64,000 nucleotides of DNA from Candidatus Sumerlaeaceae bacterium. GTDB taxonomy: Bacteria; Sumerlaeota; Sumerlaeia; Sumerlaeales; Sumerlaeaceae. Numbering within the stretch: position 1 is the stretch's first letter; each line of letters starts with the position of its first letter. The stretch lies in assembly GCA_049968255.1 (NCBI GenBank), contig JBMFRB010000006.1, forward strand, positions 135,800-199,799. Direction: 5' to 3'. The position numbers and the translations under genes are program-made. The notes under the pieces are model-generated. The model had not been told where the DNA came from. It did no database searches and saw only the letters and a list, made by a program, of their open reading frames with translations. Below, piece after piece: positions 1-64,000 of this stretch.

Positions 1-397
1 TCATCAGAGCGCTGCCGCAATTGTTGCCCGTGACCTTGCGAGCCGGACACCCCATATTGATATCCACAAGGGCTGCCCCTTGCTGCTCGATAATTTTTGC
101 GGCTTCAGCGAGACGATCGGGCTCGCCGCCGAGTAACTGGACGGCAACTGGAGGGGCCTCGCCCCCAATGTCGAGAAGACTCCAGGTGCCCTTGTCGCCG
201 CGTATGAGCCCTTCGGCGGAAATCATCTGCGTGTAGACAAGATGCGCTCCCATCCGGCGCAATATTTCGCGAAATGGGCGATCGGTGATGTTGCACATCG
301 GTGCGGGGAGGACGCGGGTGCGTAGGCCGAGTGGCCCAATGTGCCACTCCCTGCTGGGGACGCATGAGGGGGGCCATGTGATCATCTCGTGAACCAT
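1..397 (-). CDS. dusB: tRNA-dihydrouridine synthase (5' part; runs off window start)
   Basis: Not in the ORF track. Manual translation from ATG 397 (RBS AGGAGA) gives MVHEM...LPAPMCNITDRPFR...YTQMISAEGL...VQLLGGEP...VDINMGCPARKV...GSALM, matching the Dus motifs APM, QL.G and DINMGCP. Confidence 0.92.
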   Translation of the reverse strand, partial: MVHEMITWPPSCVPSREWHIGPLGLRTRVLPAPMCNITDRPFREILRRMGAHLVYTQMISAEGLIRGDKGTWSLLDIGGEAPPVAVQLLGGEPDRLAEAAKIIEQQGAALVDINMGCPARKVTGNNCGSALM

Positions 398-464
398 GCT
401 GCGATCTCCTGTGCTGGGGCGCGTGGCGCTTGCTTGCACTGTCTAACACGATGGCCGCGCGAAA

Positions 465-1574
465 TTATTTATCGCCAGCGGATGCCCCTGCGGAAAGCGT
501 GCGTTTGGCCATCTTGAGAAGCAGTCGCGCCGCAACGCGGTTGACAATCACAATGCTAAAAATAATCGCCGCCTCCATGATCTCGATGATATCTTTCGGG
601 AGCTCACTGGCGGCGGCCACCTTACCATAGTTTAATACACCGAAAAGAAGTGCTGTGAAAATGACGCCGATGGGGTGATTGTTTGCAAGAAGCGCCACGG
701 CGATGCCGAGAAAACCGAGCCCAGCAGAGAAGTTTTCTTCAAAATACCCTTTGTGACCGAGCACGAATCCGACGCCGACAAGCCCAGCGAGAGCTCCACT
801 CAGAAACATCGTCACGATGATAACGCGTGCTGGCACAATGCCGGCTAGCCGCGCGGCCAGCGCGTTTTTCCCAACAGCACGGATTTCATAGCCAAGCTTT
901 GTCCTGCGCAGCATCCACCACACGCCCAACGCGGCCACGAGTGCCAAAAACAATGATGCGTTGACAATTGACCCCTGAAATACCGGGAACCACACGGATA
1001 GGCGGGGAAGCCGGAGAAATTCTGGAAACGCAGGTGTGCGCACCGTGGCTGGAACGGCAAAACTATTCGGGTCGTAGCGTAGCAAGTAGTTGATCCACGC
1101 AAGGGCGACAAAATTTAGCATGATCGTTGTGATAACCTCGTGTGCACCCGTGAGAGCCTTGAGAACTCCAGGGATTGCGCCGTAGAGCCCTCCAGCGATC
1201 ATCGCGACAAGAACAAAAGCCACCATCCACACGAACCATGGAACCTTCTGGAGGATTTCCTTCGGAACGCCTTTCAGATAGTAGCCCACGATACCCAGGG
1301 CCATCGCGCCCAAGTAGAGTTGCCCCTCGGCGCCGATGTTGAACAGGCCAGCCCGGAATGCGACAGCAACTGCCAGACCGGTGAACGTGAGCAGAGTTGC
1401 CGTGTGCAGTACCTGACCAAGCCCGTACCAATCGCGCAAGCTCTCCTGAAAGATTGCACGAAATGTGGAAATCACGGGATAGCCTGTGAGTGCCAGAAAC
1501 GCCATCCCTGCGAGAACGGAAAGCAGGAGCGCGATAGCAGGTGCAAAAATGGCTCGCACAAGGAACTGTTTCAT
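465..1574 (-). CDS. ABC transporter permease, nucleoside/simple-sugar type (NupB/YufP-like)
   Basis: Multi-TM protein with motifs FRAGLFNIGAEGQ, HEVITTIMLN and GYEIRAVG.N..AA..AGI. Confidence 0.88.
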   Translation of the reverse strand: MKQFLVRAIFAPAIALLLSVLAGMAFLALTGYPVISTFRAIFQESLRDWYGLGQVLHTATLLTFTGLAVAVAFRAGLFNIGAEGQLYLGAMALGIVGYYLKGVPKEILQKVPWFVWMVAFVLVAMIAGGLYGAIPGVLKALTGAHEVITTIMLNFVALAWINYLLRYDPNSFAVPATVRTPAFPEFLRLPRLSVWFPVFQGSIVNASLFLALVAALGVWWMLRRTKLGYEIRAVGKNALAARLAGIVPARVIIVTMFLSGALAGLVGVGFVLGHKGYFEENFSAGLGFLGIAVALLANNHPIGVIFTALLFGVLNYGKVAAASELPKDIIEIMEAAIIFSIVIVNRVAARLLLKMAKRTLSAGASAGDK

Positions 1575-1585
1575 CGGCTAAACTC

Positions 1586-3232
1586 CTAGGTTGCGGACTC
1601 TGGTTGAGCGGCTTTGGTGCTCCCGCCTGCCATAAAGATTCCGAGATCCTTTTCTTGAAGATTGTGATTGGGGGCTTCGAAAACAATGCGGCCGCCGTAA
1701 ATCACGAGCACGCGATCACTGAGCGCAAGGATTTCGCTGAGCTCGGCCGAAATCAGAAGGATGCCGACGCCAGCAGCACGCAGCTCGAGCAGCTTGTGGT
1801 GGATGAATTCTATGGCTCCGAGGTCAATCCCGCGGGTGGGATGCGCCGCGACGAGCAGGCTGGCGCCGCGCGTGAATTCTCGCGCCACGATGAGCTTCTG
1901 TTGATTGCCCCCACTGAGTTGATTGGCACGCAGACGAGGATTAGCAGGCCGGACATCAAAATCTTCGAGAAGCCGCTTGGCCGCTTCTTGATCGAATCGG
2001 TGCGCTTGTGACCAGTTGTGATGCCGACCCAGGAGGAGGTTCTCGCGCAAATCAAAATCGAGGATGAGGCCCTGGCGTTGACGGTCCCCGGGAATACACG
2101 CCATCCCGGCGGCGAACTTTTTGCGCGGTGACAGCACCGTAACATCACGTTGATTGATCAGGATCCGGCCTTCACTTGGCAGAGCAAGGCCGGTGAGGAC
2201 TTCCAGAAGCTCCTTCTGGCCGTTGCCTTCGACACCAGCAATGCCAACGATTTCGCCCGCTTTCACTTCCAGAGAGATATCGGCAAGCAAGGGGCGGCCC
2301 CGTGCGCTGCGCCGCAAAGAAACGTGTTCGAGACGAAGCGGTGTGGGCAGATCTCGTGGCTTAGGCACAACTGCATTCAGCACTGGCTGCTCTTGTGACA
2401 AAGTTTCGGGGCCCGCGTCTGACTGCGGGGTCGCACGGGGCAGGCGCCCGCTACGCGCTTTTTCAATGTCGCGTGCCAGTGTTGGCAGAATGACGTCGCG
2501 CCCAACCATGAGACGCGCAATTTCCTCGGGTGTGGTGGATGCTGTTTCCAGTGTTGCGACGACTCGGCCGGCACGCAGCACCGTCAGACGCTGGGATACG
2601 GCCATGACCTCGTGCAGCTTGTGAGTGATGATAATGAGCGTTTTCCCTGCGGCGGCGAGGGTGCGAATTGTGCTAAAGAGCGCCTCGACTTCCTGGGGAG
2701 TCAGCACAGCGGTGGGCTCGTCAAGAATCACGATTGAAGCATCGCGATAGAGGATTTTGAGTATTTCGACGCGCTGCTGTTCGCCGACGCTCAACGTCTC
2801 TACAACGGCGTTGGGATCGAGCGCCATATCGAAGCGACGAATGAGCTGAGCCACACGCGCCGCCGCTTCCGCCGGGATGTAAAGGCCCAAACGCACACGC
2901 TCGTCGCCGAGGATTACGTTCTCGGCAACGGTGAAGGGGGGGACAAGCATGAAGTGCTGATGGACCATTCCAATGCCTGCTGCGATGGCGTCGGCTGGTG
3001 AACGGAACTCGACGGTGCGGCCGTGCACACGGATCTCGCCAGAATCCGGCCGATAAAGTCCGTAGAGAATCTTCATCAGGGTGGATTTGCCGGCACCGTT
3101 TTCGCCAACGAGGGCATGCACTTCCCCGCGGCGCACGCGGAACGTGACGCGATCGTTCGCCACCACGCGCGCAAAGGAGTGCGTGATGTCGAGCATCTCG
3201 ACGGCCCATTGTGCATCAGGCTTGTCAGTCAT
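1586..3232 (-). CDS. ABC transporter ATP-binding protein with two ABC domains (NupA/YufO-like)
   Basis: GENGAGKST, GMVHQHFML, LSVGEQQRVEI, ILDEPT; second domain GVEGNGQ and LSGGNQQK. Start MTDKPD at 3232 preferred over the ORF-track start 3322. Confidence 0.9.
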   Translation of the reverse strand: MTDKPDAQWAVEMLDITHSFARVVANDRVTFRVRRGEVHALVGENGAGKSTLMKILYGLYRPDSGEIRVHGRTVEFRSPADAIAAGIGMVHQHFMLVPPFTVAENVILGDERVRLGLYIPAEAAARVAQLIRRFDMALDPNAVVETLSVGEQQRVEILKILYRDASIVILDEPTAVLTPQEVEALFSTIRTLAAAGKTLIIITHKLHEVMAVSQRLTVLRAGRVVATLETASTTPEEIARLMVGRDVILPTLARDIEKARSGRLPRATPQSDAGPETLSQEQPVLNAVVPKPRDLPTPLRLEHVSLRRSARGRPLLADISLEVKAGEIVGIAGVEGNGQKELLEVLTGLALPSEGRILINQRDVTVLSPRKKFAAGMACIPGDRQRQGLILDFDLRENLLLGRHHNWSQAHRFDQEAAKRLLEDFDVRPANPRLRANQLSGGNQQKLIVAREFTRGASLLVAAHPTRGIDLGAIEFIHHKLLELRAAGVGILLISAELSEILALSDRVLVIYGGRIVFEAPNHNLQEKDLGIFMAGGSTKAAQPESAT

Positions 3233-3369
3233 TGTGCGATTAGCTGCCAAACTTGTGGCGACGATGCCAAGAAAAACGTCTCCGTTTTTTGAAATGCGGC
3301 TCTTTTCCATGGAGTTGCGCATTCTCCGAATGTTATAAGCGACTTAGCAACTTCAAGGAGGGTGTAAAA

Positions 3370-4176
3370 GTGAAGGCGACCGATGTGAACTTCTTCGCTT
3401 GGTTGCTGAGCGGCCCTGTTGTGCCAGGGCTACTCATCATCGTGATTTATTTGGCGAAATGTATCAATGTGCTTAACGAGTACGAACGGGGCGTGGTGTT
3501 CCGCCTTGGGCGGTTGCTGCCGCAACCCAAGGGGCCGGGACTCGTGCTGATTTTTTGGCCAATCGATCGTATGGTGCGAGTGAGTCTTCGGATTGTGACT
3601 TTAGATGTGCCGCCGCAAGACATCATCACACGTGATAATGTTTCGGTGCATGTCAACGCGGTGATCTACTTCCAGGTCATAGATCCGGCGAAGGCGATCA
3701 TTTCGGTGGAAGATTATCTTTTTGCCACCTCGCAAATGGCGCAAACAACCCTGCGAAGCGTTCTCGGTCAGGTGGAATTAGATGACTTGCTTGCCGAAAG
3801 AGAAAAATTGAACATAGAACTTCAGGGGATCCTCGATCGGCAAACGGACGCATGGGGCGTGAAAGTGACTGCTGTCGAGATTAAGAAGGTGGACCTGCCT
3901 CAGGAAATGCAACGCGCAATGGCGCGGCAAGCGGAGGCGGAACGTGAGCGGCGTGCGAAAGTCATCAGCGCCGAAGGAGAATATCAAGCTGCGGAGAAAC
4001 TGGTGGCCGCGGCCGATATGATGTCGGCCCATCCGATGGCCATGCAAATGCGCTACCTGCAAACGCTCGTGGAAATTAGCGCCGAGAAAAGCTCGACGAT
4101 TGTCTTCCCATTCCCCATTGAGATGCTGCGCACGTTCGGATTGGAGAAGCCTAATCCACCAAAACAGCAGAGTTGA
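3370..4176 (+). CDS. SPFH/band 7 stomatin-like (slipin) protein
   Basis: [53 protein letters not shown] start downstream of AAGGAG. Confidence 0.93.
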
Positions 4177-4209
4177 CAGCGGATAATCGGTGCCACAACC
4201 GTCAGCCTT

Positions 4210-4725
4210 ATGACGATGGAAAAGGATTCGCCCTCGAAGGCTCGCGATGTTGTGGTGCGCCGGGCGATGCCCGCGGACGCGGCGACGATGTTGCGTCTCA
4301 TTCGGGCACTTGCCGAGTACGAGAAACTCGATCCGCCGGACAAAGGGGCAGAAGAACGGCTTGTCAGGGATGCCTTTTGCGAGAAGCCACGATTCGAGGT
4401 GTGGCTGGCAGAGGTGGGTGCCCAAGCCGCAGGCTATGCTTTTATTCTCGAGACTTACTCGACATTTCTGGCACGCCCCACACTCTACATCGAGGACATT
4501 TTCGTGTTGCCTGAGTATCGCGGTTCGGGGGTGGGGCACACGCTCTTTCGCAAATGCGTGGAGCTGGCCAAAGAACGAGGCTGCGGGCGTATCGAGTGGG
4601 TAACGCTCGATTGGAACGTGACAGCACAGAGCTTCTTTAAGCGTTATGGCGCCCAGCACCTTGCTGAGTGGTACTTTTTCCGACTGACGGCGGACAAATT
4701 CGACGAGATCCTGAAACGCCCCTGA
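4210..4725 (+). CDS. GNAT N-acetyltransferase (diamine/SSAT-like)
   Basis: IRALAEYEK, YSTF...LYIEDIFVLPEYRGSGVG, W.TLDWN..A..F. Confidence 0.88.
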   Translation: MTMEKDSPSKARDVVVRRAMPADAATMLRLIRALAEYEKLDPPDKGAEERLVRDAFCEKPRFEVWLAEVGAQAAGYAFILETYSTFLARPTLYIEDIFVLPEYRGSGVGHTLFRKCVELAKERGCGRIEWVTLDWNVTAQSFFKRYGAQHLAEWYFFRLTADKFDEILKRP

Positions 4726-4734
4726 GCGAGGAGC

Positions 4735-4941
4735 CTAGCAGCCCCCGCCAACGATCGTGATGATTTCAATGGCATCGCCGTCGTGGAGCGGTGTGCTTTC
4801 GTGCTCAGCACGGCGAATGACGTCGCCATTGAGCATGACCGCCACCTGATCGCGCTGGATGCCAAGCGCCTTGAGCAGCTCGATGATGTTCGAGACGTTG
4901 TCAAAGCTCTGAGTTTTTCCGTTTACTGTAAGAGAAATCAT
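4735..4941 (-). CDS. thiS: Sulfur carrier protein ThiS
   Basis: MISLTVNGK...VAVMLNGDVI...LHDGDAIEIITIVGGGC. Start at 4941 with GGAG RBS. Confidence 0.85.
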   Translation of the reverse strand: MISLTVNGKTQSFDNVSNIIELLKALGIQRDQVAVMLNGDVIRRAEHESTPLHDGDAIEIITIVGGGC

Positions 4942-5256
4942 GTTGCTCTCCGCGGTCATTTCGGTGTCAATAGTATCGGTTGCGCCGAAGGTGCATTCAC
5001 TCCTGAAGGAATCGGCTGCCCCGCTCTCAAGGGTTTTGTGACTTTTTATTGACAATGAGTGTTCGGGCCGTTAGCAACAATCCGACAATTCAGGAATTTT
5101 AGGAATTCTAGCGGTTATTTTTGCGATCACGATAAGAAGAGAACGGATCCAGAAACGCAGAGGCGGCTGGATAGGCTGATGCGAGAACCGATGCTGATCG
5201 GGCCGGCGGTAGGCTCAGCCGGTGGAAAATGTGGACTGCGGAGGTAGTGGCTGCGA

Positions 5257-6366
5257 ATGATCCGGAGATTTTCGATCAAGCAAGTGGCCGAACGGACGGG
5301 TCTGGAAGAAGCCGAAATTCGGTACTATGAGAATGCTTTCAAAGAATTTCTCACCTTTACTGAGATGGGCCTCGACAAGAACGATTTTACCGAGGACCAC
5401 ATTGCAATTCTGACCCGCATCAAGGAGCTCATCTACAAGCGCGGATTCACGATCGAGGAGGTTAAACGGGAACTCAAAACCACGCTTAACGATATTCGTG
5501 CGAAAATCCCCGTGCCAGTACGAGGAAGTAATTATGCGCGGGTCATTGCGGTCACCAGCGGAAAAGGAGGGGTCGGAAAAACAAGCATCGTGGTGAACCT
5601 TGCGGTGACCATTGCTCAGACGGGGCGAAAGGTTGCAATTTTTGACGCGGATCTTGGCCTAGCCAACGTTCACATCCTCATGGGGATCAAACCACGATTC
5701 AATCTTGCGCACCTAATCCAGAATGATTTTCCGCTCGAAGACATTATCACGCGAGGGCCATTGGGAATTCAGATTATCAGTGGCGGGCAGGGTATTCGCG
5801 AGCTGGCGAATTTGACCGATGAACAGAGACGCGTCCTGCTGCGTCAACTCGATAAGCTCGAACAGGAGGTTGACGTGCTGCTGGTGGATACGGGCGCCGG
5901 CATCAGCGAAAACGTGTTGCGATTCGCGGCTTTTGCAGACGAGATCATCGCGGTGACGACCCCCAACATCGCAGCAAATGCTGATTGTTTCTCCATCATC
6001 AAGATACTGCTGGAGATGGAGCCGAACTCGAAAATCGGTTTGCTGACCAACATGGCAAGCGATTGCTATGAAGCCAAAAATGTTTTCAACAAGCTGCAGG
6101 CAGCAATGCGCAAGGTCCTCAATTATGAGCTGAACGATCTGGGATATCTCGTGACGAGCGAGCAGATGCGCGTGGCGACCGAGCAGCGTCGGCCAGTCGT
6201 CTTTGCCTATCCACATTCGGAAATCACGCACAATTTCCGCGCGATCGTGGACACAATTTTCAATACGCGTGTGTTTGTGAACGAACGTAAGGAATCGAGT
6301 TTTGCGGACCTGATGGGTGCTTTGAAACGCAGCATGACTAGCTCGCGGTCAGCGGTGGCTATCTGA
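5257..6366 (+). CDS. MerR-like HTH fused to a MinD/FlhG(FleN)-type ATPase
   Basis: N-terminal FSIKQVAERTGL...IRYYE...IKELIY.RGFTIEEV. C-terminal VIAVTSGKGGVGKT, DADLGLANV, DTGAGIS. Confidence 0.85.
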   Translation: MIRRFSIKQVAERTGLEEAEIRYYENAFKEFLTFTEMGLDKNDFTEDHIAILTRIKELIYKRGFTIEEVKRELKTTLNDIRAKIPVPVRGSNYARVIAVTSGKGGVGKTSIVVNLAVTIAQTGRKVAIFDADLGLANVHILMGIKPRFNLAHLIQNDFPLEDIITRGPLGIQIISGGQGIRELANLTDEQRRVLLRQLDKLEQEVDVLLVDTGAGISENVLRFAAFADEIIAVTTPNIAANADCFSIIKILLEMEPNSKIGLLTNMASDCYEAKNVFNKLQAAMRKVLNYELNDLGYLVTSEQMRVATEQRRPVVFAYPHSEITHNFRAIVDTIFNTRVFVNERKESSFADLMGALKRSMTSSRSAVAI

Positions 6367-6398
6367 AAATGATGACGCATCAAAAAGGAGAAGCCGGA

Positions 6399-6521
6399 AT
6401 GATTTACCGAACTATGACGACATCGGAACGTTGGATTGCACGGCTCATCGTGGGAACAGCGGGGATTTGCTCGCTGCTCGTGGCCGTGTACGTTTCTTTG
6501 ACAGACATTGTCCACGTCTGA
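6399..6521 (+). CDS. Putative 40-aa single-TM small protein
   Basis: Below the ORF-track cutoff. AAAAGGAG RBS 8 nt before ATG; MIYRTMTTSERWIARLIVGTAGICSLLVAVYVSLTDIVHV contains one hydrophobic stretch. Confidence 0.55.
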   Translation: MIYRTMTTSERWIARLIVGTAGICSLLVAVYVSLTDIVHV

Positions 6522-6658
6522 GGCTGGCCCGCGGCAACAGGATAAGGCCACCCTTCGCGGATGCCTGCTGAGTGAAGGCCATTCTCGGCAGGCATCCGCT
6601 GAAAACAAGCACCAGGCGTCTTGGGCGAGGAGCGGGATCAAAGCGGGAGCACGCAGAA

Positions 6659-7540
6659 ATGAGCGAAAGCTACAATATCGTTGATTTAGTGGACCATGGG
6701 GCGAGCAGCGGAGCTGTGCAGTTCGAGGAAAGAACGGCCTATGTGCTGCGCCACTTCCATTTCCATGAGCACCCGTTCGGCGATAACGTGAATCCGAAGT
6801 TTTTCTTTCGCACGGAAGCGCACGAGGACGCCTATATCAAAATGAAGCGCTGTATCGAGGACCACGTGGCCGTGGGCTTGACAACAGCGCTTAGCGGGAC
6901 GGGCAAAACGCTGCTCACACAAATTCTTATTTCGGAGCTAAATCCAGCTCAGTATGAGACGATACTTGTCCTGGCCTATCCGGGGATGACGCGTTCGGGT
7001 TTGCTGCGCGAAGTGGCCACAGAGCTGGGGCTCGAGGCCTTGCCGGCACGGGCTCCCTTTCATCAACTGATGAGCGCTGTTCAGGAGCGCATTATGGCGC
7101 TGTATGCGGCCGGCAAGCAACTCGTCATCACGGTGGATGAGTGCCATTTCCTCGGACTGGATGCTTTGCAGGTCATTCGGACGTTATCGAATATGGAAGT
7201 GCCGGAGCGCAAGCTGGTCACACTTCTGCTTTTTGGCGAGGAATTTTTCCAACAGAAGCTAGCGCGGCCGGAGTTTGCCTCGATCGCAAATCGGATGTTT
7301 ATTCGTGCACGGTTGCGGCCACTCACAGCTGAAGAAACGGAGCAATACGTAAAATTCCGCTGTCTTGTGAGTGGCGGGCGCCCAGCGGTCTTTGCGTCAG
7401 ACGTCTATCCGCTGCTTCACGAGCTGTCGGCTGGAATCCCCCGCGACATCAATCGGCTCTGCCATACAGCGCTTTTCGAGGCAGCGCGGCGGGGGAAAGC
7501 GGTCGTGGATCGCCAGCTTTTAGCCGAAAATGTCAGTTGA
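6659..7540 (+). CDS. ExeA/GspA-like AAA ATPase (ATPase domain only)
   Basis: PF...NPKFFF....HE.A, Walker A ALSGTGKT, Walker B VITVDECH, LRPLT.EET..YV, GIPRDINRLC..AL. Confidence 0.85.
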   Translation: MSESYNIVDLVDHGASSGAVQFEERTAYVLRHFHFHEHPFGDNVNPKFFFRTEAHEDAYIKMKRCIEDHVAVGLTTALSGTGKTLLTQILISELNPAQYETILVLAYPGMTRSGLLREVATELGLEALPARAPFHQLMSAVQERIMALYAAGKQLVITVDECHFLGLDALQVIRTLSNMEVPERKLVTLLLFGEEFFQQKLARPEFASIANRMFIRARLRPLTAEETEQYVKFRCLVSGGRPAVFASDVYPLLHELSAGIPRDINRLCHTALFEAARRGKAVVDRQLLAENVS

Positions 7541-7660
7541 CCGAAAAGCGGCCAGTGCACGTGGGGCATAAGCCGTCGCATGAATTTTCCGTGACAGCGC
7601 AGCGGCAAGTGAGTTGTGCTTGCGTGTAGGTTTTGAGCCGCCACACTGACTCGCACTAAC

Positions 7661-9307
7661 GTGGAAAATCAGAGAAACACCGCGATTGTGAGCACGAACG
7701 GAACGGGATCTTCCGTTGATGTGTTTGCGCCACCGAATCGAAGGATTGGGCGTGAGACTCTGCTGCTTATTCTGCTTTGCTTGGCTGTTTCAGCTCTTTT
7801 GCGGTTTGTGGCGCTCGGGCGCCGTGACCTGTACGGCGATGAGTATTTTGGGCTCGACTACATCACGGCCCAGCGGCCAAACCTCTTGGATGAGATTTTC
7901 CGTGGGCATCTGCCGCTGTTTTACGAGCTTCTCCGAGCCTGGGGCAAGCTTGTGGGCACCGCGAGCGATGCCCTGCTGCGGGTACCGTCTGCGGTGTTTG
8001 CCTTCGGCGCATGCGTTGCATTTGTCGTTTTTGCATTCCGTTTTTTGCGGGGCTTGGCGTTCGTTCTCTGCCTTGTTGGCTTTGCTTTGAACCCCGCACT
8101 GGTGCACTCGGCTCACGATGTGTCGAGTTACGCTCTTTTGAGCCTGTTTGTGGTTGGTTCACATTATTACGCGATTCGTGCTCTGGATGAAAACGAGAAA
8201 CGCTATTGGGTAGGGTGGGCTATCACGAGTGCTTTGGGGGCACTCACTCATCCATTCTTCTGGTTTGTTATGTTGGGACAATTCTTTTTTGCTCTGATGC
8301 GGCCCAAAAAGACCCCGCGGAGTTTCGTCATTGTGGCTGCAGCAGGCACTCTCGCGATCATTGCTTTAATGCTTATCGGTGTCGTGTACGCGAAGAAGCA
8401 TTTTTCGGGATTTGATATTGATGCGCCATCGGTGGCGGATCTTTCGAGGGGGTTAGTGTCGGCCACACTGGGTGATTTCGCGCGCTACCAGTATGGCGGT
8501 CGGCTTTTTGTGCGCGCGATTCTTTACCTATTTGTTCTTGTGGCTCTGATCCTTAGCTGGGTTTATTATCGAGTGCGCCAGGCGGAGGCTGAGGCTCTGC
8601 CAGAGCACGTGATGTGGGTGGACGAAACGCAAGATGTGCTCGGGCACTGGACACGATTGAGTCTGGCATCGTTTCTTCTTTATCAGTGGGTCACATTTCT
8701 TGTGCCAGCCATCGCCATTATGCTAGTGGGCGGCTTCGCTTCGGGACACCTGTTACACGCAGCCTATTTTATTGTGAGCCTTCCACCGCTGTTGGTGCTT
8801 ATCGCCTGTGGCATAGATGCGGCCCCAGGCAGGCCGGGCACGATCGTGATGGGGCTGCTATTTGTGCTGGCCATGACGTTCTACAATTTCCTGGGGCTGA
8901 GCGACCCAGGCTATGGCCTCAAGGAGGCTGTTCGACGGATTCGCAAAGCGGACTATGCCGCGCAGCAAGATGCTTTCCTTGTCGTGAGTCCTGGTGGCCT
9001 GGAGCGAGGTTTGGCACGCTACATGGAGGGACTGGCCTTCTCTGAGTTACGCCCACCGTCCAATCCTGAACTGTGTGATAAGGTGCTCCAGGAAAAAACT
9101 AACGGAAAAGAACGGGCGTTCGTGCTCTATCACGACGACTTCCGTCGCATCGGGAAATCTGACCGATCGCTCGTGAGGGAATGGTTCGGCATTCGAAAAG
9201 ACAAGTGGGACACGAACAGCAAATGGACGCTCAGTGAAGCTGAGAAGACGGAGCTACGCCTGTACGTCCGAATAGATCCCACGAAGACGCCGCCGCGCAT
9301 TGATTGA
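7661..9307 (+). CDS. GT-C fold membrane glycosyltransferase (GT39/ArnT/PMT-like)
   Basis: LRFVALGRRDLYGDE after TM1, H.PLFY.LL..W, LRVPSA, many TM segments and a C-terminal soluble domain. Confidence 0.72.
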   Translation: MENQRNTAIVSTNGTGSSVDVFAPPNRRIGRETLLLILLCLAVSALLRFVALGRRDLYGDEYFGLDYITAQRPNLLDEIFRGHLPLFYELLRAWGKLVGTASDALLRVPSAVFAFGACVAFVVFAFRFLRGLAFVLCLVGFALNPALVHSAHDVSSYALLSLFVVGSHYYAIRALDENEKRYWVGWAITSALGALTHPFFWFVMLGQFFFALMRPKKTPRSFVIVAAAGTLAIIALMLIGVVYAKKHFSGFDIDAPSVADLSRGLVSATLGDFARYQYGGRLFVRAILYLFVLVALILSWVYYRVRQAEAEALPEHVMWVDETQDVLGHWTRLSLASFLLYQWVTFLVPAIAIMLVGGFASGHLLHAAYFIVSLPPLLVLIACGIDAAPGRPGTIVMGLLFVLAMTFYNFLGLSDPGYGLKEAVRRIRKADYAAQQDAFLVVSPGGLERGLARYMEGLAFSELRPPSNPELCDKVLQEKTNGKERAFVLYHDDFRRIGKSDRSLVREWFGIRKDKWDTNSKWTLSEAEKTELRLYVRIDPTKTPPRID

Positions 9308-9340
9308 TACGCTGTCGGCAAACGGTGCTGGAGTGGTAAC

Positions 9341-10321
9341 ATGTTACGATTACGGTGCATAGCCCGCCTTTGTTTTCTCCCCATCAGTGTGATGTTGCTC
9401 CATGCTGCTGCATGCGAAGCGGCCACGACTTCGCCACTGAGTTCTTTTCTCGTGCCATGGGGTGACAGGCCAGAGCAGCTTGGCCTGATCACCGGCAAAG
9501 AGGTTGAGAATGTAGGGCCGCTGACTTTTGCTCTTTCGCCTCAGGGCGAACTTTATGTCGCGGACACGGTCCATCGACAGATCAAGCGATGGCAGCCTGA
9601 TGGATCGTTTGACGGAGTCGTCATGGAACAAGTTCGTCCCACGGCAATGCGCTTTGATAGTCGGGGGCTGCTGCTTCTCCTCATTGGCCATAGAGTGGAG
9701 ATCTGCTCGTCGACAGGTCAGCACATTGGCGACCTCCTCGTGCCGGAAAACGTCCCCCTGGTTGAAGGATATGGCCAGGATGTGTGGGCGGAAAATGGGC
9801 TCATTTGTGTGAATGATCCTGACGAGAACGTCTACTGCTTCGATCCGGAAAAGGATTTAGCACCAACGACCGCTCCCTTGATTTTGGCCGGGAGGCCTGC
9901 AGGTGAAGGGAAGCGAATCCTGGTTTGCCGCAACGCGCAAGGCATTCAGGCTCGGCGGCTTATGGCCGCCAAGGCCAGAATGCTGGCGCAGGAAGCTGCA
10001 ATTCGGGGTGCTGGCGAAATCGTGATGAGTGCCCATGTCGCGCAACGCTACAGCGGAGCGCACATGGGTGCAGTTCTCTTTCGGGGGTTTTTGAAACGCG
10101 ATGATGCCTTCGTTTTCGAGACCGAGGAGATCGTGGGGCGTGATGTGCATCTCGTGATGAAAGCGTTACGCAATGGCAAGATCACGAGCTCGCTCGACTT
10201 GCCTAATCGCTACTTTACAACGGTTTACAAAAAGATCGCCCTGGCACCGGACGAGAGCGTTTGGCAAATGTTGCCCAGTGCTGACGGTGTGAAATTTCTG
10301 CGCTGGGAGGTGGGCCAATGA
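9341..10321 (+). CDS. Secreted hypothetical protein, NHL/beta-propeller-like
   Basis: Signal-peptide-like N-terminus; GP..FALSPQGELYVADTVHRQI resembles an NHL repeat; ATGA overlap with the next gene. Confidence 0.6.
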   Translation: MLRLRCIARLCFLPISVMLLHAAACEAATTSPLSSFLVPWGDRPEQLGLITGKEVENVGPLTFALSPQGELYVADTVHRQIKRWQPDGSFDGVVMEQVRPTAMRFDSRGLLLLLIGHRVEICSSTGQHIGDLLVPENVPLVEGYGQDVWAENGLICVNDPDENVYCFDPEKDLAPTTAPLILAGRPAGEGKRILVCRNAQGIQARRLMAAKARMLAQEAAIRGAGEIVMSAHVAQRYSGAHMGAVLFRGFLKRDDAFVFETEEIVGRDVHLVMKALRNGKITSSLDLPNRYFTTVYKKIALAPDESVWQMLPSADGVKFLRWEVGQ

Positions 10322-11928
10322 GAGGGCGCGGAGAACTGCTGGCGGGAGTGTTCGCAGCGCTCGGAGTTCAACAAGTTTTGGCCGTCCCCGACACGATGGC
10401 TCGCGATCAAATTATTGAGATCGCTTATGAAGCTCAACTTTTGAAATGGTACTGCGAGACTTACAACATCTACTCGGGCGTGGCAAACGCCACGTGCCCA
10501 TACTCAGCTCCAGGTTGGCAGCAGGGGATTTCGTATAAATGGGGTGGGACCGACACACGCGACAGCTTCTGGAAAAACGTGGTCACAAACCACGGCTGGG
10601 CCGGCGACACAAACAGTGCGGCAATCGTCAGTGGAACTTATGGCGACGATTGCTCGGGCTACGCGTCGAATTGCTTGCGCTCGGGGCGCTACACGACAAG
10701 CTCGTTCCCGAGCATCTGCACGCAGGTGACCTACACGAGCATCGCACCGGGCGATCTTATGAACAACGCCGGCTCGCACGTGAGAATCTTCGAGAAGTAC
10801 ACGGGCACGAATCTCACAATGTTGCTCGAATGTACGACAGGTGTTTCGCCCGGACGCGTGACGCGGCGAGTGCTTGCGACGGATTCGAACTACGTGCCGC
10901 TGCGCTATAATTACGTCGTGGCATGGCCCTCTTTGACGAAGGTGGTGGCGGGCAGCGGTGGGAGCGCAACAGTCGAATTCCTTGGGGCAGCAACAACCGG
11001 TTTCCGCGTTTACACATCAACGGATGCCGCCACATGGAGCTTGGCGGCGAACGAGACGTTGCTGGGCCCGCAAAGCCAGCAGTGCACATTGAGCGGTCTC
11101 CAGCCGGGCACGACGTACTTTGTTCGGGTGACGGCAGTGAACGGCTCGACCGAGACCTCGCCTTCCCCGGTGTTGGCTATGCGAATTGCGCCAGCTGCGA
11201 AAAAAATTCTGCTCGTGAATGGTTACGATCGTTGGACCCGCAAGACCGAGTCGGGCGGCAATGCACACACATTTCTTGTTCGAGACGCCAAACCGCTGGC
11301 TACGCTCGGCTTTGCCTTCGACAGTGTTGACAACCTTCGCGTACTAGACCGCAGCATGTCGCTCAGTTCGTACGATGCCGTGTGGTGGTTGCTTGGTGAC
11401 GAGTCGAGCACCGATGATGCGCTGAGTTATCAGGAGCAACTGGCCCTGCAGGATTATCTCGAGGCAGGGGGCAATTTGTTCATTTCTGGGTCGGAACTTT
11501 TGTATGACCTTGTGGCAAAAGCGAATACGATCAACGATCTCGCCTTCGTCCAGAATTACCTGAAATGTGGTTATGCGAGCGATGGAACGGCTGGCAACGG
11601 CTATGCTTTTACGGGCGTGGCTGGCTCGGTTTTTCAGGGGCTTGCTGGCAGCTTTGACAACGGAAGCAGCGGCACGTTCAACGTGTACTATCCCGACGTA
11701 CTAACGCCGCAAGGGGCCTCCGTGGCGGTACTGCAATATGCGACCGGCGGCACAGCAGGGATCCAATACACGGGGACTGTCGGCAATGGGAGCAAGTCGG
11801 CAAAAATCTGTTTAGCTGGATTTCCGTTTGAGACGATTACGAGTGAAAGCGTTCGCTTCGAGTTTGCGAGACGTGTAGCCAATTTCTTCTTTGCTCCGAC
11901 AGAAGTCGGGAATTGGAAAGTTTATTGA
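10318..11928 (+). CDS. Secreted multidomain protein: NlpC/P60-like cysteine hydrolase + fibronectin III + C-terminal alpha/beta domain
   Basis: YKWGG...DDCSGY...PGDLM...HVRIF; FN3 LSGLQPGTTYFVRVTAVN...S; then ILLVNGYDR...YLEAGGNLFISG. Ends TEVGNWKVY. Confidence 0.7.
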   Translation: MRGRGELLAGVFAALGVQQVLAVPDTMARDQIIEIAYEAQLLKWYCETYNIYSGVANATCPYSAPGWQQGISYKWGGTDTRDSFWKNVVTNHGWAGDTNSAAIVSGTYGDDCSGYASNCLRSGRYTTSSFPSICTQVTYTSIAPGDLMNNAGSHVRIFEKYTGTNLTMLLECTTGVSPGRVTRRVLATDSNYVPLRYNYVVAWPSLTKVVAGSGGSATVEFLGAATTGFRVYTSTDAATWSLAANETLLGPQSQQCTLSGLQPGTTYFVRVTAVNGSTETSPSPVLAMRIAPAAKKILLVNGYDRWTRKTESGGNAHTFLVRDAKPLATLGFAFDSVDNLRVLDRSMSLSSYDAVWWLLGDESSTDDALSYQEQLALQDYLEAGGNLFISGSELLYDLVAKANTINDLAFVQNYLKCGYASDGTAGNGYAFTGVAGSVFQGLAGSFDNGSSGTFNVYYPDVLTPQGASVAVLQYATGGTAGIQYTGTVGNGSKSAKICLAGFPFETITSESVRFEFARRVANFFFAPTEVGNWKVY

Positions 11929-11985
11929 GAGAGGTTTCTGGTGCACTCCTAGTGTGGTGCCTTCGCAGGAGAGACGACGCTGGAA

Positions 11986-12324
11986 ATGAAACTGCAGGAA
12001 TTTTGTGTCAATCATCCAACGAAAAAAGCGGTTCAGCACTGCAAGCAGTGCGGCCAACCGCTGTGCTCTGATTGCCGGCTTCTCCTGGCTGAAGGGACCT
12101 TTTGCAGTGACGGGTGCCATCGAGAATTTCTTGAGCTCCGGCAAAACATTCTCGACACAAGAGGACCGCGCCGCCACTTCTCGTTTATCGCGCTCCTCAA
12201 GCATCTTTTTCTTGCAGCAATTCTCATCGCTTTTATTGCTGGTGTCCTTTACTGGTGGTTAGGCACACTAGATCCGGCCGAAATGTGGCGCAAACTTTAT
12301 AACGATTTCCGACTCATGTTTTGA
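11986..12324 (+). CDS. B-box-like Zn-finger protein with a C-terminal TM helix
   Basis: CVNHP....VQHCKQCGQPLCSDC.......FCSDGC followed by a hydrophobic helix. Confidence 0.7.
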   Translation: MKLQEFCVNHPTKKAVQHCKQCGQPLCSDCRLLLAEGTFCSDGCHREFLELRQNILDTRGPRRHFSFIALLKHLFLAAILIAFIAGVLYWWLGTLDPAEMWRKLYNDFRLMF

Positions 12325-12422
12325 AGTTTGTGAGTGGCGCACTCGAGAGGCGACACGACGGGTGACACCAGCCACAGCGGAAGAGCGCAACCTAGATGAT
12401 CAACATGCTCCTTTTTCTTCCG

Positions 12423-14354
12423 TTACTGTTTCACACGGTAAAGACGAGCGGTGGTTTGTGGCGTCGAAAGGTTAACCGGTTCCAGGACAGTGGACCAAGC
12501 TGGCCACTGGGCCAGCTTCCTGGGCGAGACGATGACGTGTGTCACTCCCCTATCCGAAAGGAAAAGTCTCACGTCCTGCCCATCGGATACTCCGAGATTA
12601 GTCAGATGCCTGAAAAAATCTAAATCGTCGTCGACCCAAATGTATTTTCTATTCAGATAAAAGGGATAAGCACTGTCAGGAAATAACACGGTTGCGTGGG
12701 AAGGTAGTAATTGATTCGCTGCATCGTAAAGCCAGATATTCTCGAGCTGATAGGGCTTGGTGCTTAGATAAACAAGCCGTTCTTTGTGGCGCAGGATTGG
12801 CCGGTAAGGCCAATTGATTGTTTTGTAGTGCCCCCACTCGATTTGGCGTGCGGCGTAAATATACGATAACAGCATGATGCCCGCTAGCAGGGCAAATCGC
12901 TTCAGCGCAGGCGTCGCAAGCGAACTTTCTTCGAAATGGGCCACTCGCGCTGCGACGAAGACAAACGCTGCAGGAAAGCAGACAGAAAAGTACTTTATTG
13001 TTTCGCAGAAGCCCCTGCTCCAGAAAAACACAACCCACTGCAGGACGGCTATAACACCGATCGCACGCCAAAGTTTGTGGCGCGAGACAATCAAGCCCAG
13101 CCCAAGTGATGCGTGGAAGAGAACACCCGGCGACCTCGCCACCATGGCATAGGTCAATTTGTTGGGAATGTTGCGACACACCTCTGCAAAACCTTGGAGG
13201 GAGAGAGGGTACATCGTGTTGATTGCGAGGTTACGTCGCGTCAGAGCGAATTCAGGTTTGAGCGGCAAGAGGTCACGAAAAAGGGGGAAAAACGGATTGC
13301 CCGCACCGTAGAAAATACTGCGAACGCTCCAGACCAATAGTGGGATCGCAGCGATGCAGAGGAAGAGGAGAAAGTCTATGGCACCTTGCCAAACTTTTGC
13401 ACCTGACCGATGCTCCGCCGGCACTGAGCGCATGGGCATACCAAGAGTGTTGACCACCAGCACAGCCGCGACGGGCAAAAGCACATAACCAAGCACTGTT
13501 AGCTTCGTCACAACGCCCCAACCGAGGAGCCATGCGGCTGCGTTGCGTTGAGCCCGATGACGCGGGTGGTCGTCGTCGTAGCGAAGCGTGTCGAGTGCTG
13601 CGAGGACGCCAAGAGTGGCAAACATGGCCGCCATGAGATCAGAACCCGTGTTGATGGGCACAAACCAAACATAGGTGGCATAAGCGGTGGCGCAGAGAAA
13701 CCAGCCCCACAGTGCAGCCCGCCAGCCAAACCAGTCACGTGCGTAAGCTGCCACACCCGTAAAGGTGAGAAGGCCAAAAACCGCGTAGAGGATGGAACAG
13801 TCAATTTCATCCCCAATGGACAAGGCATAAGCGTAAAGCAGGGAACCATGCAGATTGTATCCCGACGGATAGACAGTTGGCCAGGCGTAGGGGGCGTGCC
13901 AATGCAGCCAAGCACGTGCGCATGATAGGTGATACCACAGTGAATCCTGCGAGGCATCGGGCGCCAATGCGCCGATCGTGACGTTGGCCAGGCATAAGGC
14001 GGACACCGTGATGATCAACCAGTGGTGGGAACTGAGTTGCCGCATGCTAAAGCCTAGTGGCAAGGAGGCGAAACGAAAAGAAAGTCGAGCACGCCACGCT
14101 ACTGCGACAAAAGCGGCGGTAGCCATGAAGAGAACTACTTGCAAAACCGTCGGCGAAAGGGCGCGCGTGAGGCCCAGCAAGAGGGCAACCAAACCGAGCA
14201 TGCCGAAACCATGGGCAATGGTCTGTACGACGGCGATGGAACGCGGCAGGAGCGACGCGCTGCTTCGCGTACAGAGCCAACCAACTCCAAAGGCTCCCGT
14301 GAGTATGACGATTGCTCTGCCTGCGTAAGCGAGCAGCAGTAAGAATGTTTCCAT
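12423..14354 (-). CDS. GT-C-like polytopic membrane protein (putative glycosyltransferase)
   Basis: PDASQDSLWYHL loop motif, D....F, K, GNPFFP; many TM segments. Confidence 0.65.
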   Translation of the reverse strand: METFLLLLAYAGRAIVILTGAFGVGWLCTRSSASLLPRSIAVVQTIAHGFGMLGLVALLLGLTRALSPTVLQVVLFMATAAFVAVAWRARLSFRFASLPLGFSMRQLSSHHWLIITVSALCLANVTIGALAPDASQDSLWYHLSCARAWLHWHAPYAWPTVYPSGYNLHGSLLYAYALSIGDEIDCSILYAVFGLLTFTGVAAYARDWFGWRAALWGWFLCATAYATYVWFVPINTGSDLMAAMFATLGVLAALDTLRYDDDHPRHRAQRNAAAWLLGWGVVTKLTVLGYVLLPVAAVLVVNTLGMPMRSVPAEHRSGAKVWQGAIDFLLFLCIAAIPLLVWSVRSIFYGAGNPFFPLFRDLLPLKPEFALTRRNLAINTMYPLSLQGFAEVCRNIPNKLTYAMVARSPGVLFHASLGLGLIVSRHKLWRAIGVIAVLQWVVFFWSRGFCETIKYFSVCFPAAFVFVAARVAHFEESSLATPALKRFALLAGIMLLSYIYAARQIEWGHYKTINWPYRPILRHKERLVYLSTKPYQLENIWLYDAANQLLPSHATVLFPDSAYPFYLNRKYIWVDDDLDFFRHLTNLGVSDGQDVRLFLSDRGVTHVIVSPRKLAQWPAWSTVLEPVNLSTPQTTARLYRVKQ

Positions 14355-14412
14355 CGTATCTTTTCCGCTTGCTGCACCGCAGCAAAATGCTGTGGCAGTT
14401 CAGCAACTGCGC

Positions 14413-16263
14413 TCAGAAGAGATCCGGAATTTTTGTCATGTCGACTTCGACTTCGTCGGGCCGGGGTGGCACAGGTCGCGCTTTGATAAAGGGGCCGGTG
14501 ACCATTTCCTTGTAGCTTGCTCCTGGTCCTACCATAGGAAAGACGCTTGCGTCGGGATCAATGACGACTTCGAGCAGCGCTGGCCCATCGTACTCGACAA
14601 ATTCTTTCAGCATTTTGGGGACATTGTTTTTCTCGGTCACGCGTTTCGCAAACTCGAAGCCATCTGCCCGTGCCGCTTCGATGAAATCCTTCTTTCGAAG
14701 CGATTTGTCGCTGGCCATGAAACGCTTGCCAAAATACAAGCGCTGCCACTGACGGACCATGCCGTCGCCGTAGTTATTGAGGAGCAGGACTTTGACAGGC
14801 AGATTATAAGTGGTGACTGTCTCGAGTTCGCCGAGGTTCATCCGAAGGCTGCCGTCGCCATCAACGTCTATCACGAGTTTGCTGGGATTGGCGAATTGGG
14901 CGCCTATCGCGGCAGGCAGACCAAAGCCCATCGTGCCCATGCTGCCGGACGTCAGCCATGTGCGAGGAGTGTGGAAATCGAGATACTGGGCGCCCCACAT
15001 CTGGTGCTGGCCGACGCCAGTTGTAATGATCGCATTGCCCTGAATGATCTCGTTGAGCACTTCCATGACGTACTGGGGCTGGATGAGCGGCGAAGTGCGA
15101 TCATAGTTCAATGCATACTCGCGCTTGAGCATCGCAATGTGCTCATGCCATTTGCGTAAGTCTTTTTGGAAGTGTCGGCCGTACTCGACCAAATCCGCGA
15201 GCGCTCGCTTTAGCGGCCCGACGTGGCTCCACGTCACCGCTTTCACTTTGCCAATTTCCGCGGGATCTATGTCGAGGTGAGCTATGTCGCGAGCATTTGG
15301 TGCGAACTCGGCTACCTTACCGGCAACACGATCATCGAAGCGCGCCCCGACCGCGATGAGAAAATCGCAATCCTCTACGGCATAATTGGCGTAAGCGGTG
15401 CCGTGCATGCCGAGCATCTTGAGCGAGAGTTGAGCCCGCGTGTCTACGGCGCCGATTCCCATGAGAGTTGTCGTCACAGGGATGCCGAAACGCTCGCTGA
15501 ATCGACGGAGTTCAGCGGCTGCCGCGCCATTGATGACGCCTCCCCCTGCGTAAATGAGTGGCCGTTCAGAGCGCGCTAACATTTTAAAAAATTCTTTTGC
15601 CTGCTCTTTTGTGATACGCGCTTCTTCTAAGGCAGCCATCCGTTCGCGGTATCCGCGCAGCTCGAGCACTCCCTCGGCTTTGAAAACCCCGCTCCAGTTT
15701 TGGACATCCTTCGGCACATCGATCACCACGGGCCCTGGGCGGCCGGAGCGAGCGATTTCAAACGCCGTGCGCACCGTTGCTTCAAGTTCTTCTGGATCCT
15801 TGACGAGAAAGACATGTTTTGCACAGGCGCTCATGATGTTGAAAACTGGTGCTTCCTGGAACGCATCTGTGCCGATGGCACTACGGGGCACTTGGCCGCT
15901 GATCATGACGACCGGCACGGAGTCGGCCATGCAGTCGCGGATGGGAGTCACCGTATTTGTGGCACCCGGCCCCGAGGTGACAATGAACACCCCAACTTTA
16001 CCGCTTGACCGCGCGTAGCCAGCGGCCATGAACCCCGCGCCTTGCTCGTTTGCGGGAACGATGAATTGAATCGCGTCCCTACCGCCTTTCGCATGTTCTG
16101 CGTTGTAGCGAAAAATGGCATCGTAAGTGGGAAGGATAGCACCGCCACTATAACCGAAAACTGTGTCCACGCCTTCATCAGCGAGAATTTGGGCGATCAT
16201 TTCAGCGCCCGTCATCGTTTTGCCAGCAAGAGGATGCTTCTTAGCTCGGGGCTTTGTCGTCAT
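14413..16263 (-). CDS. ilvB: Acetolactate synthase large subunit
   Basis: FGYSGGAILP, EQGAGFMA.GYAR, TSGPGATN, GTDAFQE, MLGMHG, RFDDRV, GQHQMW, ThDP motif GDGSLRMN...NN. Alternative TTG start at 16293. Confidence 0.95.
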   Translation of the reverse strand: MTTKPRAKKHPLAGKTMTGAEMIAQILADEGVDTVFGYSGGAILPTYDAIFRYNAEHAKGGRDAIQFIVPANEQGAGFMAAGYARSSGKVGVFIVTSGPGATNTVTPIRDCMADSVPVVMISGQVPRSAIGTDAFQEAPVFNIMSACAKHVFLVKDPEELEATVRTAFEIARSGRPGPVVIDVPKDVQNWSGVFKAEGVLELRGYRERMAALEEARITKEQAKEFFKMLARSERPLIYAGGGVINGAAAAELRRFSERFGIPVTTTLMGIGAVDTRAQLSLKMLGMHGTAYANYAVEDCDFLIAVGARFDDRVAGKVAEFAPNARDIAHLDIDPAEIGKVKAVTWSHVGPLKRALADLVEYGRHFQKDLRKWHEHIAMLKREYALNYDRTSPLIQPQYVMEVLNEIIQGNAIITTGVGQHQMWGAQYLDFHTPRTWLTSGSMGTMGFGLPAAIGAQFANPSKLVIDVDGDGSLRMNLGELETVTTYNLPVKVLLLNNYGDGMVRQWQRLYFGKRFMASDKSLRKKDFIEAARADGFEFAKRVTEKNNVPKMLKEFVEYDGPALLEVVIDPDASVFPMVGPGASYKEMVTGPFIKARPVPPRPDEVEVDMTKIPDLF

Positions 16264-16439
16264 TGTCGCAAACTCATTCGTTGTGAGAATCAACTTTTCG
16301 GGCTTCTGCCCTCTAGCTGCATTCTGTTGGATGGATTAGTTCGGAGCGAACACAAGACTTCAACTTGAAATTCTGGCGCTCGAGACATGAAGCTACAAAA
16401 GCTGCGGGCAAGCATGCACAGCAAAGGAGGGTGCAAACT

Positions 16440-16706
16440 ATGTTGCGCGTTGAGAAACTTCTTGTGGTGGCGATTGTCGTAGCGTTAGCGGATTTTGCGG
16501 TTCGGATCGCGGGCATCGGCGCCATGCGGCATTTCCCTCAAGATCTGGAAATTGTTTCCCATGCACAAGCGCAGGCGCCGATTATTGGGGTTTCGCTTCT
16601 GCCGCGGTATGTGATCACCACGAACCAGAATGGCAATCTGATCTACGTTTGGGAGGATCAGGGCAAGGGCTACGAAGCCAAGACTTATTATGCCTCGCCA
16701 CGTTGA
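16440..16706 (+). CDS. Small exported or membrane-anchored hypothetical protein
   Basis: Strong RBS AAAGGAGG before ATG 16440; N-terminal hydrophobic segment. Confidence 0.6.
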   Translation: MLRVEKLLVVAIVVALADFAVRIAGIGAMRHFPQDLEIVSHAQAQAPIIGVSLLPRYVITTNQNGNLIYVWEDQGKGYEAKTYYASPR

Positions 16707-16732
16707 GGGCCGAAAATGGGGCAAGGCCCACG

Positions 16733-17524
16733 TCACTGAAAGGAAAGGCGCTGGACGGCGGTGCGGGCAACACGCCAGAGGAAGATGACGTTGCCAAAGA
16801 GGTAGCGGCGCCAGAGGCGGCGTGGCTCGAGCAGGAGTCGGAAAAACCATTCGAGTCCTGCTTTGCGCATCCACAGCGGTGCACGCCAGCGATAGCCGGA
16901 ATAGTACTCGAAAAGGGCGCCGACGCACCAGATTGTTCGCGCCCCCAATTGGTGGCGGTGTTGCCATGCCCAACGTTCTTGGCGAGGCACCCCCATTCCT
17001 ACGATGAGGATATCGGGTGCGGCATTGCGTACATCGGCAATCACTTGCGCGTCTTCGGCGTCAGAGAAAAAGCCATGGTGGGTCCCGCAGATGTCGAGCT
17101 CGGGCACTTGCGTCTTTAATCGGCCTGCGGCGCCCGCTGCCACACCGGGCGCCGAACCGAGCAGAAACACACGCAATCCATGTCGGGCAGCGCGCTGGCA
17201 AAACTGGATGAAGAAGTCCCCGGCATTCACACGTTCAGGGACAGGGTCGCCGATCCAACGCGATGCCCAGACCAGAGCCTGGCCGTCGGCGTAAACGAGA
17301 TCGGCGTCGCAAAGAATTTGCCGATAGTCGGCCCATTGCTGCGACAAGTTTGAGCAGTAGGCATTAAGATACGTCACAAAAAAGGGGGGAAGGGTGGGGT
17401 GCTGGCGTCGTTTAGAGGTCTCGGAGACTACAAGCTCGACGAACTCTTCCGTGGTGATGGCGCAGAGGGGGACGCCAAGAAAATTGGCCCGACGGAACGT
17501 TTTGTGGTTAGCGATTTTCTGCAT
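16733..17524 (-). CDS. WecG/TagA/CpsF family glycosyltransferase (GT26)
   Basis: ADLVYADGQ, PERVNAGD, GTHHGFF, VGMGVPRQE.W, RAP.WMRKAGLEWFFRL..EPRRLWRRY. Confidence 0.92.
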   Translation of the reverse strand: MQKIANHKTFRRANFLGVPLCAITTEEFVELVVSETSKRRQHPTLPPFFVTYLNAYCSNLSQQWADYRQILCDADLVYADGQALVWASRWIGDPVPERVNAGDFFIQFCQRAARHGLRVFLLGSAPGVAAGAAGRLKTQVPELDICGTHHGFFSDAEDAQVIADVRNAAPDILIVGMGVPRQERWAWQHRHQLGARTIWCVGALFEYYSGYRWRAPLWMRKAGLEWFFRLLLEPRRLWRRYLFGNVIFLWRVARTAVQRLSFQ

Positions 17525-18362
17525 GGGAAGCTGGCTCGCGTGGCGATTCACCTTCCAGTGGCGAAAGTTGGGCTTTCTTTGTGAGCTCGCGTTTGCGTGC
17601 TTCAACGTGTGATGTGTCTATGTAGAATCGCTCGCCCAAATAGTATTTTCGTGCTTCGGGGCTGTTGACAAGCTCTTCGGCATTTCCGGAGAGCATGACG
17701 CGACCTTCGAAGATGATGTAGGAGCGATCTGTCACGCTCAGAGTTTCACGCACATTGTGATCGGTGATGAGGATCCCGAGGCCGCGCGCCTGCATGTGGA
17801 AAATGATGTCCTGCAATTCCTCCACAGCTTTGGGATCGACGCCGGAAAAGGGTTCATCGAGAAGGATGAAGTCGGGTTCGTGCACGAGAGCGCGGGCAAT
17901 TTCCACGCGACGACGCTCGCCACCTGAGAGTGTGTAGGCACGACTCTTTGCTAGGTGAGCAATGCCTAGCTCTTCAAGGAGCAGTTGCAGGCGCTCGCGC
18001 TGCTGGGCACGACTGAGGGTAGTGGTTTCGAGAATTGCAGCGATGTTTTCTTCAACAGTGAGCTTGCGGAAAATGGACATGTCCTGGGCCAGGTAGCCAA
18101 TGCCAAGGCGCGCCCGCCGATGCATAGGTAGTTCTGTGATATCTAGATCCCCGAGGTAGATGCGGCCTGAAGTGGGACGGAGAAAGCCCACAATCATGTT
18201 GAACGTTGTGGATTTGCCTGCACCGTTGGCGCCAAGCAGCCCCACGATTTCACCTTTGCGCAGTTCGATGGAAACGCCATCAACAACGCGGCGTCCACTG
18301 AATTCCTTCACAAGTTCTTTCGTCCGAAGATGAGGCAATTCTGGCCTTCCTTCCTCAGCCAA
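17508..18362 (-). CDS. lptB: LPS export ABC transporter ATP-binding protein
   Basis: GEIVGLLGANGAGKST, LPMHRRARLGIGYL.Q..SIFRKLTVEEN, LSGGERRRVEIARAL, LITDHNVRETL, YLGE.F. Confidence 0.93.
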   Translation of the reverse strand: MAEEGRPELPHLRTKELVKEFSGRRVVDGVSIELRKGEIVGLLGANGAGKSTTFNMIVGFLRPTSGRIYLGDLDITELPMHRRARLGIGYLAQDMSIFRKLTVEENIAAILETTTLSRAQQRERLQLLLEELGIAHLAKSRAYTLSGGERRRVEIARALVHEPDFILLDEPFSGVDPKAVEELQDIIFHMQARGLGILITDHNVRETLSVTDRSYIIFEGRVMLSGNAEELVNSPEARKYYLGERFYIDTSHVEARKRELTKKAQLSPLEGESPREPASHAENR

Positions 18363-18451
18363 GCTTCAGCCACTTTAAGTGGGCACACACTGACCAACTC
18401 GAATTCCATTGTTGATTCAGACCTTCTGTCCATGGAAAACGAACGCACTCG

Positions 18452-18985
18452 ATGGGCAGCATATTCACACCATACCGTAAACGCATCTCCGCGATCCGCT
18501 GGGTGGTGTCCACTGTTGTCGTGTTTGCGCTGGTGTGGATTTGGGCACTTTTCCTGCGCGGCGATTTGAGAAGTTTCAAGTTAATCTCGGCGAGCATGGA
18601 GCCAACACTGTGGGTAGGCGACTACGTGCTGACGCGGCCAGCAGAATCTGTCGACAAGCTGCGGGGAAGTGTCATTGCGTTCGAAGACCCGACTCAGCGC
18701 GGAGAAATCGTGACGAAGCGAGTCGTGGGGTTACCAGGCGATCGGGTCACTGTGGTTGGCCCGAGCGTGATTGTGAATCACTCAGTTATCCCCATGCCAT
18801 GGAAGCGCGTACGCGCAGCAGGGATCACGAGCTTGGTGGTTCCGCGGGACCACGTGTTCGTTCTAGGTGACAACCGTGCGAACAGTGTGGACAGCCTCGA
18901 CTATGGACCGGTGCCGGCCGATCGCATCGTCGGAGTCGTTTTCTTCCGCTATTGGCCCTGGACCAGAATTGGCCGCGTCAAATGA
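18452..18985 (+). CDS. lepB: Signal peptidase I (S26)
   Basis: SASMEPTL (catalytic Ser), KRVVGLPGD (catalytic Lys), VLGDNR.NS.DS, FRYWP. Confidence 0.9.
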   Translation: MGSIFTPYRKRISAIRWVVSTVVVFALVWIWALFLRGDLRSFKLISASMEPTLWVGDYVLTRPAESVDKLRGSVIAFEDPTQRGEIVTKRVVGLPGDRVTVVGPSVIVNHSVIPMPWKRVRAAGITSLVVPRDHVFVLGDNRANSVDSLDYGPVPADRIVGVVFFRYWPWTRIGRVK

Positions 18986-19221
18986 CGTTCCTCTGGTCGT
19001 GAGGTGCGCACGGGTCTCCGTCCTATCAGTCCCAAACGCGACGCCATGAGCTGCCCGTACAAATGAGGCGCTGCCAGGTTGATATGCTCATCGAGCGAAG
19101 CCCTCGAGGGGCGGCGCAAAGTCTGAAGCTCGGCCCCGCAACGCGTAGCGAGGTGTTTTTTCGCTGTGGGTCAAACGATCCGATCTCACGCCATAGGCAT
19201 AATCGCATGAAAAGGAGGCCA

Positions 19222-20229
19222 TTAGAGACCGGCACTGACAAGATCGTGGAGGTGGATCATGCCGATAGGGCGATAGTCGCTGTCGAGTACAGGGAGGACG
19301 AAGATCTTTCGTGGGCCGTCTTCCATCATGTTGAGTGCCTGAGCAGCCAGTGTGTCCGCAAAAACGTACATTGGGCTGCGAGTCATGAGCGATTCAACCC
19401 TGCGGTCGAGCACCTCGGCCACGGTGGGGGTGCCCTGTTGGGCCTCGCGTTGGAAAATACGGCGGAGATCGCCGTCGGTGATGATGCCGACAAGTCGGCC
19501 GTCGTCGTCCACGACACTGACGGCGCCACACTGTTTTGACGTGATTTCGGCCATAGCCTGTTCAAAGCGCGCGCGATAATGGATGACGGGGTTGCGGTCG
19601 GGTTTCATCACATCGGTCACTTTGAGCAGGAGGCGCTTGCCGAGGGTGCCGCTGGGATGACGCAGGGCAAAGTCCTCGGCATGGAAACCGCGCCGTTCGA
19701 GGAGGACGACCGCAAGAGCATCGCCCATGGCCATGGCAACGGTCGTGCTTGTCGTGGGTGCGAGATTGAGGGGGCAGACCTCGCGTTCGACCCCGATATC
19801 GAGGACCAGATCTGCGTGGCGCGCAAGCTCGCTTTGAAGGTTGCCCGTCATCGCAATAAGGAAATTGTGGTTGCGCTTAAAGTAGGGAAGACAGCCGAGA
19901 ATTTCTTCCGTATTGCCGCTGTTACTCACGGCGATGACAAGGTCATCAGGACTAATCATGCCGAGATCGCCATGGCGGCCTTCCGCAGGATGCATGAAGA
20001 AGGCCGGTGTGCCAGTACTGGCAAGCGTGGCTGCAATTTTCCGGGCAACGATGCCGTGCTTGCCCATGCCAGTGAGCACAACTCGGCCACTGCAGGCCAG
20101 AATTTGCTCGACCGCTCTATCGAAACGGTCGTCAAGGCGATCGGCCACTACGTGTAAAGCTCGCGCTTCCTCGCACAGGACTGCTTTAGCGCGCAGGTGC
20201 GGCTTCATCAGATCTTTCTCGTGATTCAT
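19222..20229 (-). CDS. kdsD: KdsD/KpsF/GutQ arabinose-5-phosphate isomerase (SIS + 2 CBS)
   Basis: TGMGK.G.VARKIAATLASTGTPAFFMHP.E..HGDLG, LAPTTST, HP.G.LG, GIITDGDLRR. Confidence 0.93.
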   Translation of the reverse strand: MNHEKDLMKPHLRAKAVLCEEARALHVVADRLDDRFDRAVEQILACSGRVVLTGMGKHGIVARKIAATLASTGTPAFFMHPAEGRHGDLGMISPDDLVIAVSNSGNTEEILGCLPYFKRNHNFLIAMTGNLQSELARHADLVLDIGVEREVCPLNLAPTTSTTVAMAMGDALAVVLLERRGFHAEDFALRHPSGTLGKRLLLKVTDVMKPDRNPVIHYRARFEQAMAEITSKQCGAVSVVDDDGRLVGIITDGDLRRIFQREAQQGTPTVAEVLDRRVESLMTRSPMYVFADTLAAQALNMMEDGPRKIFVLPVLDSDYRPIGMIHLHDLVSAGL

Positions 20230-20478
20230 AGCTCCTCAGCTCGTTCGCAAAAGACTGGGTCGTCAAGTGCAAGTGATGATCGGAGAAATCGGTCCACGTC
20301 GAGAACATCTTTGTTTCGGCCGAACCTTGATGTGTAATTCAGTTCACTTCAAATGTGTAAGCGCTTACCCATTGCACAGGATTGGCAACCGCGAGCAAGG
20401 TTGGCACTTCCCTCGTGGAGTGCAGCTCAACCTATGAAATTATAGAACTTACTTCTTCCATTGCGACACGTGATTGCC

Positions 20479-20495
20479 TTGGCATGCAGTTCGCT
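20479..20495 (+). promoter_or_regulatory. Putative sigma54 (-24/-12) promoter of the pilin gene
   Basis: TTGGCATGCAGTTCGCT has exact GG-N10-GC spacing and lies about 48 nt upstream of the pilin ATG. Confidence 0.7.
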
Positions 20496-20542
20496 TCACC
20501 AGTGGCGAGTAGCTTGAAATCAAATTGAAAGGAGTCAGAACA

Positions 20543-20929
20543 ATGAAGTACTCAGCCCGCAAGGGTTTCACCCTCGTGGAAATCATGATCGTTGTCGCCA
20601 TTATCGGGATCATCATTGCAATCGCGGTCCCTGCGTTCCTGCGCGCTCGTGAGAATTCGCGCGGTCAAGCCTGCCAGGAAAACCTGTCGAAGATTGACGG
20701 CGCAAAAGAGCAGTATGCTCTGGAGTTCCGTCTGTCCAACGGCGGGACGGTCACAATGGCGGAATTGATTGATCCGCCTGGAGCGACGGCTGGAAATAAA
20801 GAAGGATATTTGAAGGCAGAGCCCAAGTGCCCCTCTGGCGGTACCTATACGGTAAACCCGATTGGGACGAACCCGACGTGCTCCATCGGCTCGAGCAACG
20901 CGCCGTTCACTCCGCACGTTCTGCCGTAA
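20543..20929 (+). CDS. Type IV pilin (probable major pilin)
   Basis: Class III signal MKYSARKG/FTLVEIMIVVAIIGII.AIAVP; RBS AAAGGAG; C-terminal Cys pair. Confidence 0.9.
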   Translation: MKYSARKGFTLVEIMIVVAIIGIIIAIAVPAFLRARENSRGQACQENLSKIDGAKEQYALEFRLSNGGTVTMAELIDPPGATAGNKEGYLKAEPKCPSGGTYTVNPIGTNPTCSIGSSNAPFTPHVLP

Positions 20930-20988
20930 GGTGAGAGGAAGGCTAGCACAAAAAGGCACTTAGAGTTCACCGAGGGGGTGGATCTTTG

Positions 20989-21029
20989 TGGCGGTAGAGG
21001 GGCGGATGTTCCTCTACCGCCAGTGTTTT
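20989..21029 (+). terminator. Intrinsic terminator-like hairpin between the two pilin genes
   Basis: Perfect 12-bp stem TGGCGGTAGAGG / CCTCTACCGCCA with a 10-nt loop, followed by GTGTTTT. Confidence 0.7.
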
Positions 21030-21051
21030 ACTAGCGAAGGGTCGGAACGCC

Positions 21052-21450
21052 ATGCTCTTAGGGACAAAACAATGGTCACGCGGCTTGACCCTCATCGAGG
21101 TTGTGATTGTGCTGGCGATTATTGCCATTATTGTTGCGATTGCGGCGCCTACGTGGCTTCGCCAGCGCGAAAATGCCCGTGGGATTGCCTGTCAGGAGAA
21201 TCTGGTAAAGATCTCCCAAGCCAAAGAGCAATATGCTATGGAGTTTCGGCTTTCAAACGGAGGTACGCTCGTGTATCCAGACGACCTCGTTTCGCCACCT
21301 GGAACAACCGGTTCTAACCAAGGTTTTCTCAAAGTAGTTCCGCGCTGCCCAGCCGACGGTATCTACGCGGCTAATCCTATTGGGGTGGACCCCACCTGCT
21401 CGATTGGCAGCTCCGTCGCTCCCTATGTGCCCCATATCATTCCCCACTAA
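21052..21450 (+). CDS. Type IV pilin paralog
   Basis: SRG/LTLIEVVIVLAII; shares CQENL.KI..AKEQYA.EFRLSNGGT and NPIG..PTCSIGSS with the upstream pilin. Confidence 0.88.
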   Translation: MLLGTKQWSRGLTLIEVVIVLAIIAIIVAIAAPTWLRQRENARGIACQENLVKISQAKEQYAMEFRLSNGGTLVYPDDLVSPPGTTGSNQGFLKVVPRCPADGIYAANPIGVDPTCSIGSSVAPYVPHIIPH

Positions 21451-22540
21451 GAGGCCTGAAAAATCCGAGCTCTCCTGGAAAAGAGCTTTTCTGCTCTCAA
21501 CCATAATGCTCCTCGTATCATAATCCGGCAAAGTGCATACTCTGTGAGTGGAGAAGCACATGAGCCTCTTGTTCTCCAAGCCGGTTTCAACGCGCCCTCG
21601 CATGCTCTCGCATTTTCGACGGAAACCGCAAGCTGAGCCGACCAGTCGAGATGCCCGGCGGCCAACAGGTTCGGAATGAAAGCGCCCGACAAATTTAAGA
21701 GCTGAAATCATTTTTCGTCTGGCCGATGGCCATGAGACGTATCGAGTGCTAGCGTAAGATTTTGCGCAGGCCGGGAATCGCTGTTGCTAAACGAAGACAT
21801 GTTCTGAAACAAATCAGACTCAAGGTTCGACGAAGATTGCGATGGACCAACGCAAGGAAGTTTTGACCCTAGGCGCCGAAGCGGGATTCCTTTCCGCGCT
21901 AGCTTCCACTCCCCTAGCCTGGGCTTCTGCAGGATTAACATCCGCGGAGAAACCTGTTGTCAGCTGCATCAAGGCGAAAGACCGAAATGCACAAACTTCC
22001 CCAAAGAAGTTTGAGAAGCTCGCGGCGACGAAAAAGCAGCAAGCGCAAAGTCCAAGTTCGCCAAAGGCACGACGGCGGCAATGAAGTTTCTACTCGTCCC
22101 GCTGAGAGTCCCTTGAAGGTCGGCGAGGGCTTCCTGATTTAGCCCCCAAATGTCCGTGTGACAGACATCTATTATCAATGTAGTTATGGAGAGACAACCT
22201 TGCTGTAAAGAAGCGAATAGCCGTGCCCGCCCCCTGAGCCGCTGAAGCAAAAGTGGAGTTTGCCAAAGCGTAACCAGCGATCCATAGGCCCCTTTGACCG
22301 ATGAGCTTATTCTTAACTGGCGGGATTGCGCTGAAGTCCAGAGCGCGTCGCAAAAGAGCTTGCGCAATTTGAATGAGTAGAGGCAGGGACCCAGCGAGGC
22401 TTGACACGCTAGGCGCATCGCCACGATAAATTGCGACGGTGCCGGACACGAAGGCTGACATTGGGGTTATGGGCGCATCGGGGCCGAAGACTGCCGCCCA
22501 CCTCTCTACGTTTCCAGAGGCAACTACAGTCAGTAGGGGT

Positions 22541-24124
22541 ATGCGCACCTCTTTGGCGCATGCAACGCTTTGGCTGGCTGTCCTGGTGGCTTATGCTCCA
22601 GTTCTAACCGGGGCTCAACACATCTGGGACGATGAAGCGTTTCTGGGAAATCCATTGTTGCTGAGCCTGAGCGGACTTTTTCGCGTGTGGTTTGACCCTC
22701 GCTCCAACACGTTAGAAGAACATTATTGGCCCGTCACATACACGGTGGCTTATCTCCTTCGCACGGTCTGGGGCTCAAGTCCTGGGGCTTTTCACATCGT
22801 GAACGTTTTGATCCACGCGGGGAACGCATCGCTGGTGTATTCGATCGGCCGGCGGGTGCTTGCTCATCACGCCTTCTGGGGCGCCCTGCTGTTTGCCCTG
22901 CATCCCCTACAGGTCGAATCTGTTGCGTGGATTGTTGAGCTCAAAAACGTTCTGTCGTTTTTCTTGGCCGCGAGTTCATTTCTTGTGTTTCTCTCGCTCG
23001 AAAAGAAACAGACGGGGAAACGGTTGGGCATGGCACTTGGGTGGTCGCTGTTTGTCGCGGCCATGCTTTCAAAAAGCGCTGTGATCACGTGGCCACTTTG
23101 TGCCGGTCTCATCTTGTGGTGTTTGCCCCCCGGCCTTACGAAAACGCGAATCCAGTTCCTGGCGGGTCTGATAGTCGCCGCACTGGCAGTGGGTGCATTT
23201 GATATGTGGTACGCTTCTGCTAGCAAAAGCGCCGTTCCGCGCTTTTCCATCGCGGAGCGTGTCGCTATCTCAGGGACTGGGCTGCTGCATTACTTGCGCA
23301 CCTGGCTGTGGCCCAGCAGCCTCTGCGCAACTTATGCGAAATGGCCCCTAACGCCGCTCGCTTTGACGGTAGCGGTTTGTGTGGGGATCGTGATGGCAGG
23401 GGCTGTCGTTGCGCTCGCACGAAGAGCGTTTCATTCACGAGCGGCGCGGATGGCTTTGGCTTGGCTGGTAGGAACGCTCGCGCTGCTGGCCCCAACGCTT
23501 GGCCTGATTCCGTTCAGCTATCAGCGGCAGTCCTTTGTAGCCGATCGCTTCGCTTATCACGCCAGCGCCATCTTTCTGCCGGGTGTGGTCGCCATCATGG
23601 CTGCTGCATGGGCACGGATGCGATTACCGGCGCGAATAGGCAAAATTGCACTCGTAGTGATCTCTTGTGCGTTGGCCATTTCAACCTTGCACCGCGCTGC
23701 TCTTTATCGAGACGTGGAGTATCTCGCGATCGACACCGCTGAAAAGAATCCTCACGCATGGACGGCTCGCTACTATTTGGGCGATGCCCTCGCACGGCGT
23801 GGTGATTTCGAGAAGGCAATGCGCGAATTTTCGAGCGTGTTCTGGGGCACGCTAGAGACTTTTGGGCGCGACGAAGAGAATCTGCTCCAGCAGCAACTTA
23901 CAAAAGCTGACGCGCAGGATCTGAGAACCCATTATAATCGGGGCCTTTTAGCCGCCCGACGCGGTCGCACCGCCGAAGCGAAAGCCTGTTTTGAGAAAGC
24001 AAGCATTTTGCCCTTGCTACGCGGCCAGGCTGTTCTGGCTATCGCAGCCATTGAACTAAAAAATGGAGAAACCACCAACGCGCTGCGGCGGATACGCGAG
24101 CTCTACGGAGGCGCAACAAGATGA
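22541..24124 (+). CDS. TMTC-like GT-C membrane protein with C-terminal TPRs (putative protein O-mannosyltransferase homolog)
   Basis: IWDDE, HYWPVT, H..N..IH..N, LFALHPLQVESVAWI.E.K, ADRF.Y, TPR tail. Start uncertain (22439, 22469 or 22541). Confidence 0.8.
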   Translation: MRTSLAHATLWLAVLVAYAPVLTGAQHIWDDEAFLGNPLLLSLSGLFRVWFDPRSNTLEEHYWPVTYTVAYLLRTVWGSSPGAFHIVNVLIHAGNASLVYSIGRRVLAHHAFWGALLFALHPLQVESVAWIVELKNVLSFFLAASSFLVFLSLEKKQTGKRLGMALGWSLFVAAMLSKSAVITWPLCAGLILWCLPPGLTKTRIQFLAGLIVAALAVGAFDMWYASASKSAVPRFSIAERVAISGTGLLHYLRTWLWPSSLCATYAKWPLTPLALTVAVCVGIVMAGAVVALARRAFHSRAARMALAWLVGTLALLAPTLGLIPFSYQRQSFVADRFAYHASAIFLPGVVAIMAAAWARMRLPARIGKIALVVISCALAISTLHRAALYRDVEYLAIDTAEKNPHAWTARYYLGDALARRGDFEKAMREFSSVFWGTLETFGRDEENLLQQQLTKADAQDLRTHYNRGLLAARRGRTAEAKACFEKASILPLLRGQAVLAIAAIELKNGETTNALRRIRELYGGATR

Positions 24125-25770
24125 GCATGCCAAGCCCCGCGACCTCGCCCAGGCACAGTCCGCTGTTGAGCGCGTTGCTCCGGTGGGGACCACCGCTGAC
24201 CCTCGTCATTCTCGCGATAGCGGCTCACGCAGTGTCGCTGGGCGGGGGCTTTTTCTGGGATGATTACAGCTTGGCACAGGGAGACCTCCTCAATCGCCCG
24301 CTTGCAGAGTTCTGGAAATATCCGCCCACAATAGCACTTGAAGAACATTATTGGCCAGTGACTTATACAGGATTCTGGCTGCTGCATAAGCTTAGCGGCC
24401 TTGATCCGTTCACGTTTCGTTTCGCGAACATTTTACTCCATGCGGCTAATGTGCTTTTGGTGTTTCTGTTGCTGCGCCAACTGCGAATTGGCAGTGCGTG
24501 GTTGGGTGCGGCGCTTTTTGCTGTGCATCCCGTACACGTGGAGAGTGTGGCTTGGATTATCGAGCTAAAGGATGTCTTGTCTGCTTTCTGGCTACTGCTG
24601 GCAACGGTCGCATTCGTTCAACAGAACTCTTTGCAATCGCCTGCGTTGCGTGCAGTTGGCTTGATAGCGGCGGGCACCCTTTATGTGTTAGCAGTGTGGA
24701 GCAAGACGGTGGCGATTGGGTGGCCAGTTGCCATGGGAGTTCTCTTGGCTGCATACCTGCCTGACCGAATCAAAAAACATGACATTGCCTTGACGGTCTA
24801 CGTTTTCCTCGGAGCGATTCTGCTGTGGCTCGACTTGAGGGTGACCGCTCGTGTGGCTCATGCCACGATTTCACTCTCAGCAGTCGAACGCCTCGAACTG
24901 GTAGGACGGACTTTTTGGTGGTATGTGGCTAAGCTCATCTGGCCCGTTCCTCTGCTTGCCCTTTATCCGCGTTGGCAACTCGGCGGCAGTAGTTTTACGC
25001 ACTTTTGGCCGAGCGTGGCCTTGTTCGCGGCAGCAGGCGGTGCGACAATTTGCTGGTTTCGTTTGCCAAGCGCTCGCCCGCTCGTGGCATGGCTGGTATG
25101 GTTCGTCATTTTTCTTGGGCCGACATTAGGAATCATCCCCCACAGCTTCATGGTTCATTCCTTCGTTGCGGACCGTTACCTCTATCTGGCGTCCATGGCA
25201 CCGTGTGCTTTGGCGGCGATGGGATACACATATGTTTCAAAACGCTACGCTGGCCAGCGCTTACTAAGGTTGAAACTCGCTGGGTTTGCAGCAGTTGTTC
25301 TCACAATTTATTTTTCGCTTAGCATGATGCATTCGGCACTTTATGCGCAACCGACGAAACTTCTCCGACACACACTGGCGCATAATCCCAACGCCGCCAA
25401 TCTCCTGGTGATGCTGGGTGCGACGCTTGCGCAACGCGGTGAGCTAGAGGAGTCTGCCCAGTGTTTCCGTAAAGCGAAGACGTTGGCTCCCGACGAACTC
25501 GCGGCGCGAGCCAATCTTGCGGTGATAAGCTGGCAGCTGGGTGACGTAGAAACCGCGCTGGAGGAGACTTCGGCTGTTCTTGGTGTTTTGCCCCGTCACT
25601 CATTGAGCTGGTCCGTGTATGCGGCTGCTCTGGCGGCAAAAGGCAAGACCGAGGAAGCCCAACGAGCGGCACGCCGTGCCCTCGAGCTCAATCCGGAGCA
25701 ACAGTTGGCGCGCAAGGTCCTGCAAGGCGAAATCACAACTGCACCTTTGCCGAAACGGCGCAAAAACTAG
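24121..25770 (+). CDS. Second TMTC-like GT-C/TPR protein (tandem paralog)
   Basis: FWDDY, EEHYWPVTY, LFAVHPVHVESVAWIIELKD, VADRYLYL, TPRs; ATGA-coupled to the previous gene. Confidence 0.82.
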   Translation: MSMPSPATSPRHSPLLSALLRWGPPLTLVILAIAAHAVSLGGGFFWDDYSLAQGDLLNRPLAEFWKYPPTIALEEHYWPVTYTGFWLLHKLSGLDPFTFRFANILLHAANVLLVFLLLRQLRIGSAWLGAALFAVHPVHVESVAWIIELKDVLSAFWLLLATVAFVQQNSLQSPALRAVGLIAAGTLYVLAVWSKTVAIGWPVAMGVLLAAYLPDRIKKHDIALTVYVFLGAILLWLDLRVTARVAHATISLSAVERLELVGRTFWWYVAKLIWPVPLLALYPRWQLGGSSFTHFWPSVALFAAAGGATICWFRLPSARPLVAWLVWFVIFLGPTLGIIPHSFMVHSFVADRYLYLASMAPCALAAMGYTYVSKRYAGQRLLRLKLAGFAAVVLTIYFSLSMMHSALYAQPTKLLRHTLAHNPNAANLLVMLGATLAQRGELEESAQCFRKAKTLAPDELAARANLAVISWQLGDVETALEETSAVLGVLPRHSLSWSVYAAALAAKGKTEEAQRAARRALELNPEQQLARKVLQGEITTAPLPKRRKN

Positions 25771-26558
25771 TTGCGAAAAAGAAGCATCTTGAGGGTCTCA
25801 TACACGGTGCGAAGCAGAGGCAGTTTGCTGCGGCCACGCTTGCGGTCGTAGCGCAACACGAATGGGACCTCCGTCATCCGCTTGGTAAGAGTGCTGAGAT
25901 GAACCAGGAGTTCGTCGGTGCAGGCAAACCCTTTGCGCGTGACAATACGTTCCCCATACTTGTCGTAGGCTGCGCGCAAAAGCGCCGCACGATATGCGCG
26001 ATAGCCGCATGTGTAATCGGTGACATCGGGAAGACGCAAAAAAACGCGAAACAACCAACGGGCGCCACGGCTGAGAAGTCTTCGCTGCCAAGGCACGCCT
26101 AGCTCTTGGCTACCATCGCGAAATCGTGAAGCAATGACAACATCATAAGGGCCGTCCCACAGTTTTTTCACCATGTTTGGCACGTAGGCAGGATCGTGTG
26201 TGTTGTCCGCATCCATAAACACAATAGCGTCGTCTGGGGTTGCGACGCGTTCAAGGGCTGCCACAATAAGCGTGCGAATTGCGGCGCCCAGCCCACGATT
26301 GCCTTCATGGGCAATCCGTTCTAAGGGAAGAGATTTTTGCAGATCGGCGAGCACCTGGGCCGTATGATCCGTCGAGCCGTCGTCAACAACGACGACACGG
26401 TAGTGAAGTCCTTCATTAGCGAAGATTTGTGCTGCCGCTTCGATGAGCGGCCGGAGATTATCGCCTTCATTGTAGGCTGGTAACGCCAAAATCACCTGCG
26501 GGCGCCGCACAGCACCCGAAACGGGATCGTAGTGGTGGGGACGCGCCGTCGGGTTCAC
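25767..26558 (-). CDS. GT2 glycosyltransferase, DPM1/polyprenol-phosphate sugar synthase-like
   Basis: LPAYNE, VVDDGSTD.T, N.GLG.A, FMDADNTHDP, VIASRF, D.TCGYRAYR, R..G.SK. GTG start overlaps the patatin stop. Confidence 0.85.
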   Translation of the reverse strand: MNPTARPHHYDPVSGAVRRPQVILALPAYNEGDNLRPLIEAAAQIFANEGLHYRVVVVDDGSTDHTAQVLADLQKSLPLERIAHEGNRGLGAAIRTLIVAALERVATPDDAIVFMDADNTHDPAYVPNMVKKLWDGPYDVVIASRFRDGSQELGVPWQRRLLSRGARWLFRVFLRLPDVTDYTCGYRAYRAALLRAAYDKYGERIVTRKGFACTDELLVHLSTLTKRMTEVPFVLRYDRKRGRSKLPLLRTVYETLKMLLFRN

Positions 26559-27877
26559 TCGCCAAACACTGCCTGAATGATCTCGGCGCGATGCGCTTTC
26601 ACAATTTCTTCCGCCGCACAAAGAATGCGATACCAGTCCATCTCGGAAATGTAGAGCTGGGGCATCGGATCGAGTCCTTGAGCATGAGGTGACTCCCACA
26701 GCGGCAGGCGCACCACGCGGATGCGCGGCGTGGCGTTGTACATGAGGAAGGCCAGGGTTTGAGAGCGGCTGCCCTGAATGAAGTTTGCATGTTCGGCATA
26801 TTTAGCCGATCCTACATAGCCGTTGGGGTCTTTGAGCCGTTTGGGCACCAATGGTGCAGAGGCATCAAGCGCAATAACGACGAGCCTCGAGTTTTCACGT
26901 GCGGCACGCGCCATGAATAATTGCACGAGGCTGTCCACACCGCTGTTGTCCGAAACGCCACCATCGGCGATGTGAACGTAGCCGCCCGTTGCATAGTTGC
27001 GGATGGTGAGTGGCCCGGGGAGAACAGGGAATGCGCTGGATGCTGCAACAGCGCTGGCGATGCGAAAGCTCGATATGTCCGAATTAATCCCGTCGAAGCC
27101 CAACGCACGGTAGCTTGGCGAGGTCATGGCAGTGGCAAGGATTCCAAGGATGGGGTCGTTTTGGAAGAGCTGCGGTCTCACGCTAAAATTCTTCGCGACC
27201 TCAAGGTTTGTGAACACAAACCGCTCTCCGGTGTCGAGAACGGTTCCGTTAATGAGCGTGACCGGAGCTTCGCCTGCTGCCTCGCGGCGCGCAAGATCGC
27301 CAAATGTTTGACCGAGGAACAGATGCTCGTCGAAGGTATTCGCGAGCGTCTGGGCAAACCGGTAGCGCGTGTAGTATTTGAGGACCCCTTCCCAAGGATG
27401 GCTAAGGTAATGAGCCCAGCCACGCATCCAGAAATCTACTGTCATGTGCGACTTAAACTGGCGGAAGAACGCTTCCTTCTCCTGAGGATTGCGGAAACGC
27501 GAAGGCTTGTAGAGTGCGTAATAGGCAGCTGCCATGCTTCCCGCAGAGACGCCAGAAATCACTTCAGCTCGTTCGAGGACGGACTGTGATTCGGCCCGCG
27601 GCAGATAGGCCAATTGCTCCATGGCACCGGCCGCAAAGACTGCTGAGCGTGTGCCACCGCCGCTAATGGCGATGCAGACGTTGACCGGTTTGTTCATTAC
27701 GGGTGGCTGAGGCGGTCGCTTGTAGCCCGGTGCGTTGTCGAAGACGAAAAAGGGGATGGTTCCAAAGTGCCAGCGAAACTGATCGAGTCGGTCGCCAAGC
27801 ATGACACAGCCGGCCAGCAGCGACGCAATCGTCAGTGCCGCCGCGAATTTGGGTAACGTTGTCGCATGCATCTTCAC
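26555..27877 (-). CDS. Patatin-like phospholipase, predicted lipoprotein
   Basis: Lipobox LAGC; ISGGGTRS oxyanion loop, GVSAG nucleophile motif, DGG motif. Confidence 0.85.
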   Translation of the reverse strand: MKMHATTLPKFAAALTIASLLAGCVMLGDRLDQFRWHFGTIPFFVFDNAPGYKRPPQPPVMNKPVNVCIAISGGGTRSAVFAAGAMEQLAYLPRAESQSVLERAEVISGVSAGSMAAAYYALYKPSRFRNPQEKEAFFRQFKSHMTVDFWMRGWAHYLSHPWEGVLKYYTRYRFAQTLANTFDEHLFLGQTFGDLARREAAGEAPVTLINGTVLDTGERFVFTNLEVAKNFSVRPQLFQNDPILGILATAMTSPSYRALGFDGINSDISSFRIASAVAASSAFPVLPGPLTIRNYATGGYVHIADGGVSDNSGVDSLVQLFMARAARENSRLVVIALDASAPLVPKRLKDPNGYVGSAKYAEHANFIQGSRSQTLAFLMYNATPRIRVVRLPLWESPHAQGLDPMPQLYISEMDWYRILCAAEEIVKAHRAEIIQAVFGE

Positions 27878-28121
27878 AGGGGCAAAACCCTTTTTTCGCT
27901 AGAGTCACTCACACAAGTTGTTTCTGACATGTAGCAAGAGACTTCCCTAACGCAAACGGAAAAAGTTCGCAGCTAAACCCGCTCTCAGGACAAATAGGGA
28001 TCGCATGAAGAAATTTGCTTGCGTCGCACTGAGAATTCACGTCGCTCGTGGGTGTTAGCAAAACCCGACTGAACGCTGCGCCGCGGGCGCGAATTGCATT
28101 TTCCAGGAGAAGGCACCAATC

Positions 28122-29582
28122 GTGGGTAACGAGAAACAGTTTGTTCAAGAGATCACACCGAAATCTCAGGATTTTTCTGAGTGGTACGTGGATGTGGTCC
28201 GCAAGGCCGAGCTTGCGGATTATACGACGATCAAAGGCTGCATGGTCATCAAACCCTACGGTTTTGCCCTTTGGGAAAACCTCCGCGACGCTTTGGATAA
28301 GCGGATTAAGGCCACGGGCCACAAGAATGCCTATTTCCCTCTGTTTGTGCCGGAGTCGCTGCTGAAGAAGGAGGCGGCCCATGTGGAGGGATTTGCGCCG
28401 GAAGTGGCGTGGGTCACCCATGGCGGGAACGAACCGCTTGAGGAGCGGCTCGCTATTCGTCCGACTTCCGAAGCCATCATCTGTTCGATTTATGCAAAGT
28501 GGGTGCAGAGCTACCGCGATCTTCCTATTCTCATCAACCAGTGGGCGAACGTCGTGCGCTGGGAGAAGGTGACACGCTTGTTTCTTCGAACAACGGAATT
28601 CTTGTGGCAGGAGGGGCACACTTGTCACCGCACGATGGAAGAGGCGCAGGAAGAAACTCTCTTGATGCTGCGCGTTTATCAGGAGTTCGCAGAAACCGAG
28701 CTGGCTATGCCAGTGATTGCGGGACAAAAGACCGAAAATGAGAAATTCCCTGGCGCGCTATACACCTATTCGATCGAAGCCATGATGGGCGATGGTAAGG
28801 CACTGCAGGCGGGCACATCGCACAACCTCGGCCAGCACTTTTCGAAGATGTTTGAGATCATGTTTGAGGACGAGGACCACGTGCGCAAATTTGTTTGGCA
28901 GACTTCCTGGGGCGTGAGCACGCGACTCGTGGGCGGTGTGATCATGACGCACGGTGATGATCATGGGCTGATTCTCCCTCCGCGAATCGCACCAACGCAG
29001 GTGATCGTGATTCCAATTTTCCAGGCAGCCACGCGGGATGCCGTGGTGGCAAAAGCCACCGAGCTGCAGCAGCAGCTCAGCAAAATTTGCCGCTGCGACA
29101 TTGATGCGCGCGATCAGTACACGCCTGGCTGGAAGTTCAATGAGTACGAATTGCGCGGGGTCCCGCTGCGGCTCGAGTTGGGGCCAAAAGATTTAGCAAA
29201 AGAGCAATGTGTGCTAGTGCGGCGCGACACCCGGGAGAAGTTGTTCTGCCCGCTCAGCGAACTGGAAAACCGCATTCCTGCGCTTCTTGCGCAGATCCAA
29301 AAGGACATGCTTGAGCGCGCTCGTGTTTTCCGGGACGAAAATACCCGCACCGTGACCAATTACGAGGAGTTCAGGCAGGTGATGGAAGACAAGCGAGGAT
29401 TTATTTTCGCGCCTTGGTGCGGGGATGGCGAGTGTGAGCTCAAGGTGAAGGAGGAGACGAAAGCGACTATCCGGTGCCTGCCCCTGGACGATGATAATCG
29501 CGTGGTGGAAGCCACGGAAGGCGTCTGCGTGCGGTGTGGCGCACCGGCCAAATACAACGTGTACTTCGCACGTGCATACTAG
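28122..29582 (+). CDS. proS: Proline--tRNA ligase (archaeal/eukaryote-like type)
   Basis: DFSEWY, HVEGFAPE, RPTSE, QWANVVRWE, FLRTTEFLWQEGHT, QAGTSH.LGQ.F, SWGVSTR, C-terminal FARAY. Confidence 0.97.
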   Translation: MGNEKQFVQEITPKSQDFSEWYVDVVRKAELADYTTIKGCMVIKPYGFALWENLRDALDKRIKATGHKNAYFPLFVPESLLKKEAAHVEGFAPEVAWVTHGGNEPLEERLAIRPTSEAIICSIYAKWVQSYRDLPILINQWANVVRWEKVTRLFLRTTEFLWQEGHTCHRTMEEAQEETLLMLRVYQEFAETELAMPVIAGQKTENEKFPGALYTYSIEAMMGDGKALQAGTSHNLGQHFSKMFEIMFEDEDHVRKFVWQTSWGVSTRLVGGVIMTHGDDHGLILPPRIAPTQVIVIPIFQAATRDAVVAKATELQQQLSKICRCDIDARDQYTPGWKFNEYELRGVPLRLELGPKDLAKEQCVLVRRDTREKLFCPLSELENRIPALLAQIQKDMLERARVFRDENTRTVTNYEEFRQVMEDKRGFIFAPWCGDGECELKVKEETKATIRCLPLDDDNRVVEATEGVCVRCGAPAKYNVYFARAY

Positions 29583-30758
29583 GTGAGCATAAAGGCACCG
29601 GCGATGGCGGAGAGACCAGCACATCCCTGGCGGGTGTTGGAACTTGCCTCCACCTCGGACATGGGCGGCACTGAACGCATGATCCTGTTCTTGGTCGAGC
29701 ATCTTGACCGCGAGCAATTTGAACCTTTCGTGGGATGCATGCAAGGCAAGGGGGAGCTCCTCCGACGGGCTCAGGCAGCTGGTGTGCCAGCATGTCACTT
29801 CGGTCGCCAGAACAGGCTTTCGGCGCGGGGAGCGTGGGAGCTCTTGCGCTTCCTCCGGCGCCACAAAATTGACCTTGTGCAGACCTACGGGCTACGCGCG
29901 GACACCATCGGGCGTGTCGTTGCTAAACTGGCGGGCGTGCCCGTCATTGTTTCGAGTATCCGCTCCATTGATCCCTGGCGGCGGTGGTGGCATGTCTGGC
30001 TCGACCGCCTGACCGCACCGCTCGTTGATAAATTTATATCAAACAGCGAGGCGGGCCGTCAGGCCACAATCCAGCGAGAGAAATTTGCCCCTTCGCGCAT
30101 TGAGGTCATTTACAGCGGCATTCCTGCCCGCGAGATTCCGTTCGGGCGGCGCGAAGAAATTCGGGCGAATCTTGGCGTAGGTTGCGCCGCTTATCCTGTG
30201 GTTGGCATTTTAGCAAATTTACGAGAAATGAAAGGACACCGCGACGTCATTGAGGCGCTGCCCAAAATCCTTGCCGAGTTCCCACAGACGATTTTTCTCT
30301 TTGCCGGACGCGACGATAGTGACGGCGCTATCGAGCGCACGGCCCAGCAGAAAGGAGTGGCTCACGCTATTCGCTTCCTTGGCTACGTGGAAGACACTCC
30401 GACTCTCCTGGCTGCGATAGACATCTTCTGTCTCCCAAGTCATTGGGAGGGACTGCCAGCTGCAGTGCTCGAAGCAATGCACGCGGGCCTGCCCATTGTC
30501 ACGACGCGCGTGGGGGGCATTCCAGAGCTCGTCCGCCACGGGCACGAAGCTCTGCTCATCGAGCCAAGAAACCCGCAACAACTTGCGGGTGCCATTTGCG
30601 AGCTGGCCCGCAATCGCGAGTTAGCTGCGCAATTATCAGAAGCAGCGAAGGCGCGCGCCGTGGCCGAATTTTCGATCGAGGCTATGGTGAAAAAAACGGC
30701 GGAGATTTACCACACACTGTTGCAGCAAAAGACGGGCGCGCCACATGCACGGCGATGA
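29583..30758 (+). CDS. GT4 (group 1) glycosyltransferase
   Basis: GGTER, KGH, DIFCLPSHWEGLP..VLEAM..GLP.V.T.VGGIPE. Confidence 0.9.
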   Translation: MSIKAPAMAERPAHPWRVLELASTSDMGGTERMILFLVEHLDREQFEPFVGCMQGKGELLRRAQAAGVPACHFGRQNRLSARGAWELLRFLRRHKIDLVQTYGLRADTIGRVVAKLAGVPVIVSSIRSIDPWRRWWHVWLDRLTAPLVDKFISNSEAGRQATIQREKFAPSRIEVIYSGIPAREIPFGRREEIRANLGVGCAAYPVVGILANLREMKGHRDVIEALPKILAEFPQTIFLFAGRDDSDGAIERTAQQKGVAHAIRFLGYVEDTPTLLAAIDIFCLPSHWEGLPAAVLEAMHAGLPIVTTRVGGIPELVRHGHEALLIEPRNPQQLAGAICELARNRELAAQLSEAAKARAVAEFSIEAMVKKTAEIYHTLLQQKTGAPHARR

Positions 30759-30851
30759 GGGTTGCGGGCATGCGGATGCGCTGAGGCACCAGCTGCGCAG
30801 CTGCGTTCGGGGCAAGCTGAACATGAGAATAATATGGAGGAAGGCTTACCG

Positions 30852-31166
30852 ATGCTTGCTGAGTTCTCAATCGCTCCCCTATTGGGCCATGAAGAACATC
30901 TATCTGGGCCGGTGGCCGAAATGCTGAAGATTGTGGACGAGAGCGGCCTGCCATACGAACTTCACGCCATGGGCACAATCATCGAAGGCGAATGGAATGA
31001 AGTCATGCCCGTGATTGAGAAGTGCTATCGCTACATGAGCGAACGCTTCCCACGGGTGAGTGTGATCATCAAAATTGACGATGCACGGGGCAGGACGGGA
31101 CGGTTGCGCGGCAAGGTTGAGAGTGTGGAGCGGCTCGTCGGCAAGGCGCTACGTCGGGCGTCGTAG
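30852..31166 (+). CDS. MTH1187/YqgV family thiamine-binding protein
   Basis: MLAEFSIAP, SGLPY.L.AMGTIIEGEW.EV, RVS..IKID. Confidence 0.85.
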   Translation: MLAEFSIAPLLGHEEHLSGPVAEMLKIVDESGLPYELHAMGTIIEGEWNEVMPVIEKCYRYMSERFPRVSVIIKIDDARGRTGRLRGKVESVERLVGKALRRAS

Positions 31167-31308
31167 CCGGTGCTGTCGTTGCCAGCTTTGGAGGGACGAG
31201 ATGGGTCCCCTTCTGTGCCCGAGCGCAATTCTCTTTGACTAAGAGAAAGAAAAGTCTCCAGCTTGTGTTGAAGACGGAATGATCTCAGAAGAGAGGCGGT
31301 CGCCTGCA

Positions 31309-31596
31309 ATGACAAAACAGGAAGTAGCAAATCTGTTATGCAAGAAAACCGGTTTGAGCCAGAAACAGGGGCGGGAGGCCGTGGAAATTTTTCTTTCCGC
31401 GATTAAGGATGCGCTCAAGGCAGGTGAAAAAGTTTCGCTTGTGGATTTCGGCACCTTCCAACTCAAGGCGCGGCGAGCTCGTCGCGCACGCAAGCCCGGA
31501 ACAGGCGAGCAGTTTGTCGTGCCCCCCAAAGCGGTGGTCATTTTCAAGCCTGGAAGAAAGTTCCGGGAACTGGTGGCAAAAACGACAAGCTCGTAA
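31309..31596 (+). CDS. hup: HU family DNA-binding protein
   Basis: MTKQE....L..KTGLS, GEKVSLVDFGTF, R.AR.P.TGE, FKPGR. Confidence 0.92.
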   Translation: MTKQEVANLLCKKTGLSQKQGREAVEIFLSAIKDALKAGEKVSLVDFGTFQLKARRARRARKPGTGEQFVVPPKAVVIFKPGRKFRELVAKTTSS

Positions 31597-31776
31597 AGGA
31601 TCTTGCTTGCTGCTGGCCCGACGAAGAGCGCCGGCAAGTTGCTACGACTGGCACACATTTTTAGGGGGCTAAGCCAGGAGCCTTTCTTCGTCGTCAGCGA
31701 GAAATAATGATGAATCCGCAGAGGAAAATTGGCAGCCCCTTTTCGCTCTGCAACTTTACGGCGTGTCAAGGTTCCA

Positions 31777-32727
31777 TCATTTTCCTGTTCGTGAGGCCCG
31801 ACGACCTTTTGCTTTCCCTGGCCCCTGCGCCCTGTTTGTCCCGGGAAGAAGCGACAAAACTTGTGCGACGATCGACTCCGGAAGCACCGACCGCTGAGCG
31901 ACAATGTAGTAATGCTGACGCACATCTTCGATGACGTGAACGTGCCGCACGTGATAGAGACGCTCCAGCTGTTTGGCTTCGACATAGGGCATGACAAAGA
32001 AGGCTCCCTTGGAGGTAGCAAGCGCTTTGAGTAATGCGCTGTTGTCGATTTCGCCAATGACGTCCGGAGGCGGGGAGATGGTATTGAGCCAGCGCTCGAC
32101 CTTTTGCCGCAGCGGGCAGGATGGCCCTGGAAGCAAAAACGGGCGACCAGCCAGCGCTTGGAGGCCACCGCTTCGAACCCTGTCTGCTAGGCGCACTGGG
32201 GCATAGAGGGCCAGAGGAGAGGCTTCGAGGACTATCCATTGGAACTGTCGCGAGTAGCTGCGCAGAGCCGCCGTGTCCGCCAGCACAAGGCTTATTTCGC
32301 CGTTCATGAGCTTCGCGAGTAATTGCTCAAGGGCCATACTCACTGCTAGAAGACGTAAATCTGCGCGAAGCTTCAGGACCCGCTCGAAAAAACGAAGAGC
32401 GACAAGGTGGGGGAAATTTTCTACAACCCCGACACGCAGCACGGGGGCGCTGGAATGCCTGCCGCTGAGCGTGTCAACAAATTCCTGCGCCGTGGAGAAG
32501 ATTCTCTCCGCATAGGCGAAGGCAGTGCGGCCGGCTTCTGTGAGCACAAGACGGCGCCCCGCTCGCACGAAGAGCTGCGTTCCCAAGTGTTCTTCGAATT
32601 GGCGAAGGTGTGCTGAAAGGGTGGGTTGGCTCAGCCGTAGGCGTTTTGCGGCCGCCACGACCGATCCTTCGAGCGCAATCATCCAGAAACAGAAGAGGTG
32701 GTGAAAATTCAGCGCGGTTAGATCCAT
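31777..32727 (-). CDS. LysR family regulator, NhaR-like
   Basis: LNFHHLFCFWMIA.EGSVVAAA.RL.LSQPTLS and YAERIF resemble the NhaR N-terminus; divergent from the DUF4914-like gene. Confidence 0.88.
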   Translation of the reverse strand: MDLTALNFHHLFCFWMIALEGSVVAAAKRLRLSQPTLSAHLRQFEEHLGTQLFVRAGRRLVLTEAGRTAFAYAERIFSTAQEFVDTLSGRHSSAPVLRVGVVENFPHLVALRFFERVLKLRADLRLLAVSMALEQLLAKLMNGEISLVLADTAALRSYSRQFQWIVLEASPLALYAPVRLADRVRSGGLQALAGRPFLLPGPSCPLRQKVERWLNTISPPPDVIGEIDNSALLKALATSKGAFFVMPYVEAKQLERLYHVRHVHVIEDVRQHYYIVAQRSVLPESIVAQVLSLLPGTNRAQGPGKAKGRRASRTGK

Positions 32728-32762
32728 AGGTTTTCCTTATATCTGTTATAAACATTATTTAT
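32726..32762. promoter_or_regulatory. Putative LysR operator (two T-N11-A boxes)
   Basis: ATAGGTTTTCCTTAT (32726-32740) and the palindromic ATAAACATTATTTAT (32748-32762) sit in the AT-rich divergent spacer. Confidence 0.6.
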
Positions 32763-32817
32763 GAAATTCTATTGAAGGTCTGAAGATAGTTTGACAATCA
32801 TACGGAAGGTGACAACA

Positions 32818-34737
32818 ATGAGCGAAATTCAGAAAAACGGCCACGCCGGGAAATCATCGACGGTTGAGCACCGCGAAATTCCTATCCCAGATGTCCCAGA
32901 CGAAATTAGCCGGGTCCTTCGGGCTGCGCCGATCGTGCGTTACGCGAGCACTGTGCAGGAGCTGATTGAGCTCGCCGTGCCGCAGACGACATGCGATGGC
33001 TGGTTTGAAGTCGGCTACGAAGTGGAGGGCAAAGGTCGCCTCGTGGAGGCACACGTATGCCGGGTGCGCAACGGGATCTCCGTGAACTATCTCGAACCTT
33101 ACATGCGGCGGCGTGACCCCGATTGCATGTTCGTTGGCGACGACGGCCCAACCGATCAACCGCGCTTCCATGAACGATTTGGCAAACCTTTTGGGCCTGT
33201 CCGCGAGGAAACTTTTGCATGGCTGGCCAAGCAGGACCTCGCTGTTTTTGTGTTCCGATCGGGCAAGGAGCCCAAAAGTTTTGATGCGGTGGCGATTTGC
33301 CCGGCTAATGCTGGTTTTTTCGCTCTGGGTCTGGCGATGATTCAGGGCATTCTTCCGCTCGACGACCTGCCTGAGGATTTTTCGCCGACGGCCTTTATTT
33401 TGGTGGCACCAACCTTCCGTCACACGCATTTCAACGGACGCCAAGTTGTCGTGCATAACCGCCTGCCGCAGCGTCACGAGCTGTTTAGCTATAATCTCTA
33501 CCTTGGCCCGAGCGCGAAGAAGGGTGTTTACGGCATGCTTTTGAGCCGGGGCGAGAGCGAGGGATGGGTTACTGCGCATTGCTCGACGGTTCGGGTGGTC
33601 ACGCCTTACGACAATCACGTGGTGTTCATGCACGAAGGAGCCAGCGGCGGCGGTAAATCCGAAATGCTGCAATATCCGCACCGCGAGAGCGACGGACGCC
33701 TGCTCATTGGACGCAATCTCGTGACGGGCGAGGCTCGCTATCTGACGCTGCCGCGCGGCTGCGCGCTCCAACCGGTGACCGATGACATGGCGCTTTGCCA
33801 TCGCACCCTTGATGCGCATGCACGCAAATTGCGGCTACGCGATGCCGAGCAGGCATGGTTTGTCCGCGTGAATCATATCCGCCGCTACGGCACTGATCCT
33901 ACGCTGGAGGAATTGACGATCCATCCTAAGGCCCCGCTGCTATTTTTGAGTATTGACGCAAGGCCCGGAGCGACCGCTTTGCTTTGGGAACATATTGAAG
34001 ATGCGCCGGGCAAGCCGTGCCCAAACCCGCGCGTGATTCTTCCGCGTTCGATTGTGCCGGGAATCGTTGACGACGATGTGACGGTGGACGTGCGTAGTTT
34101 CGGTGTGCGAACGCCACCGTGCACTGCTGAGAATCCCACCTATGGGATCCTCGGTCTGTTTCACATTCTCCCACCCGCGCTTGCATGGCTGTGGCGGCTA
34201 GTGTCGCCGCGCGGACACGACAATCCGAGCATTGTGGGCACAGGGCAGCTTGAGAGTGAGGGCGTGGGAAGCTTTTGGCCTTTCGCGCCCGGTCAGCGAG
34301 TGGAACTCGCAAATTTGCTTTTGCGCCAGATCATGGCCACGCCGGACACTTTGTTCGTTCTGATTCCTAATCAGCACATTGGTGCTTGGAAAGTAGGGTT
34401 CATGCCGCAGTGGCTTTGCCGCGAATATCTAGCGCGCCGTGGCTATGCACCGTTCCGACCTGAGCAGATTGCGCCTTCGCGGTGCTCGCTCCTGGGCTAC
34501 AGTCTGCGAAATATTCACATTGAAGGAACTTCGATTAGCTCGTGGTTTCTCAATGTCGAGTCGCAACCCGAAGTTGGCACGAACGGCTACGATGCAGGCG
34601 CAAAGATTCTCGAAGACTTTTTCAGGCAAGAACTTCGCAAATACCGTGTGCCGCATCTGGATCAACTCGGGCACGAGATTATCCAATGCTGCTTGGATGG
34701 TGGGACAGTCGAGGATTACCGCAAATTCACAGCATGA
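32818..34737 (+). CDS. DUF4914-like protein with PEP-carboxykinase-type motifs
   Basis: YLGPSAKKGVYG, AHCS, P-loop GASGGGKSE, VTDDMA, CPNPRVILP. Family name is from recall. Confidence 0.8.
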   Translation: MSEIQKNGHAGKSSTVEHREIPIPDVPDEISRVLRAAPIVRYASTVQELIELAVPQTTCDGWFEVGYEVEGKGRLVEAHVCRVRNGISVNYLEPYMRRRDPDCMFVGDDGPTDQPRFHERFGKPFGPVREETFAWLAKQDLAVFVFRSGKEPKSFDAVAICPANAGFFALGLAMIQGILPLDDLPEDFSPTAFILVAPTFRHTHFNGRQVVVHNRLPQRHELFSYNLYLGPSAKKGVYGMLLSRGESEGWVTAHCSTVRVVTPYDNHVVFMHEGASGGGKSEMLQYPHRESDGRLLIGRNLVTGEARYLTLPRGCALQPVTDDMALCHRTLDAHARKLRLRDAEQAWFVRVNHIRRYGTDPTLEELTIHPKAPLLFLSIDARPGATALLWEHIEDAPGKPCPNPRVILPRSIVPGIVDDDVTVDVRSFGVRTPPCTAENPTYGILGLFHILPPALAWLWRLVSPRGHDNPSIVGTGQLESEGVGSFWPFAPGQRVELANLLLRQIMATPDTLFVLIPNQHIGAWKVGFMPQWLCREYLARRGYAPFRPEQIAPSRCSLLGYSLRNIHIEGTSISSWFLNVESQPEVGTNGYDAGAKILEDFFRQELRKYRVPHLDQLGHEIIQCCLDGGTVEDYRKFTA

Positions 34738-35014
34738 CTGCGGTATAGGCCGACCGTCATGCATTCTATAGCCCAGCGCGATAAAGGGCGTGTGACCATT
34801 CACAGAAGGCCGGCGACGGGGTCACAATTCTCGGGCGCCCCATCAGGCATGGCGACCGCGGGAATGGCGCGCTTGTGCACTGGTGGGGGTGGCAACCCAC
34901 TCGCACTCGCTGAGCGAGTCTGGCTCTCTTGCCCAACAGACACTTCTTGGCAGCGGGCTGGGAAGATCGCAATGAGTCAAGGTTTTGAGAACGCTTGAGT
35001 CGCAAAGGAAGCTC

Positions 35015-35980
35015 ATGATGTTTTCGACAGCTTTGCTCAACAATATGCTTTCCCCCATGGTGCTTGCTTTTTGGCTCGGAGTGGGAGCCACCCTGTTGCG
35101 CACCAATTTTCGCGTGCCGCAGCCGGTGTACACGGCGCTTTCCATTTATTTGCTTTTCGCCATCGGAATTAAAGGCGGTGGCGAGCTACGCCACGCGGGT
35201 TTGTTGGCCATCGTCTTGCCAGTGTTGGCCACGCTGGCTCTTGGCCTTATCACGCCTTTGACGGCGTACGCTGTCGCGCGGCGATTTGTGCAACTCGACA
35301 GACCTAATGCTGGTGCTTTAGCGGCTCACTATGGCTCGGTGTCGGCGGTTACGTTTCTTGCTGCTCAGCAATTCTGCAGAAGTCTTCGCGTGCCGTGCGA
35401 AGGCTTCATGCCTTCGCTCATTGCGCTACTCGAGGTGCCAGCCATCATTGTGGCACTGGCGCTGGTTCAAATTAGAGAGGGGCGGGACAGTTCGTTGCGA
35501 GATGTCATCCACGAGGTGGTGACGGGGCCAAGTGTGCTGCTCATGGTGAGTGGCATTCTTATTGGATATATCGCTGGCCCGGAGCGCTTGAAACCGGTGG
35601 AACCGTTTTTTGTGAGCGGATTCCCTGGTGCTCTCGTGCTCTTTCTTTTTGAGCTCGGGATGGTGGCTGCGGAGGAGCTTCCGGTTATGTTGCGGCACGG
35701 CCTCAAGCTTGGCCTCTTCGCGGTGCTGGTACCTCTTTTTCATGGCGTTCTGGGCGTGGCTTTCGGAAAAGTTGCAGGACTCTCGGAAGGCGGCTGTGGG
35801 GTGTTGGGAACGATGGCAGCGAGCGCTTCTTACATCGCCGCGCCAGCGGCTGTCCGGATTGCACTGCCGGAGGCTAATCCTAGCCTTTATTTGGGTTGCT
35901 CGTTGGGGATTACGTTTCCTTTCAACCTGACGCTGGGTATTCCATTATTTTTTGGATTTTCTCATATGTTATTTAGTTAG
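35015..35980 (+). CDS. sbtA: Sodium-dependent bicarbonate transporter, SbtA family
   Basis: LSIYLLFAIGIKGG, AAHYGSVSAVTF, LEVPAII, ASASYIAAPAAVR.ALPEANP, LGITFPFN. Confidence 0.9.
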   Translation: MMFSTALLNNMLSPMVLAFWLGVGATLLRTNFRVPQPVYTALSIYLLFAIGIKGGGELRHAGLLAIVLPVLATLALGLITPLTAYAVARRFVQLDRPNAGALAAHYGSVSAVTFLAAQQFCRSLRVPCEGFMPSLIALLEVPAIIVALALVQIREGRDSSLRDVIHEVVTGPSVLLMVSGILIGYIAGPERLKPVEPFFVSGFPGALVLFLFELGMVAAEELPVMLRHGLKLGLFAVLVPLFHGVLGVAFGKVAGLSEGGCGVLGTMAASASYIAAPAAVRIALPEANPSLYLGCSLGITFPFNLTLGIPLFFGFSHMLFS

Positions 35981-36005
35981 AAAAGAACTCAAGAGAGCTC
36001 TTTTC
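35980..36005 (+). terminator. Possible hairpin/terminator after sbtA
   Basis: GAAAAGAACTC-AAGA-GAGCTCTTTTC imperfect stem. Confidence 0.35.
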
Positions 36006-36094
36006 AACACCTATGCTCGAAAACCGGTGTGGTGTATAGCTAGTTCTGCATAAGCTTAAAGTTTGTGCAGGTTAGCAAGATGGTGGAGCGTCGT

Positions 36095-37300
36095 ATGATG
36101 AGGGGAATTGTGGTTGTCGGAGCAGGCGTCCTCGTCCAGCTTGCGATGGGGGCTCTCTACGCTTGGAGCACGTTTGGGGCGGCTCTGCAGCAGCATTACG
36201 GCCTCGAACCAGGAAAAGCGGCGTCAATTGTGGGCGTCGCGATTCTCACCTTCACACTCGTCATGATTGCAGGGGGGCGCGGTGTGGCTCGGTTTGGGCC
36301 ACGCGTCATGACCTTATGCGGAGCTGCACTGTTTTCGATTGGGTATCTCGTGAGCTCTTTCGCAGGCGGCCGCTACGCTGTGCTTGTTTTAGGTGCGGGA
36401 GTACTGGTCGGCGCTGGTATTGGTTGTACCTACACGGCGCCCATCACCGCGAGCCTGGCATGGTTCCCACAACGCAAAGGCCTTATCACTGGTCTTTCTG
36501 TGGCGGGATTCGGTGCTGGGGCATTGCTGTTGTCGCAATGGGCTGAATGGCTACTCAAGCAGCAGTGGGATGTTCATCATGTCTTGTGGATGATTGCCGT
36601 CGTCAATGGAGGAGCTGCATTCCTTGGTGGCTTATTTCTGCTAACACCCGCGCAGCCAGTGGCGGCCGCTGGGTCCGAGATAGAGTCAAAGGTCATTCGT
36701 CTTCGCGAGGTGTTTTCTAGACAGCCGTTTTGGGCGGGAGTCGTCGGCATGTTCAGCGCGACATTTGGCGGACTTTTGGTGATTGGAAACCTAAAGTCTT
36801 TAGGCCTATCCTACGGATTGGCCGCGGACGTCGCCGCGACAGCTATCGGCATTTTTGCAATTGGCAACGCGGGCGGCCGCCTCGTGTGGGGTGGTGTGTA
36901 CGACAGACTGGGGCGCTGGGCGCTGCCTTTGGCACTCGTACTCCAGGGAATTGTGTTGGCGGGGTTGGCTCATGCACAGGGTGCGGCGTTCTTTATTCCG
37001 CTCGCTGCCACATGCGGTTTTCTGTTCGGTTCCGCTTTTGTTCTCTATGCAGCGGACCTTGCGAGTGAATACGGACGACACGGGATTGCGATCATTTATC
37101 CATGGGTTTTTCTCGCCTACGGTATCGCAGGCTTGCTGGGGCCGTTCGTTGGTGGCAAACTTTACGAAATGACGGGGTCTTACGTCTACGCTTGCTATAT
37201 TGCCACGATGGTTTCTGTGGGAGGAGCGCTAATTTACTTGTTATTGCGCGGTATGCTGACTCACTTGGGGGGTGGTGCGGCTGCCAGGGGCCGAGACTGA
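36095..37300 (+). CDS. MFS transporter, oxalate:formate antiporter (OFA)/monocarboxylate family
   Basis: GALYAWS.F, GAGIG..Y..P....WFP.RKGL.TG..VAGFG.G, N..GR..WG...D; about 12 TM segments. Confidence 0.85.
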   Translation: MMRGIVVVGAGVLVQLAMGALYAWSTFGAALQQHYGLEPGKAASIVGVAILTFTLVMIAGGRGVARFGPRVMTLCGAALFSIGYLVSSFAGGRYAVLVLGAGVLVGAGIGCTYTAPITASLAWFPQRKGLITGLSVAGFGAGALLLSQWAEWLLKQQWDVHHVLWMIAVVNGGAAFLGGLFLLTPAQPVAAAGSEIESKVIRLREVFSRQPFWAGVVGMFSATFGGLLVIGNLKSLGLSYGLAADVAATAIGIFAIGNAGGRLVWGGVYDRLGRWALPLALVLQGIVLAGLAHAQGAAFFIPLAATCGFLFGSAFVLYAADLASEYGRHGIAIIYPWVFLAYGIAGLLGPFVGGKLYEMTGSYVYACYIATMVSVGGALIYLLLRGMLTHLGGGAAARGRD

Positions 37301-37334
37301 TTGATCGCGCGACGGGCGGGATGTGCCGTGTGCC

Positions 37335-38471
37335 TTATCTTCCGAAGAACGTTCGCACTGACTCGACGACGTAATCGACGTGCTCGCTTGGCAACTGCGG
37401 ATAGAGCGGCAGAGAGAGTGTGGTCAGCGCAACGTGCTCTGCAACAGGGAATTGTCCTTTTTGAAAACCGCGGTGGGCGTAGGCTGGCTGAAGATGGAGC
37501 GGAATTGGGTAATGAATGCCCGTCTCGATGCCGCGTGAAGCGAGAAATTTCTGCAGAGCGTCGCGCGCTTCGGTTTGTATTGCGAACAAATGCCGCGCGT
37601 GGATTCCTTCGTCGGTCAATTTTTGAAAGGTGAGGGGGAGATCCGCGAGCCCTTGTTCGTAGCGTGAACAAATCGTGTTGCGTCGCTCGACTGCCTTGGC
37701 CAATCCTTTCAGGCGCACGGACAACACAGCAGCCTGCAGGGTGTCGAGACGGTAGTTGAAACCCTCGCAGAGGTGGAGATATTTATCGCGCCGGCCATGA
37801 TTGACGAGACGGCGCACGTAGTCGGCGGTATGTTCATCGTCGGTGATGATTGCTCCTGCGTCGCCAAATGCACCAAGATTCTTTGCGGGAAAAAAACTGA
37901 AACAGCCGAGGCGTCCGAGTGTTCCTGCATGCTGTAAAGGGGCACCGGCGCGCGTGCGCAGAAAACCGCCATGTGCTTGAGCGCAGTCCTCGATGAGGAC
38001 GAGGTTATGGCGGCGGCAGATTTCGGCAATCTCATTGAGGCCGCTCGGGTTGCCGTGGAGATGAACGAAGATGACGGCGCGTGTGCGCGGCGAGATGGCA
38101 GCTTCCACAGCGGCGGGGTCGAGGTTGAGTGTTGCAGGGTTGATATCGGCGAAAACGACGTGTGCCCCTGCGTGTCCAATGGCTTCAGCCGTGGCGATGA
38201 AGGTCATGGGTGTGGTGATGACTTCGTCGCCTTGGCCAATGCCAACCGCGAGAAGGGCGAGATGAAGCGCCGAGGTCCCATTGGCGCACCCAACGGCGAA
38301 ACGGGTACCACAGAAGCGGGCGAATTCGCTCTCAAAATCATGGACAGCGCGGCCACCGATGAAATCTCCCTTTTCTAGCACGCGAGCGATTGCGGCCAAC
38401 GTGGCTGGCGCGGTTTCGTGGTAGGTAGCCAAAATGTCATTGAACCGAACCTTCGTTTCGCCGCAAGCCAT
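37335..38471 (-). CDS. DegT/DnrJ/EryC1/StrS sugar aminotransferase
   Basis: FIGG..V..FE, NGTSAL, TFIATAEAI, IEDCAQAHG, FSFFPAKNLGAFGDAG, N.RLDTLQAA, IHYP.PLH.QPAY. Confidence 0.93.
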   Translation of the reverse strand: MACGETKVRFNDILATYHETAPATLAAIARVLEKGDFIGGRAVHDFESEFARFCGTRFAVGCANGTSALHLALLAVGIGQGDEVITTPMTFIATAEAIGHAGAHVVFADINPATLNLDPAAVEAAISPRTRAVIFVHLHGNPSGLNEIAEICRRHNLVLIEDCAQAHGGFLRTRAGAPLQHAGTLGRLGCFSFFPAKNLGAFGDAGAIITDDEHTADYVRRLVNHGRRDKYLHLCEGFNYRLDTLQAAVLSVRLKGLAKAVERRNTICSRYEQGLADLPLTFQKLTDEGIHARHLFAIQTEARDALQKFLASRGIETGIHYPIPLHLQPAYAHRGFQKGQFPVAEHVALTTLSLPLYPQLPSEHVDYVVESVRTFFGR

Positions 38472-38585
38472 GGCAGAACACTTTTCGACAGCGCGTTCGC
38501 ATCGCAACTGAAATCGCGGAGATGCCGGCGTGAATTTGCAATTTTCCTTGTATTCCCATACTGGAAGTGGGAGCAGAGATAAGTC

Positions 38586-39260
38586 ATGCTGACCAAACGC
38601 CAATTCAATGCTATTTTTGTCGCTGCAGCAGCGATGTTGCTGCTGGTGGGATTCTCGCAGGTCCAACCTTCGGGTTGGCTGGAAGACTATCATCGGTTGG
38701 AACACATTGGCGGCGTGCCGATTGAGCAAGTGTGGGTAAACCCCGAGTTCGATCTCCGCGACTATCATACGCTGTATATTGCACCAGTGCAGGTGGACCA
38801 ACGGGCTTTGCCAAATCGGGGCGACAGCACACGCGAGATGGCGCAGCGGCTTGTGGAGGCGTTCCGCAAATCGCTGAACCGCTCACTTCAAGAGGTTGAA
38901 ATTTTCCGCATCGTTTCGACTGATCCTTATTTCTCGACGACGAAGCAGGGGACTTTGACGCTGCAAATGCGCGTCACGCAGTTCAGCCCCGGATGTCCGC
39001 CCGTGCGTGCACTTATTGGGTTTGGCGCTGGCGCCACAAAAGTTCAGGTGGAAGGCAAGTTGATTGATAATGCGACGGGAGAAGTTGTGGCGGAGTTTGC
39101 CGATCTGCGTATGCACCCAGGCGGTGCGCTTATTTGGGGCATCAAAACCGCCATGGACTCGGAATACCTGATCGGTGTGGACCTCAAGCAGCTCATTGAC
39201 GGGATCACGAAGCTCTTCATATTCTTACGAGAGGAAGGGCCGATCGGCCATCGACTCTGA
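38586..39260 (+). CDS. Exported DUF3313/DUF4410-like protein
   Basis: Signal-like N-terminus, SGWL.DY..L, R..IGFGAG...V.VE..L.D..TGE. Confidence 0.6.
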   Translation: MLTKRQFNAIFVAAAAMLLLVGFSQVQPSGWLEDYHRLEHIGGVPIEQVWVNPEFDLRDYHTLYIAPVQVDQRALPNRGDSTREMAQRLVEAFRKSLNRSLQEVEIFRIVSTDPYFSTTKQGTLTLQMRVTQFSPGCPPVRALIGFGAGATKVQVEGKLIDNATGEVVAEFADLRMHPGGALIWGIKTAMDSEYLIGVDLKQLIDGITKLFIFLREEGPIGHRL

Positions 39261-39440
39261 AAAACCTGTGCACGTGCTCGGCCAGAGAGGCGCTATCCCC
39301 GGAACAAAGCACGAGCCGGCAGCGGCAGGCCTGAGGCGCAGCGGGACAAGCCAGGGTGAGCTAAGTGAAGTTTCCTAACTCGGTGGCGTCGCACGGCGGA
39401 GCGGAGTGAACGTTGGTTGAGATTTGTCAGCAACACCCGG

Positions 39441-40469
39441 TCAGGCGTGTGATGCGTCCTCGCCTAGCCCTGTGAGAAATGCCGGATCACTGACAAACAC
39501 GTCGCCCACCTGAACCAGACGTCCATTGACTGCGGCGGTGGCTTCCATGGGCTGTTTATCCTGGGGCTGCACCATCCGCACGAGGATGTGGCTGTCGCCC
39601 GTGGCTACAGTGAAGCCACGTCCTCGCACAAGGGAAGTGACGCTTCCTGGAAGGGGCTTGTCGTCGGGCTCTTTTGCTTGTCTAGTTCTCAGAAACAAAC
39701 TATCAGCTTCGGGAAAAGGCTCGGCTTTGAGAATTTTCCACATGCGGCCATGGAGGAAACTGAAGGCCGACGGCCACGGCTGAAGCCCCCGAATGCGCCA
39801 GAGAATCTGGTCTGTGCGCAGCTCCCATGGCAGTAGTCCGTCGGATTTTTTGAGCATCGGGGCGTAGGTGGCCTGGGTGTGGTCCTGGGGGGTGCTCTCC
39901 ACTTTGCCTGTCTCCTCGATGCGGTCAAGCACCTGGAGCATCAGATTCGCACCGACAACGCTCAGCATGTTCGAGAGGCTGATCGTGTCGTCGTCGTCGA
40001 GGATCTCAACCTCTTCTGTGGCGATGATGTTGCCCGTGTCCATGCCTTCATCGAGCAGCATGATGGTGACGCCAGTGACGCGCTCGCCGTTGATGATTGC
40101 CCATTGCACAGGTGCAGCACCGCGGTACTTTGGCAGCAGCGAAGCATGAAGATTGATGCAGCCATATGGCGGCAACTGAAGAATTTCCGGCGGCAAAATC
40201 TTGCCATAGGCCACAACGACGATCGCATGGGGCTGGAATGGTACAAGAACGGTATGGAAATTCATGCCCCGGAGTTTTTCGGGCTGAAAGACAGGAATAT
40301 TGTGTTCGAGGGCTAGCTCTTTCACTGGTGGAGGCTGGAGCTTTTTTCCGCGGCCAGCAGGTTTATCTGGTTGCGTGACGACTGCCACAACTTGGTGGTG
40401 CTTGGATTCAATGAGTCGTTTGAGTGTAGGTACGGCAAAAAATGGTGTTCCCATGAAAATGATTCGCAC
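39441..40469 (-). CDS. fmt: Methionyl-tRNA formyltransferase
   Basis: IIFMGTP.FA, VVTQPDKP.GRG, VVAYGKILP, INLHASLLPKYRGAAP, GMDTG. Confidence 0.96.
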   Translation of the reverse strand: MRIIFMGTPFFAVPTLKRLIESKHHQVVAVVTQPDKPAGRGKKLQPPPVKELALEHNIPVFQPEKLRGMNFHTVLVPFQPHAIVVVAYGKILPPEILQLPPYGCINLHASLLPKYRGAAPVQWAIINGERVTGVTIMLLDEGMDTGNIIATEEVEILDDDDTISLSNMLSVVGANLMLQVLDRIEETGKVESTPQDHTQATYAPMLKKSDGLLPWELRTDQILWRIRGLQPWPSAFSFLHGRMWKILKAEPFPEADSLFLRTRQAKEPDDKPLPGSVTSLVRGRGFTVATGDSHILVRMVQPQDKQPMEATAAVNGRLVQVGDVFVSDPAFLTGLGEDASHA

Positions 40470-40764
40470 AGATCCTCACCTCATCGATCAAAGCTTGGGG
40501 GCAACGCGTATGAATGAACTTTCGTGATGGTGGTGAATTTGAGCAACTAAGAATTTGCCTATGTCATTCTTTCCGGGGGCGGGCAAAATGAGTGGCATTT
40601 TGTGCGGGCGTGGTGGCCTGAGCCAGTGATTTATCGTTTTCGCGAGAACGCGGAGTGCGCGGGGACACACGACCCCGAAGTGAGTGCCGTGCGGCGCAAG
40701 GCATGATTTTTCTGCTAGGCAGCAGCTGTTCAAGGCATATAATAACCATCGAGGACCAACGCGC

Positions 40765-41316
40765 ATGATGAACTGGTTGAAAATAGACGTTCTCAAACTG
40801 CGGGAAGGCCCGATAGACCTCGAGCTCGATTGCAAACCCGAGGCGCTAGATCTGGTGGACCGCGAGTATCGCTTCCGCAAGCGAGTGGCGGGACTTGTGC
40901 ATTTCTCGCTGGTTGAGCATCGCGTGCGGGCCAAAGGCTATGTGGAAACAGTCGCCGAGGCTGAATGTGTGCGGTGCTTGAAAGTTGTCGAGGTGCCGAT
41001 CCGCGGTGTACTCGACATTTTTTATGAAAATAACCCTTCGCTCCTTACTCTGGAAGCGCAGCTGGGGGCGGGCGAGGACGAAAACCTCTATTGGTTCGAC
41101 GGGGAGATCATCCATCCCGAAGAGCAGTTGCGCGAGGCGTTGATGATCGAACTGCCGATGTTGCCGTTGTGTTCGCCGGATTGCAAAGGACTGTGTGCAC
41201 AATGCGGGGCGGATCTCAACGAGGGCCCCTGCCAGTGCCGACTGACAGCGCAACCCTTGGAGGAAGTTGATGCATCGGACTGGAAAGCGCAACTGAAAAA
41301 GATACGTCTGCCGTAA
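40765..41316 (+). CDS. yceD: YceD/DUF177 family protein
   Basis: ECVRCL, LPM.PLCSPDCKGLCAQCGADLNEGPC.C, W..L. Confidence 0.9.
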   Translation: MMNWLKIDVLKLREGPIDLELDCKPEALDLVDREYRFRKRVAGLVHFSLVEHRVRAKGYVETVAEAECVRCLKVVEVPIRGVLDIFYENNPSLLTLEAQLGAGEDENLYWFDGEIIHPEEQLREALMIELPMLPLCSPDCKGLCAQCGADLNEGPCQCRLTAQPLEEVDASDWKAQLKKIRLP

Positions 41317-41362
41317 CCCGCGGGCGCAAGGTGTAGGATTGTGCGGGGAAAAGGATGGTGAT

Positions 41363-41863
41363 ATGGGATTGGATTACGAACAACTACTCATTTTCAATGA
41401 ACTGAGCGAGATTATCCGCTGGCAGAATCAATGCATCGAGCGGATGCAGTCGTTCCGTGAGAAATACCCTTATCTTATTCCGCCCAATGTGGCACGTATG
41501 GTTGAGGAGAATCTGAAAGAAAACGTTCAGATTCTTTATCGCGAGCTCAACCACCTGCATAAACCGAAGAAGGAGAAGCGGCGGCACGTTTGTCAGCGGT
41601 GTCACGGCGTTTTCTTTGTGGCTCTGCCCGGAGGGCTGTGCGATGAATGCCGCGCCAAGGAGGCCGCACTGGCCAACAAGCCTAAGTACGGGCGAGTAGC
41701 GCCGCCGCTGGGTGCAACGAAAGCTGGGGCACCAAACCCACAGGAGGAGACTACGGCGGCCACGGCGACTCCGCTGTCGGAGGAGAGCGAGAGAGAAGCT
41801 GTTGTGGAGCCGGAGACTGGCACGGAACCACCTGACGGCTTGATCCCAAAGGAAGACAATTGA
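41363..41863 (+). CDS. Hypothetical protein with a CxxC...CxxC Zn ribbon and an acidic low-complexity tail
   Basis: CQRCHG...GLCDEC; RBS-like AAGGATGG upstream. Confidence 0.65.
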   Translation: MGLDYEQLLIFNELSEIIRWQNQCIERMQSFREKYPYLIPPNVARMVEENLKENVQILYRELNHLHKPKKEKRRHVCQRCHGVFFVALPGGLCDECRAKEAALANKPKYGRVAPPLGATKAGAPNPQEETTAATATPLSEESEREAVVEPETGTEPPDGLIPKEDN

Positions 41864-41974
41864 TCCGCATTGCGCTCTGTGAAGCGCACGCGGCACCCCG
41901 TGCATGCGTTTTCTCTGGAAATGCCCTGTTGACACCTGAATCTGTGTTGCAAGCCAACATGGGGGCTGCTTGCA

Positions 41975-43426
41975 TTGGAGAGGTCTATCGTGACGAGTGT
42001 GCTTAGGATCCTTCTGGTCGAAGACGATCGGCCTTTTGCCGAGAGGCTGAAGAAAAATCTCGAGTTGAGTTCCTACTCAGCAGTCATCGCGGAGAGTACG
42101 GAACAAGCCTTGACGCTCTTACGCGACCAGAATTTTGACCTCATCGTGACGGATATTCGGCTTCCTGGCGCAAGCGGTCTTGAACTTATTCGGCGTGTGA
42201 AAACGGAACCGGTTGTCGGTGCAGATCCGGACACACCGATCATCGTGCTGACGAGCGTGAGCAATGTTGAGACTGCTGTGGAGGCCATGAAGCTTGGTGC
42301 GGCTGATTACATCACCAAAGAGGCCGAGCGGCAGGAGATTCTCATCCGGATTGGAAAAGTAGTGGAGCAAGCGCGATTGGCAAACGAAAACCGTTTGCTG
42401 CGTGCCCAACTTGCCGAACGCGACGAATTTCGCGAAATCATCGGCGAGAGCCCGCAAATCCAGCGGATCAAGGAAGAAATCTCACAAATCGCTCAGAGCG
42501 ACGTGACCGTATTGATTACCGGCGAGACCGGTGTGGGCAAGGAACTCGTGGCGCGCGCGATTCACCGAACGAGTCCGCGGGCGAAAGGGCCCTTTGTGGA
42601 GGTGAACTGTGCAGCTCTGCCTGACGATAATCTTTTCCAAAGCGAAGTGTTCGGCCACGAAAAGGGCGCTTTCACCGACGCATCCTATTTGCGCAAGGGG
42701 AAGTTCGAGCTTGCCCACGGTGGCACGCTTTTCATGGACGAAATCGCAGAATTGTCGCGTGAGTCGCAGGCGAAAATCCTGAAGGCGCTCGAACAGCAGA
42801 CTTTCACGCGGTTGGGTGGGATGCGTCCTATCAGTGTGAATTGCCGGTTTATTTTCGCGACGAATAAGGATCTGCGTGCCGAGATGGATGCGGGCAATTT
42901 TCGCAAGGATCTTTACTATCGGGTGGCGGTCTTTCTGATTCACGTTCCGCCGTTGCGTGAACGCCCCGCGGATATTCCCCTGCTAGCGAAATTTTTCGCA
43001 GATCAGTTCGCGCGCAAGTACAACAAGCCACCATTATTCTTCGAGGAAGGTGCGATGGCGTTGCTGCGTAATTATCCCTACCCTGGGAATATCCGTGAGC
43101 TGCGCAATATCATTGAGCGACTAGCAATCCGGGTGCGCGGGGACGTGATCACGCGGCGCGACGTTGAAGAGATCGGTCTGGGGCAAGGGCCTTCAAGCAC
43201 ACTCCCAAGAAACAGCGTTGTCAGCCTCCCGGAAGAGGGGGTGAATCTTGAGGAGGTGGAACGACAGCTTGTTATCGAGGCGCTGGAGCGCACAGGTTGG
43301 AATCAAAAAGAAGCTGCGGCACTGCTGCGCATCAGCGTTGACCGCATGCATTCGCGTGTGAAGAAGTTTGGTCTAAAGCATCCATCGTGGCGTGTCCATA
43401 AAGCGACGGAGGAAAGCTCTTCATGA
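41975..43426 (+). CDS. Sigma54-dependent response regulator (NtrC/AtoC family)
   Basis: REC domain (VEDD, TDIRLPG, K), GETGVGKE, NCAAL, GHEKGAFTDA, FRKDLYYR, PGNIRELRN, Fis HTH. Start may be GTG 41990. Confidence 0.93.
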   Translation: MERSIVTSVLRILLVEDDRPFAERLKKNLELSSYSAVIAESTEQALTLLRDQNFDLIVTDIRLPGASGLELIRRVKTEPVVGADPDTPIIVLTSVSNVETAVEAMKLGAADYITKEAERQEILIRIGKVVEQARLANENRLLRAQLAERDEFREIIGESPQIQRIKEEISQIAQSDVTVLITGETGVGKELVARAIHRTSPRAKGPFVEVNCAALPDDNLFQSEVFGHEKGAFTDASYLRKGKFELAHGGTLFMDEIAELSRESQAKILKALEQQTFTRLGGMRPISVNCRFIFATNKDLRAEMDAGNFRKDLYYRVAVFLIHVPPLRERPADIPLLAKFFADQFARKYNKPPLFFEEGAMALLRNYPYPGNIRELRNIIERLAIRVRGDVITRRDVEEIGLGQGPSSTLPRNSVVSLPEEGVNLEEVERQLVIEALERTGWNQKEAAALLRISVDRMHSRVKKFGLKHPSWRVHKATEESSS

Positions 43427-44421
43427 CCAGCGACCGAAAACGGGTGGCAATCACGCGGCGTATCCACGAGCGGGCACGCGAGATATTGGAGCAGGCGGGC
43501 TTTGAAGTGTGGATCAACCCAGAGCCGCGCGCGCTCACGCGCGACGAACTTCGGCGAGTGCTACGTCATTTTGACGCGATGATTTGCTTGTTGAACGATC
43601 GCATTGACGCTCAGCTGCTCGAGGAGGCGACCCGGGTGAGGCTCATTGCAAATTATGCAGTGGGCTACGATAATTTCGACGTGGAAGCCGCGACGCGTCG
43701 CGGCGTTGCCTTGACGAACACTCCGGACGTACTGACGAACGCGACGGCAGAGCTGGCTTGGGCCTTGCTTTTCGCCGCAGCACGACATGTGGCGGCGGGA
43801 GATCGCTTCGTGCGGGAGGGGCGTTTCCATGGTTGGGATCCGCTCCTGTTGCTGGGCCACGAGATCGCAGGCAAAGCGTTGGGAATCGTCGGTGCCGGCC
43901 GCATCGGAACGGCTATGGCTAAACGCGCTGTGGGCTTCGATATGCGGATTCTTTACACGAAACGTTCGGGACCATCTCCCCAGCTGGATGCGCTGGGGGC
44001 AAAATTTGCAGCTCTCGATGATCTCTTACGCGAGAGCGACTTTGTTTCGATTCACACGCCCCTCACACCCGAGACTCACCACCTTATTAATCGCGAGAAG
44101 CTCGGGCTCATGAAGCCGACCGCCATCCTTGTGAATACGGGGCGCGGGCCGGTTGTGGACGAGGCAGCGCTGGCCGAAGCACTGGCTGAAGGCCGGTTGG
44201 CTGCCGCTGGGCTCGATGTGTACGAGCGCGAGCCTGTTGTGGAACAGCGCCTCTTAGGCCTCCCAAACGTTGTGCTGCTACCGCACATTGGAAGCGCAAC
44301 GTACGAAGCGCGGGCGGCAATGGCAGAACTCGCAGCACTCAATATTCTCGACTTCTTTGAGGGGCGAGTGCCAAGAACTTGCATTAATCCAGAATACGTA
44401 AGATACGCTGCGAAAAGCTAG
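43423..44421 (+). CDS. D-glycerate dehydrogenase / glyoxylate reductase (D-2-hydroxyacid dehydrogenase)
   Basis: AVGYDN.D, NTPDVLT.ATAE, GIVGAGRIG, N.GRGPVVDE, GLDVYE.EP, PHIGSAT. Confidence 0.92.
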   Translation: MTSDRKRVAITRRIHERAREILEQAGFEVWINPEPRALTRDELRRVLRHFDAMICLLNDRIDAQLLEEATRVRLIANYAVGYDNFDVEAATRRGVALTNTPDVLTNATAELAWALLFAAARHVAAGDRFVREGRFHGWDPLLLLGHEIAGKALGIVGAGRIGTAMAKRAVGFDMRILYTKRSGPSPQLDALGAKFAALDDLLRESDFVSIHTPLTPETHHLINREKLGLMKPTAILVNTGRGPVVDEAALAEALAEGRLAAAGLDVYEREPVVEQRLLGLPNVVLLPHIGSATYEARAAMAELAALNILDFFEGRVPRTCINPEYVRYAAKS

Positions 44422-46421
44422 GAGGACGATCGGTCGGGCTGCAGGCGTCGCGCGCGAAACAGATCACGGATCTGTAAGAGAACGCCGGCCACGACAACGA
44501 GAAAGCAGCATACGCCCCACCAATCGCCGAAGCGGACTGCTAGTGTTTCAGGGGGAGAAGAACAAATCCTGATCGTAGCGAAGAGTACCCCTTCATGGCG
44601 CCACGGTAGCCACTGCCTTACGATTCCCTCGGGCGTGACGAGCGCGCTGATGCCGGTGTTAGCGACGCGCAAAACAGGGCGGCGGGTCTCTATGGCACGC
44701 AATACTGCATGGGCGAAATGCTGAATGGGCCCCCTGTTGAGGAAGACCGCTAGCGGGGGAAGGGAAAATGCTCGACGCCAAGCAGTGCTCCAAAATAGCG
44801 CTAGGCGCGAGCCGGCCGAGCCGTCAGTGTCGGGGGAGCGCCAGAAATCCTCATGGGAGCGAAGGTGGGATGGGTCGTACCATCCGTCGTTGGTGATGAT
44901 GCAGATAAGTTGAGCTCCGCGGCGAGCATAGGAACGGGCCAACTCCGCAAATGTCGATTCGAAACAGATCATGACGCCGAAGTTCGTTTCGTGGGACCGA
45001 AAAATCGTATACTCGGTGCCACGGGCGTAGGTGCCCACCATCAGGATCCATTCCTGGAAGTAGGGAATCTTGTCTAAGATGGGGGCAGTCTCGCCAAACG
45101 GAACAAGGTGGATTTTGTCGTACACCGTTGATGTCAGGCCGGTTTCTGATCGCACGAAAAATGCCGAAACGGTGGAGACCATCGGCTGGCGCTCGCAGGG
45201 ATACGTGGTGCCATCAGCAGCCATGCAAATTTCAAGCGCAGGGAGAGGGCGTGAGAACGTCCCGCTAAATGGCGAAGCCAGACGTGCGGTATAGGAGGTC
45301 GCGGGCTCCCGGCGGTCGGCCCCGAAAAGAATATCTGCGCGGCAGGTGCGCGACAACAGTTCCAATTCTTTATGCAGCACACGGTCGTAAACGAAGTAAT
45401 TGGAATTAAAGGCTGATTCAGGTAGCACAAGAAGGTCGAGGGGGTTTGACGTGGCGGTACAAGCCCGGGCGATGAGCGAGAGAGTCCGGCTTGTCATCTC
45501 GTAGTCGAGGAGGTTTGCTACGTCCGGATCAGGGGCGGCATAGAATCGCATCTTCTCAACTTGGGCAATGTTGGCCTGAAGCGCTGCTACATGCAAATCT
45601 CTGCTCTCGGCCTTACATTTAGGAAAGAGCAGCGGGTAAAAGCCAAATTGAAAAAGCAGGAGAGCGCCAGCGATGACAACGGGAACTCGCAGTTGTACGG
45701 GGGTGCTGTGAGGTGAGGGAAGCCCCTTGTGGCCTTTCTGGAGCAAGCGAAGTAGAGTCAGCGCAAGTGTGGCATTGAGGTAAGCAATTGGCCAGCTCAC
45801 TGTGCTCCCGCCGGAGAGGTCTGCCACCTGGCAGGCCCATGCGTTGCCCAGTGCTTGCGAGTGGCCGAGGAAGTTCCACGGAAACGCGAACGGGCCGAGG
45901 GTGCGCGCATATTCGACGCCCACCCACGTCGTGGCGAGGATCGCTGGCCACATCACGGATGAGCTTTGCCGGAACAAGCGACGGGCAACTGCCGCGAAAA
46001 TCAGCGTGAAGCCTGCTTGGGCAAGTGGCAAAAGGACAACGCCCAACGGAATGAAGGGATTAAACGGGATAAGGGTGGCTAGCCACACGAGTGAGGTAAA
46101 ATGCCAAAGGAATCCGAACACTAGTGTCCCGCTCACCCAGCGTCGCGAGCGTTCGCCACAGAGGGCCATGAAAAAAGGTGCGAGGGCAATCCAAGCAAGT
46201 GGCCAACTTCCCAAGGCAAAGACTGGAATCGCTTGCGCGCTGCCGGCATCCCACCGGATGCCACGAACGACGTGAGCGAACGTTGGTCCCCCAAGAAGGC
46301 CGCTGAGTATACAGCCTCCCCAAAAGTAGCGTGCTGGCAAATTCCACACCGCAGCTTCAGCAACGAATGTGCGCCAACGCTGCTCGGTGGTGGCTGAATC
46401 TCGCGGCGGGGAGGCACTCAT
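44418..46421 (-). CDS. lnt: Apolipoprotein N-acyltransferase
   Basis: FPW..LGHSQ, Q.NI.Q..K, LPES (Glu), YDKIHLVPFGE (Lys), ICFES (Cys), TNDGWY, QH, RAIE, R.ANTGIS. Confidence 0.92.
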   Translation of the reverse strand: MSASPPRDSATTEQRWRTFVAEAAVWNLPARYFWGGCILSGLLGGPTFAHVVRGIRWDAGSAQAIPVFALGSWPLAWIALAPFFMALCGERSRRWVSGTLVFGFLWHFTSLVWLATLIPFNPFIPLGVVLLPLAQAGFTLIFAAVARRLFRQSSSVMWPAILATTWVGVEYARTLGPFAFPWNFLGHSQALGNAWACQVADLSGGSTVSWPIAYLNATLALTLLRLLQKGHKGLPSPHSTPVQLRVPVVIAGALLLFQFGFYPLLFPKCKAESRDLHVAALQANIAQVEKMRFYAAPDPDVANLLDYEMTSRTLSLIARACTATSNPLDLLVLPESAFNSNYFVYDRVLHKELELLSRTCRADILFGADRREPATSYTARLASPFSGTFSRPLPALEICMAADGTTYPCERQPMVSTVSAFFVRSETGLTSTVYDKIHLVPFGETAPILDKIPYFQEWILMVGTYARGTEYTIFRSHETNFGVMICFESTFAELARSYARRGAQLICIITNDGWYDPSHLRSHEDFWRSPDTDGSAGSRLALFWSTAWRRAFSLPPLAVFLNRGPIQHFAHAVLRAIETRRPVLRVANTGISALVTPEGIVRQWLPWRHEGVLFATIRICSSPPETLAVRFGDWWGVCCFLVVVAGVLLQIRDLFRARRLQPDRSSS

Positions 46422-47302
46422 GTGCTGAGATTTTTCGCACACCAAAGCGTGTTGTGCAAGAGCATGGCGATGGTCATGGGACCAATTCCGCCTGGAACAG
46501 GGGTGATGGCGCCCGCAATAGCCCTCGCATTCTCAAAGTCGACGTCTCCCACCAAACGATAGCCTCGAAGCGCCTCTGGATCATCTACGCGGTTGATGCC
46601 TACGTCGATCACTGTGGCTCCAGGTTTTATCCAGCCTGCCTTGATAAAATGTGGTCTCCCCACCGCTGCGATGAGAATATCGGCTTGGCGGAGAATCTGA
46701 GGGAGGTTTTCAGAACGCGAATGACATACGCAAACTGTGGCATCACCGCCAGGCCCCTTGCGCATGAGAAGTGCGGCGATTGGCTTGCCAACGATGTTGC
46801 TTCGGCCGACGACGACAGCAAACTTGCCGGACGTTTCTATCTTCTCTTCCAGCAAAAGCCGCTGAATGCCGAGCGGTGTGCAGGGAACTGGGGCTGGCAG
46901 ACCAAGCACAAGCTTTCCGACGTTCAAAGGATGGAAGCCGTCTACATCCTTTTCGGGACGAATCCGCTGCAATAAGGCTTGATCATCAAGGTGCTCGGGA
47001 AGAGGAAGTTGGAGAAGGATGCCATGAACGAGCGGGTTGGCGTTGAGCTTATCTATGGTCTCCTCGATCCGCTTTTGGGGAGTATCCGCCGGTAGCTGAA
47101 TGACCTCCGAGTACCATCCTAGATCGAGGCAAGCCTTACGCTTGCTTCGCACGTAGACTTGCGATGCGGGGTTTTCGCCGACAAGGATGACAACAAGTCC
47201 TGGCCGCACGCGAGTGCGCGTTGTGAAGGTCTCGGCCTCGACCATAAGTTGTTCGCGAATGCGTGCGGCTATCGCCGTTCCATCAATGATTCTTGCACTC
47301 AT
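46418..47302 (-). CDS. folD: Bifunctional methylenetetrahydrofolate dehydrogenase/cyclohydrolase
   Basis: IIDG, YVRSK, GILLQLPLP, KDVDGFHP.N.G, PCTP.G, GRSNIVGKP, DVGINR, TPVPGG.GPMT. Confidence 0.97.
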   Translation of the reverse strand: MSARIIDGTAIAARIREQLMVEAETFTTRTRVRPGLVVILVGENPASQVYVRSKRKACLDLGWYSEVIQLPADTPQKRIEETIDKLNANPLVHGILLQLPLPEHLDDQALLQRIRPEKDVDGFHPLNVGKLVLGLPAPVPCTPLGIQRLLLEEKIETSGKFAVVVGRSNIVGKPIAALLMRKGPGGDATVCVCHSRSENLPQILRQADILIAAVGRPHFIKAGWIKPGATVIDVGINRVDDPEALRGYRLVGDVDFENARAIAGAITPVPGGIGPMTIAMLLHNTLWCAKNLST

Positions 47303-47371
47303 GACAGGCTCCAATCCTTCCGTGCCGCTGGCACAAAGTAAACGGATTTTTTCAATTCTGGCGGCGCTGTC

Positions 47372-48277
47372 CTACGCGAGCACGAACCCATAAGCAAGAA
47401 CGGTGGCAACATCGCTGAGCGCCCAAAGCCACAGCGCGCGATACATGCCTCGCTTGGCCGGATACGAGGGTATTTGTCGTAACCATTCCGCGGTAAACAG
47501 GATCCAAGCAATCCCACTGACGAGGACCAATGCGCTTGCAAGGAGCAGACGGGTGAGATTCGGCGCGCCCCACACGAGTCCCGCAAGGTGGCAAGCCAGG
47601 GCCATGAACTCAAGTGCTAGCGCAAAACGGAGCGAACCTCTGGGGCCCAGCATGATCGCCAAGGTGCGATCCCCTCGAGCAGAATCTTCGGGGATTTGAT
47701 AGATTTGCGTCATCGGGTAGAAGGCGCCGAAAAGAAAACCAAAGCCGGCAGCAACCAACACCACGCGTGTCTGCCACACAGGGTCGAGGAGAGAAAGAAG
47801 ATCCGTGGCGAGTGCGCCGGCGGCGATGGTTGCAGCCCCGTAGCCAAGCATATTGATCACGAGGTCTGCACCGCCCAGCGCTTTGAGCCGAACGGGCGGA
47901 ACACTGTAGGCGAGAGATAGCATCACGCAGAAACCCATGAGCCAAACAAAGGGGCGCGACTGGAAGAAATAAGAAGCGAGAAGGCCGCACCCCAGAAGAA
48001 CAAGCGAGAAGGCCGCCAGATACGCCGGGGGGGGTGGCGGATTGTCGAGATAGCCAATGTCACCTTCGTCGCGATCGAATGCGCTGTTGAGGGCAAGGGT
48101 TGCGCCGTTGAGGCACACGGTCCAGATGAGCCCACCGACAAGGGTGCGCACCACTGCAGGCCATACAAGGTCCCGTGGCACGTGAGGCAAGATAAGCAAA
48201 GCACCGCAAAAGTAATGGGCAAAAACAATTGGCCACGAACGCGGCCGCAAATGAAGCCAGTAAGCTTTGCAGCTCAC
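47372..48277 (-). CDS. UbiA superfamily prenyltransferase
   Basis: LRP.SW, NSAFDRDEGD, YSVPPVRLK, second motif TQIYQIPED..RGDRTLA. GTG start overlaps the hemC stop. Confidence 0.8.
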   Translation of the reverse strand: MSCKAYWLHLRPRSWPIVFAHYFCGALLILPHVPRDLVWPAVVRTLVGGLIWTVCLNGATLALNSAFDRDEGDIGYLDNPPPPPAYLAAFSLVLLGCGLLASYFFQSRPFVWLMGFCVMLSLAYSVPPVRLKALGGADLVINMLGYGAATIAAGALATDLLSLLDPVWQTRVVLVAAGFGFLFGAFYPMTQIYQIPEDSARGDRTLAIMLGPRGSLRFALALEFMALACHLAGLVWGAPNLTRLLLASALVLVSGIAWILFTAEWLRQIPSYPAKRGMYRALWLWALSDVATVLAYGFVLA

Positions 48278-49227
48278 GATATGCCTCCAGTGGGCGGTGC
48301 AGACCTCGCTTGATCCATGATCGCCCGCGCACCGCAGGCGAGCATGGACTTTGCCGCTTCCCGAGCAAGCTCGCTGGCTGCCTCGCACGGAGCTTCTCTC
48401 TCGAAGCGAAGCAGACGCGCGCCGTCTGGTGTGCAGACGGCTGCATGAAGCCGAACTGTGCTCTCCCCTACCACACAGAGGCAGGCCACTGGTGTGCGGC
48501 AATCCGCGCCAATCGCCCGCACAAAGGCGCGCTCTGTTTCACAAGCAAGCCGTGCGCTAGAATCGTCGAGCTGCGACAGGAGAGGTAGCCACGGCGATTC
48601 AGCTAACACTTCGATGGCGATGGCGCCCTGGCATGCAGCTGGCAGCATAAGCTCAGGCGGGAGTTCTCTTGCATTCATCGGAATAGCCTCGAGGCGCTCG
48701 AGTCCAGCTTTGGCAAGGATAAGGGCATCCGCCTCGCCATCCAACAGCTTGCGCAAGCGCGTGTCCACGTTGCCGCGCATCTCCACGACCTGCACATCGG
48801 GACGGTAGTGAAGGAGCTGGCCGCGCCGACGCAAGCTTGACGTGGCGATGCGTGCAGCGGAGGGAAGTGTGTCAATGTTTGCTTCTTCCCATGCGCTAAT
48901 GAGAAGATCGGCTGGGCTGAGCCGCTCAGGTATAGCGGCGATTTCAAACCCTGGGGTGAGCTCAGCAGGGAGATCCTTGAGGCTGTGAACTGCGGCATCG
49001 GCCCTGCCCGCCACGACTGCTTCTTCCACTTCCCTGACAAATACGCCTTTGTCGCCAAAAGCGTGAAGAGGGGTGTGGGGATGGCGATCAGGAAGAGTGC
49101 GGATCGTGACAAGTTCGACACGCAGCGCAGGCGTGTGGGCGGCAAGGAGCCCAGCGACGCGACGTGCTTGAGCCAACGCCAAGGCACTGCCGCGTGTGGC
49201 CAACCGAATTGTCTGCAAACAGCTCAC
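48274..49227 (-). CDS. hemC: Hydroxymethylbilane synthase (porphobilinogen deaminase)
   Basis: ATRGSALAL.Q, KGVFVRE.E, AVHSLKDLP, TSSLRR, RGNVDTRL.KL, cofactor Cys in GADCRTPVA. Confidence 0.95.
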   Translation of the reverse strand: MSCLQTIRLATRGSALALAQARRVAGLLAAHTPALRVELVTIRTLPDRHPHTPLHAFGDKGVFVREVEEAVVAGRADAAVHSLKDLPAELTPGFEIAAIPERLSPADLLISAWEEANIDTLPSAARIATSSLRRRGQLLHYRPDVQVVEMRGNVDTRLRKLLDGEADALILAKAGLERLEAIPMNARELPPELMLPAACQGAIAIEVLAESPWLPLLSQLDDSSARLACETERAFVRAIGADCRTPVACLCVVGESTVRLHAAVCTPDGARLLRFEREAPCEAASELAREAAKSMLACGARAIMDQARSAPPTGGIS

Positions 49228-49264
49228 AGAGTCCTAGGAAAAAAGCGCCTGTTAGGATTGCGAG

Positions 49265-49297
49265 AAAAAAGTTTCGGGCGCCCTTGCGAGCGCCCGA
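49265..49297 (-). terminator. Intrinsic terminator after the DUF3352-like gene
   Basis: 8-bp stem TCGGGCGC/GCGCCCGA followed on the minus strand by AACTTTTTT. Confidence 0.6.
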
Positions 49298-49335
49298 GAG
49301 ATTTGGGAATCTCGTGGCCACACCAGCGCAACATT

Positions 49336-51111
49336 TTAGCGAGCTGGTTCCAACAGGAGGACGGCTTCGCCTGTCATGGCGCCGTTTTCGACAGCAGCGT
49401 AGCCAGCACCCGCTTTGATGGTTTTCAAAGCTTCGATCACCTTGCGAGCTTCCTCGTTGTCACCTGCCATCTTGCCCACTGCGCTTTGCACAGTATCCCA
49501 CACGGCCGGAAAGTTCATGTAGCCATAACTCACGCCTTTGGGCTTTACCGTGTCGAACTGATCAATGACCGAGCTGCTGAGCAGTCCCTTTTCTTTGCCG
49601 GCCTTGACCGCAACCAGGCGCTGGATGCTCTCCTTCGTGGTGGCGATAATCAAATAATCGCCCACCATCGCGTAGCCCGGGGTGATCGTGGGAAGAGGCA
49701 GGATTTCGAGGTACCGAATGCTCAAGTCCCCCTCTTTCACTGTTTTGAACGCAATGGCCGGGGCGGCAGTTTTCGCCTGATCAGCCGGCGGGGTCATGCG
49801 CTTGTTCAAACTGTCGCTGATTTGGCGCTCCGCGACGGTGAGGACCTTTTGCATTTTGTCTTTGTCGCGAACCTCGATGACGAGCGCTGCGTCGGCCGAC
49901 ACTATGTCCGAAATATTGAGTGCGTTCACCAGGAAGCCGACGTTCTTGCCCATTGCCGGCAACAGATCGTCTTTCACCGAGAACCCGAGGATTGGCTCGA
50001 GGTCTTTTAGCTGCTTGTCGAGATCCGCCTCCTTCGTTCCTCCGCCAAGCGACTGCACGGCTTCACGCAGAATATCGTAGACGAAGAATGCATCGAAGGC
50101 ATTCGTGGCCCCAACGAGCATGCACTGCTCGGGAGCGAAATCGAGTACGGCGATTTTGCCGTTGTTCGATGCCCGCTCGAGAAGCTTGCGCAACAAGTTG
50201 TTTTCTGTGCCTTCAGCAAAGGGCGCATATTTGTACGTGTGAATGCTCTTCGGTGTAACTTGGACGACCGAGCCGGACATGGCCACAGGTGTCAGGTCTT
50301 CCATCAGTTTCGCAAGTTTGGAAAGACCATCGGTTTTTTTTGTACTACTGGCTAACGCCGCGCGGGGATTCTGATACATGTAAAGAACGCCTGGGTGAGT
50401 CGCCAGCGCCTTTTCGACTTTGTCGAAGTCGGTTGCGGCGTCTAGGCCCCCACTAGCATCTTTGCCTTTGGCCCGCTCGACCATACCGGCGAACAGTGGC
50501 TTGCTGGTGGCTACTAGCAGATAGTTTTCTATTTCCGCATAGTAGACGTCCATGCCGTTGGCCGCGGTGAAGTGCTTGGCGAGCACTCCGGCAATGGTGT
50601 CGGTGGTAATAAAAGCGCGCTCTTCGGTCGACGTGCTAGACTCGTCCTGTGATTGTGCTTCCTTTGCAGCCTTGATGGCGGCTTTTTCCCAATAGGCAAG
50701 AAAGCGCCGGAACTTGTCTTTTTCACCAAGTTTGGCGACCACTCCACCGCCCGGCTTGTCCTCGTCGGGGTTTTGGGTCATAAAAATGTCGATGCCGTTG
50801 ATCATTGCCGCCATTGATTGGGAGTTGATGGGAAAGCCGAGCTCTTTCTCAATCTGTGGCAGCAAATCTGACACGACAGCGAGTTTGTCTTTGCCGCCGG
50901 CAGCCGCGACGATTTTCTGAACCATAGGAGCAAGAGGATTAGCCTGGCAGGCATCGACCATTGCCTTGGTATCAGGGATGGAAACCACAGACGTTGCTTT
51001 TGCTGGGACAATTTTCGGAGCGACAACTTTTGCGCTGGCCAAGCCAGCCGCCGCCACCAGAGCTAAGGTAAGACCTAAGCACCGGGAAAAACGGTTTACC
51101 CGAGAAATCAT
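49336..51111 (-). CDS. Exported DUF3352-like protein
   Basis: Signal peptide ending ASA; GFSVKDDLLP..G and P.YAMVGDYLIIAT; RBS AGGAG. Confidence 0.6.
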   Translation of the reverse strand: MISRVNRFSRCLGLTLALVAAAGLASAKVVAPKIVPAKATSVVSIPDTKAMVDACQANPLAPMVQKIVAAAGGKDKLAVVSDLLPQIEKELGFPINSQSMAAMINGIDIFMTQNPDEDKPGGGVVAKLGEKDKFRRFLAYWEKAAIKAAKEAQSQDESSTSTEERAFITTDTIAGVLAKHFTAANGMDVYYAEIENYLLVATSKPLFAGMVERAKGKDASGGLDAATDFDKVEKALATHPGVLYMYQNPRAALASSTKKTDGLSKLAKLMEDLTPVAMSGSVVQVTPKSIHTYKYAPFAEGTENNLLRKLLERASNNGKIAVLDFAPEQCMLVGATNAFDAFFVYDILREAVQSLGGGTKEADLDKQLKDLEPILGFSVKDDLLPAMGKNVGFLVNALNISDIVSADAALVIEVRDKDKMQKVLTVAERQISDSLNKRMTPPADQAKTAAPAIAFKTVKEGDLSIRYLEILPLPTITPGYAMVGDYLIIATTKESIQRLVAVKAGKEKGLLSSSVIDQFDTVKPKGVSYGYMNFPAVWDTVQSAVGKMAGDNEEARKVIEALKTIKAGAGYAAVENGAMTGEAVLLLEPAR

Positions 51112-51198
51112 TGTTTTTCTCCTAACGTTGAAGTGATTGTAGTGTACGCGGGTGGTGCGCCTCGTTGCAAGCGTGAACAACCACCTCGCGTTGGCTGC

Positions 51199-52908
51199 TC
51201 AGAAATGAAATTCGTGAGAGAGCCAGCGGCGGATCCCTACGGCCACGGGCAAATACCATGTAAGTCCCTGGAGTGCAAAGCACGCGACCAGAAAGGGAGC
51301 CGAAGCAAGGAGAGCGGCGCGGAGAGCACTCGCGCCACCGATGTGCTGTGCTTCTGCTATGGCCAGGGTCACTGGAATCAACAGGGCCAGGGTCCCACTC
51401 ACATAGAAAAGGCTTGTCACAATGGTTATTGTCCCACCGAAGCCGTTTGCGATGCGCGCGGGATTGTCCTCTTTGAACGAGGGGAAGATCGCCCCGAATC
51501 CCACAGCTAGGCTTGTGAGCCCCACGGAAAGGGCAACAACCGTCACGAGGCCAAGCCACTTCATAAAGGTCATCACTTCGAGCATTTCATTGGAGAGCAT
51601 AATGAGTGGGACGGAGGTAGCGACGCAGCCGGTAAGACAAAGCAAGAATTTCTCCCAAAGGAGGGTCTGCTTAGGAAATGGGGCCAAGCCGATTACCCAG
51701 TACTGTTTTCCCTCCAAGCTGAGCATCGGAAAAACAAAACGCGTGGTAAGAATCGACAGGACAAAAGCGGTGGCGCCGAGATTGAAGAGCGATAGCACGA
51801 CTCTCCAGTGGCGAAAGAAAACCTCAATGCCGCGCATCTGAGCCGAGACGCCGCGGATGTTCGCAAGGTAAAGGACAAGCAACCCAAAAAGAATGACGAG
51901 TTGCGACCACTGGGCTGGATCGCGCCAAAAGGTGCGGACATCCTTGGCGAGTAGAGCCTTGAGGGGTGGCGGCAACACGCTGAGCAACCAATCGAGTAAG
52001 GTGAAGACAGAATAGGAGCGAGCTGCTGCCACTGGGCTGGCTTTTTCACGAGAGAGTGTCCAGCCGCGATAATAGAGCGGCGGGACGAGCCACAAGCAGA
52101 TTTGCACTGCCATCATCGCGGTGGCAAGAAGACAAAAAAACCAGAAAAGCACGTCGGCCAACTGGCCTTGAGAGGCTGCTCGCAGCCCGTTGGCCAACCA
52201 GGTGCTGGGAAGCCACGGAGACGCTCCGGCAGAGAGCAATTCCATGATCTGGGAAAAATCCTGTGTCTGGAGAACCATGGTGCGTAGGCCCATGAAGCGC
52301 ACAATGAACGCCGTGACGCCAAGAGAAGCAGCAAGGATTCCGATCGTGAAGATCCGCGCCTTGCGTGCGGGCAAAAAAGCACTGATCACCATGGTGAGGA
52401 CGGCACCAATCGAAGCTGGTATCACGAGGAAAGGAAAACCGAGGATGAAAGCTGCCGGATAAAACCACACCGGCGCATGCTTCACAAGTCCGTATGAAGC
52501 GAAAAGGGGAAGGCTAAGCACGACAAACGCCCAGGAGCTGAAGAAGATGCTTTCCGTCAGCTTGACAGCAAAAATGGTGCGGTCCTGGACAGGCAGTCCC
52601 CAGAGGAACTCCGTTTCGCGGGAAATATATGTGGTAGTCAACGTGATGATGAGATTCGAAAAAATCAGCATGGAGAAAAAGGTGAGGAGAACGATGCCCA
52701 TGAGGCGTTCCATGAGCGGCGCTCCGAAAGGCTCCTGCGAAACAAGAAAGCGAAAGAGGAAATGAAAAAAGGCACCGCCGATGCCGACGACGAGGAGAAT
52801 TGTGATGATTCCGGCGAGCACGTGGATCCAAACGTAGCGCCGGATGTGACGCGCAAGGTGGCGCGCCATCATCACACGGGTGCGGAGTATTGCCGCGCTA
52901 GCACTCAC
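51199..52908 (-). CDS. Putative ABC-2 type exporter permease subunit
   Basis: Two-repeat TM architecture; S.E..FL..LP, KD.RTF.RDP.QWSQL, RFVFP..SLEG...W, P.F..DNPA.I..G.GG. Confidence 0.75.
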   Translation of the reverse strand: MSASAAILRTRVMMARHLARHIRRYVWIHVLAGIITILLVVGIGGAFFHFLFRFLVSQEPFGAPLMERLMGIVLLTFFSMLIFSNLIITLTTTYISRETEFLWGLPVQDRTIFAVKLTESIFFSSWAFVVLSLPLFASYGLVKHAPVWFYPAAFILGFPFLVIPASIGAVLTMVISAFLPARKARIFTIGILAASLGVTAFIVRFMGLRTMVLQTQDFSQIMELLSAGASPWLPSTWLANGLRAASQGQLADVLFWFFCLLATAMMAVQICLWLVPPLYYRGWTLSREKASPVAAARSYSVFTLLDWLLSVLPPPLKALLAKDVRTFWRDPAQWSQLVILFGLLVLYLANIRGVSAQMRGIEVFFRHWRVVLSLFNLGATAFVLSILTTRFVFPMLSLEGKQYWVIGLAPFPKQTLLWEKFLLCLTGCVATSVPLIMLSNEMLEVMTFMKWLGLVTVVALSVGLTSLAVGFGAIFPSFKEDNPARIANGFGGTITIVTSLFYVSGTLALLIPVTLAIAEAQHIGGASALRAALLASAPFLVACFALQGLTWYLPVAVGIRRWLSHEFHF

Positions 52909-54338
52909 GGATTCTTTGCCTCGGATTTCTCTACCGGTCCCACGATGAAAATATCATAGGCGGTGTGGTGGGCATGCCGTTTGCCTGCTCGGACTTCGTC
53001 GAGAAGCTGGCGCGCAACGGCAATGAATTCTTCGCGCTGCAGGCCGTGCGGCGAATTGAGGTCCATGAAAACCCAATCGCAAGGGCGCAGCTCACGCGGC
53101 GATAAAAGATGCGTGTCGAGGCGGTGGGGAGTGATCCCCCAGAGACCAAACTGCAGGGCAAGGGGAGCATCCAAGGGCAAGAGTGTGCGCGCGAGCTCGA
53201 AGCGGTAGCGATCGCGCGCCGTCACCTCAAAGGGAAGGCGACGGTAGCCATCGGTGCGGGTCGGAAGCAAATACTCCACTGCGCCGAAAACCAAAAGGAA
53301 AAATGGAAGTGCGACGCGGACGTAGGACCAGTGTCGTCTGCGAGCCAGGAGTTCGACGCGCCGGTAGCCCAAGCAACTCAAGTAAGCGAGAAGCGGGAGG
53401 AAGGGATAGCTATAGTAATAGAGTAGCGCTCGCATGAAGGGGAAGCTGGCGAGGAGCATCGGAAGCGGAATAAGAATCAGCAATGTTCGCCAGCCAGCAA
53501 AAAGAGGGATCCCTGCAAATGAGACGACGAGAAGCAGCAAGATAACAGCAGTATCGAGCCCGAAGCCAAAGTTGCTGAAACGCGAGCCGTAGTCGGTGAG
53601 AGCACCGCGTCCAAATTTGTGCTGGAAGAACCAAATCGTGCCGGCGGCAACAACGGCATAGACGACCGCAATGCCGCTGAGAAGCAACATTCTGCGACGA
53701 AACCTCTTGTCCTTGGCCAATAGCGCCTCGAGAAAAGCCCAGGCCCCGATCCAAACGGTGGCATCCTCTTTCACACTCATGGCAAGAAGCGCCAGCGGAA
53801 ACAGAAGCAGCGAATGGCGCATCGCCATGGCCAAGAGGCTGAAAAGCACAAAGAAAATTTCGAAATGGTTGGCAAGATGTAGCGAGCCTACAAAATGATT
53901 AGCAAAAAAGAGCCAGGCCAAGGCCACGCTGCCCGCGGGAGAGACACGACATCGGCGCGCAAGAAGATGCATAGCGGGCACACATAGAGACAGTGCTACA
54001 ACGTAACTCGTCACAAGGGGGACCGGATAGGCGCTGAGCGGAACAAGTGGAACGAGAAGGATGAGAAAGGGCGTTAAGTGAAAGGCAAAGTGATTCAGGT
54101 GCCCCATGAGCGGCGATACCATAAATCGGCCGTGCAGGGTGTTGAAAAGGCAGTAGTGGATGTTGCCGACATCGGCGAGATACCAACGGCCGGAAAGCCA
54201 TTGGGTGAGCGCAATCCACTCGCTAAACACGAACGTGCCCACAGTGAGAAGGGCGGTGGCTATCCACGCGCGGCGCTCTTCTAGCGCACCGTGCCGGTGT
54301 TCTGTCCCCATCGCTTTTCGTTCACGAGTTCTCATCAA
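52905..54338 (-). CDS. DUF2079-like GT-C membrane protein
   Basis: D.G.....FNTLHG, HF.FH..P, VKED, YY..P; multi-TM. Confidence 0.65.
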   Translation of the reverse strand: MMRTRERKAMGTEHRHGALEERRAWIATALLTVGTFVFSEWIALTQWLSGRWYLADVGNIHYCLFNTLHGRFMVSPLMGHLNHFAFHLTPFLILLVPLVPLSAYPVPLVTSYVVALSLCVPAMHLLARRCRVSPAGSVALAWLFFANHFVGSLHLANHFEIFFVLFSLLAMAMRHSLLLFPLALLAMSVKEDATVWIGAWAFLEALLAKDKRFRRRMLLLSGIAVVYAVVAAGTIWFFQHKFGRGALTDYGSRFSNFGFGLDTAVILLLLVVSFAGIPLFAGWRTLLILIPLPMLLASFPFMRALLYYYSYPFLPLLAYLSCLGYRRVELLARRRHWSYVRVALPFFLLVFGAVEYLLPTRTDGYRRLPFEVTARDRYRFELARTLLPLDAPLALQFGLWGITPHRLDTHLLSPRELRPCDWVFMDLNSPHGLQREEFIAVARQLLDEVRAGKRHAHHTAYDIFIVGPVEKSEAKNP

Positions 54339-54544
54339 GGGCTAGAGCAACGAGCAGACAAGTTTTCGCCTAGGCTTTCTAGTACGAAAACATTGTCTGC
54401 GTCCGCTAACAAACCGTAGCATTTTGCAGAGTTCTTTTGGGCAAAGATGGTCGGAGAGGTCTAGGCGCCCCAGGTGTCGTGGATCTGCAAGTCCGTGCGC
54501 GATGGTGGCAGCTTCGTGTGGCACTGGCATGACCTTTTGCCACG

Positions 54545-56299
54545 TCATTCGGACTTCTCTGCGGTGTGAGTCCTGACTTTGAATAGAACTGCATGAGGAA
54601 AGCCCAGTTTTATTTCTTCAACATTCTCGCCAAGCGCGTGCTTCAAAACTTCTGCTCGACGGGGCGAAGAGAGCACGGCAGTGGCATGCATACGGCGGAC
54701 GAGTTCTAGTGTGGGTGTGCTTCGGAACTCATCCAGCATTTGACGTTTTTCCTCCGCAAAAGGCGTGTTGAATAGGTGTGAGTTCACGCTGCGATGGTGA
54801 GTGAGAACAGGGATAAGGGGAACAAAAAAGCTGGTGGCAGGGGGCAGGTCATCAACGAGCACTGTTTCGGTGGTTGGCAATTTGTCCAAGGCGTTGAGCA
54901 ACTCGATGTCAGCTTTCGGCGGCGCGAAGAGGATGCTGGTGCGCGGTAGACACGTAACGTTGCGCGTGCACCAGATGAGGTTGTCAGGCAGATGAAGAAA
55001 GAAGAGTGCAACTGCGCACGAAACAATGAGACGCTCGGCGTGAAGGGGCCTCCACATGCGAAGCACGCTTTCCAACCCCTCCGTCGCAAGAAGGGCGAGT
55101 GGAACGTAAAGATATCCGTGCGAGAAATGAAGCGGCTGCATTCCATAGCCGCGCGGCAGGATTTTATCCTGATAATTCAGCAGTGCTGCCACCACGGCCC
55201 ACACAACGGCAAGTCGAAATTCAGAACGCTTCCATTGCTCCGAGAAGCGCGGGGGCAAAAATGCCGCGAGAGCGAGAGGCGCGAGCAGGCCATACGCGGA
55301 CACGATTTGCGAAAGAAGCATGACGGCTGGGAAGTTTTGCATCTGCTGGTAAACGGAGCGGTGTTCTGGATCGCGCGCGAGGAAGACCCCATAGTAAAGC
55401 GCGAAAAGCGCATTGATCGCAACGATGGCGGCAAAGGGGCGTAAGCAGGGACGATTGCCGCGCGCCCACTCCACGACAAGCCAACTTGCCAGAATGAGGG
55501 AGACTTCGAGTCCGGTGTAGGGGTGTGCCCACCATGCGAGAAAAACCGTAACACAGCCGGCTGCGAATGCGCGTTTCATGCAAAAGAGAACTGCGCCAAA
55601 GAACAGAATGTGATAGCAGATTTCGGGCGAATAGAAAAGATTGCGGAAGAGCTGGACTTGCCAGTCGCCGTAGCCACCTTCCGCGGTGGAGAATTCGCTC
55701 GTGAAAAGGAACCAAAGCAAACTGAGCCACGAATCCGGCGGGGTTTTGTTGAGCTGGCCGACGAGCACGTTCACGGTTGTCGAGAACAATGCTGTGGCCC
55801 AAGCAAGTCCGCCTCCGAGAAGCATCAGAGCGAGTAAGGGATTGGCGCCGCGCCGCCAGCCATGGAGGAACCGAAAGATGCGGGCGGCCAATAGCAGCAT
55901 AATCGGACCGAAAAGCACACGCACTCCCCCATCAATGACGGAAAACGATACTCCGGTGAGCCGCCAAATCCAGCCAACGAGTAGGAAGTAAAGGTGGGAA
56001 TAGTGACGTCGGCTATCTGGAAGATTTGAGTAAGGATTTGCTGCGAACAGGCCGTTGCCGGATTCGACATACTCGCGCGCACAGGCATAATACACAGGCT
56101 GATCTACCTGGACAAATCCGAGGTAAACCCGCGAGGGCGGGAGGAACCAAGCGTGAGCAATGATTCGCAACGCAAAAACCAAAGCCGCGGCCACGGCCAG
56201 TAACTCGGGCCAATAACGGGCACAGAATGCGCGAACTCTAGCCGAACTGCTCGTGCTCATCGGGAGACAGTAAGGAGCCAGGCTTGCATGGCTTGTCAC
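54545..56299 (-). CDS. GT-C-like polytopic membrane protein
   Basis: DQPVYY loop after TM1, NPY, HPY, many TM segments and a C-terminal soluble domain. Start may be 56260. Confidence 0.55.
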   Translation of the reverse strand: MTSHASLAPYCLPMSTSSSARVRAFCARYWPELLAVAAALVFALRIIAHAWFLPPSRVYLGFVQVDQPVYYACAREYVESGNGLFAANPYSNLPDSRRHYSHLYFLLVGWIWRLTGVSFSVIDGGVRVLFGPIMLLLAARIFRFLHGWRRGANPLLALMLLGGGLAWATALFSTTVNVLVGQLNKTPPDSWLSLLWFLFTSEFSTAEGGYGDWQVQLFRNLFYSPEICYHILFFGAVLFCMKRAFAAGCVTVFLAWWAHPYTGLEVSLILASWLVVEWARGNRPCLRPFAAIVAINALFALYYGVFLARDPEHRSVYQQMQNFPAVMLLSQIVSAYGLLAPLALAAFLPPRFSEQWKRSEFRLAVVWAVVAALLNYQDKILPRGYGMQPLHFSHGYLYVPLALLATEGLESVLRMWRPLHAERLIVSCAVALFFLHLPDNLIWCTRNVTCLPRTSILFAPPKADIELLNALDKLPTTETVLVDDLPPATSFFVPLIPVLTHHRSVNSHLFNTPFAEEKRQMLDEFRSTPTLELVRRMHATAVLSSPRRAEVLKHALGENVEEIKLGFPHAVLFKVRTHTAEKSE

Positions 56300-56373
56300 G
56301 CGCGGAATTTTTGCCCCAGGGTAGAAACTTTTTTCGCTCGCAGGATGGAGTAGGTTCCAATAGAAGGAGAATT

Positions 56374-56886
56374 ATGCGCATTATGGGGATAGATCCGGGG
56401 CTTGCTCACACTGGCTACGGAGTTATCGAATTTACGGGCAGCGAAAGCCGCATGTTGGTCATGGGCGAGATTGTGACGCGGGCCGATGCGGCTCTTGCGC
56501 TGCGCCTGCAGGAGATTCACGATAGGTTGCATGCGGTGATAGAAGCGTGGCAACCCGAAGCCGTAGCCGTGGAAAGCCTTTTTTTCTGCACGAACGTTCG
56601 CACGGCCATTGCCGTGGCCCAAGCTCGCGGAGTTGCTTTGCTGGCGACGGCTACCGCAAATGTCCCGCTCTTCGAATACACACCGCTCGAGATCAAGCTG
56701 GCTGTGTCAGGCTACGGCAAAGCCACAAAGGAGCAGATGCAGAAAATGGTGCGGGCGATCCTCGGCTTGCGGGAGGAGCCGCGGACGAGTCATGCCGCGG
56801 ACGCGCTAGCGGCGGCGCTGTGTCACGCGCATTCGCAGCGTTTTCAGCAGTTCGTGGAGTGGTCGCAGTCGAGCCGACGGCGCTGA
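56374..56886 (+). CDS. ruvC: Holliday junction resolvase RuvC
   Basis: MRIMGIDPG...TGYGVI, AVE.LFF..N, QARGV, EYTP..IK.AV.GYG.A.KEQ, AADALA.A.CH. Confidence 0.96.
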   Translation: MRIMGIDPGLAHTGYGVIEFTGSESRMLVMGEIVTRADAALALRLQEIHDRLHAVIEAWQPEAVAVESLFFCTNVRTAIAVAQARGVALLATATANVPLFEYTPLEIKLAVSGYGKATKEQMQKMVRAILGLREEPRTSHAADALAAALCHAHSQRFQQFVEWSQSSRRR

Positions 56887-56957
56887 CAACTCGGGAATAC
56901 GAAAAAACCAGCACCGTAAGGGTGAAGTCATGTCAGGGCCAAGGAGTTATTCCCGAA

Positions 56958-58100
56958 ATGGCGCAGTTTCTCTACATTCACGTTCCATTTTGCGAAGCTC
57001 GGTGCCCATATTGCGACTTTTTTACGTTGGGAAAAGGAGCCCAAGCGCAGGAGTTGGCGAATGCCTGGCTTGAGCTCGCGGGGCGTGAGCTCGAACTTTG
57101 GATCGAGGCGGGAGACGTAAGTCCGAGCGATCCGGTGGCCACCATTTACTTCGGCGGTGGGACGCCGAGCTTGCTCTCTGGCCAGGCCATGCGACGCTTT
57201 CTCGATCAGGTCGGACGGCATGTGACGTTTGCGCCCGATATAGAGGTGACGGTCGAAATGCAGCCACGCACCGCGGATCTCGAAAAGCTACGTAGCTATG
57301 CTGAAGCTGGCGTGAACCGCTTTTCTATCGGTGCACAGACATTCTCTTCTGAGCTGCTCGCGTTGCTTGAGCGGCGGCATTCCGTCGCCGATACAGTCGA
57401 GCTCATCCGCGATGCGCAGCGCTTCGGGCGCGTTTCCATAGACCTTATCGCGGCTTTGCCCGGCCAGACTCTTGAGCAATGGCAGGAGGATCTGGAAACG
57501 GCGCTGAGTTTTTCACCAGTTCATCTAAGCATTTATGAGCTAACTTATTATCCTGACACGCGCTTGCGAACGTGGCTTGAAGAAGGGCGGGTACACCAGG
57601 CGGATGAAGACCTTCGTTTAGCAATCCTTGATTGGACCATTGAGCACCTCACTTCGGCCGGCTACGAGCACTACGAGATTTCGAATTTTGCTAAGCCTGG
57701 GTTACGCTCGCGGCACAACGAAAACTATTGGCGACTTGGTAACTATGTTGGACTGGGTGCTGGCGCGCACTCTTTCATCTTTCCGCATCGCTACGTCAAT
57801 CCGCCGGACGTCAACGCATACAGCAAAATCGTTCGCGCAGGACAACTTGCTCGACAGCTGGCGGATGCGCGCGACGAGAACATCTTTCTCCTCGAAAACA
57901 TTTTTATGGGGCTGCGCCTTGTCGAGGGAATCGAACTTGCGCAATTCCGCCAACGCTTTGGTGTGGATGTGATTGCCTGCTATTTTGATCGTCTCGCGCC
58001 TCTCGTTGAAGAGGGTTTTCTTGAAATCACGCAGACGCACCTGCGTCTTACGCGCAAAGGCCTGATGCGAGCTGACGCTGTGGTGGGGTATCTCGTGTGA
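56958..58100 (+). CDS. hemW: Radical SAM heme chaperone HemW (HemN-like)
   Basis: LYIHVPFCEARCPYCDF, YFGGGTPS, HYEISNFA, HN.NYW, G.GAGAHS. Confidence 0.88.
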   Translation: MAQFLYIHVPFCEARCPYCDFFTLGKGAQAQELANAWLELAGRELELWIEAGDVSPSDPVATIYFGGGTPSLLSGQAMRRFLDQVGRHVTFAPDIEVTVEMQPRTADLEKLRSYAEAGVNRFSIGAQTFSSELLALLERRHSVADTVELIRDAQRFGRVSIDLIAALPGQTLEQWQEDLETALSFSPVHLSIYELTYYPDTRLRTWLEEGRVHQADEDLRLAILDWTIEHLTSAGYEHYEISNFAKPGLRSRHNENYWRLGNYVGLGAGAHSFIFPHRYVNPPDVNAYSKIVRAGQLARQLADARDENIFLLENIFMGLRLVEGIELAQFRQRFGVDVIACYFDRLAPLVEEGFLEITQTHLRLTRKGLMRADAVVGYLV

Positions 58101-58314
58101 GGCCAGTGAGTGCCCCCGCACTTGTTCGTGGTGATTGGTAAGGCGCCACATGCGCGGCCCGCGCTTCTTCAAACTGATTCCTCTGGGTTGGAGACGTAGA
58201 GGCTGAGAATTTGCGCGAGAACAAAGATGACTTGCGGCGCAGCGCTTGGGCAACGCGTATCTCCCCTGCTGTGCTTGAGCATGAAACCTGCGCGGGCGCG
58301 CGGTGAGTGCAACA

Positions 58315-61245
58315 TCAGGAGGGAGATGCCGCAGCACGATGGAGTGCGTCGCGAATCACCTCGGCAAGATGCTGCGGCACACGCCCTGTTGCCTGACGAA
58401 TTTGTTCGCGGCAACTGAAACCGTCAGCAATCACGAGGTCTTGAGGAGCGGCGTTGCGCACAGCGGGCAGGAGTGCGCGTTCCCCAATCTTCATCGAAAG
58501 TTCGTAGTTTGCAGCCTTGAAACCGAAGCTGCCTGCCATGCCGCAGCAGCCGGGCTCGGGTGCGCCGAATTCGATTCCCATGGCGGCCATCACCTGCTCA
58601 TCGTATTTCACCTGCATGACAGCTTTATGGTGGCAATGGGCATGAAAGACGGCGCGGCGTTCGTAACGCGGGAGCGGCCAATCGCCACATTGTTTCACAA
58701 GGAATTCGGCAAGAAGATAGGTTTGCTCACCGAGGGCCTGCGCGCGTTTGTCTTCTGGGAAAAGTCCCAGCAATTCGTCGCGAAACACTGCAGCACTGCT
58801 GGGTTCGAGCACGACGATTGGTACGCCAGCCTCAATTTCGGGGCCAAGTGCGGAGAGAATTTCACAGAGTAGCCGTTTTGCCAGGCCGAGCATTCCGGCG
58901 TCGTAGAGCGCACGGCCACAGGCCAAAGGTTTGCGTGGCACGAGGACGCGCCAACCTGCGGCCTCCAGCACCTCCAGCGCGGCTTTGAGCGGTTCGGGAG
59001 TGAAGTGATTGTTGAAGGTATCCGGCCACAAAATCAGGGTGCGCTGGCTGATGTTTGCGCGCTGCACAGCTCCTTCTGCGGCATCAAGCGGGCGCTTCTC
59101 GAAAAACCATTTCGTGAAGGTTTGGGAAGCAAACGGTGGCAATTGGCGCTGCGGGGCAATGCCGGCCAAGCGCTTGAGCTGCGTTCCGAATAGCGGCACG
59201 CCGAGAAACCAATTTGCGAGGGTCGGTGAAAGTTCGGCCCAACGCGCCCAGCGGTGAATGAGCCCCAGAGCGTAGTGCTCAATGGGCCGCAGACGGCCCT
59301 CATAATAATGTGAGAGAAACTCAGCTTTATAAGTGGCCATATCCACATTGACTGGACAGTCACTCTTGCATGCCTTGCACGAGAGGCAAAGGTCGAGTGC
59401 TTGCTTTACTTCCTCACATCGCCAGGTGCTGGTGAGGAAATCGCCGCGGATCATTTCCTGCAACATGCGCGCTCTGCCACGCGTGGAGTGAAGTTCTTCA
59501 CGTGTGACCATGAAGCTCGGACACATCGCGCCTCCTTCCAGACGGCGGCAACGCCCGACACCCACGCACCGCAGCGTAGCACGCGCAAAGCTACCGAGAC
59601 CTTCTTGGAAATAAAAGTGAGTGCGCGGCTGCCATGGCCGATAGTTCTCACCAAGGCGCAGATTTTCGGCTGGACCGTAGGCATCTACGATCTTGCCTGG
59701 GTTCATTTTATTGTCTGGATCCCAAATCGCTTTGAATTCGCGGAACGCTTCAACGAGCTCGGGGCCAAACATTTTGGGAAGCAGATGCGCACGGGCCTGA
59801 CCGTCGCCATGTTCACCGCTCATCGAGCCACCGTAACGAACAATGAGGTCGCCTGCGGCATCGAGGAAGCGGACGAATTTTTCGATGCCTTCGCGCGACT
59901 GCAGGTCGAAATCGAGACGCAGGTGGACACAGCCATCGCCAAAGTGGCCATAGAGTGCACTCTCGTAGCCAAAACTGTCGCGCAATGCAGCGAAATCGCG
60001 CAGATAAGCAGCGAGGTTTTCGGGGGGAACTGCTGCGTCTTCCCAGCCAGGCCACGTGTGACGTCCATCGGGCAAAAATGCGGTGGCCCCGAGCCCACTT
60101 TTGCGCACTTCCCAAATAAGTGCAGCTTCGCGTTCATCCGGGAATTTGACGGAAGGACGATGCGGACGGCGTTCGAGAGCTGCCACGAGAGCCTCGGCTC
60201 GCTCGCGTGCTTCTTTGGGGCTTTCACCTGGCATCTCGACGAGCAGCCATCCTGTTCCTTCGGGCAATGGATCATAATCATTCGGACCAAGACGTTTCTT
60301 GCGGCGCAGGAACCGACGAAGGTAGTCGTCCATTCCTTCCAAGCCGACAGGGCCATGGCGAAGAATTTCCGGCACTTCCTCCGCAGCCGTGAAGACGTCC
60401 GGATAGCCAAGGACCACAAGGCAGCGCGAGGGAGGGCTATAGACCAAGCGCACGGTGGCTTCGAGAATTGTCACGCATGTGCCTTCGCTGCCGACGAGCG
60501 CCCGGGCGACATTGAAGCCATTTTCAGGAAGCAGTTCGTCGAGGTTGAAGCCAGAAACGCGACGTGGCAATCGCGGAAAGCGCGTGCGGATGAGGTCGGC
60601 GTAGCGATCGCGGAGGTCGCGCAGCTTGCGATAGATTTCTGCACGCGGGGCTCCCGCGCGGATAATCTGATCGAGCTCATCCTCGTTCACTGGTCCTACG
60701 CGCATGCGCTCGCCGCGGTAGGTGACGATCTCAAGCTCATGCACGTTGTCCGAAGTGCGACCGGCCATAACGGAATGAATGCCGCAGGAATTGTTGCCAA
60801 TCATTCCGCCTATGGTGCAGCGATCGTGGGTGGCCGGGTCGGGACCGAACGTCAGGCTGTAGGGTGCAGTCGCGCGGTGGAGATCGTCGAGTATCGTGCC
60901 GGCCTGCACGCGTGCGACGCGGCGTGCCGGATCGATCTCCACGACTCGATTGAGGTACTTTGAGAAATCGAGTACGACCGCAACGTTGCAACATTGCCCG
61001 GCCAGGCTTGTGCCGCCGCCGCGACTGAGGATTGGCGCACCAAAGGTGCGGCACAGGTCGATGGCGGCAAGAACGTCTTCGGTTGAGCGCGGAATCACCA
61101 CTCCGATGGGAACTTGTCTGTAGTTCGAGGAGTCGGTGGCGTACATCGCGCGCGTTGCGCGATCGAAGCGCACTTCGCCAATGACTTGGCGCTTGAGCGC
61201 TTCCTCTAAAGCTCGCGCTTCTGCATTCAGCTTTGGTTCGCTCAT
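58315..61245 (-). CDS. FAD-linked oxidase with Fe-S and CCG domains (GlcD/GlcF fusion, YdiJ/D-lactate dehydrogenase-like)
   Basis: YATDSSNY, RGGGTSLAGQ, TIGGMIGNNSCG, GHFGDGCVH, GEHGDG, CVGVGRC, CLSCKACKSDCP, CCGMAGSFG, DGFSCREQ. Confidence 0.9.
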   Translation of the reverse strand: MSEPKLNAEARALEEALKRQVIGEVRFDRATRAMYATDSSNYRQVPIGVVIPRSTEDVLAAIDLCRTFGAPILSRGGGTSLAGQCCNVAVVLDFSKYLNRVVEIDPARRVARVQAGTILDDLHRATAPYSLTFGPDPATHDRCTIGGMIGNNSCGIHSVMAGRTSDNVHELEIVTYRGERMRVGPVNEDELDQIIRAGAPRAEIYRKLRDLRDRYADLIRTRFPRLPRRVSGFNLDELLPENGFNVARALVGSEGTCVTILEATVRLVYSPPSRCLVVLGYPDVFTAAEEVPEILRHGPVGLEGMDDYLRRFLRRKKRLGPNDYDPLPEGTGWLLVEMPGESPKEARERAEALVAALERRPHRPSVKFPDEREAALIWEVRKSGLGATAFLPDGRHTWPGWEDAAVPPENLAAYLRDFAALRDSFGYESALYGHFGDGCVHLRLDFDLQSREGIEKFVRFLDAAGDLIVRYGGSMSGEHGDGQARAHLLPKMFGPELVEAFREFKAIWDPDNKMNPGKIVDAYGPAENLRLGENYRPWQPRTHFYFQEGLGSFARATLRCVGVGRCRRLEGGAMCPSFMVTREELHSTRGRARMLQEMIRGDFLTSTWRCEEVKQALDLCLSCKACKSDCPVNVDMATYKAEFLSHYYEGRLRPIEHYALGLIHRWARWAELSPTLANWFLGVPLFGTQLKRLAGIAPQRQLPPFASQTFTKWFFEKRPLDAAEGAVQRANISQRTLILWPDTFNNHFTPEPLKAALEVLEAAGWRVLVPRKPLACGRALYDAGMLGLAKRLLCEILSALGPEIEAGVPIVVLEPSSAAVFRDELLGLFPEDKRAQALGEQTYLLAEFLVKQCGDWPLPRYERRAVFHAHCHHKAVMQVKYDEQVMAAMGIEFGAPEPGCCGMAGSFGFKAANYELSMKIGERALLPAVRNAAPQDLVIADGFSCREQIRQATGRVPQHLAEVIRDALHRAAASPS

Positions 61246-61387
61246 GTTTCAGGTTATGCTTGGCACGAGTGGCCTATTCGGAAGCGGGAATGCGTGGAAA
61301 ATGGTGTGGTGAACAAACGAGCAGCGTGGGCGTTTTGTGTGACATAACAACGTAGCCCGACTTTATTGTTCGCGGAGAGTGACGAGA

Positions 61388-62116
61388 ATGTGTCGCATGG
61401 TAGGTTTCACGGCAGCGAAACCTGTGAGGGTGGGAGCATTTTTGGAAGCGGTGGCAGAACAAGCTCAGCACGGTTGCCAGCCGTGGGGGCGTCCTCACGG
61501 CGATGGCTGGGGCATGGCCCTGCTGACCCCAGCGGGCTGGTTTGTGGCCCACAGCAATCGGCCGATCTGGGAGTTTTCGTTGGGAAGACTTGCAGGCGTG
61601 GAGGCAACAAGCGGGCTGGTGCATGCACGGCTAGCTTCGCCGAACACTCCTGTGAACCTGACGAAAGTGCATCCTTTCTGCGCCGTGATCGAAGGGCAGA
61701 CCTATGCATTCTGCCATAACGGCAGTATCACGCGACGAGAGCGGCTGCCGCGACCTGCCAACATTACACTCGCGCCGGACGCCATTGATACAGAGCAGTA
61801 TTTTGCACTTGTGCAGGAGCGCCTGGCCTGTGGCGATAGCGAGGAGGAGGCGCTAGCGACGACTGTGAAGGACATCGAGAACGTGTCGTGCGAGTTTAGC
61901 TCACTGAATGCCCTGTTGTTGAGCGAAAAGAAGCTGGTTGCTGTGAGAGGACCGGTGGACGAGAAGTATCGGCACTATTATACAATTTACGTGCACTGTG
62001 GGCCAGAGATTGTAGCCGTCAGCACGGAGCCTTTATCGGCGTTCAGCGAGAGCGTGCCGCTCGACGGAATTTTTGCAGCGGCCCACGGATCGATAGCAAC
62101 ACGCCATCCGCTGTGA
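61388..62116 (+). CDS. Class II glutamine amidotransferase (YafJ/EgtC-like Ntn hydrolase)
   Basis: MCR N-terminal Cys, HGDGWG, HARLAS, HPF, HNG, D.E, STEPL. Confidence 0.85.
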   Translation: MCRMVGFTAAKPVRVGAFLEAVAEQAQHGCQPWGRPHGDGWGMALLTPAGWFVAHSNRPIWEFSLGRLAGVEATSGLVHARLASPNTPVNLTKVHPFCAVIEGQTYAFCHNGSITRRERLPRPANITLAPDAIDTEQYFALVQERLACGDSEEEALATTVKDIENVSCEFSSLNALLLSEKKLVAVRGPVDEKYRHYYTIYVHCGPEIVAVSTEPLSAFSESVPLDGIFAAAHGSIATRHPL

Positions 62117-62201
62117 GAATCAAATAGAGGGCGGGAGAAGACCGACCGCTGAAGTGACACTGTCCAGCTCGCTCTCTCATGTCTTTCAACGAGGACGCAT
62201 A

Positions 62202-63635
62202 ATGCCGCGCGCACTTCTGCTAGTTCCCTGGATCTACGACTTTGCGGCGTACGATTTCTGGTCGTGTCCGGTGGGCTTGCTTAGTCTTGGAGCCGTGCTG
62301 AGGAGCAGCGGATGGGAAGTCGAGTTTGTGGACTTGACGGATCGCCACCACCCTGGGCTTGGACGCGAGCTGAAAGAAAAGTGTTTTCACACGGGCAAAT
62401 ACTATGCGGAGGAGGTGCCCAAGCCTCCCGCGATCGCGTGGGTACCACGGCGCTACAAGCGCTACGGCCTCCCACCGGACATTGCTGAGGCGGATTTGGC
62501 GCAGCGTCCGCGGCCTGACGTCGTGCTGGTTACTTCGCGCATGACGTATTGGTACCCAGGTGTATGCGAGGCGGTTGCTTTGGTGCGCCGAATTTGGCGC
62601 GATGTGCCTGTGGGTTTGGGAGGGACGTATGCGACGCTTTGCTACGACCACGCACGACTGAAAACGGGTGCGACATTTGTATTTCGCGGCGAGGGAGAGC
62701 AAGCGCTGCTGGAAGTTGTGGAGCAGCTGACAGGGGTGCGGACGCCCGCGGCGCCGCTGTCTAGGATTTCGCTCGACGTGCTCGATTCGCTGCCTTTTCC
62801 GGCCTGGGAGCTTCGCCGGTGGAACAAAGCGGTAGTGGTCGAGACGAGTCGGGGGTGTCCTTATCATTGCTCATACTGCGCAACGAAGTTGCTGCTTGCG
62901 CGATGGCGGGCAAAATCGCCAACACGTGTGGCGGACGAAATAGACTTCGCCGTAAACGAGCTTGGCGCTGAGGATATCGCTTTTGCGGATGATGCATTGC
63001 TCCTTAATCCCAGTCGGCATTTTCTCGCGTGGGCAAAAGAGGTGGAACGCCGCCGCATCCGTTGCCGATTCCACACCCCCAATAGCCTTTTCGCGAGCAT
63101 GATTTCGCGCGAAGTAGCCGAGGCGATGCGGGCTCTGGGGTTCGAAACAATAAGGGTGAGCTTGGAGACCGCAAGTGATGAGCGGCTAGAAAAACTCGGG
63201 AGGCGGATTCGGCCCCGCCATTTTGTCGAGGCGATGAGAAACCTGCGGGCGGTCGGTTACCGGCCGGAGCAAATAGGGGTGTACATTTTGTGTGGTCTGC
63301 CAGGGCAGCATGCTGAGGAAGTGAGGCATTCGGTGGACCTCGTTGTGCAAGAAGGCGGCACACCACGCCTGGCGGAATACTCCCCAATTCCCGGCACGGC
63401 AGAATGGCAACGCGCGTGCCAGACGACGCAGCTGGCACTTGCAGAGGAACCGCTGCTGCAGAATAACTCGGTTTTTTGGTGGGCCAGCGGTGCCATACGC
63501 CCCGCGGAGATGGCAGAACTCAAGCGCTATGCACGTGAGGCAATGCAACGTGGTGGAGCAAATGAGGCGGGTGCTGGCCAAACATTGACCGTCAAAGCCA
63601 CTGAAGAGAGATCGCCAAATGGAACCTGCAATTAA
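62202..63635 (+). CDS. B12-binding-domain radical SAM protein
   Basis: PWIYDFAAYDFW..P.GLL, TS.MTYWYPG, LGG.YATL, TSRGCPYHCSYC, F.DD, HTPN. Confidence 0.85.
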   Translation: MPRALLLVPWIYDFAAYDFWSCPVGLLSLGAVLRSSGWEVEFVDLTDRHHPGLGRELKEKCFHTGKYYAEEVPKPPAIAWVPRRYKRYGLPPDIAEADLAQRPRPDVVLVTSRMTYWYPGVCEAVALVRRIWRDVPVGLGGTYATLCYDHARLKTGATFVFRGEGEQALLEVVEQLTGVRTPAAPLSRISLDVLDSLPFPAWELRRWNKAVVVETSRGCPYHCSYCATKLLLARWRAKSPTRVADEIDFAVNELGAEDIAFADDALLLNPSRHFLAWAKEVERRRIRCRFHTPNSLFASMISREVAEAMRALGFETIRVSLETASDERLEKLGRRIRPRHFVEAMRNLRAVGYRPEQIGVYILCGLPGQHAEEVRHSVDLVVQEGGTPRLAEYSPIPGTAEWQRACQTTQLALAEEPLLQNNSVFWWASGAIRPAEMAELKRYAREAMQRGGANEAGAGQTLTVKATEERSPNGTCN

Positions 63636-63779
63636 TACCGGAGGACTTATTTCCGAGCACGAGCTTTCGTGTGGAGCGCCAGCGCGAGTTTGGGAGGGTT
63701 ATCCCCAAACGAGAGTCACGAATCTACCTTGATTCCAGAGCCAGCGAGATGAGCATCGCTTGAGGGAACAATTCGACCC

Positions 63780-64000
63780 ATGACAGGCAAAATGAGGACA
63801 GATCCTGAGAAGTTGCGCCGGCTGCGATGGAACCCTTTGCCGGTGGCAGTGACGATGAGTGCGATGATGGTGGCGCTGGTCCTGATGAGTTCGGAGCGAC
63901 AGACGTCCGTGCGCAGGGAACCTCCGCTACCGTCCGAGCTGCAAATCATGCTCGCGAAAACGAAACTGTCCGGAGCGAGTGCGCCTGGTCAGCAGGCCCA
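63780..64000 (+). CDS. Partial ORF running off the window end, with an N-terminal hydrophobic segment
   Basis: Open frame from ATG 63780: MTGKMRTDPEKLRRLRWNPLPVAVTMSAMMVALVLMSS... Confidence 0.4.
   Translation, partial: MTGKMRTDPEKLRRLRWNPLPVAVTMSAMMVALVLMSSERQTSVRREPPLPSELQIMLAKTKLSGASAPGQQA

Follow-up and report, generated by a model that had tools for sequence, protein, structure and literature searches.

Predicted PEPCK fold and conserved catalytic residues in DUF4914 point to a probable, hitherto unrecognised CO2-handling enzyme of PEPCK type

The recognised PEPCK classes and the DUF4914 family

Three classes of PEP carboxykinase (PEPCK), namely the ATP, GTP and PPi classes, are recognised in PMC8100219. 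The diagnostic residues that PMC13147460 lists for the ATP-PEPCK are R65, K212, K213, H232, K254, D269, K288 and R333, and the catalytic residues that it gives for the PPi-PEPCK 6k31 are K335, K336, H356, D659 and D660. The PEP-pyruvate-oxaloacetate node is regarded as completely known, and DUF4914, the family described here, would add a fourth PEPCK class to it.

The DUF4914 protein studied, P0001, is encoded near the middle of the window (a 64,000-nt stretch of contig JBMFRB010000006.1 from a Candidatus Sumerlaeaceae bacterium), with a GGAAGG ribosome-binding site preceding its start ATG (Table 1). P0001 is a full-length member of the Pfam family PF16260, as its residues 26-637 matched profile positions 1-611/612 with E=0 and 1016.2 bits, against a gathering cut-off of 25.7 bits; at E<=10 the only additional Pfam match was DUF6626 at E 0.036, a chance one, and NCBIfam had no family for the protein. 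More than 8000 clusters of DUF4914 homologues (at 90% identity) were found, with ~65% identity across phyla, an unusually high conservation, and the distribution within the Sumerlaeota was patchy, in 26 of 75 genomes. DUF4914 is a widespread and already catalogued family without a characterised function, and a literature search on DUF4914/PF16260, which covered sources other than supplementary tables, found no paper on the family. No domain fusion was found among proteins of 1120-3195 aa, which is weak evidence. Two members had unusual architectures: P0153 joins the C-terminal part of DUF4914 to an MFS transporter, probably by gene-calling run-through, and P0123 carries a 215-aa N-terminal extension without a Pfam match.

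Table 1. Features of the DUF4914 locus, in positions of the window
Feature	Position	Strand	Basis
LysR-family regulator, 316 aa, divergent	31777..32727	-	Pfam HTH_1 + LysR_substrate
Candidate divergent promoter region, 90 nt, AT-rich; T-N11-A dyad TAAACATTATTTA at 32749-32761	32728..32817	.	Sequence reading
DUF4914 gene, 639 aa (P0001)	32818..34737	+	Single ORF, Pfam PF16260, AF2 model, hhalign
RRRDPD, R97-D102, candidate oxaloacetate/PEP-binding Arg	33106..33123	+	Counterpart of GRSP (ATP type), CRSDP (GTP type)
YLGPSAKK, Y228-K235, candidate CO2-site Tyr and Lys-Lys pair; K235 candidate Mn2+ ligand	33499..33522	+	Invariance, hhalign
H254 (AHCS), candidate Mn2+ ligand	33577..33579	+	Kept in 17/18; aligns to His of MHCS and of EHML
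P-loop GASGGGKSE, G274-E282, predicted phosphoryl-donor site	33637..33663	+	Aligns to GLSGTGKT and SACGKT
D322-D323 (TDDMA), candidate Mn2+ ligand Asp pair	33781..33786	+	Invariant; aligns to DD of IGDDEH and GDDIAW
DAEQAWFVR, D342-R350, counterpart of NFEGGCYAK	33841..33867	+	Conservation, hhalign
NPRVILP, N403-P409, N-x-R-x3-P motif, candidate substrate-binding Asn/Arg	34024..34044	+	Invariance of N403, R405; hhalign to GTP profile
Sbt_1 permease (SbtA-like, Na+-dependent bicarbonate transporter superfamily); likely start ATG 35015	34985..35980	+	Pfam PF05982, E=7.6e-107
MFS transporter, oxalate/formate and L-lactate (monocarboxylate) type	36065..37300	+	Pfam MFS_1

Predicted fold and candidate active site

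A preliminary description of the locus, drawn from the sequence, had proposed a divergent PEPCK-fold enzyme, and the predicted structure of P0001 agreed with it over the whole length. The AF2 model (pLDDT 87, pTM 0.87) is that of a two-domain PEPCK fold across the entire chain, its least confident part being the P-loop (pLDDT <50 at residues 276-278). The top matches listed by Foldseek were all PEPCKs, with E down to 1e-21, and VIA-align yielded a Z of 29.3 against the T. thermophilus ATP-PEPCK (485/511 residues aligned, rmsd 3.0), 27.3 against the PPi-PEPCK 6k31 (591 residues aligned) and 26.1 against the GTP-PEPCK 2fah. When 48,161 chains were scanned without bias, the three PEPCK classes ranked 1-3 (Z 27.8, 25.5 and 25.0), and the next bacterial fold, HprK/P, reached only Z 6.5-6.8 over ~145 residues of one domain.

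Profile-profile comparison, which like the structure search had been suggested at the outset, gave homology to both the ATP- and the GTP-PEPCKs. By hhalign, a profile of 18 DUF4914 sequences matched that of 20 ATP-PEPCKs with a probability of 97.5% (E=6.7e-12, 465 columns), and that of three GTP-PEPCKs, taken from three genomes, with a probability of 89.5% (E=1.9e-6). The homology to ATP-PEPCK was detectable only once divergent family members had joined the profile, as a shallow alignment of 36 sequences (Neff 2.0) against 17 Sumerlaeota PckAs yielded a probability <1%. The DUF4914 profile was closer to the ATP and GTP profiles than these two were to each other, and so would be useful for reconstructing PEPCK evolution. 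Searches of the PDB at E<=10 returned no match to the P0001 sequence and just two chance matches to the profile (E 0.42 and 2.2), and in the ESM Atlas the nearest clusters outside DUF4914 were PEPCK clusters, with a score of 0.91.

The likeness to each described class is partial. The ATP-PEPCKs (PckA, EC 4.1.1.49, PF01293; 2pc9 of T. thermophilus, 1aq2/6at4 of E. coli) have the whole fold in common with P0001 (Z 27-29, 485-507 residues aligned), together with the Y, KK, HCS, G-x-S-G-x-G-K-[ST], DD, E...[KR] and N-x-R-x3-P elements; however, identity is 12-15%, P0001 is ~100 residues longer, and it carries Arg at the position of K288, DDMA for DDEH and PNPR for ENTR. PF01293 (PEPCK_ATP) did not match P0001 even at E<=10, and the true PckA of the same genome scored 732.5 bits against it. 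With the GTP-PEPCKs (EC 4.1.1.32, PF00821; 2fah, 3dt4, 4r43) P0001 likewise shares the fold (Z 25-26, 515-535 residues aligned), a length of ~600-640 aa, DD-x-A, P-N-x-R-x3-P and the R-x-D-P of the N-terminal domain, but again at 12-15% identity, with HCS for EHML and G-A-S-G-G-G-K-S for F-P-S-A-C-G-K-T, and PF00821 (PEPCK_GTP) gave no match at E<=10. The PPi-PEPCKs (PEP carboxytransphosphorylase, EC 4.1.1.38; 6k31, 8e1u) aligned over the most residues (573-591) at 16-17% identity, whereas their sequences showed no similarity to P0001 in the PDB sequence and profile searches (E<=10), P0001 is, as had been anticipated, much shorter, at about half the length of their solved chains of 1109-1126 residues, and DUF4914 retains a full Walker-type P-loop, unlike them. 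The HprK/P proteins (1jb1, 1ko7) have only the PEPCK-type P-loop domain in common with P0001; they have neither the N-terminal PEPCK domain nor an oxaloacetate/CO2 site, and their substrate is a protein. The P-loop form of HprK/P, G-x-S-G-x-G-K-S-E, resembles that of DUF4914. P0001 thus lies outside all three known PEPCK classes.

All seven motifs of the preliminary description were found in their order and at their coordinates in the single 639-aa ORF, and the reference motifs that it had cited were recovered in real sequences: the ATP-type ones in PckA of the same genome (GRSPKD, YAGEIKKS, MHCSAN, GLSGTGKT, IGDDEHGW, NFEGGCYAK and ENTRCAYP) and the GTP-type ones in the sequences from three genomes (GKKCF, EHMLIL, FPSACGKT, GDDIAW and HPNARF). 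The mixture of features that it noted was also recovered, HCS being ATP-like, and DD.A and PN.R...P GTP-like. The occurrence of the motifs exceeds chance. An ordered pattern of them, KK..H[CAS][ST]..G..G.GK[ST]..DD(..N.R), was scanned against every stop-to-stop ORF of >=100 aa that the 3.1-Mb genome contains, with spacing ranges chosen in the knowledge of both proteins; of the 10,387 ORFs two matched, that of P0001 and canonical PckA, and when the residues of all ORFs were shuffled, 20 times over, there was no match.

Only 24 columns were invariant among the 18 DUF4914 members, which reach down to 29% identity, and these include R97, R99, Y228, K234, K235, S276, G277, K280, E282, D322, D323, E344, N403 and R405, as well as the family-specific R201, E77 and R535, the last of which hhalign pairs with the Arg in the 'YTR' segment of PckA. 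In that alignment Y228, K234/K235 (codons 33517-33522), H254, K280-S281, D322/D323, E344 and R350 stood opposite the Y, KK, H, GKT, DD, E and K of PckA, the first two motifs being paired with YAGEIKK; D342, F348 and R350 are >=90% conserved. The E. coli CO2-site Tyr is presumably Y207, and the P-loop Ser/Thr position beside K254 we take to be T255. On the residue list of PMC13147460, the candidate Mn2+ ligands K235, H254 and D323 align to E. coli K213, H232 and D269, R350 to K288, and the spacing between K235 and H254 is 19 residues, as between K213 and H232; the spacing from K280 to DD is 43 residues versus 15 in the ATP-type list, giving a family-specific insertion of 28 residues. As had been proposed, the Lys/His/Asp metal ligands thus appear to be retained across the family, and from the alignment with PEPCKs K235, H254 and D323 would be expected to converge on one site.

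The substrate Arg residues are less firmly placed. As counterparts of E. coli R65 and R333 (PMC13147460), R97, R99 and R405 are invariant, R97 and R99 in 18/18 members, but hhalign set the PckA Arg against R98, leaving the register of Arg97-99 uncertain by one residue, and R405 was in register against the GTP profile only. There N403, R405 and P409, in the P0001 motif CPNPRVILP (N403-R405 at 34024-34032), aligned to the N, R and P of HPNARFTAP; against the ATP profile the N-x-R stretch was five residues out of register, yet ENTRCAYP of PckA has the same N-x-R-x3-P pattern. Taken at the level of alignment, the DUF4914 active-site residues correspond to the ATP-PEPCK and PPi-PEPCK residues as listed in PMC13147460, and the family conserves a putative PEPCK active-site set: substrate Arg, CO2-site Tyr, the Lys-Lys/His/Asp-Asp metal site, P-loop Lys-Ser and Asn-x-Arg.

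Gene neighbourhoods and companion enzymes

The product of the divergent LysR gene probably regulates the DUF4914 gene; its best NCBIfam match was NhaR, at 142.5 bits under a cut-off of 219 bits, and the T-N11-A dyad in the intervening region has the form of a LysR box. The divergent pairing recurred in the Sumerlaeota loci L002, L105, L107 and L110 and in L009 and L070 outside the phylum, and in the Sumerlaeota locus L109 a LysR gene lies ~1.6 kb upstream of DUF4914. Downstream, the Sbt_1 permease holds the same position in L105, a locus of the same genus, which repeats the whole order LysR / DUF4914 - Sbt_1 - MFS. The MFS transporter scored 237.7 bits against NCBIfam SfMCT and 152.2 bits against the OFA subfamily, both under cut-off, and one of the same type follows DUF4914 in L002, L017, L025, L105, L106, L107 and L110. 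The 277-nt gap before Sbt_1 makes its co-transcription with DUF4914 uncertain. No RNA leader was seen at the locus: the region upstream of DUF4914 is just 90 nt long, the predicted folding of the downstream gap (34738-35016) did not surpass that of shuffled sequences (z 0.13), this gap has no conservation with the matching gap of L002, and Rfam gave no match at E<=1 in 31000-38000.

Neighbour families were counted by phmmer, with one seed each, across every ORF from 80 of the 81 sources, L074 being left out as its DUF4914 ORF failed to cluster; a Pfam scan of the flanks covered 147 of 289 ORFs, leaving out three very long ORFs and a second batch of 139. At least one CO2-linked gene was present within ~6 kb in 13 of the 80 sources, and the counts by family were four for Sbt_1, four for beta-carbonic anhydrase, seven for PurE, two for PurK and eight for the OadA/5S-type oxaloacetate carboxyltransferase, in arrangements that differ between Sumerlaeota, Verrucomicrobiota and Planctomycetota. 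In L074, PurK and a PurE-cluster ORF lie just downstream of DUF4914. The idea that DUF4914 substitutes for PurK in the PurE-linked loci was unsupported, since PurK_C was found elsewhere in three of five such genomes.

A canonical ATP-PEPCK, PckA, is encoded 58 kb upstream of the DUF4914 gene on the same contig. Among 31 DUF4914-bearing genomes, 30 had a canonical PEPCK, the 31st (G073) having been examined for PEPCK_ATP alone: within the Sumerlaeota 20 of 26 carried PEPCK_ATP and five of the other six PEPCK_GTP, and so did all five genomes examined from other phyla carry a canonical enzyme. DUF4914 therefore does not replace canonical PEPCK. Complementarity with PEP carboxylase was rejected as well, Ppc being present in 14/26 genomes with DUF4914 versus 16/49 without; in the window's own family Ppc was absent from 4/6 genomes with DUF4914 versus 2/7 without, which are too few and too related to count. 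In the genome of the window (95.75% complete), no PEPcase, PYC_OADA or Pro_CA was found.

A CO2-linked carboxykinase and its alternatives

From the predicted fold and the aligned residues, the most likely function of DUF4914 would be that of a CO2-linked carboxykinase. We give a probability of about one half to the reading that it is a catalytically intact enzyme of the PEPCK superfamily, belonging to an uncharacterised fourth branch and serving here as the CO2-fixing partner of PckA. As PckA is present and neither PEPC, a carboxyltransferase of the pyruvate-carboxylase type nor a beta-carbonic anhydrase was detected, this partner role, anaplerotic and C4-forming, is the one that DUF4914 would most likely take, its anaplerotic direction being what we infer from that gene content. 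Such an enzyme would bind Mn2+ and a Mg2+-phosphoryl donor, whether ATP, GTP, PPi or another compound, and would couple phosphoryl transfer to (de)carboxylation in converting PEP + CO2 to oxaloacetate and back; in this genome it may be induced by the divergent LysR and act alongside the bicarbonate-type permease and the organic-acid MFS.

If DUF4914 is a carboxykinase, metabolic reconstructions of many uncultivated, environmentally dominant phyla would miss an anaplerotic/CO2-fixing step, the family would be a candidate C4-acid-forming enzyme for genomes like this one, and the bicarbonate permeases, carbonic anhydrase and PurE/PurK linked to it would suggest a heterotrophic low-CO2 response that has received very little study. 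A bolder version can be put forward only tentatively. DUF4914 would then be a true fourth PEPCK class with its own phosphoryl donor/acceptor (e.g. PPi/Pi, polyphosphate or ADP/AMP) and energetics apart from those of the ATP and GTP enzymes, and a dedicated oxaloacetate-forming CO2 fixer of an inorganic-carbon response that includes the bicarbonate-type permease, carbonic anhydrase, PurE/PurK and oxaloacetate carboxyltransferase, in thousands of genomes of Planctomycetota, Verrucomicrobiota, Chloroflexota, Sumerlaeota, Hydrogenedentota, Kiritimatiellia and Thermotoga, always beside a canonical gluconeogenic PEPCK.

The presence of a second enzyme for the PEPCK reaction calls for an explanation, and one explanation would be that its substrate differs. 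DUF4914 might combine the same fold and metal/P-loop chemistry with the phosphorylation, carboxylation or decarboxylation of another 2-oxo or enol acid, possibly the cargo of the MFS, which we consider doubtful. A different substrate would explain the coexistence with canonical PEPCK in 30/31 genomes, and it is consistent with the recurrent monocarboxylate/oxalate-formate-type MFS, with the insertion of 28 residues between P-loop and DD and the invariant R201, E77 and R535, and with a dedicated divergent regulator (PocR/AraC type in 27/80 sources, LysR in 5/80), which is typical of a compound-specific inducible pathway. However, all alignable oxaloacetate/PEP/CO2-contact residues of PEPCK are invariant or nearly so, which would be unexpected after a change of substrate, and the genes that recur nearby (for oxaloacetate carboxyltransferase, carbonic anhydrase, a bicarbonate-type permease and, in one case, PPDK) are those of the PEP-pyruvate-oxaloacetate/CO2 node. 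Coexistence alone is also weak evidence, because, according to PMC8100219, organisms with PPi-PEPCK mostly retain a canonical PEPCK, a coexistence that DUF4914 shares.

That DUF4914 is a plain second PEPCK isoenzyme, gluconeogenic and decarboxylating, with its CO2-related neighbours there by coincidence, is unlikely. The full PEPCK catalytic set, the variable neighbourhood, in which 67/80 sources had no CO2-linked gene in the fetched flank, and the patchy occurrence in the phylum (26/75 genomes) would all suit an isoenzyme, but the 13/80 loci with CO2/bicarbonate genes compare with ~2/80 expected by chance on a rough reckoning, the arrangement of these genes differs among three phyla, and the genome already has PckA, while for carboxylation no enzyme of the Ppc, Pyc or OadA type was detected.

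A regulatory and non-metabolic role for DUF4914, as a protein kinase/phosphorylase like HprK/P or as some other regulatory P-loop protein, is very improbable: the P-loop of DUF4914 ends in K-S-E as in HprK/P, and HprK/P chains match its C-terminal domain (Z 6.5-6.8), but they cover ~145 of 639 residues versus 485-591 by PEPCKs at Z 25-29, no Pfam (E<=10) or NCBIfam HprK model matched P0001, and its N-terminal domain and candidate oxaloacetate/CO2-site residues are conserved.

Sequence, family and fold of the DUF4914 protein

P0001 is encoded by a single uninterrupted frame of 639 codons, with GGAAGG as ribosome-binding site ahead of its ATG. The protein belongs over its full length to the Pfam family DUF4914 (PF16260), scoring 1016 bits and matching profile positions 1-611 of 612. 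No NCBIfam family matched this protein, and neither did PEPCK or HprK models with the cut-off loosened to E 10. The PEPCK-like motifs named in the preliminary description were all located in the frame by translation and coordinate arithmetic, with their order and nucleotide positions borne out (see table). The comparison motifs given there proved to be real as well: the canonical ATP-PEPCK of the same genome (PckA) carries GRSPKD, YAGEIKKS, MHCSAN, GLSGTGKT, IGDDEHGW, NFEGGCYAK and ENTRCAYP, and three GTP-PEPCKs carry GKKCF, EHMLIL, FPSACGKT, GDDIAW and HPNARF. Genome-wide, the ordered pattern KK-H-P-loop-DD(-N.R) occurred in two of the 10,387 ORFs with 100 aa or more, namely the DUF4914 ORF and PckA, and nowhere in 20 shuffles of all ORFs; these counts measure rarity and are no blind test, since the spacing ranges were set with both proteins known.

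Features of the DUF4914 locus, with the PckA counterparts assigned by hhalign
Feature	Window position	Strand	P0001 residues	PckA counterpart or remark
LysR regulator	31777-32727	-		divergent from DUF4914
Divergent region				90 nt between LysR and DUF4914, AT-rich, T-N11-A dyad at 32749-32761
DUF4914 gene	32818-34737	+	639 aa
RRRDPD		+	R97-D102
YLGPSAKKG	33517-33522 (KK)	+	Y228; K234/K235	Tyr of YAGEIKK; KK
AHCS	33577 (His)	+	H254	His of MHCS
GASGGGKS	33637-33660	+	K280-S281	GKT
VTDDMA	33781-33786 (DD)	+	D322/D323	DD
DAEQAWF		+		between VTDDMA and CPNPRVILP
Glu			E344	Glu of NFEGG
Arg			R350	Lys of CYAK
CPNPRVILP	34024-34032 (NPR)	+	N403-R405
Sbt_1 permease				after a 277-nt gap downstream of DUF4914
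MFS transporter				lactate/oxalate-formate type, next after Sbt_1

DUF4914 is a very large and very conserved family. A word-indexed search yielded homologues in at least 8000 clusters, the best 120 of which share 63-90% identity and are spread over Sumerlaeota, Planctomycetota, Verrucomicrobiota, Omnitrophota, Hydrogenedentota and Deltaproteobacteria. When 1.84 billion representatives were scanned exhaustively with HMMER, 655 hits emerged, of which only ~10 are full-length divergent forms (29-42% identity). Among 14 control genomes, a DUF4914 match was present in that of the cultivable Thermotoga maritima alone. The family is so far catalogued solely as a DUF, and a literature search, with supplements and subscription journals outside its range, found no publication on DUF4914 or PF16260. 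No fusion proteins above 1120 aa turned up. Among the homologues, P0123 (831 aa) is extended at its N-terminus by 215 aa that match no Pfam family, and in P0153 (722 aa) the DUF4914 C-terminal part is joined to an MFS; a run-through in gene calling is the probable cause and would reflect the adjacency of the DUF4914 and MFS genes.

The AlphaFold2 model of P0001, built from a 36-sequence alignment (mean pLDDT 87.1, pTM 0.87), gave 118 Foldseek matches in the PDB at E≤0.001, and among the matches listed all were PEPCKs, including the GTP-type 2qzy (E=1e-21), the ATP-type 1aq2 and the PPi-type 8e1u/6k31. VIA-align superposed the model on T. thermophilus ATP-PEPCK with Z 29.3 (485 of 511 residues, rmsd 3.0), on E. 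coli PckA with Z 27-28.6, on PPi-PEPCK with Z 27.3 (591 residues aligned) and on GTP-PEPCKs with Z 25-26. A scan of 48,161 representative chains, independent of Foldseek, placed the three PEPCK classes at ranks 1-3 (Z 27.8, 25.5 and 25.0), with an accessory subunit of Euglena complex I at rank 4 (Z 15.6); HprK/P reached Z 6.5-6.8 over only ~145 residues and the remaining chains Z ≤4.6. With all three classes heading the searches, the predicted structure accords with the earlier proposal of a divergent PEPCK fold. In the ESM Atlas, a feature search excluding DUF4914 clusters likewise returned PEPCK-named clusters (score 0.91).

Two side observations arose from these searches. The rank-4 chain, E2 of PDB 8j9h from Euglena gracilis respiratory complex I, aligned over 334 residues and scored well above HprK/P, suggesting that this complex contains a fold derived from PEPCK. 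The nearest ESM Atlas neighbours, clusters of 447-586 aa from Bacillota and Chloroflexota named 'phosphoenolpyruvate carboxykinase family protein', share no Pfam family, so that further unclassified PEPCK-like groups may exist besides DUF4914.

A PEPCK catalytic set in a protein distinct from the three known classes

With the shallow DUF4914 alignment, hhalign detected no homology to PEPCK. With A3, an alignment of 18 sequences that includes divergent members, it matched 20 ATP-PEPCKs at 97.5% probability (E 6.7e-12, 465 columns) and three GTP-PEPCKs at 89.5% (E 1.9e-6), versus 0.6% for the control comparison of the ATP with the GTP profile; DUF4914 thus appears to bridge the two classes, as judged from profiles that are themselves shallow, in agreement with the mixture of ATP-type and GTP-type features remarked on in the preliminary description. 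The proposed Lys/His/Asp metal ligands would also be retained, with K234/K235, H254 and D322/D323 aligned to the KK, H and DD of PckA. Further ATP-PEPCK active-site positions are Y207, D268 and T255. The aligned residues correspond to K212, K213, H232, K254, D269 and K288, which are among the diagnostic ATP-PEPCK residues in PMC13147460, where K335, K336, H356, D659 and D660 are given for PPi-PEPCK.

Two positions align less cleanly. At the N-terminal motif, the R65 equivalent falls opposite R98 in the hhalign alignment, whereas it is R97 and R99 that never vary. At N403-R405, the alignment to the ATP profile runs five residues out of register, and the GTP-profile alignment sets N403, R405 and P409 opposite the N, R and P of HPNARFTAP, N-x-R-x3-P being common to DUF4914, ATP-PEPCK and GTP-PEPCK. 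Only 24 columns of A3 are invariant, 14 of them within the motifs first noticed, and 17 of the 18 sequences retain H254. Judged from these alignments, the active-site residues would converge on one site. The DUF4914 protein is genuine and conserved, belongs to the PEPCK superfamily over its full length, carries the PEPCK catalytic set and falls outside the three known classes. Specific to the family are 28 inserted residues between P-loop and DD, an Arg at the position of Lys K288, and the further invariant residues E77, R201 and R535.

Coexistence with canonical PEPCK

The canonical ATP-PEPCK gene lies on the same contig (G000:C6:108990-110366, 732 bits), ~58 kb upstream of the DUF4914 gene, and no GTP-PEPCK was found in this genome. 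In the phylum sample, DUF4914 was present in 26 of 75 genomes (14 of the 43 high-quality ones) and PEPCK_ATP in 38 of 75. When the two sets are cross-tallied, PEPCK_ATP is present in 20 of the 26 genomes with DUF4914; PEPCK_GTP occurs in five of the remaining six, and the sixth, G073 (58% complete), falls outside that count. In five further lineages, each represented by one DUF4914 genome, a canonical PEPCK was present every time (two ATP-type, three GTP-type). Thus, in the genomes examined, DUF4914 accompanies canonical PEPCK and in no case replaces it. According to PMC8100219, PPi-PEPCK is likewise usually additional to a canonical enzyme, the recognised classes are only ATP, GTP and PPi, and the PEPCK substrate is CO2 rather than bicarbonate. 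DUF4914 marks a sizeable and testable gap in a pathway node considered complete.

Complementarity with PEP carboxylase was not seen (14 of 26 DUF4914-positive versus 16 of 49 DUF4914-negative genomes). The window's own genome has PckA and DUF4914, yet PEP carboxylase, a PYC_OADA carboxyltransferase and beta-carbonic anhydrase were not detected in it, which at 95.75% completeness is no proof of absence; this bears on the source of oxaloacetate.

Gene neighbourhood and proposed role

The whole LysR/DUF4914/Sbt_1/MFS arrangement is repeated in the same-genus locus L105, and three other Sumerlaeota loci (L002, L107, L110) keep LysR/DUF4914/MFS without Sbt_1. The 277-nt gap before Sbt_1 had no match in Rfam, folded in no unusual way and was not conserved relative to L002. 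Neighbours were tallied by one-seed phmmer over ~6 kb in 80 sources, comprising the window and 79 of 80 fetched loci (L074 left out), and their arrangements vary among phyla. OadA/5S-type oxaloacetate carboxyltransferase (HMGL-like plus PYC_OADA, ~490 aa, no biotinyl domain found) was present in eight, PurE in seven, PurK in two, and beta-carbonic anhydrase, Sbt_1 and an MFS of the window's type in four each. At least one inorganic-carbon or oxaloacetate gene lay near DUF4914 in 13 of the 80, a count that overstates independence because many loci are related, against an inferred chance expectation, roughly reckoned, of ~2 of 80.

The commonest neighbour is a PocR-domain AraC-family regulator, found in 27 sources and within 300 nt in 19, mostly divergent, with the PocR domain Pfam-confirmed in 11; it lies upstream of DUF4914 in L004, L005, L006, L007, L008, L010, L019, L034, L035, L037 and L039. 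LysR (five sources) takes its place in the window's lineage. In many phyla, then, DUF4914 seems to have a dedicated regulator that responds to a ligand.

Several Verrucomicrobiota loci, many labelled Opitutaceae, show the order PocR-AraC / carboxyltransferase - DUF4914 - PurE - carbonic anhydrase. The operon-like first part recurs in L019, L021, L024, L034, L038 and L057, whose carboxyltransferase resembles transcarboxylase 5S or the OadA core, and PurE and beta-carbonic anhydrase come next in several of the six. The idea that DUF4914 replaces PurK gained no support, since PurK occurs elsewhere in three of five PurE-linked genomes.

In the proposed mechanism, the enzyme would bind Mn2+ and, at the P-loop, a phosphoryl donor, and phosphoryl transfer would be coupled to PEP carboxylation or oxaloacetate decarboxylation. 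We favour, with a probability of about 0.5, a CO2-fixing, oxaloacetate-forming role under LysR control, because the neighbouring genes fall within the CO2/bicarbonate and oxaloacetate node and because PckA is present in the window's genome with no other C3-carboxylating enzyme detected. The main rival, less probable than this role, is the same chemistry acting on another acid: it is favoured by the obligatory coexistence with canonical PEPCK and by the dedicated regulators, and the invariance of every alignable oxaloacetate/CO2-site residue counts against it. A plain gluconeogenic PEPCK isoenzyme is unlikely, and an HprK/P-like regulator highly improbable given so short and weak a structural match.

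Some neighbours were seen in few loci. A 389-aa protein with two tandem adenylate kinase domains lies just downstream of DUF4914 in three (L004:8779-9945, L006:7324-8490 and, ~870 nt downstream, L019), and may bear on the nucleotide used by the enzyme. Single-locus neighbours are a BMC shell protein and an RnfC-like flavoprotein in a Planctomycetales locus (L003:5156-5773 and 3739-5076), a bestrophin-type anion channel (L028:8171-9202) and pyruvate phosphate dikinase (L033:3221-6016). Elsewhere in the window (22439-25770, + strand), two adjoining genes encode ~550-aa proteins with C-terminal TPR repeats and N-terminal parts lacking a Pfam match.
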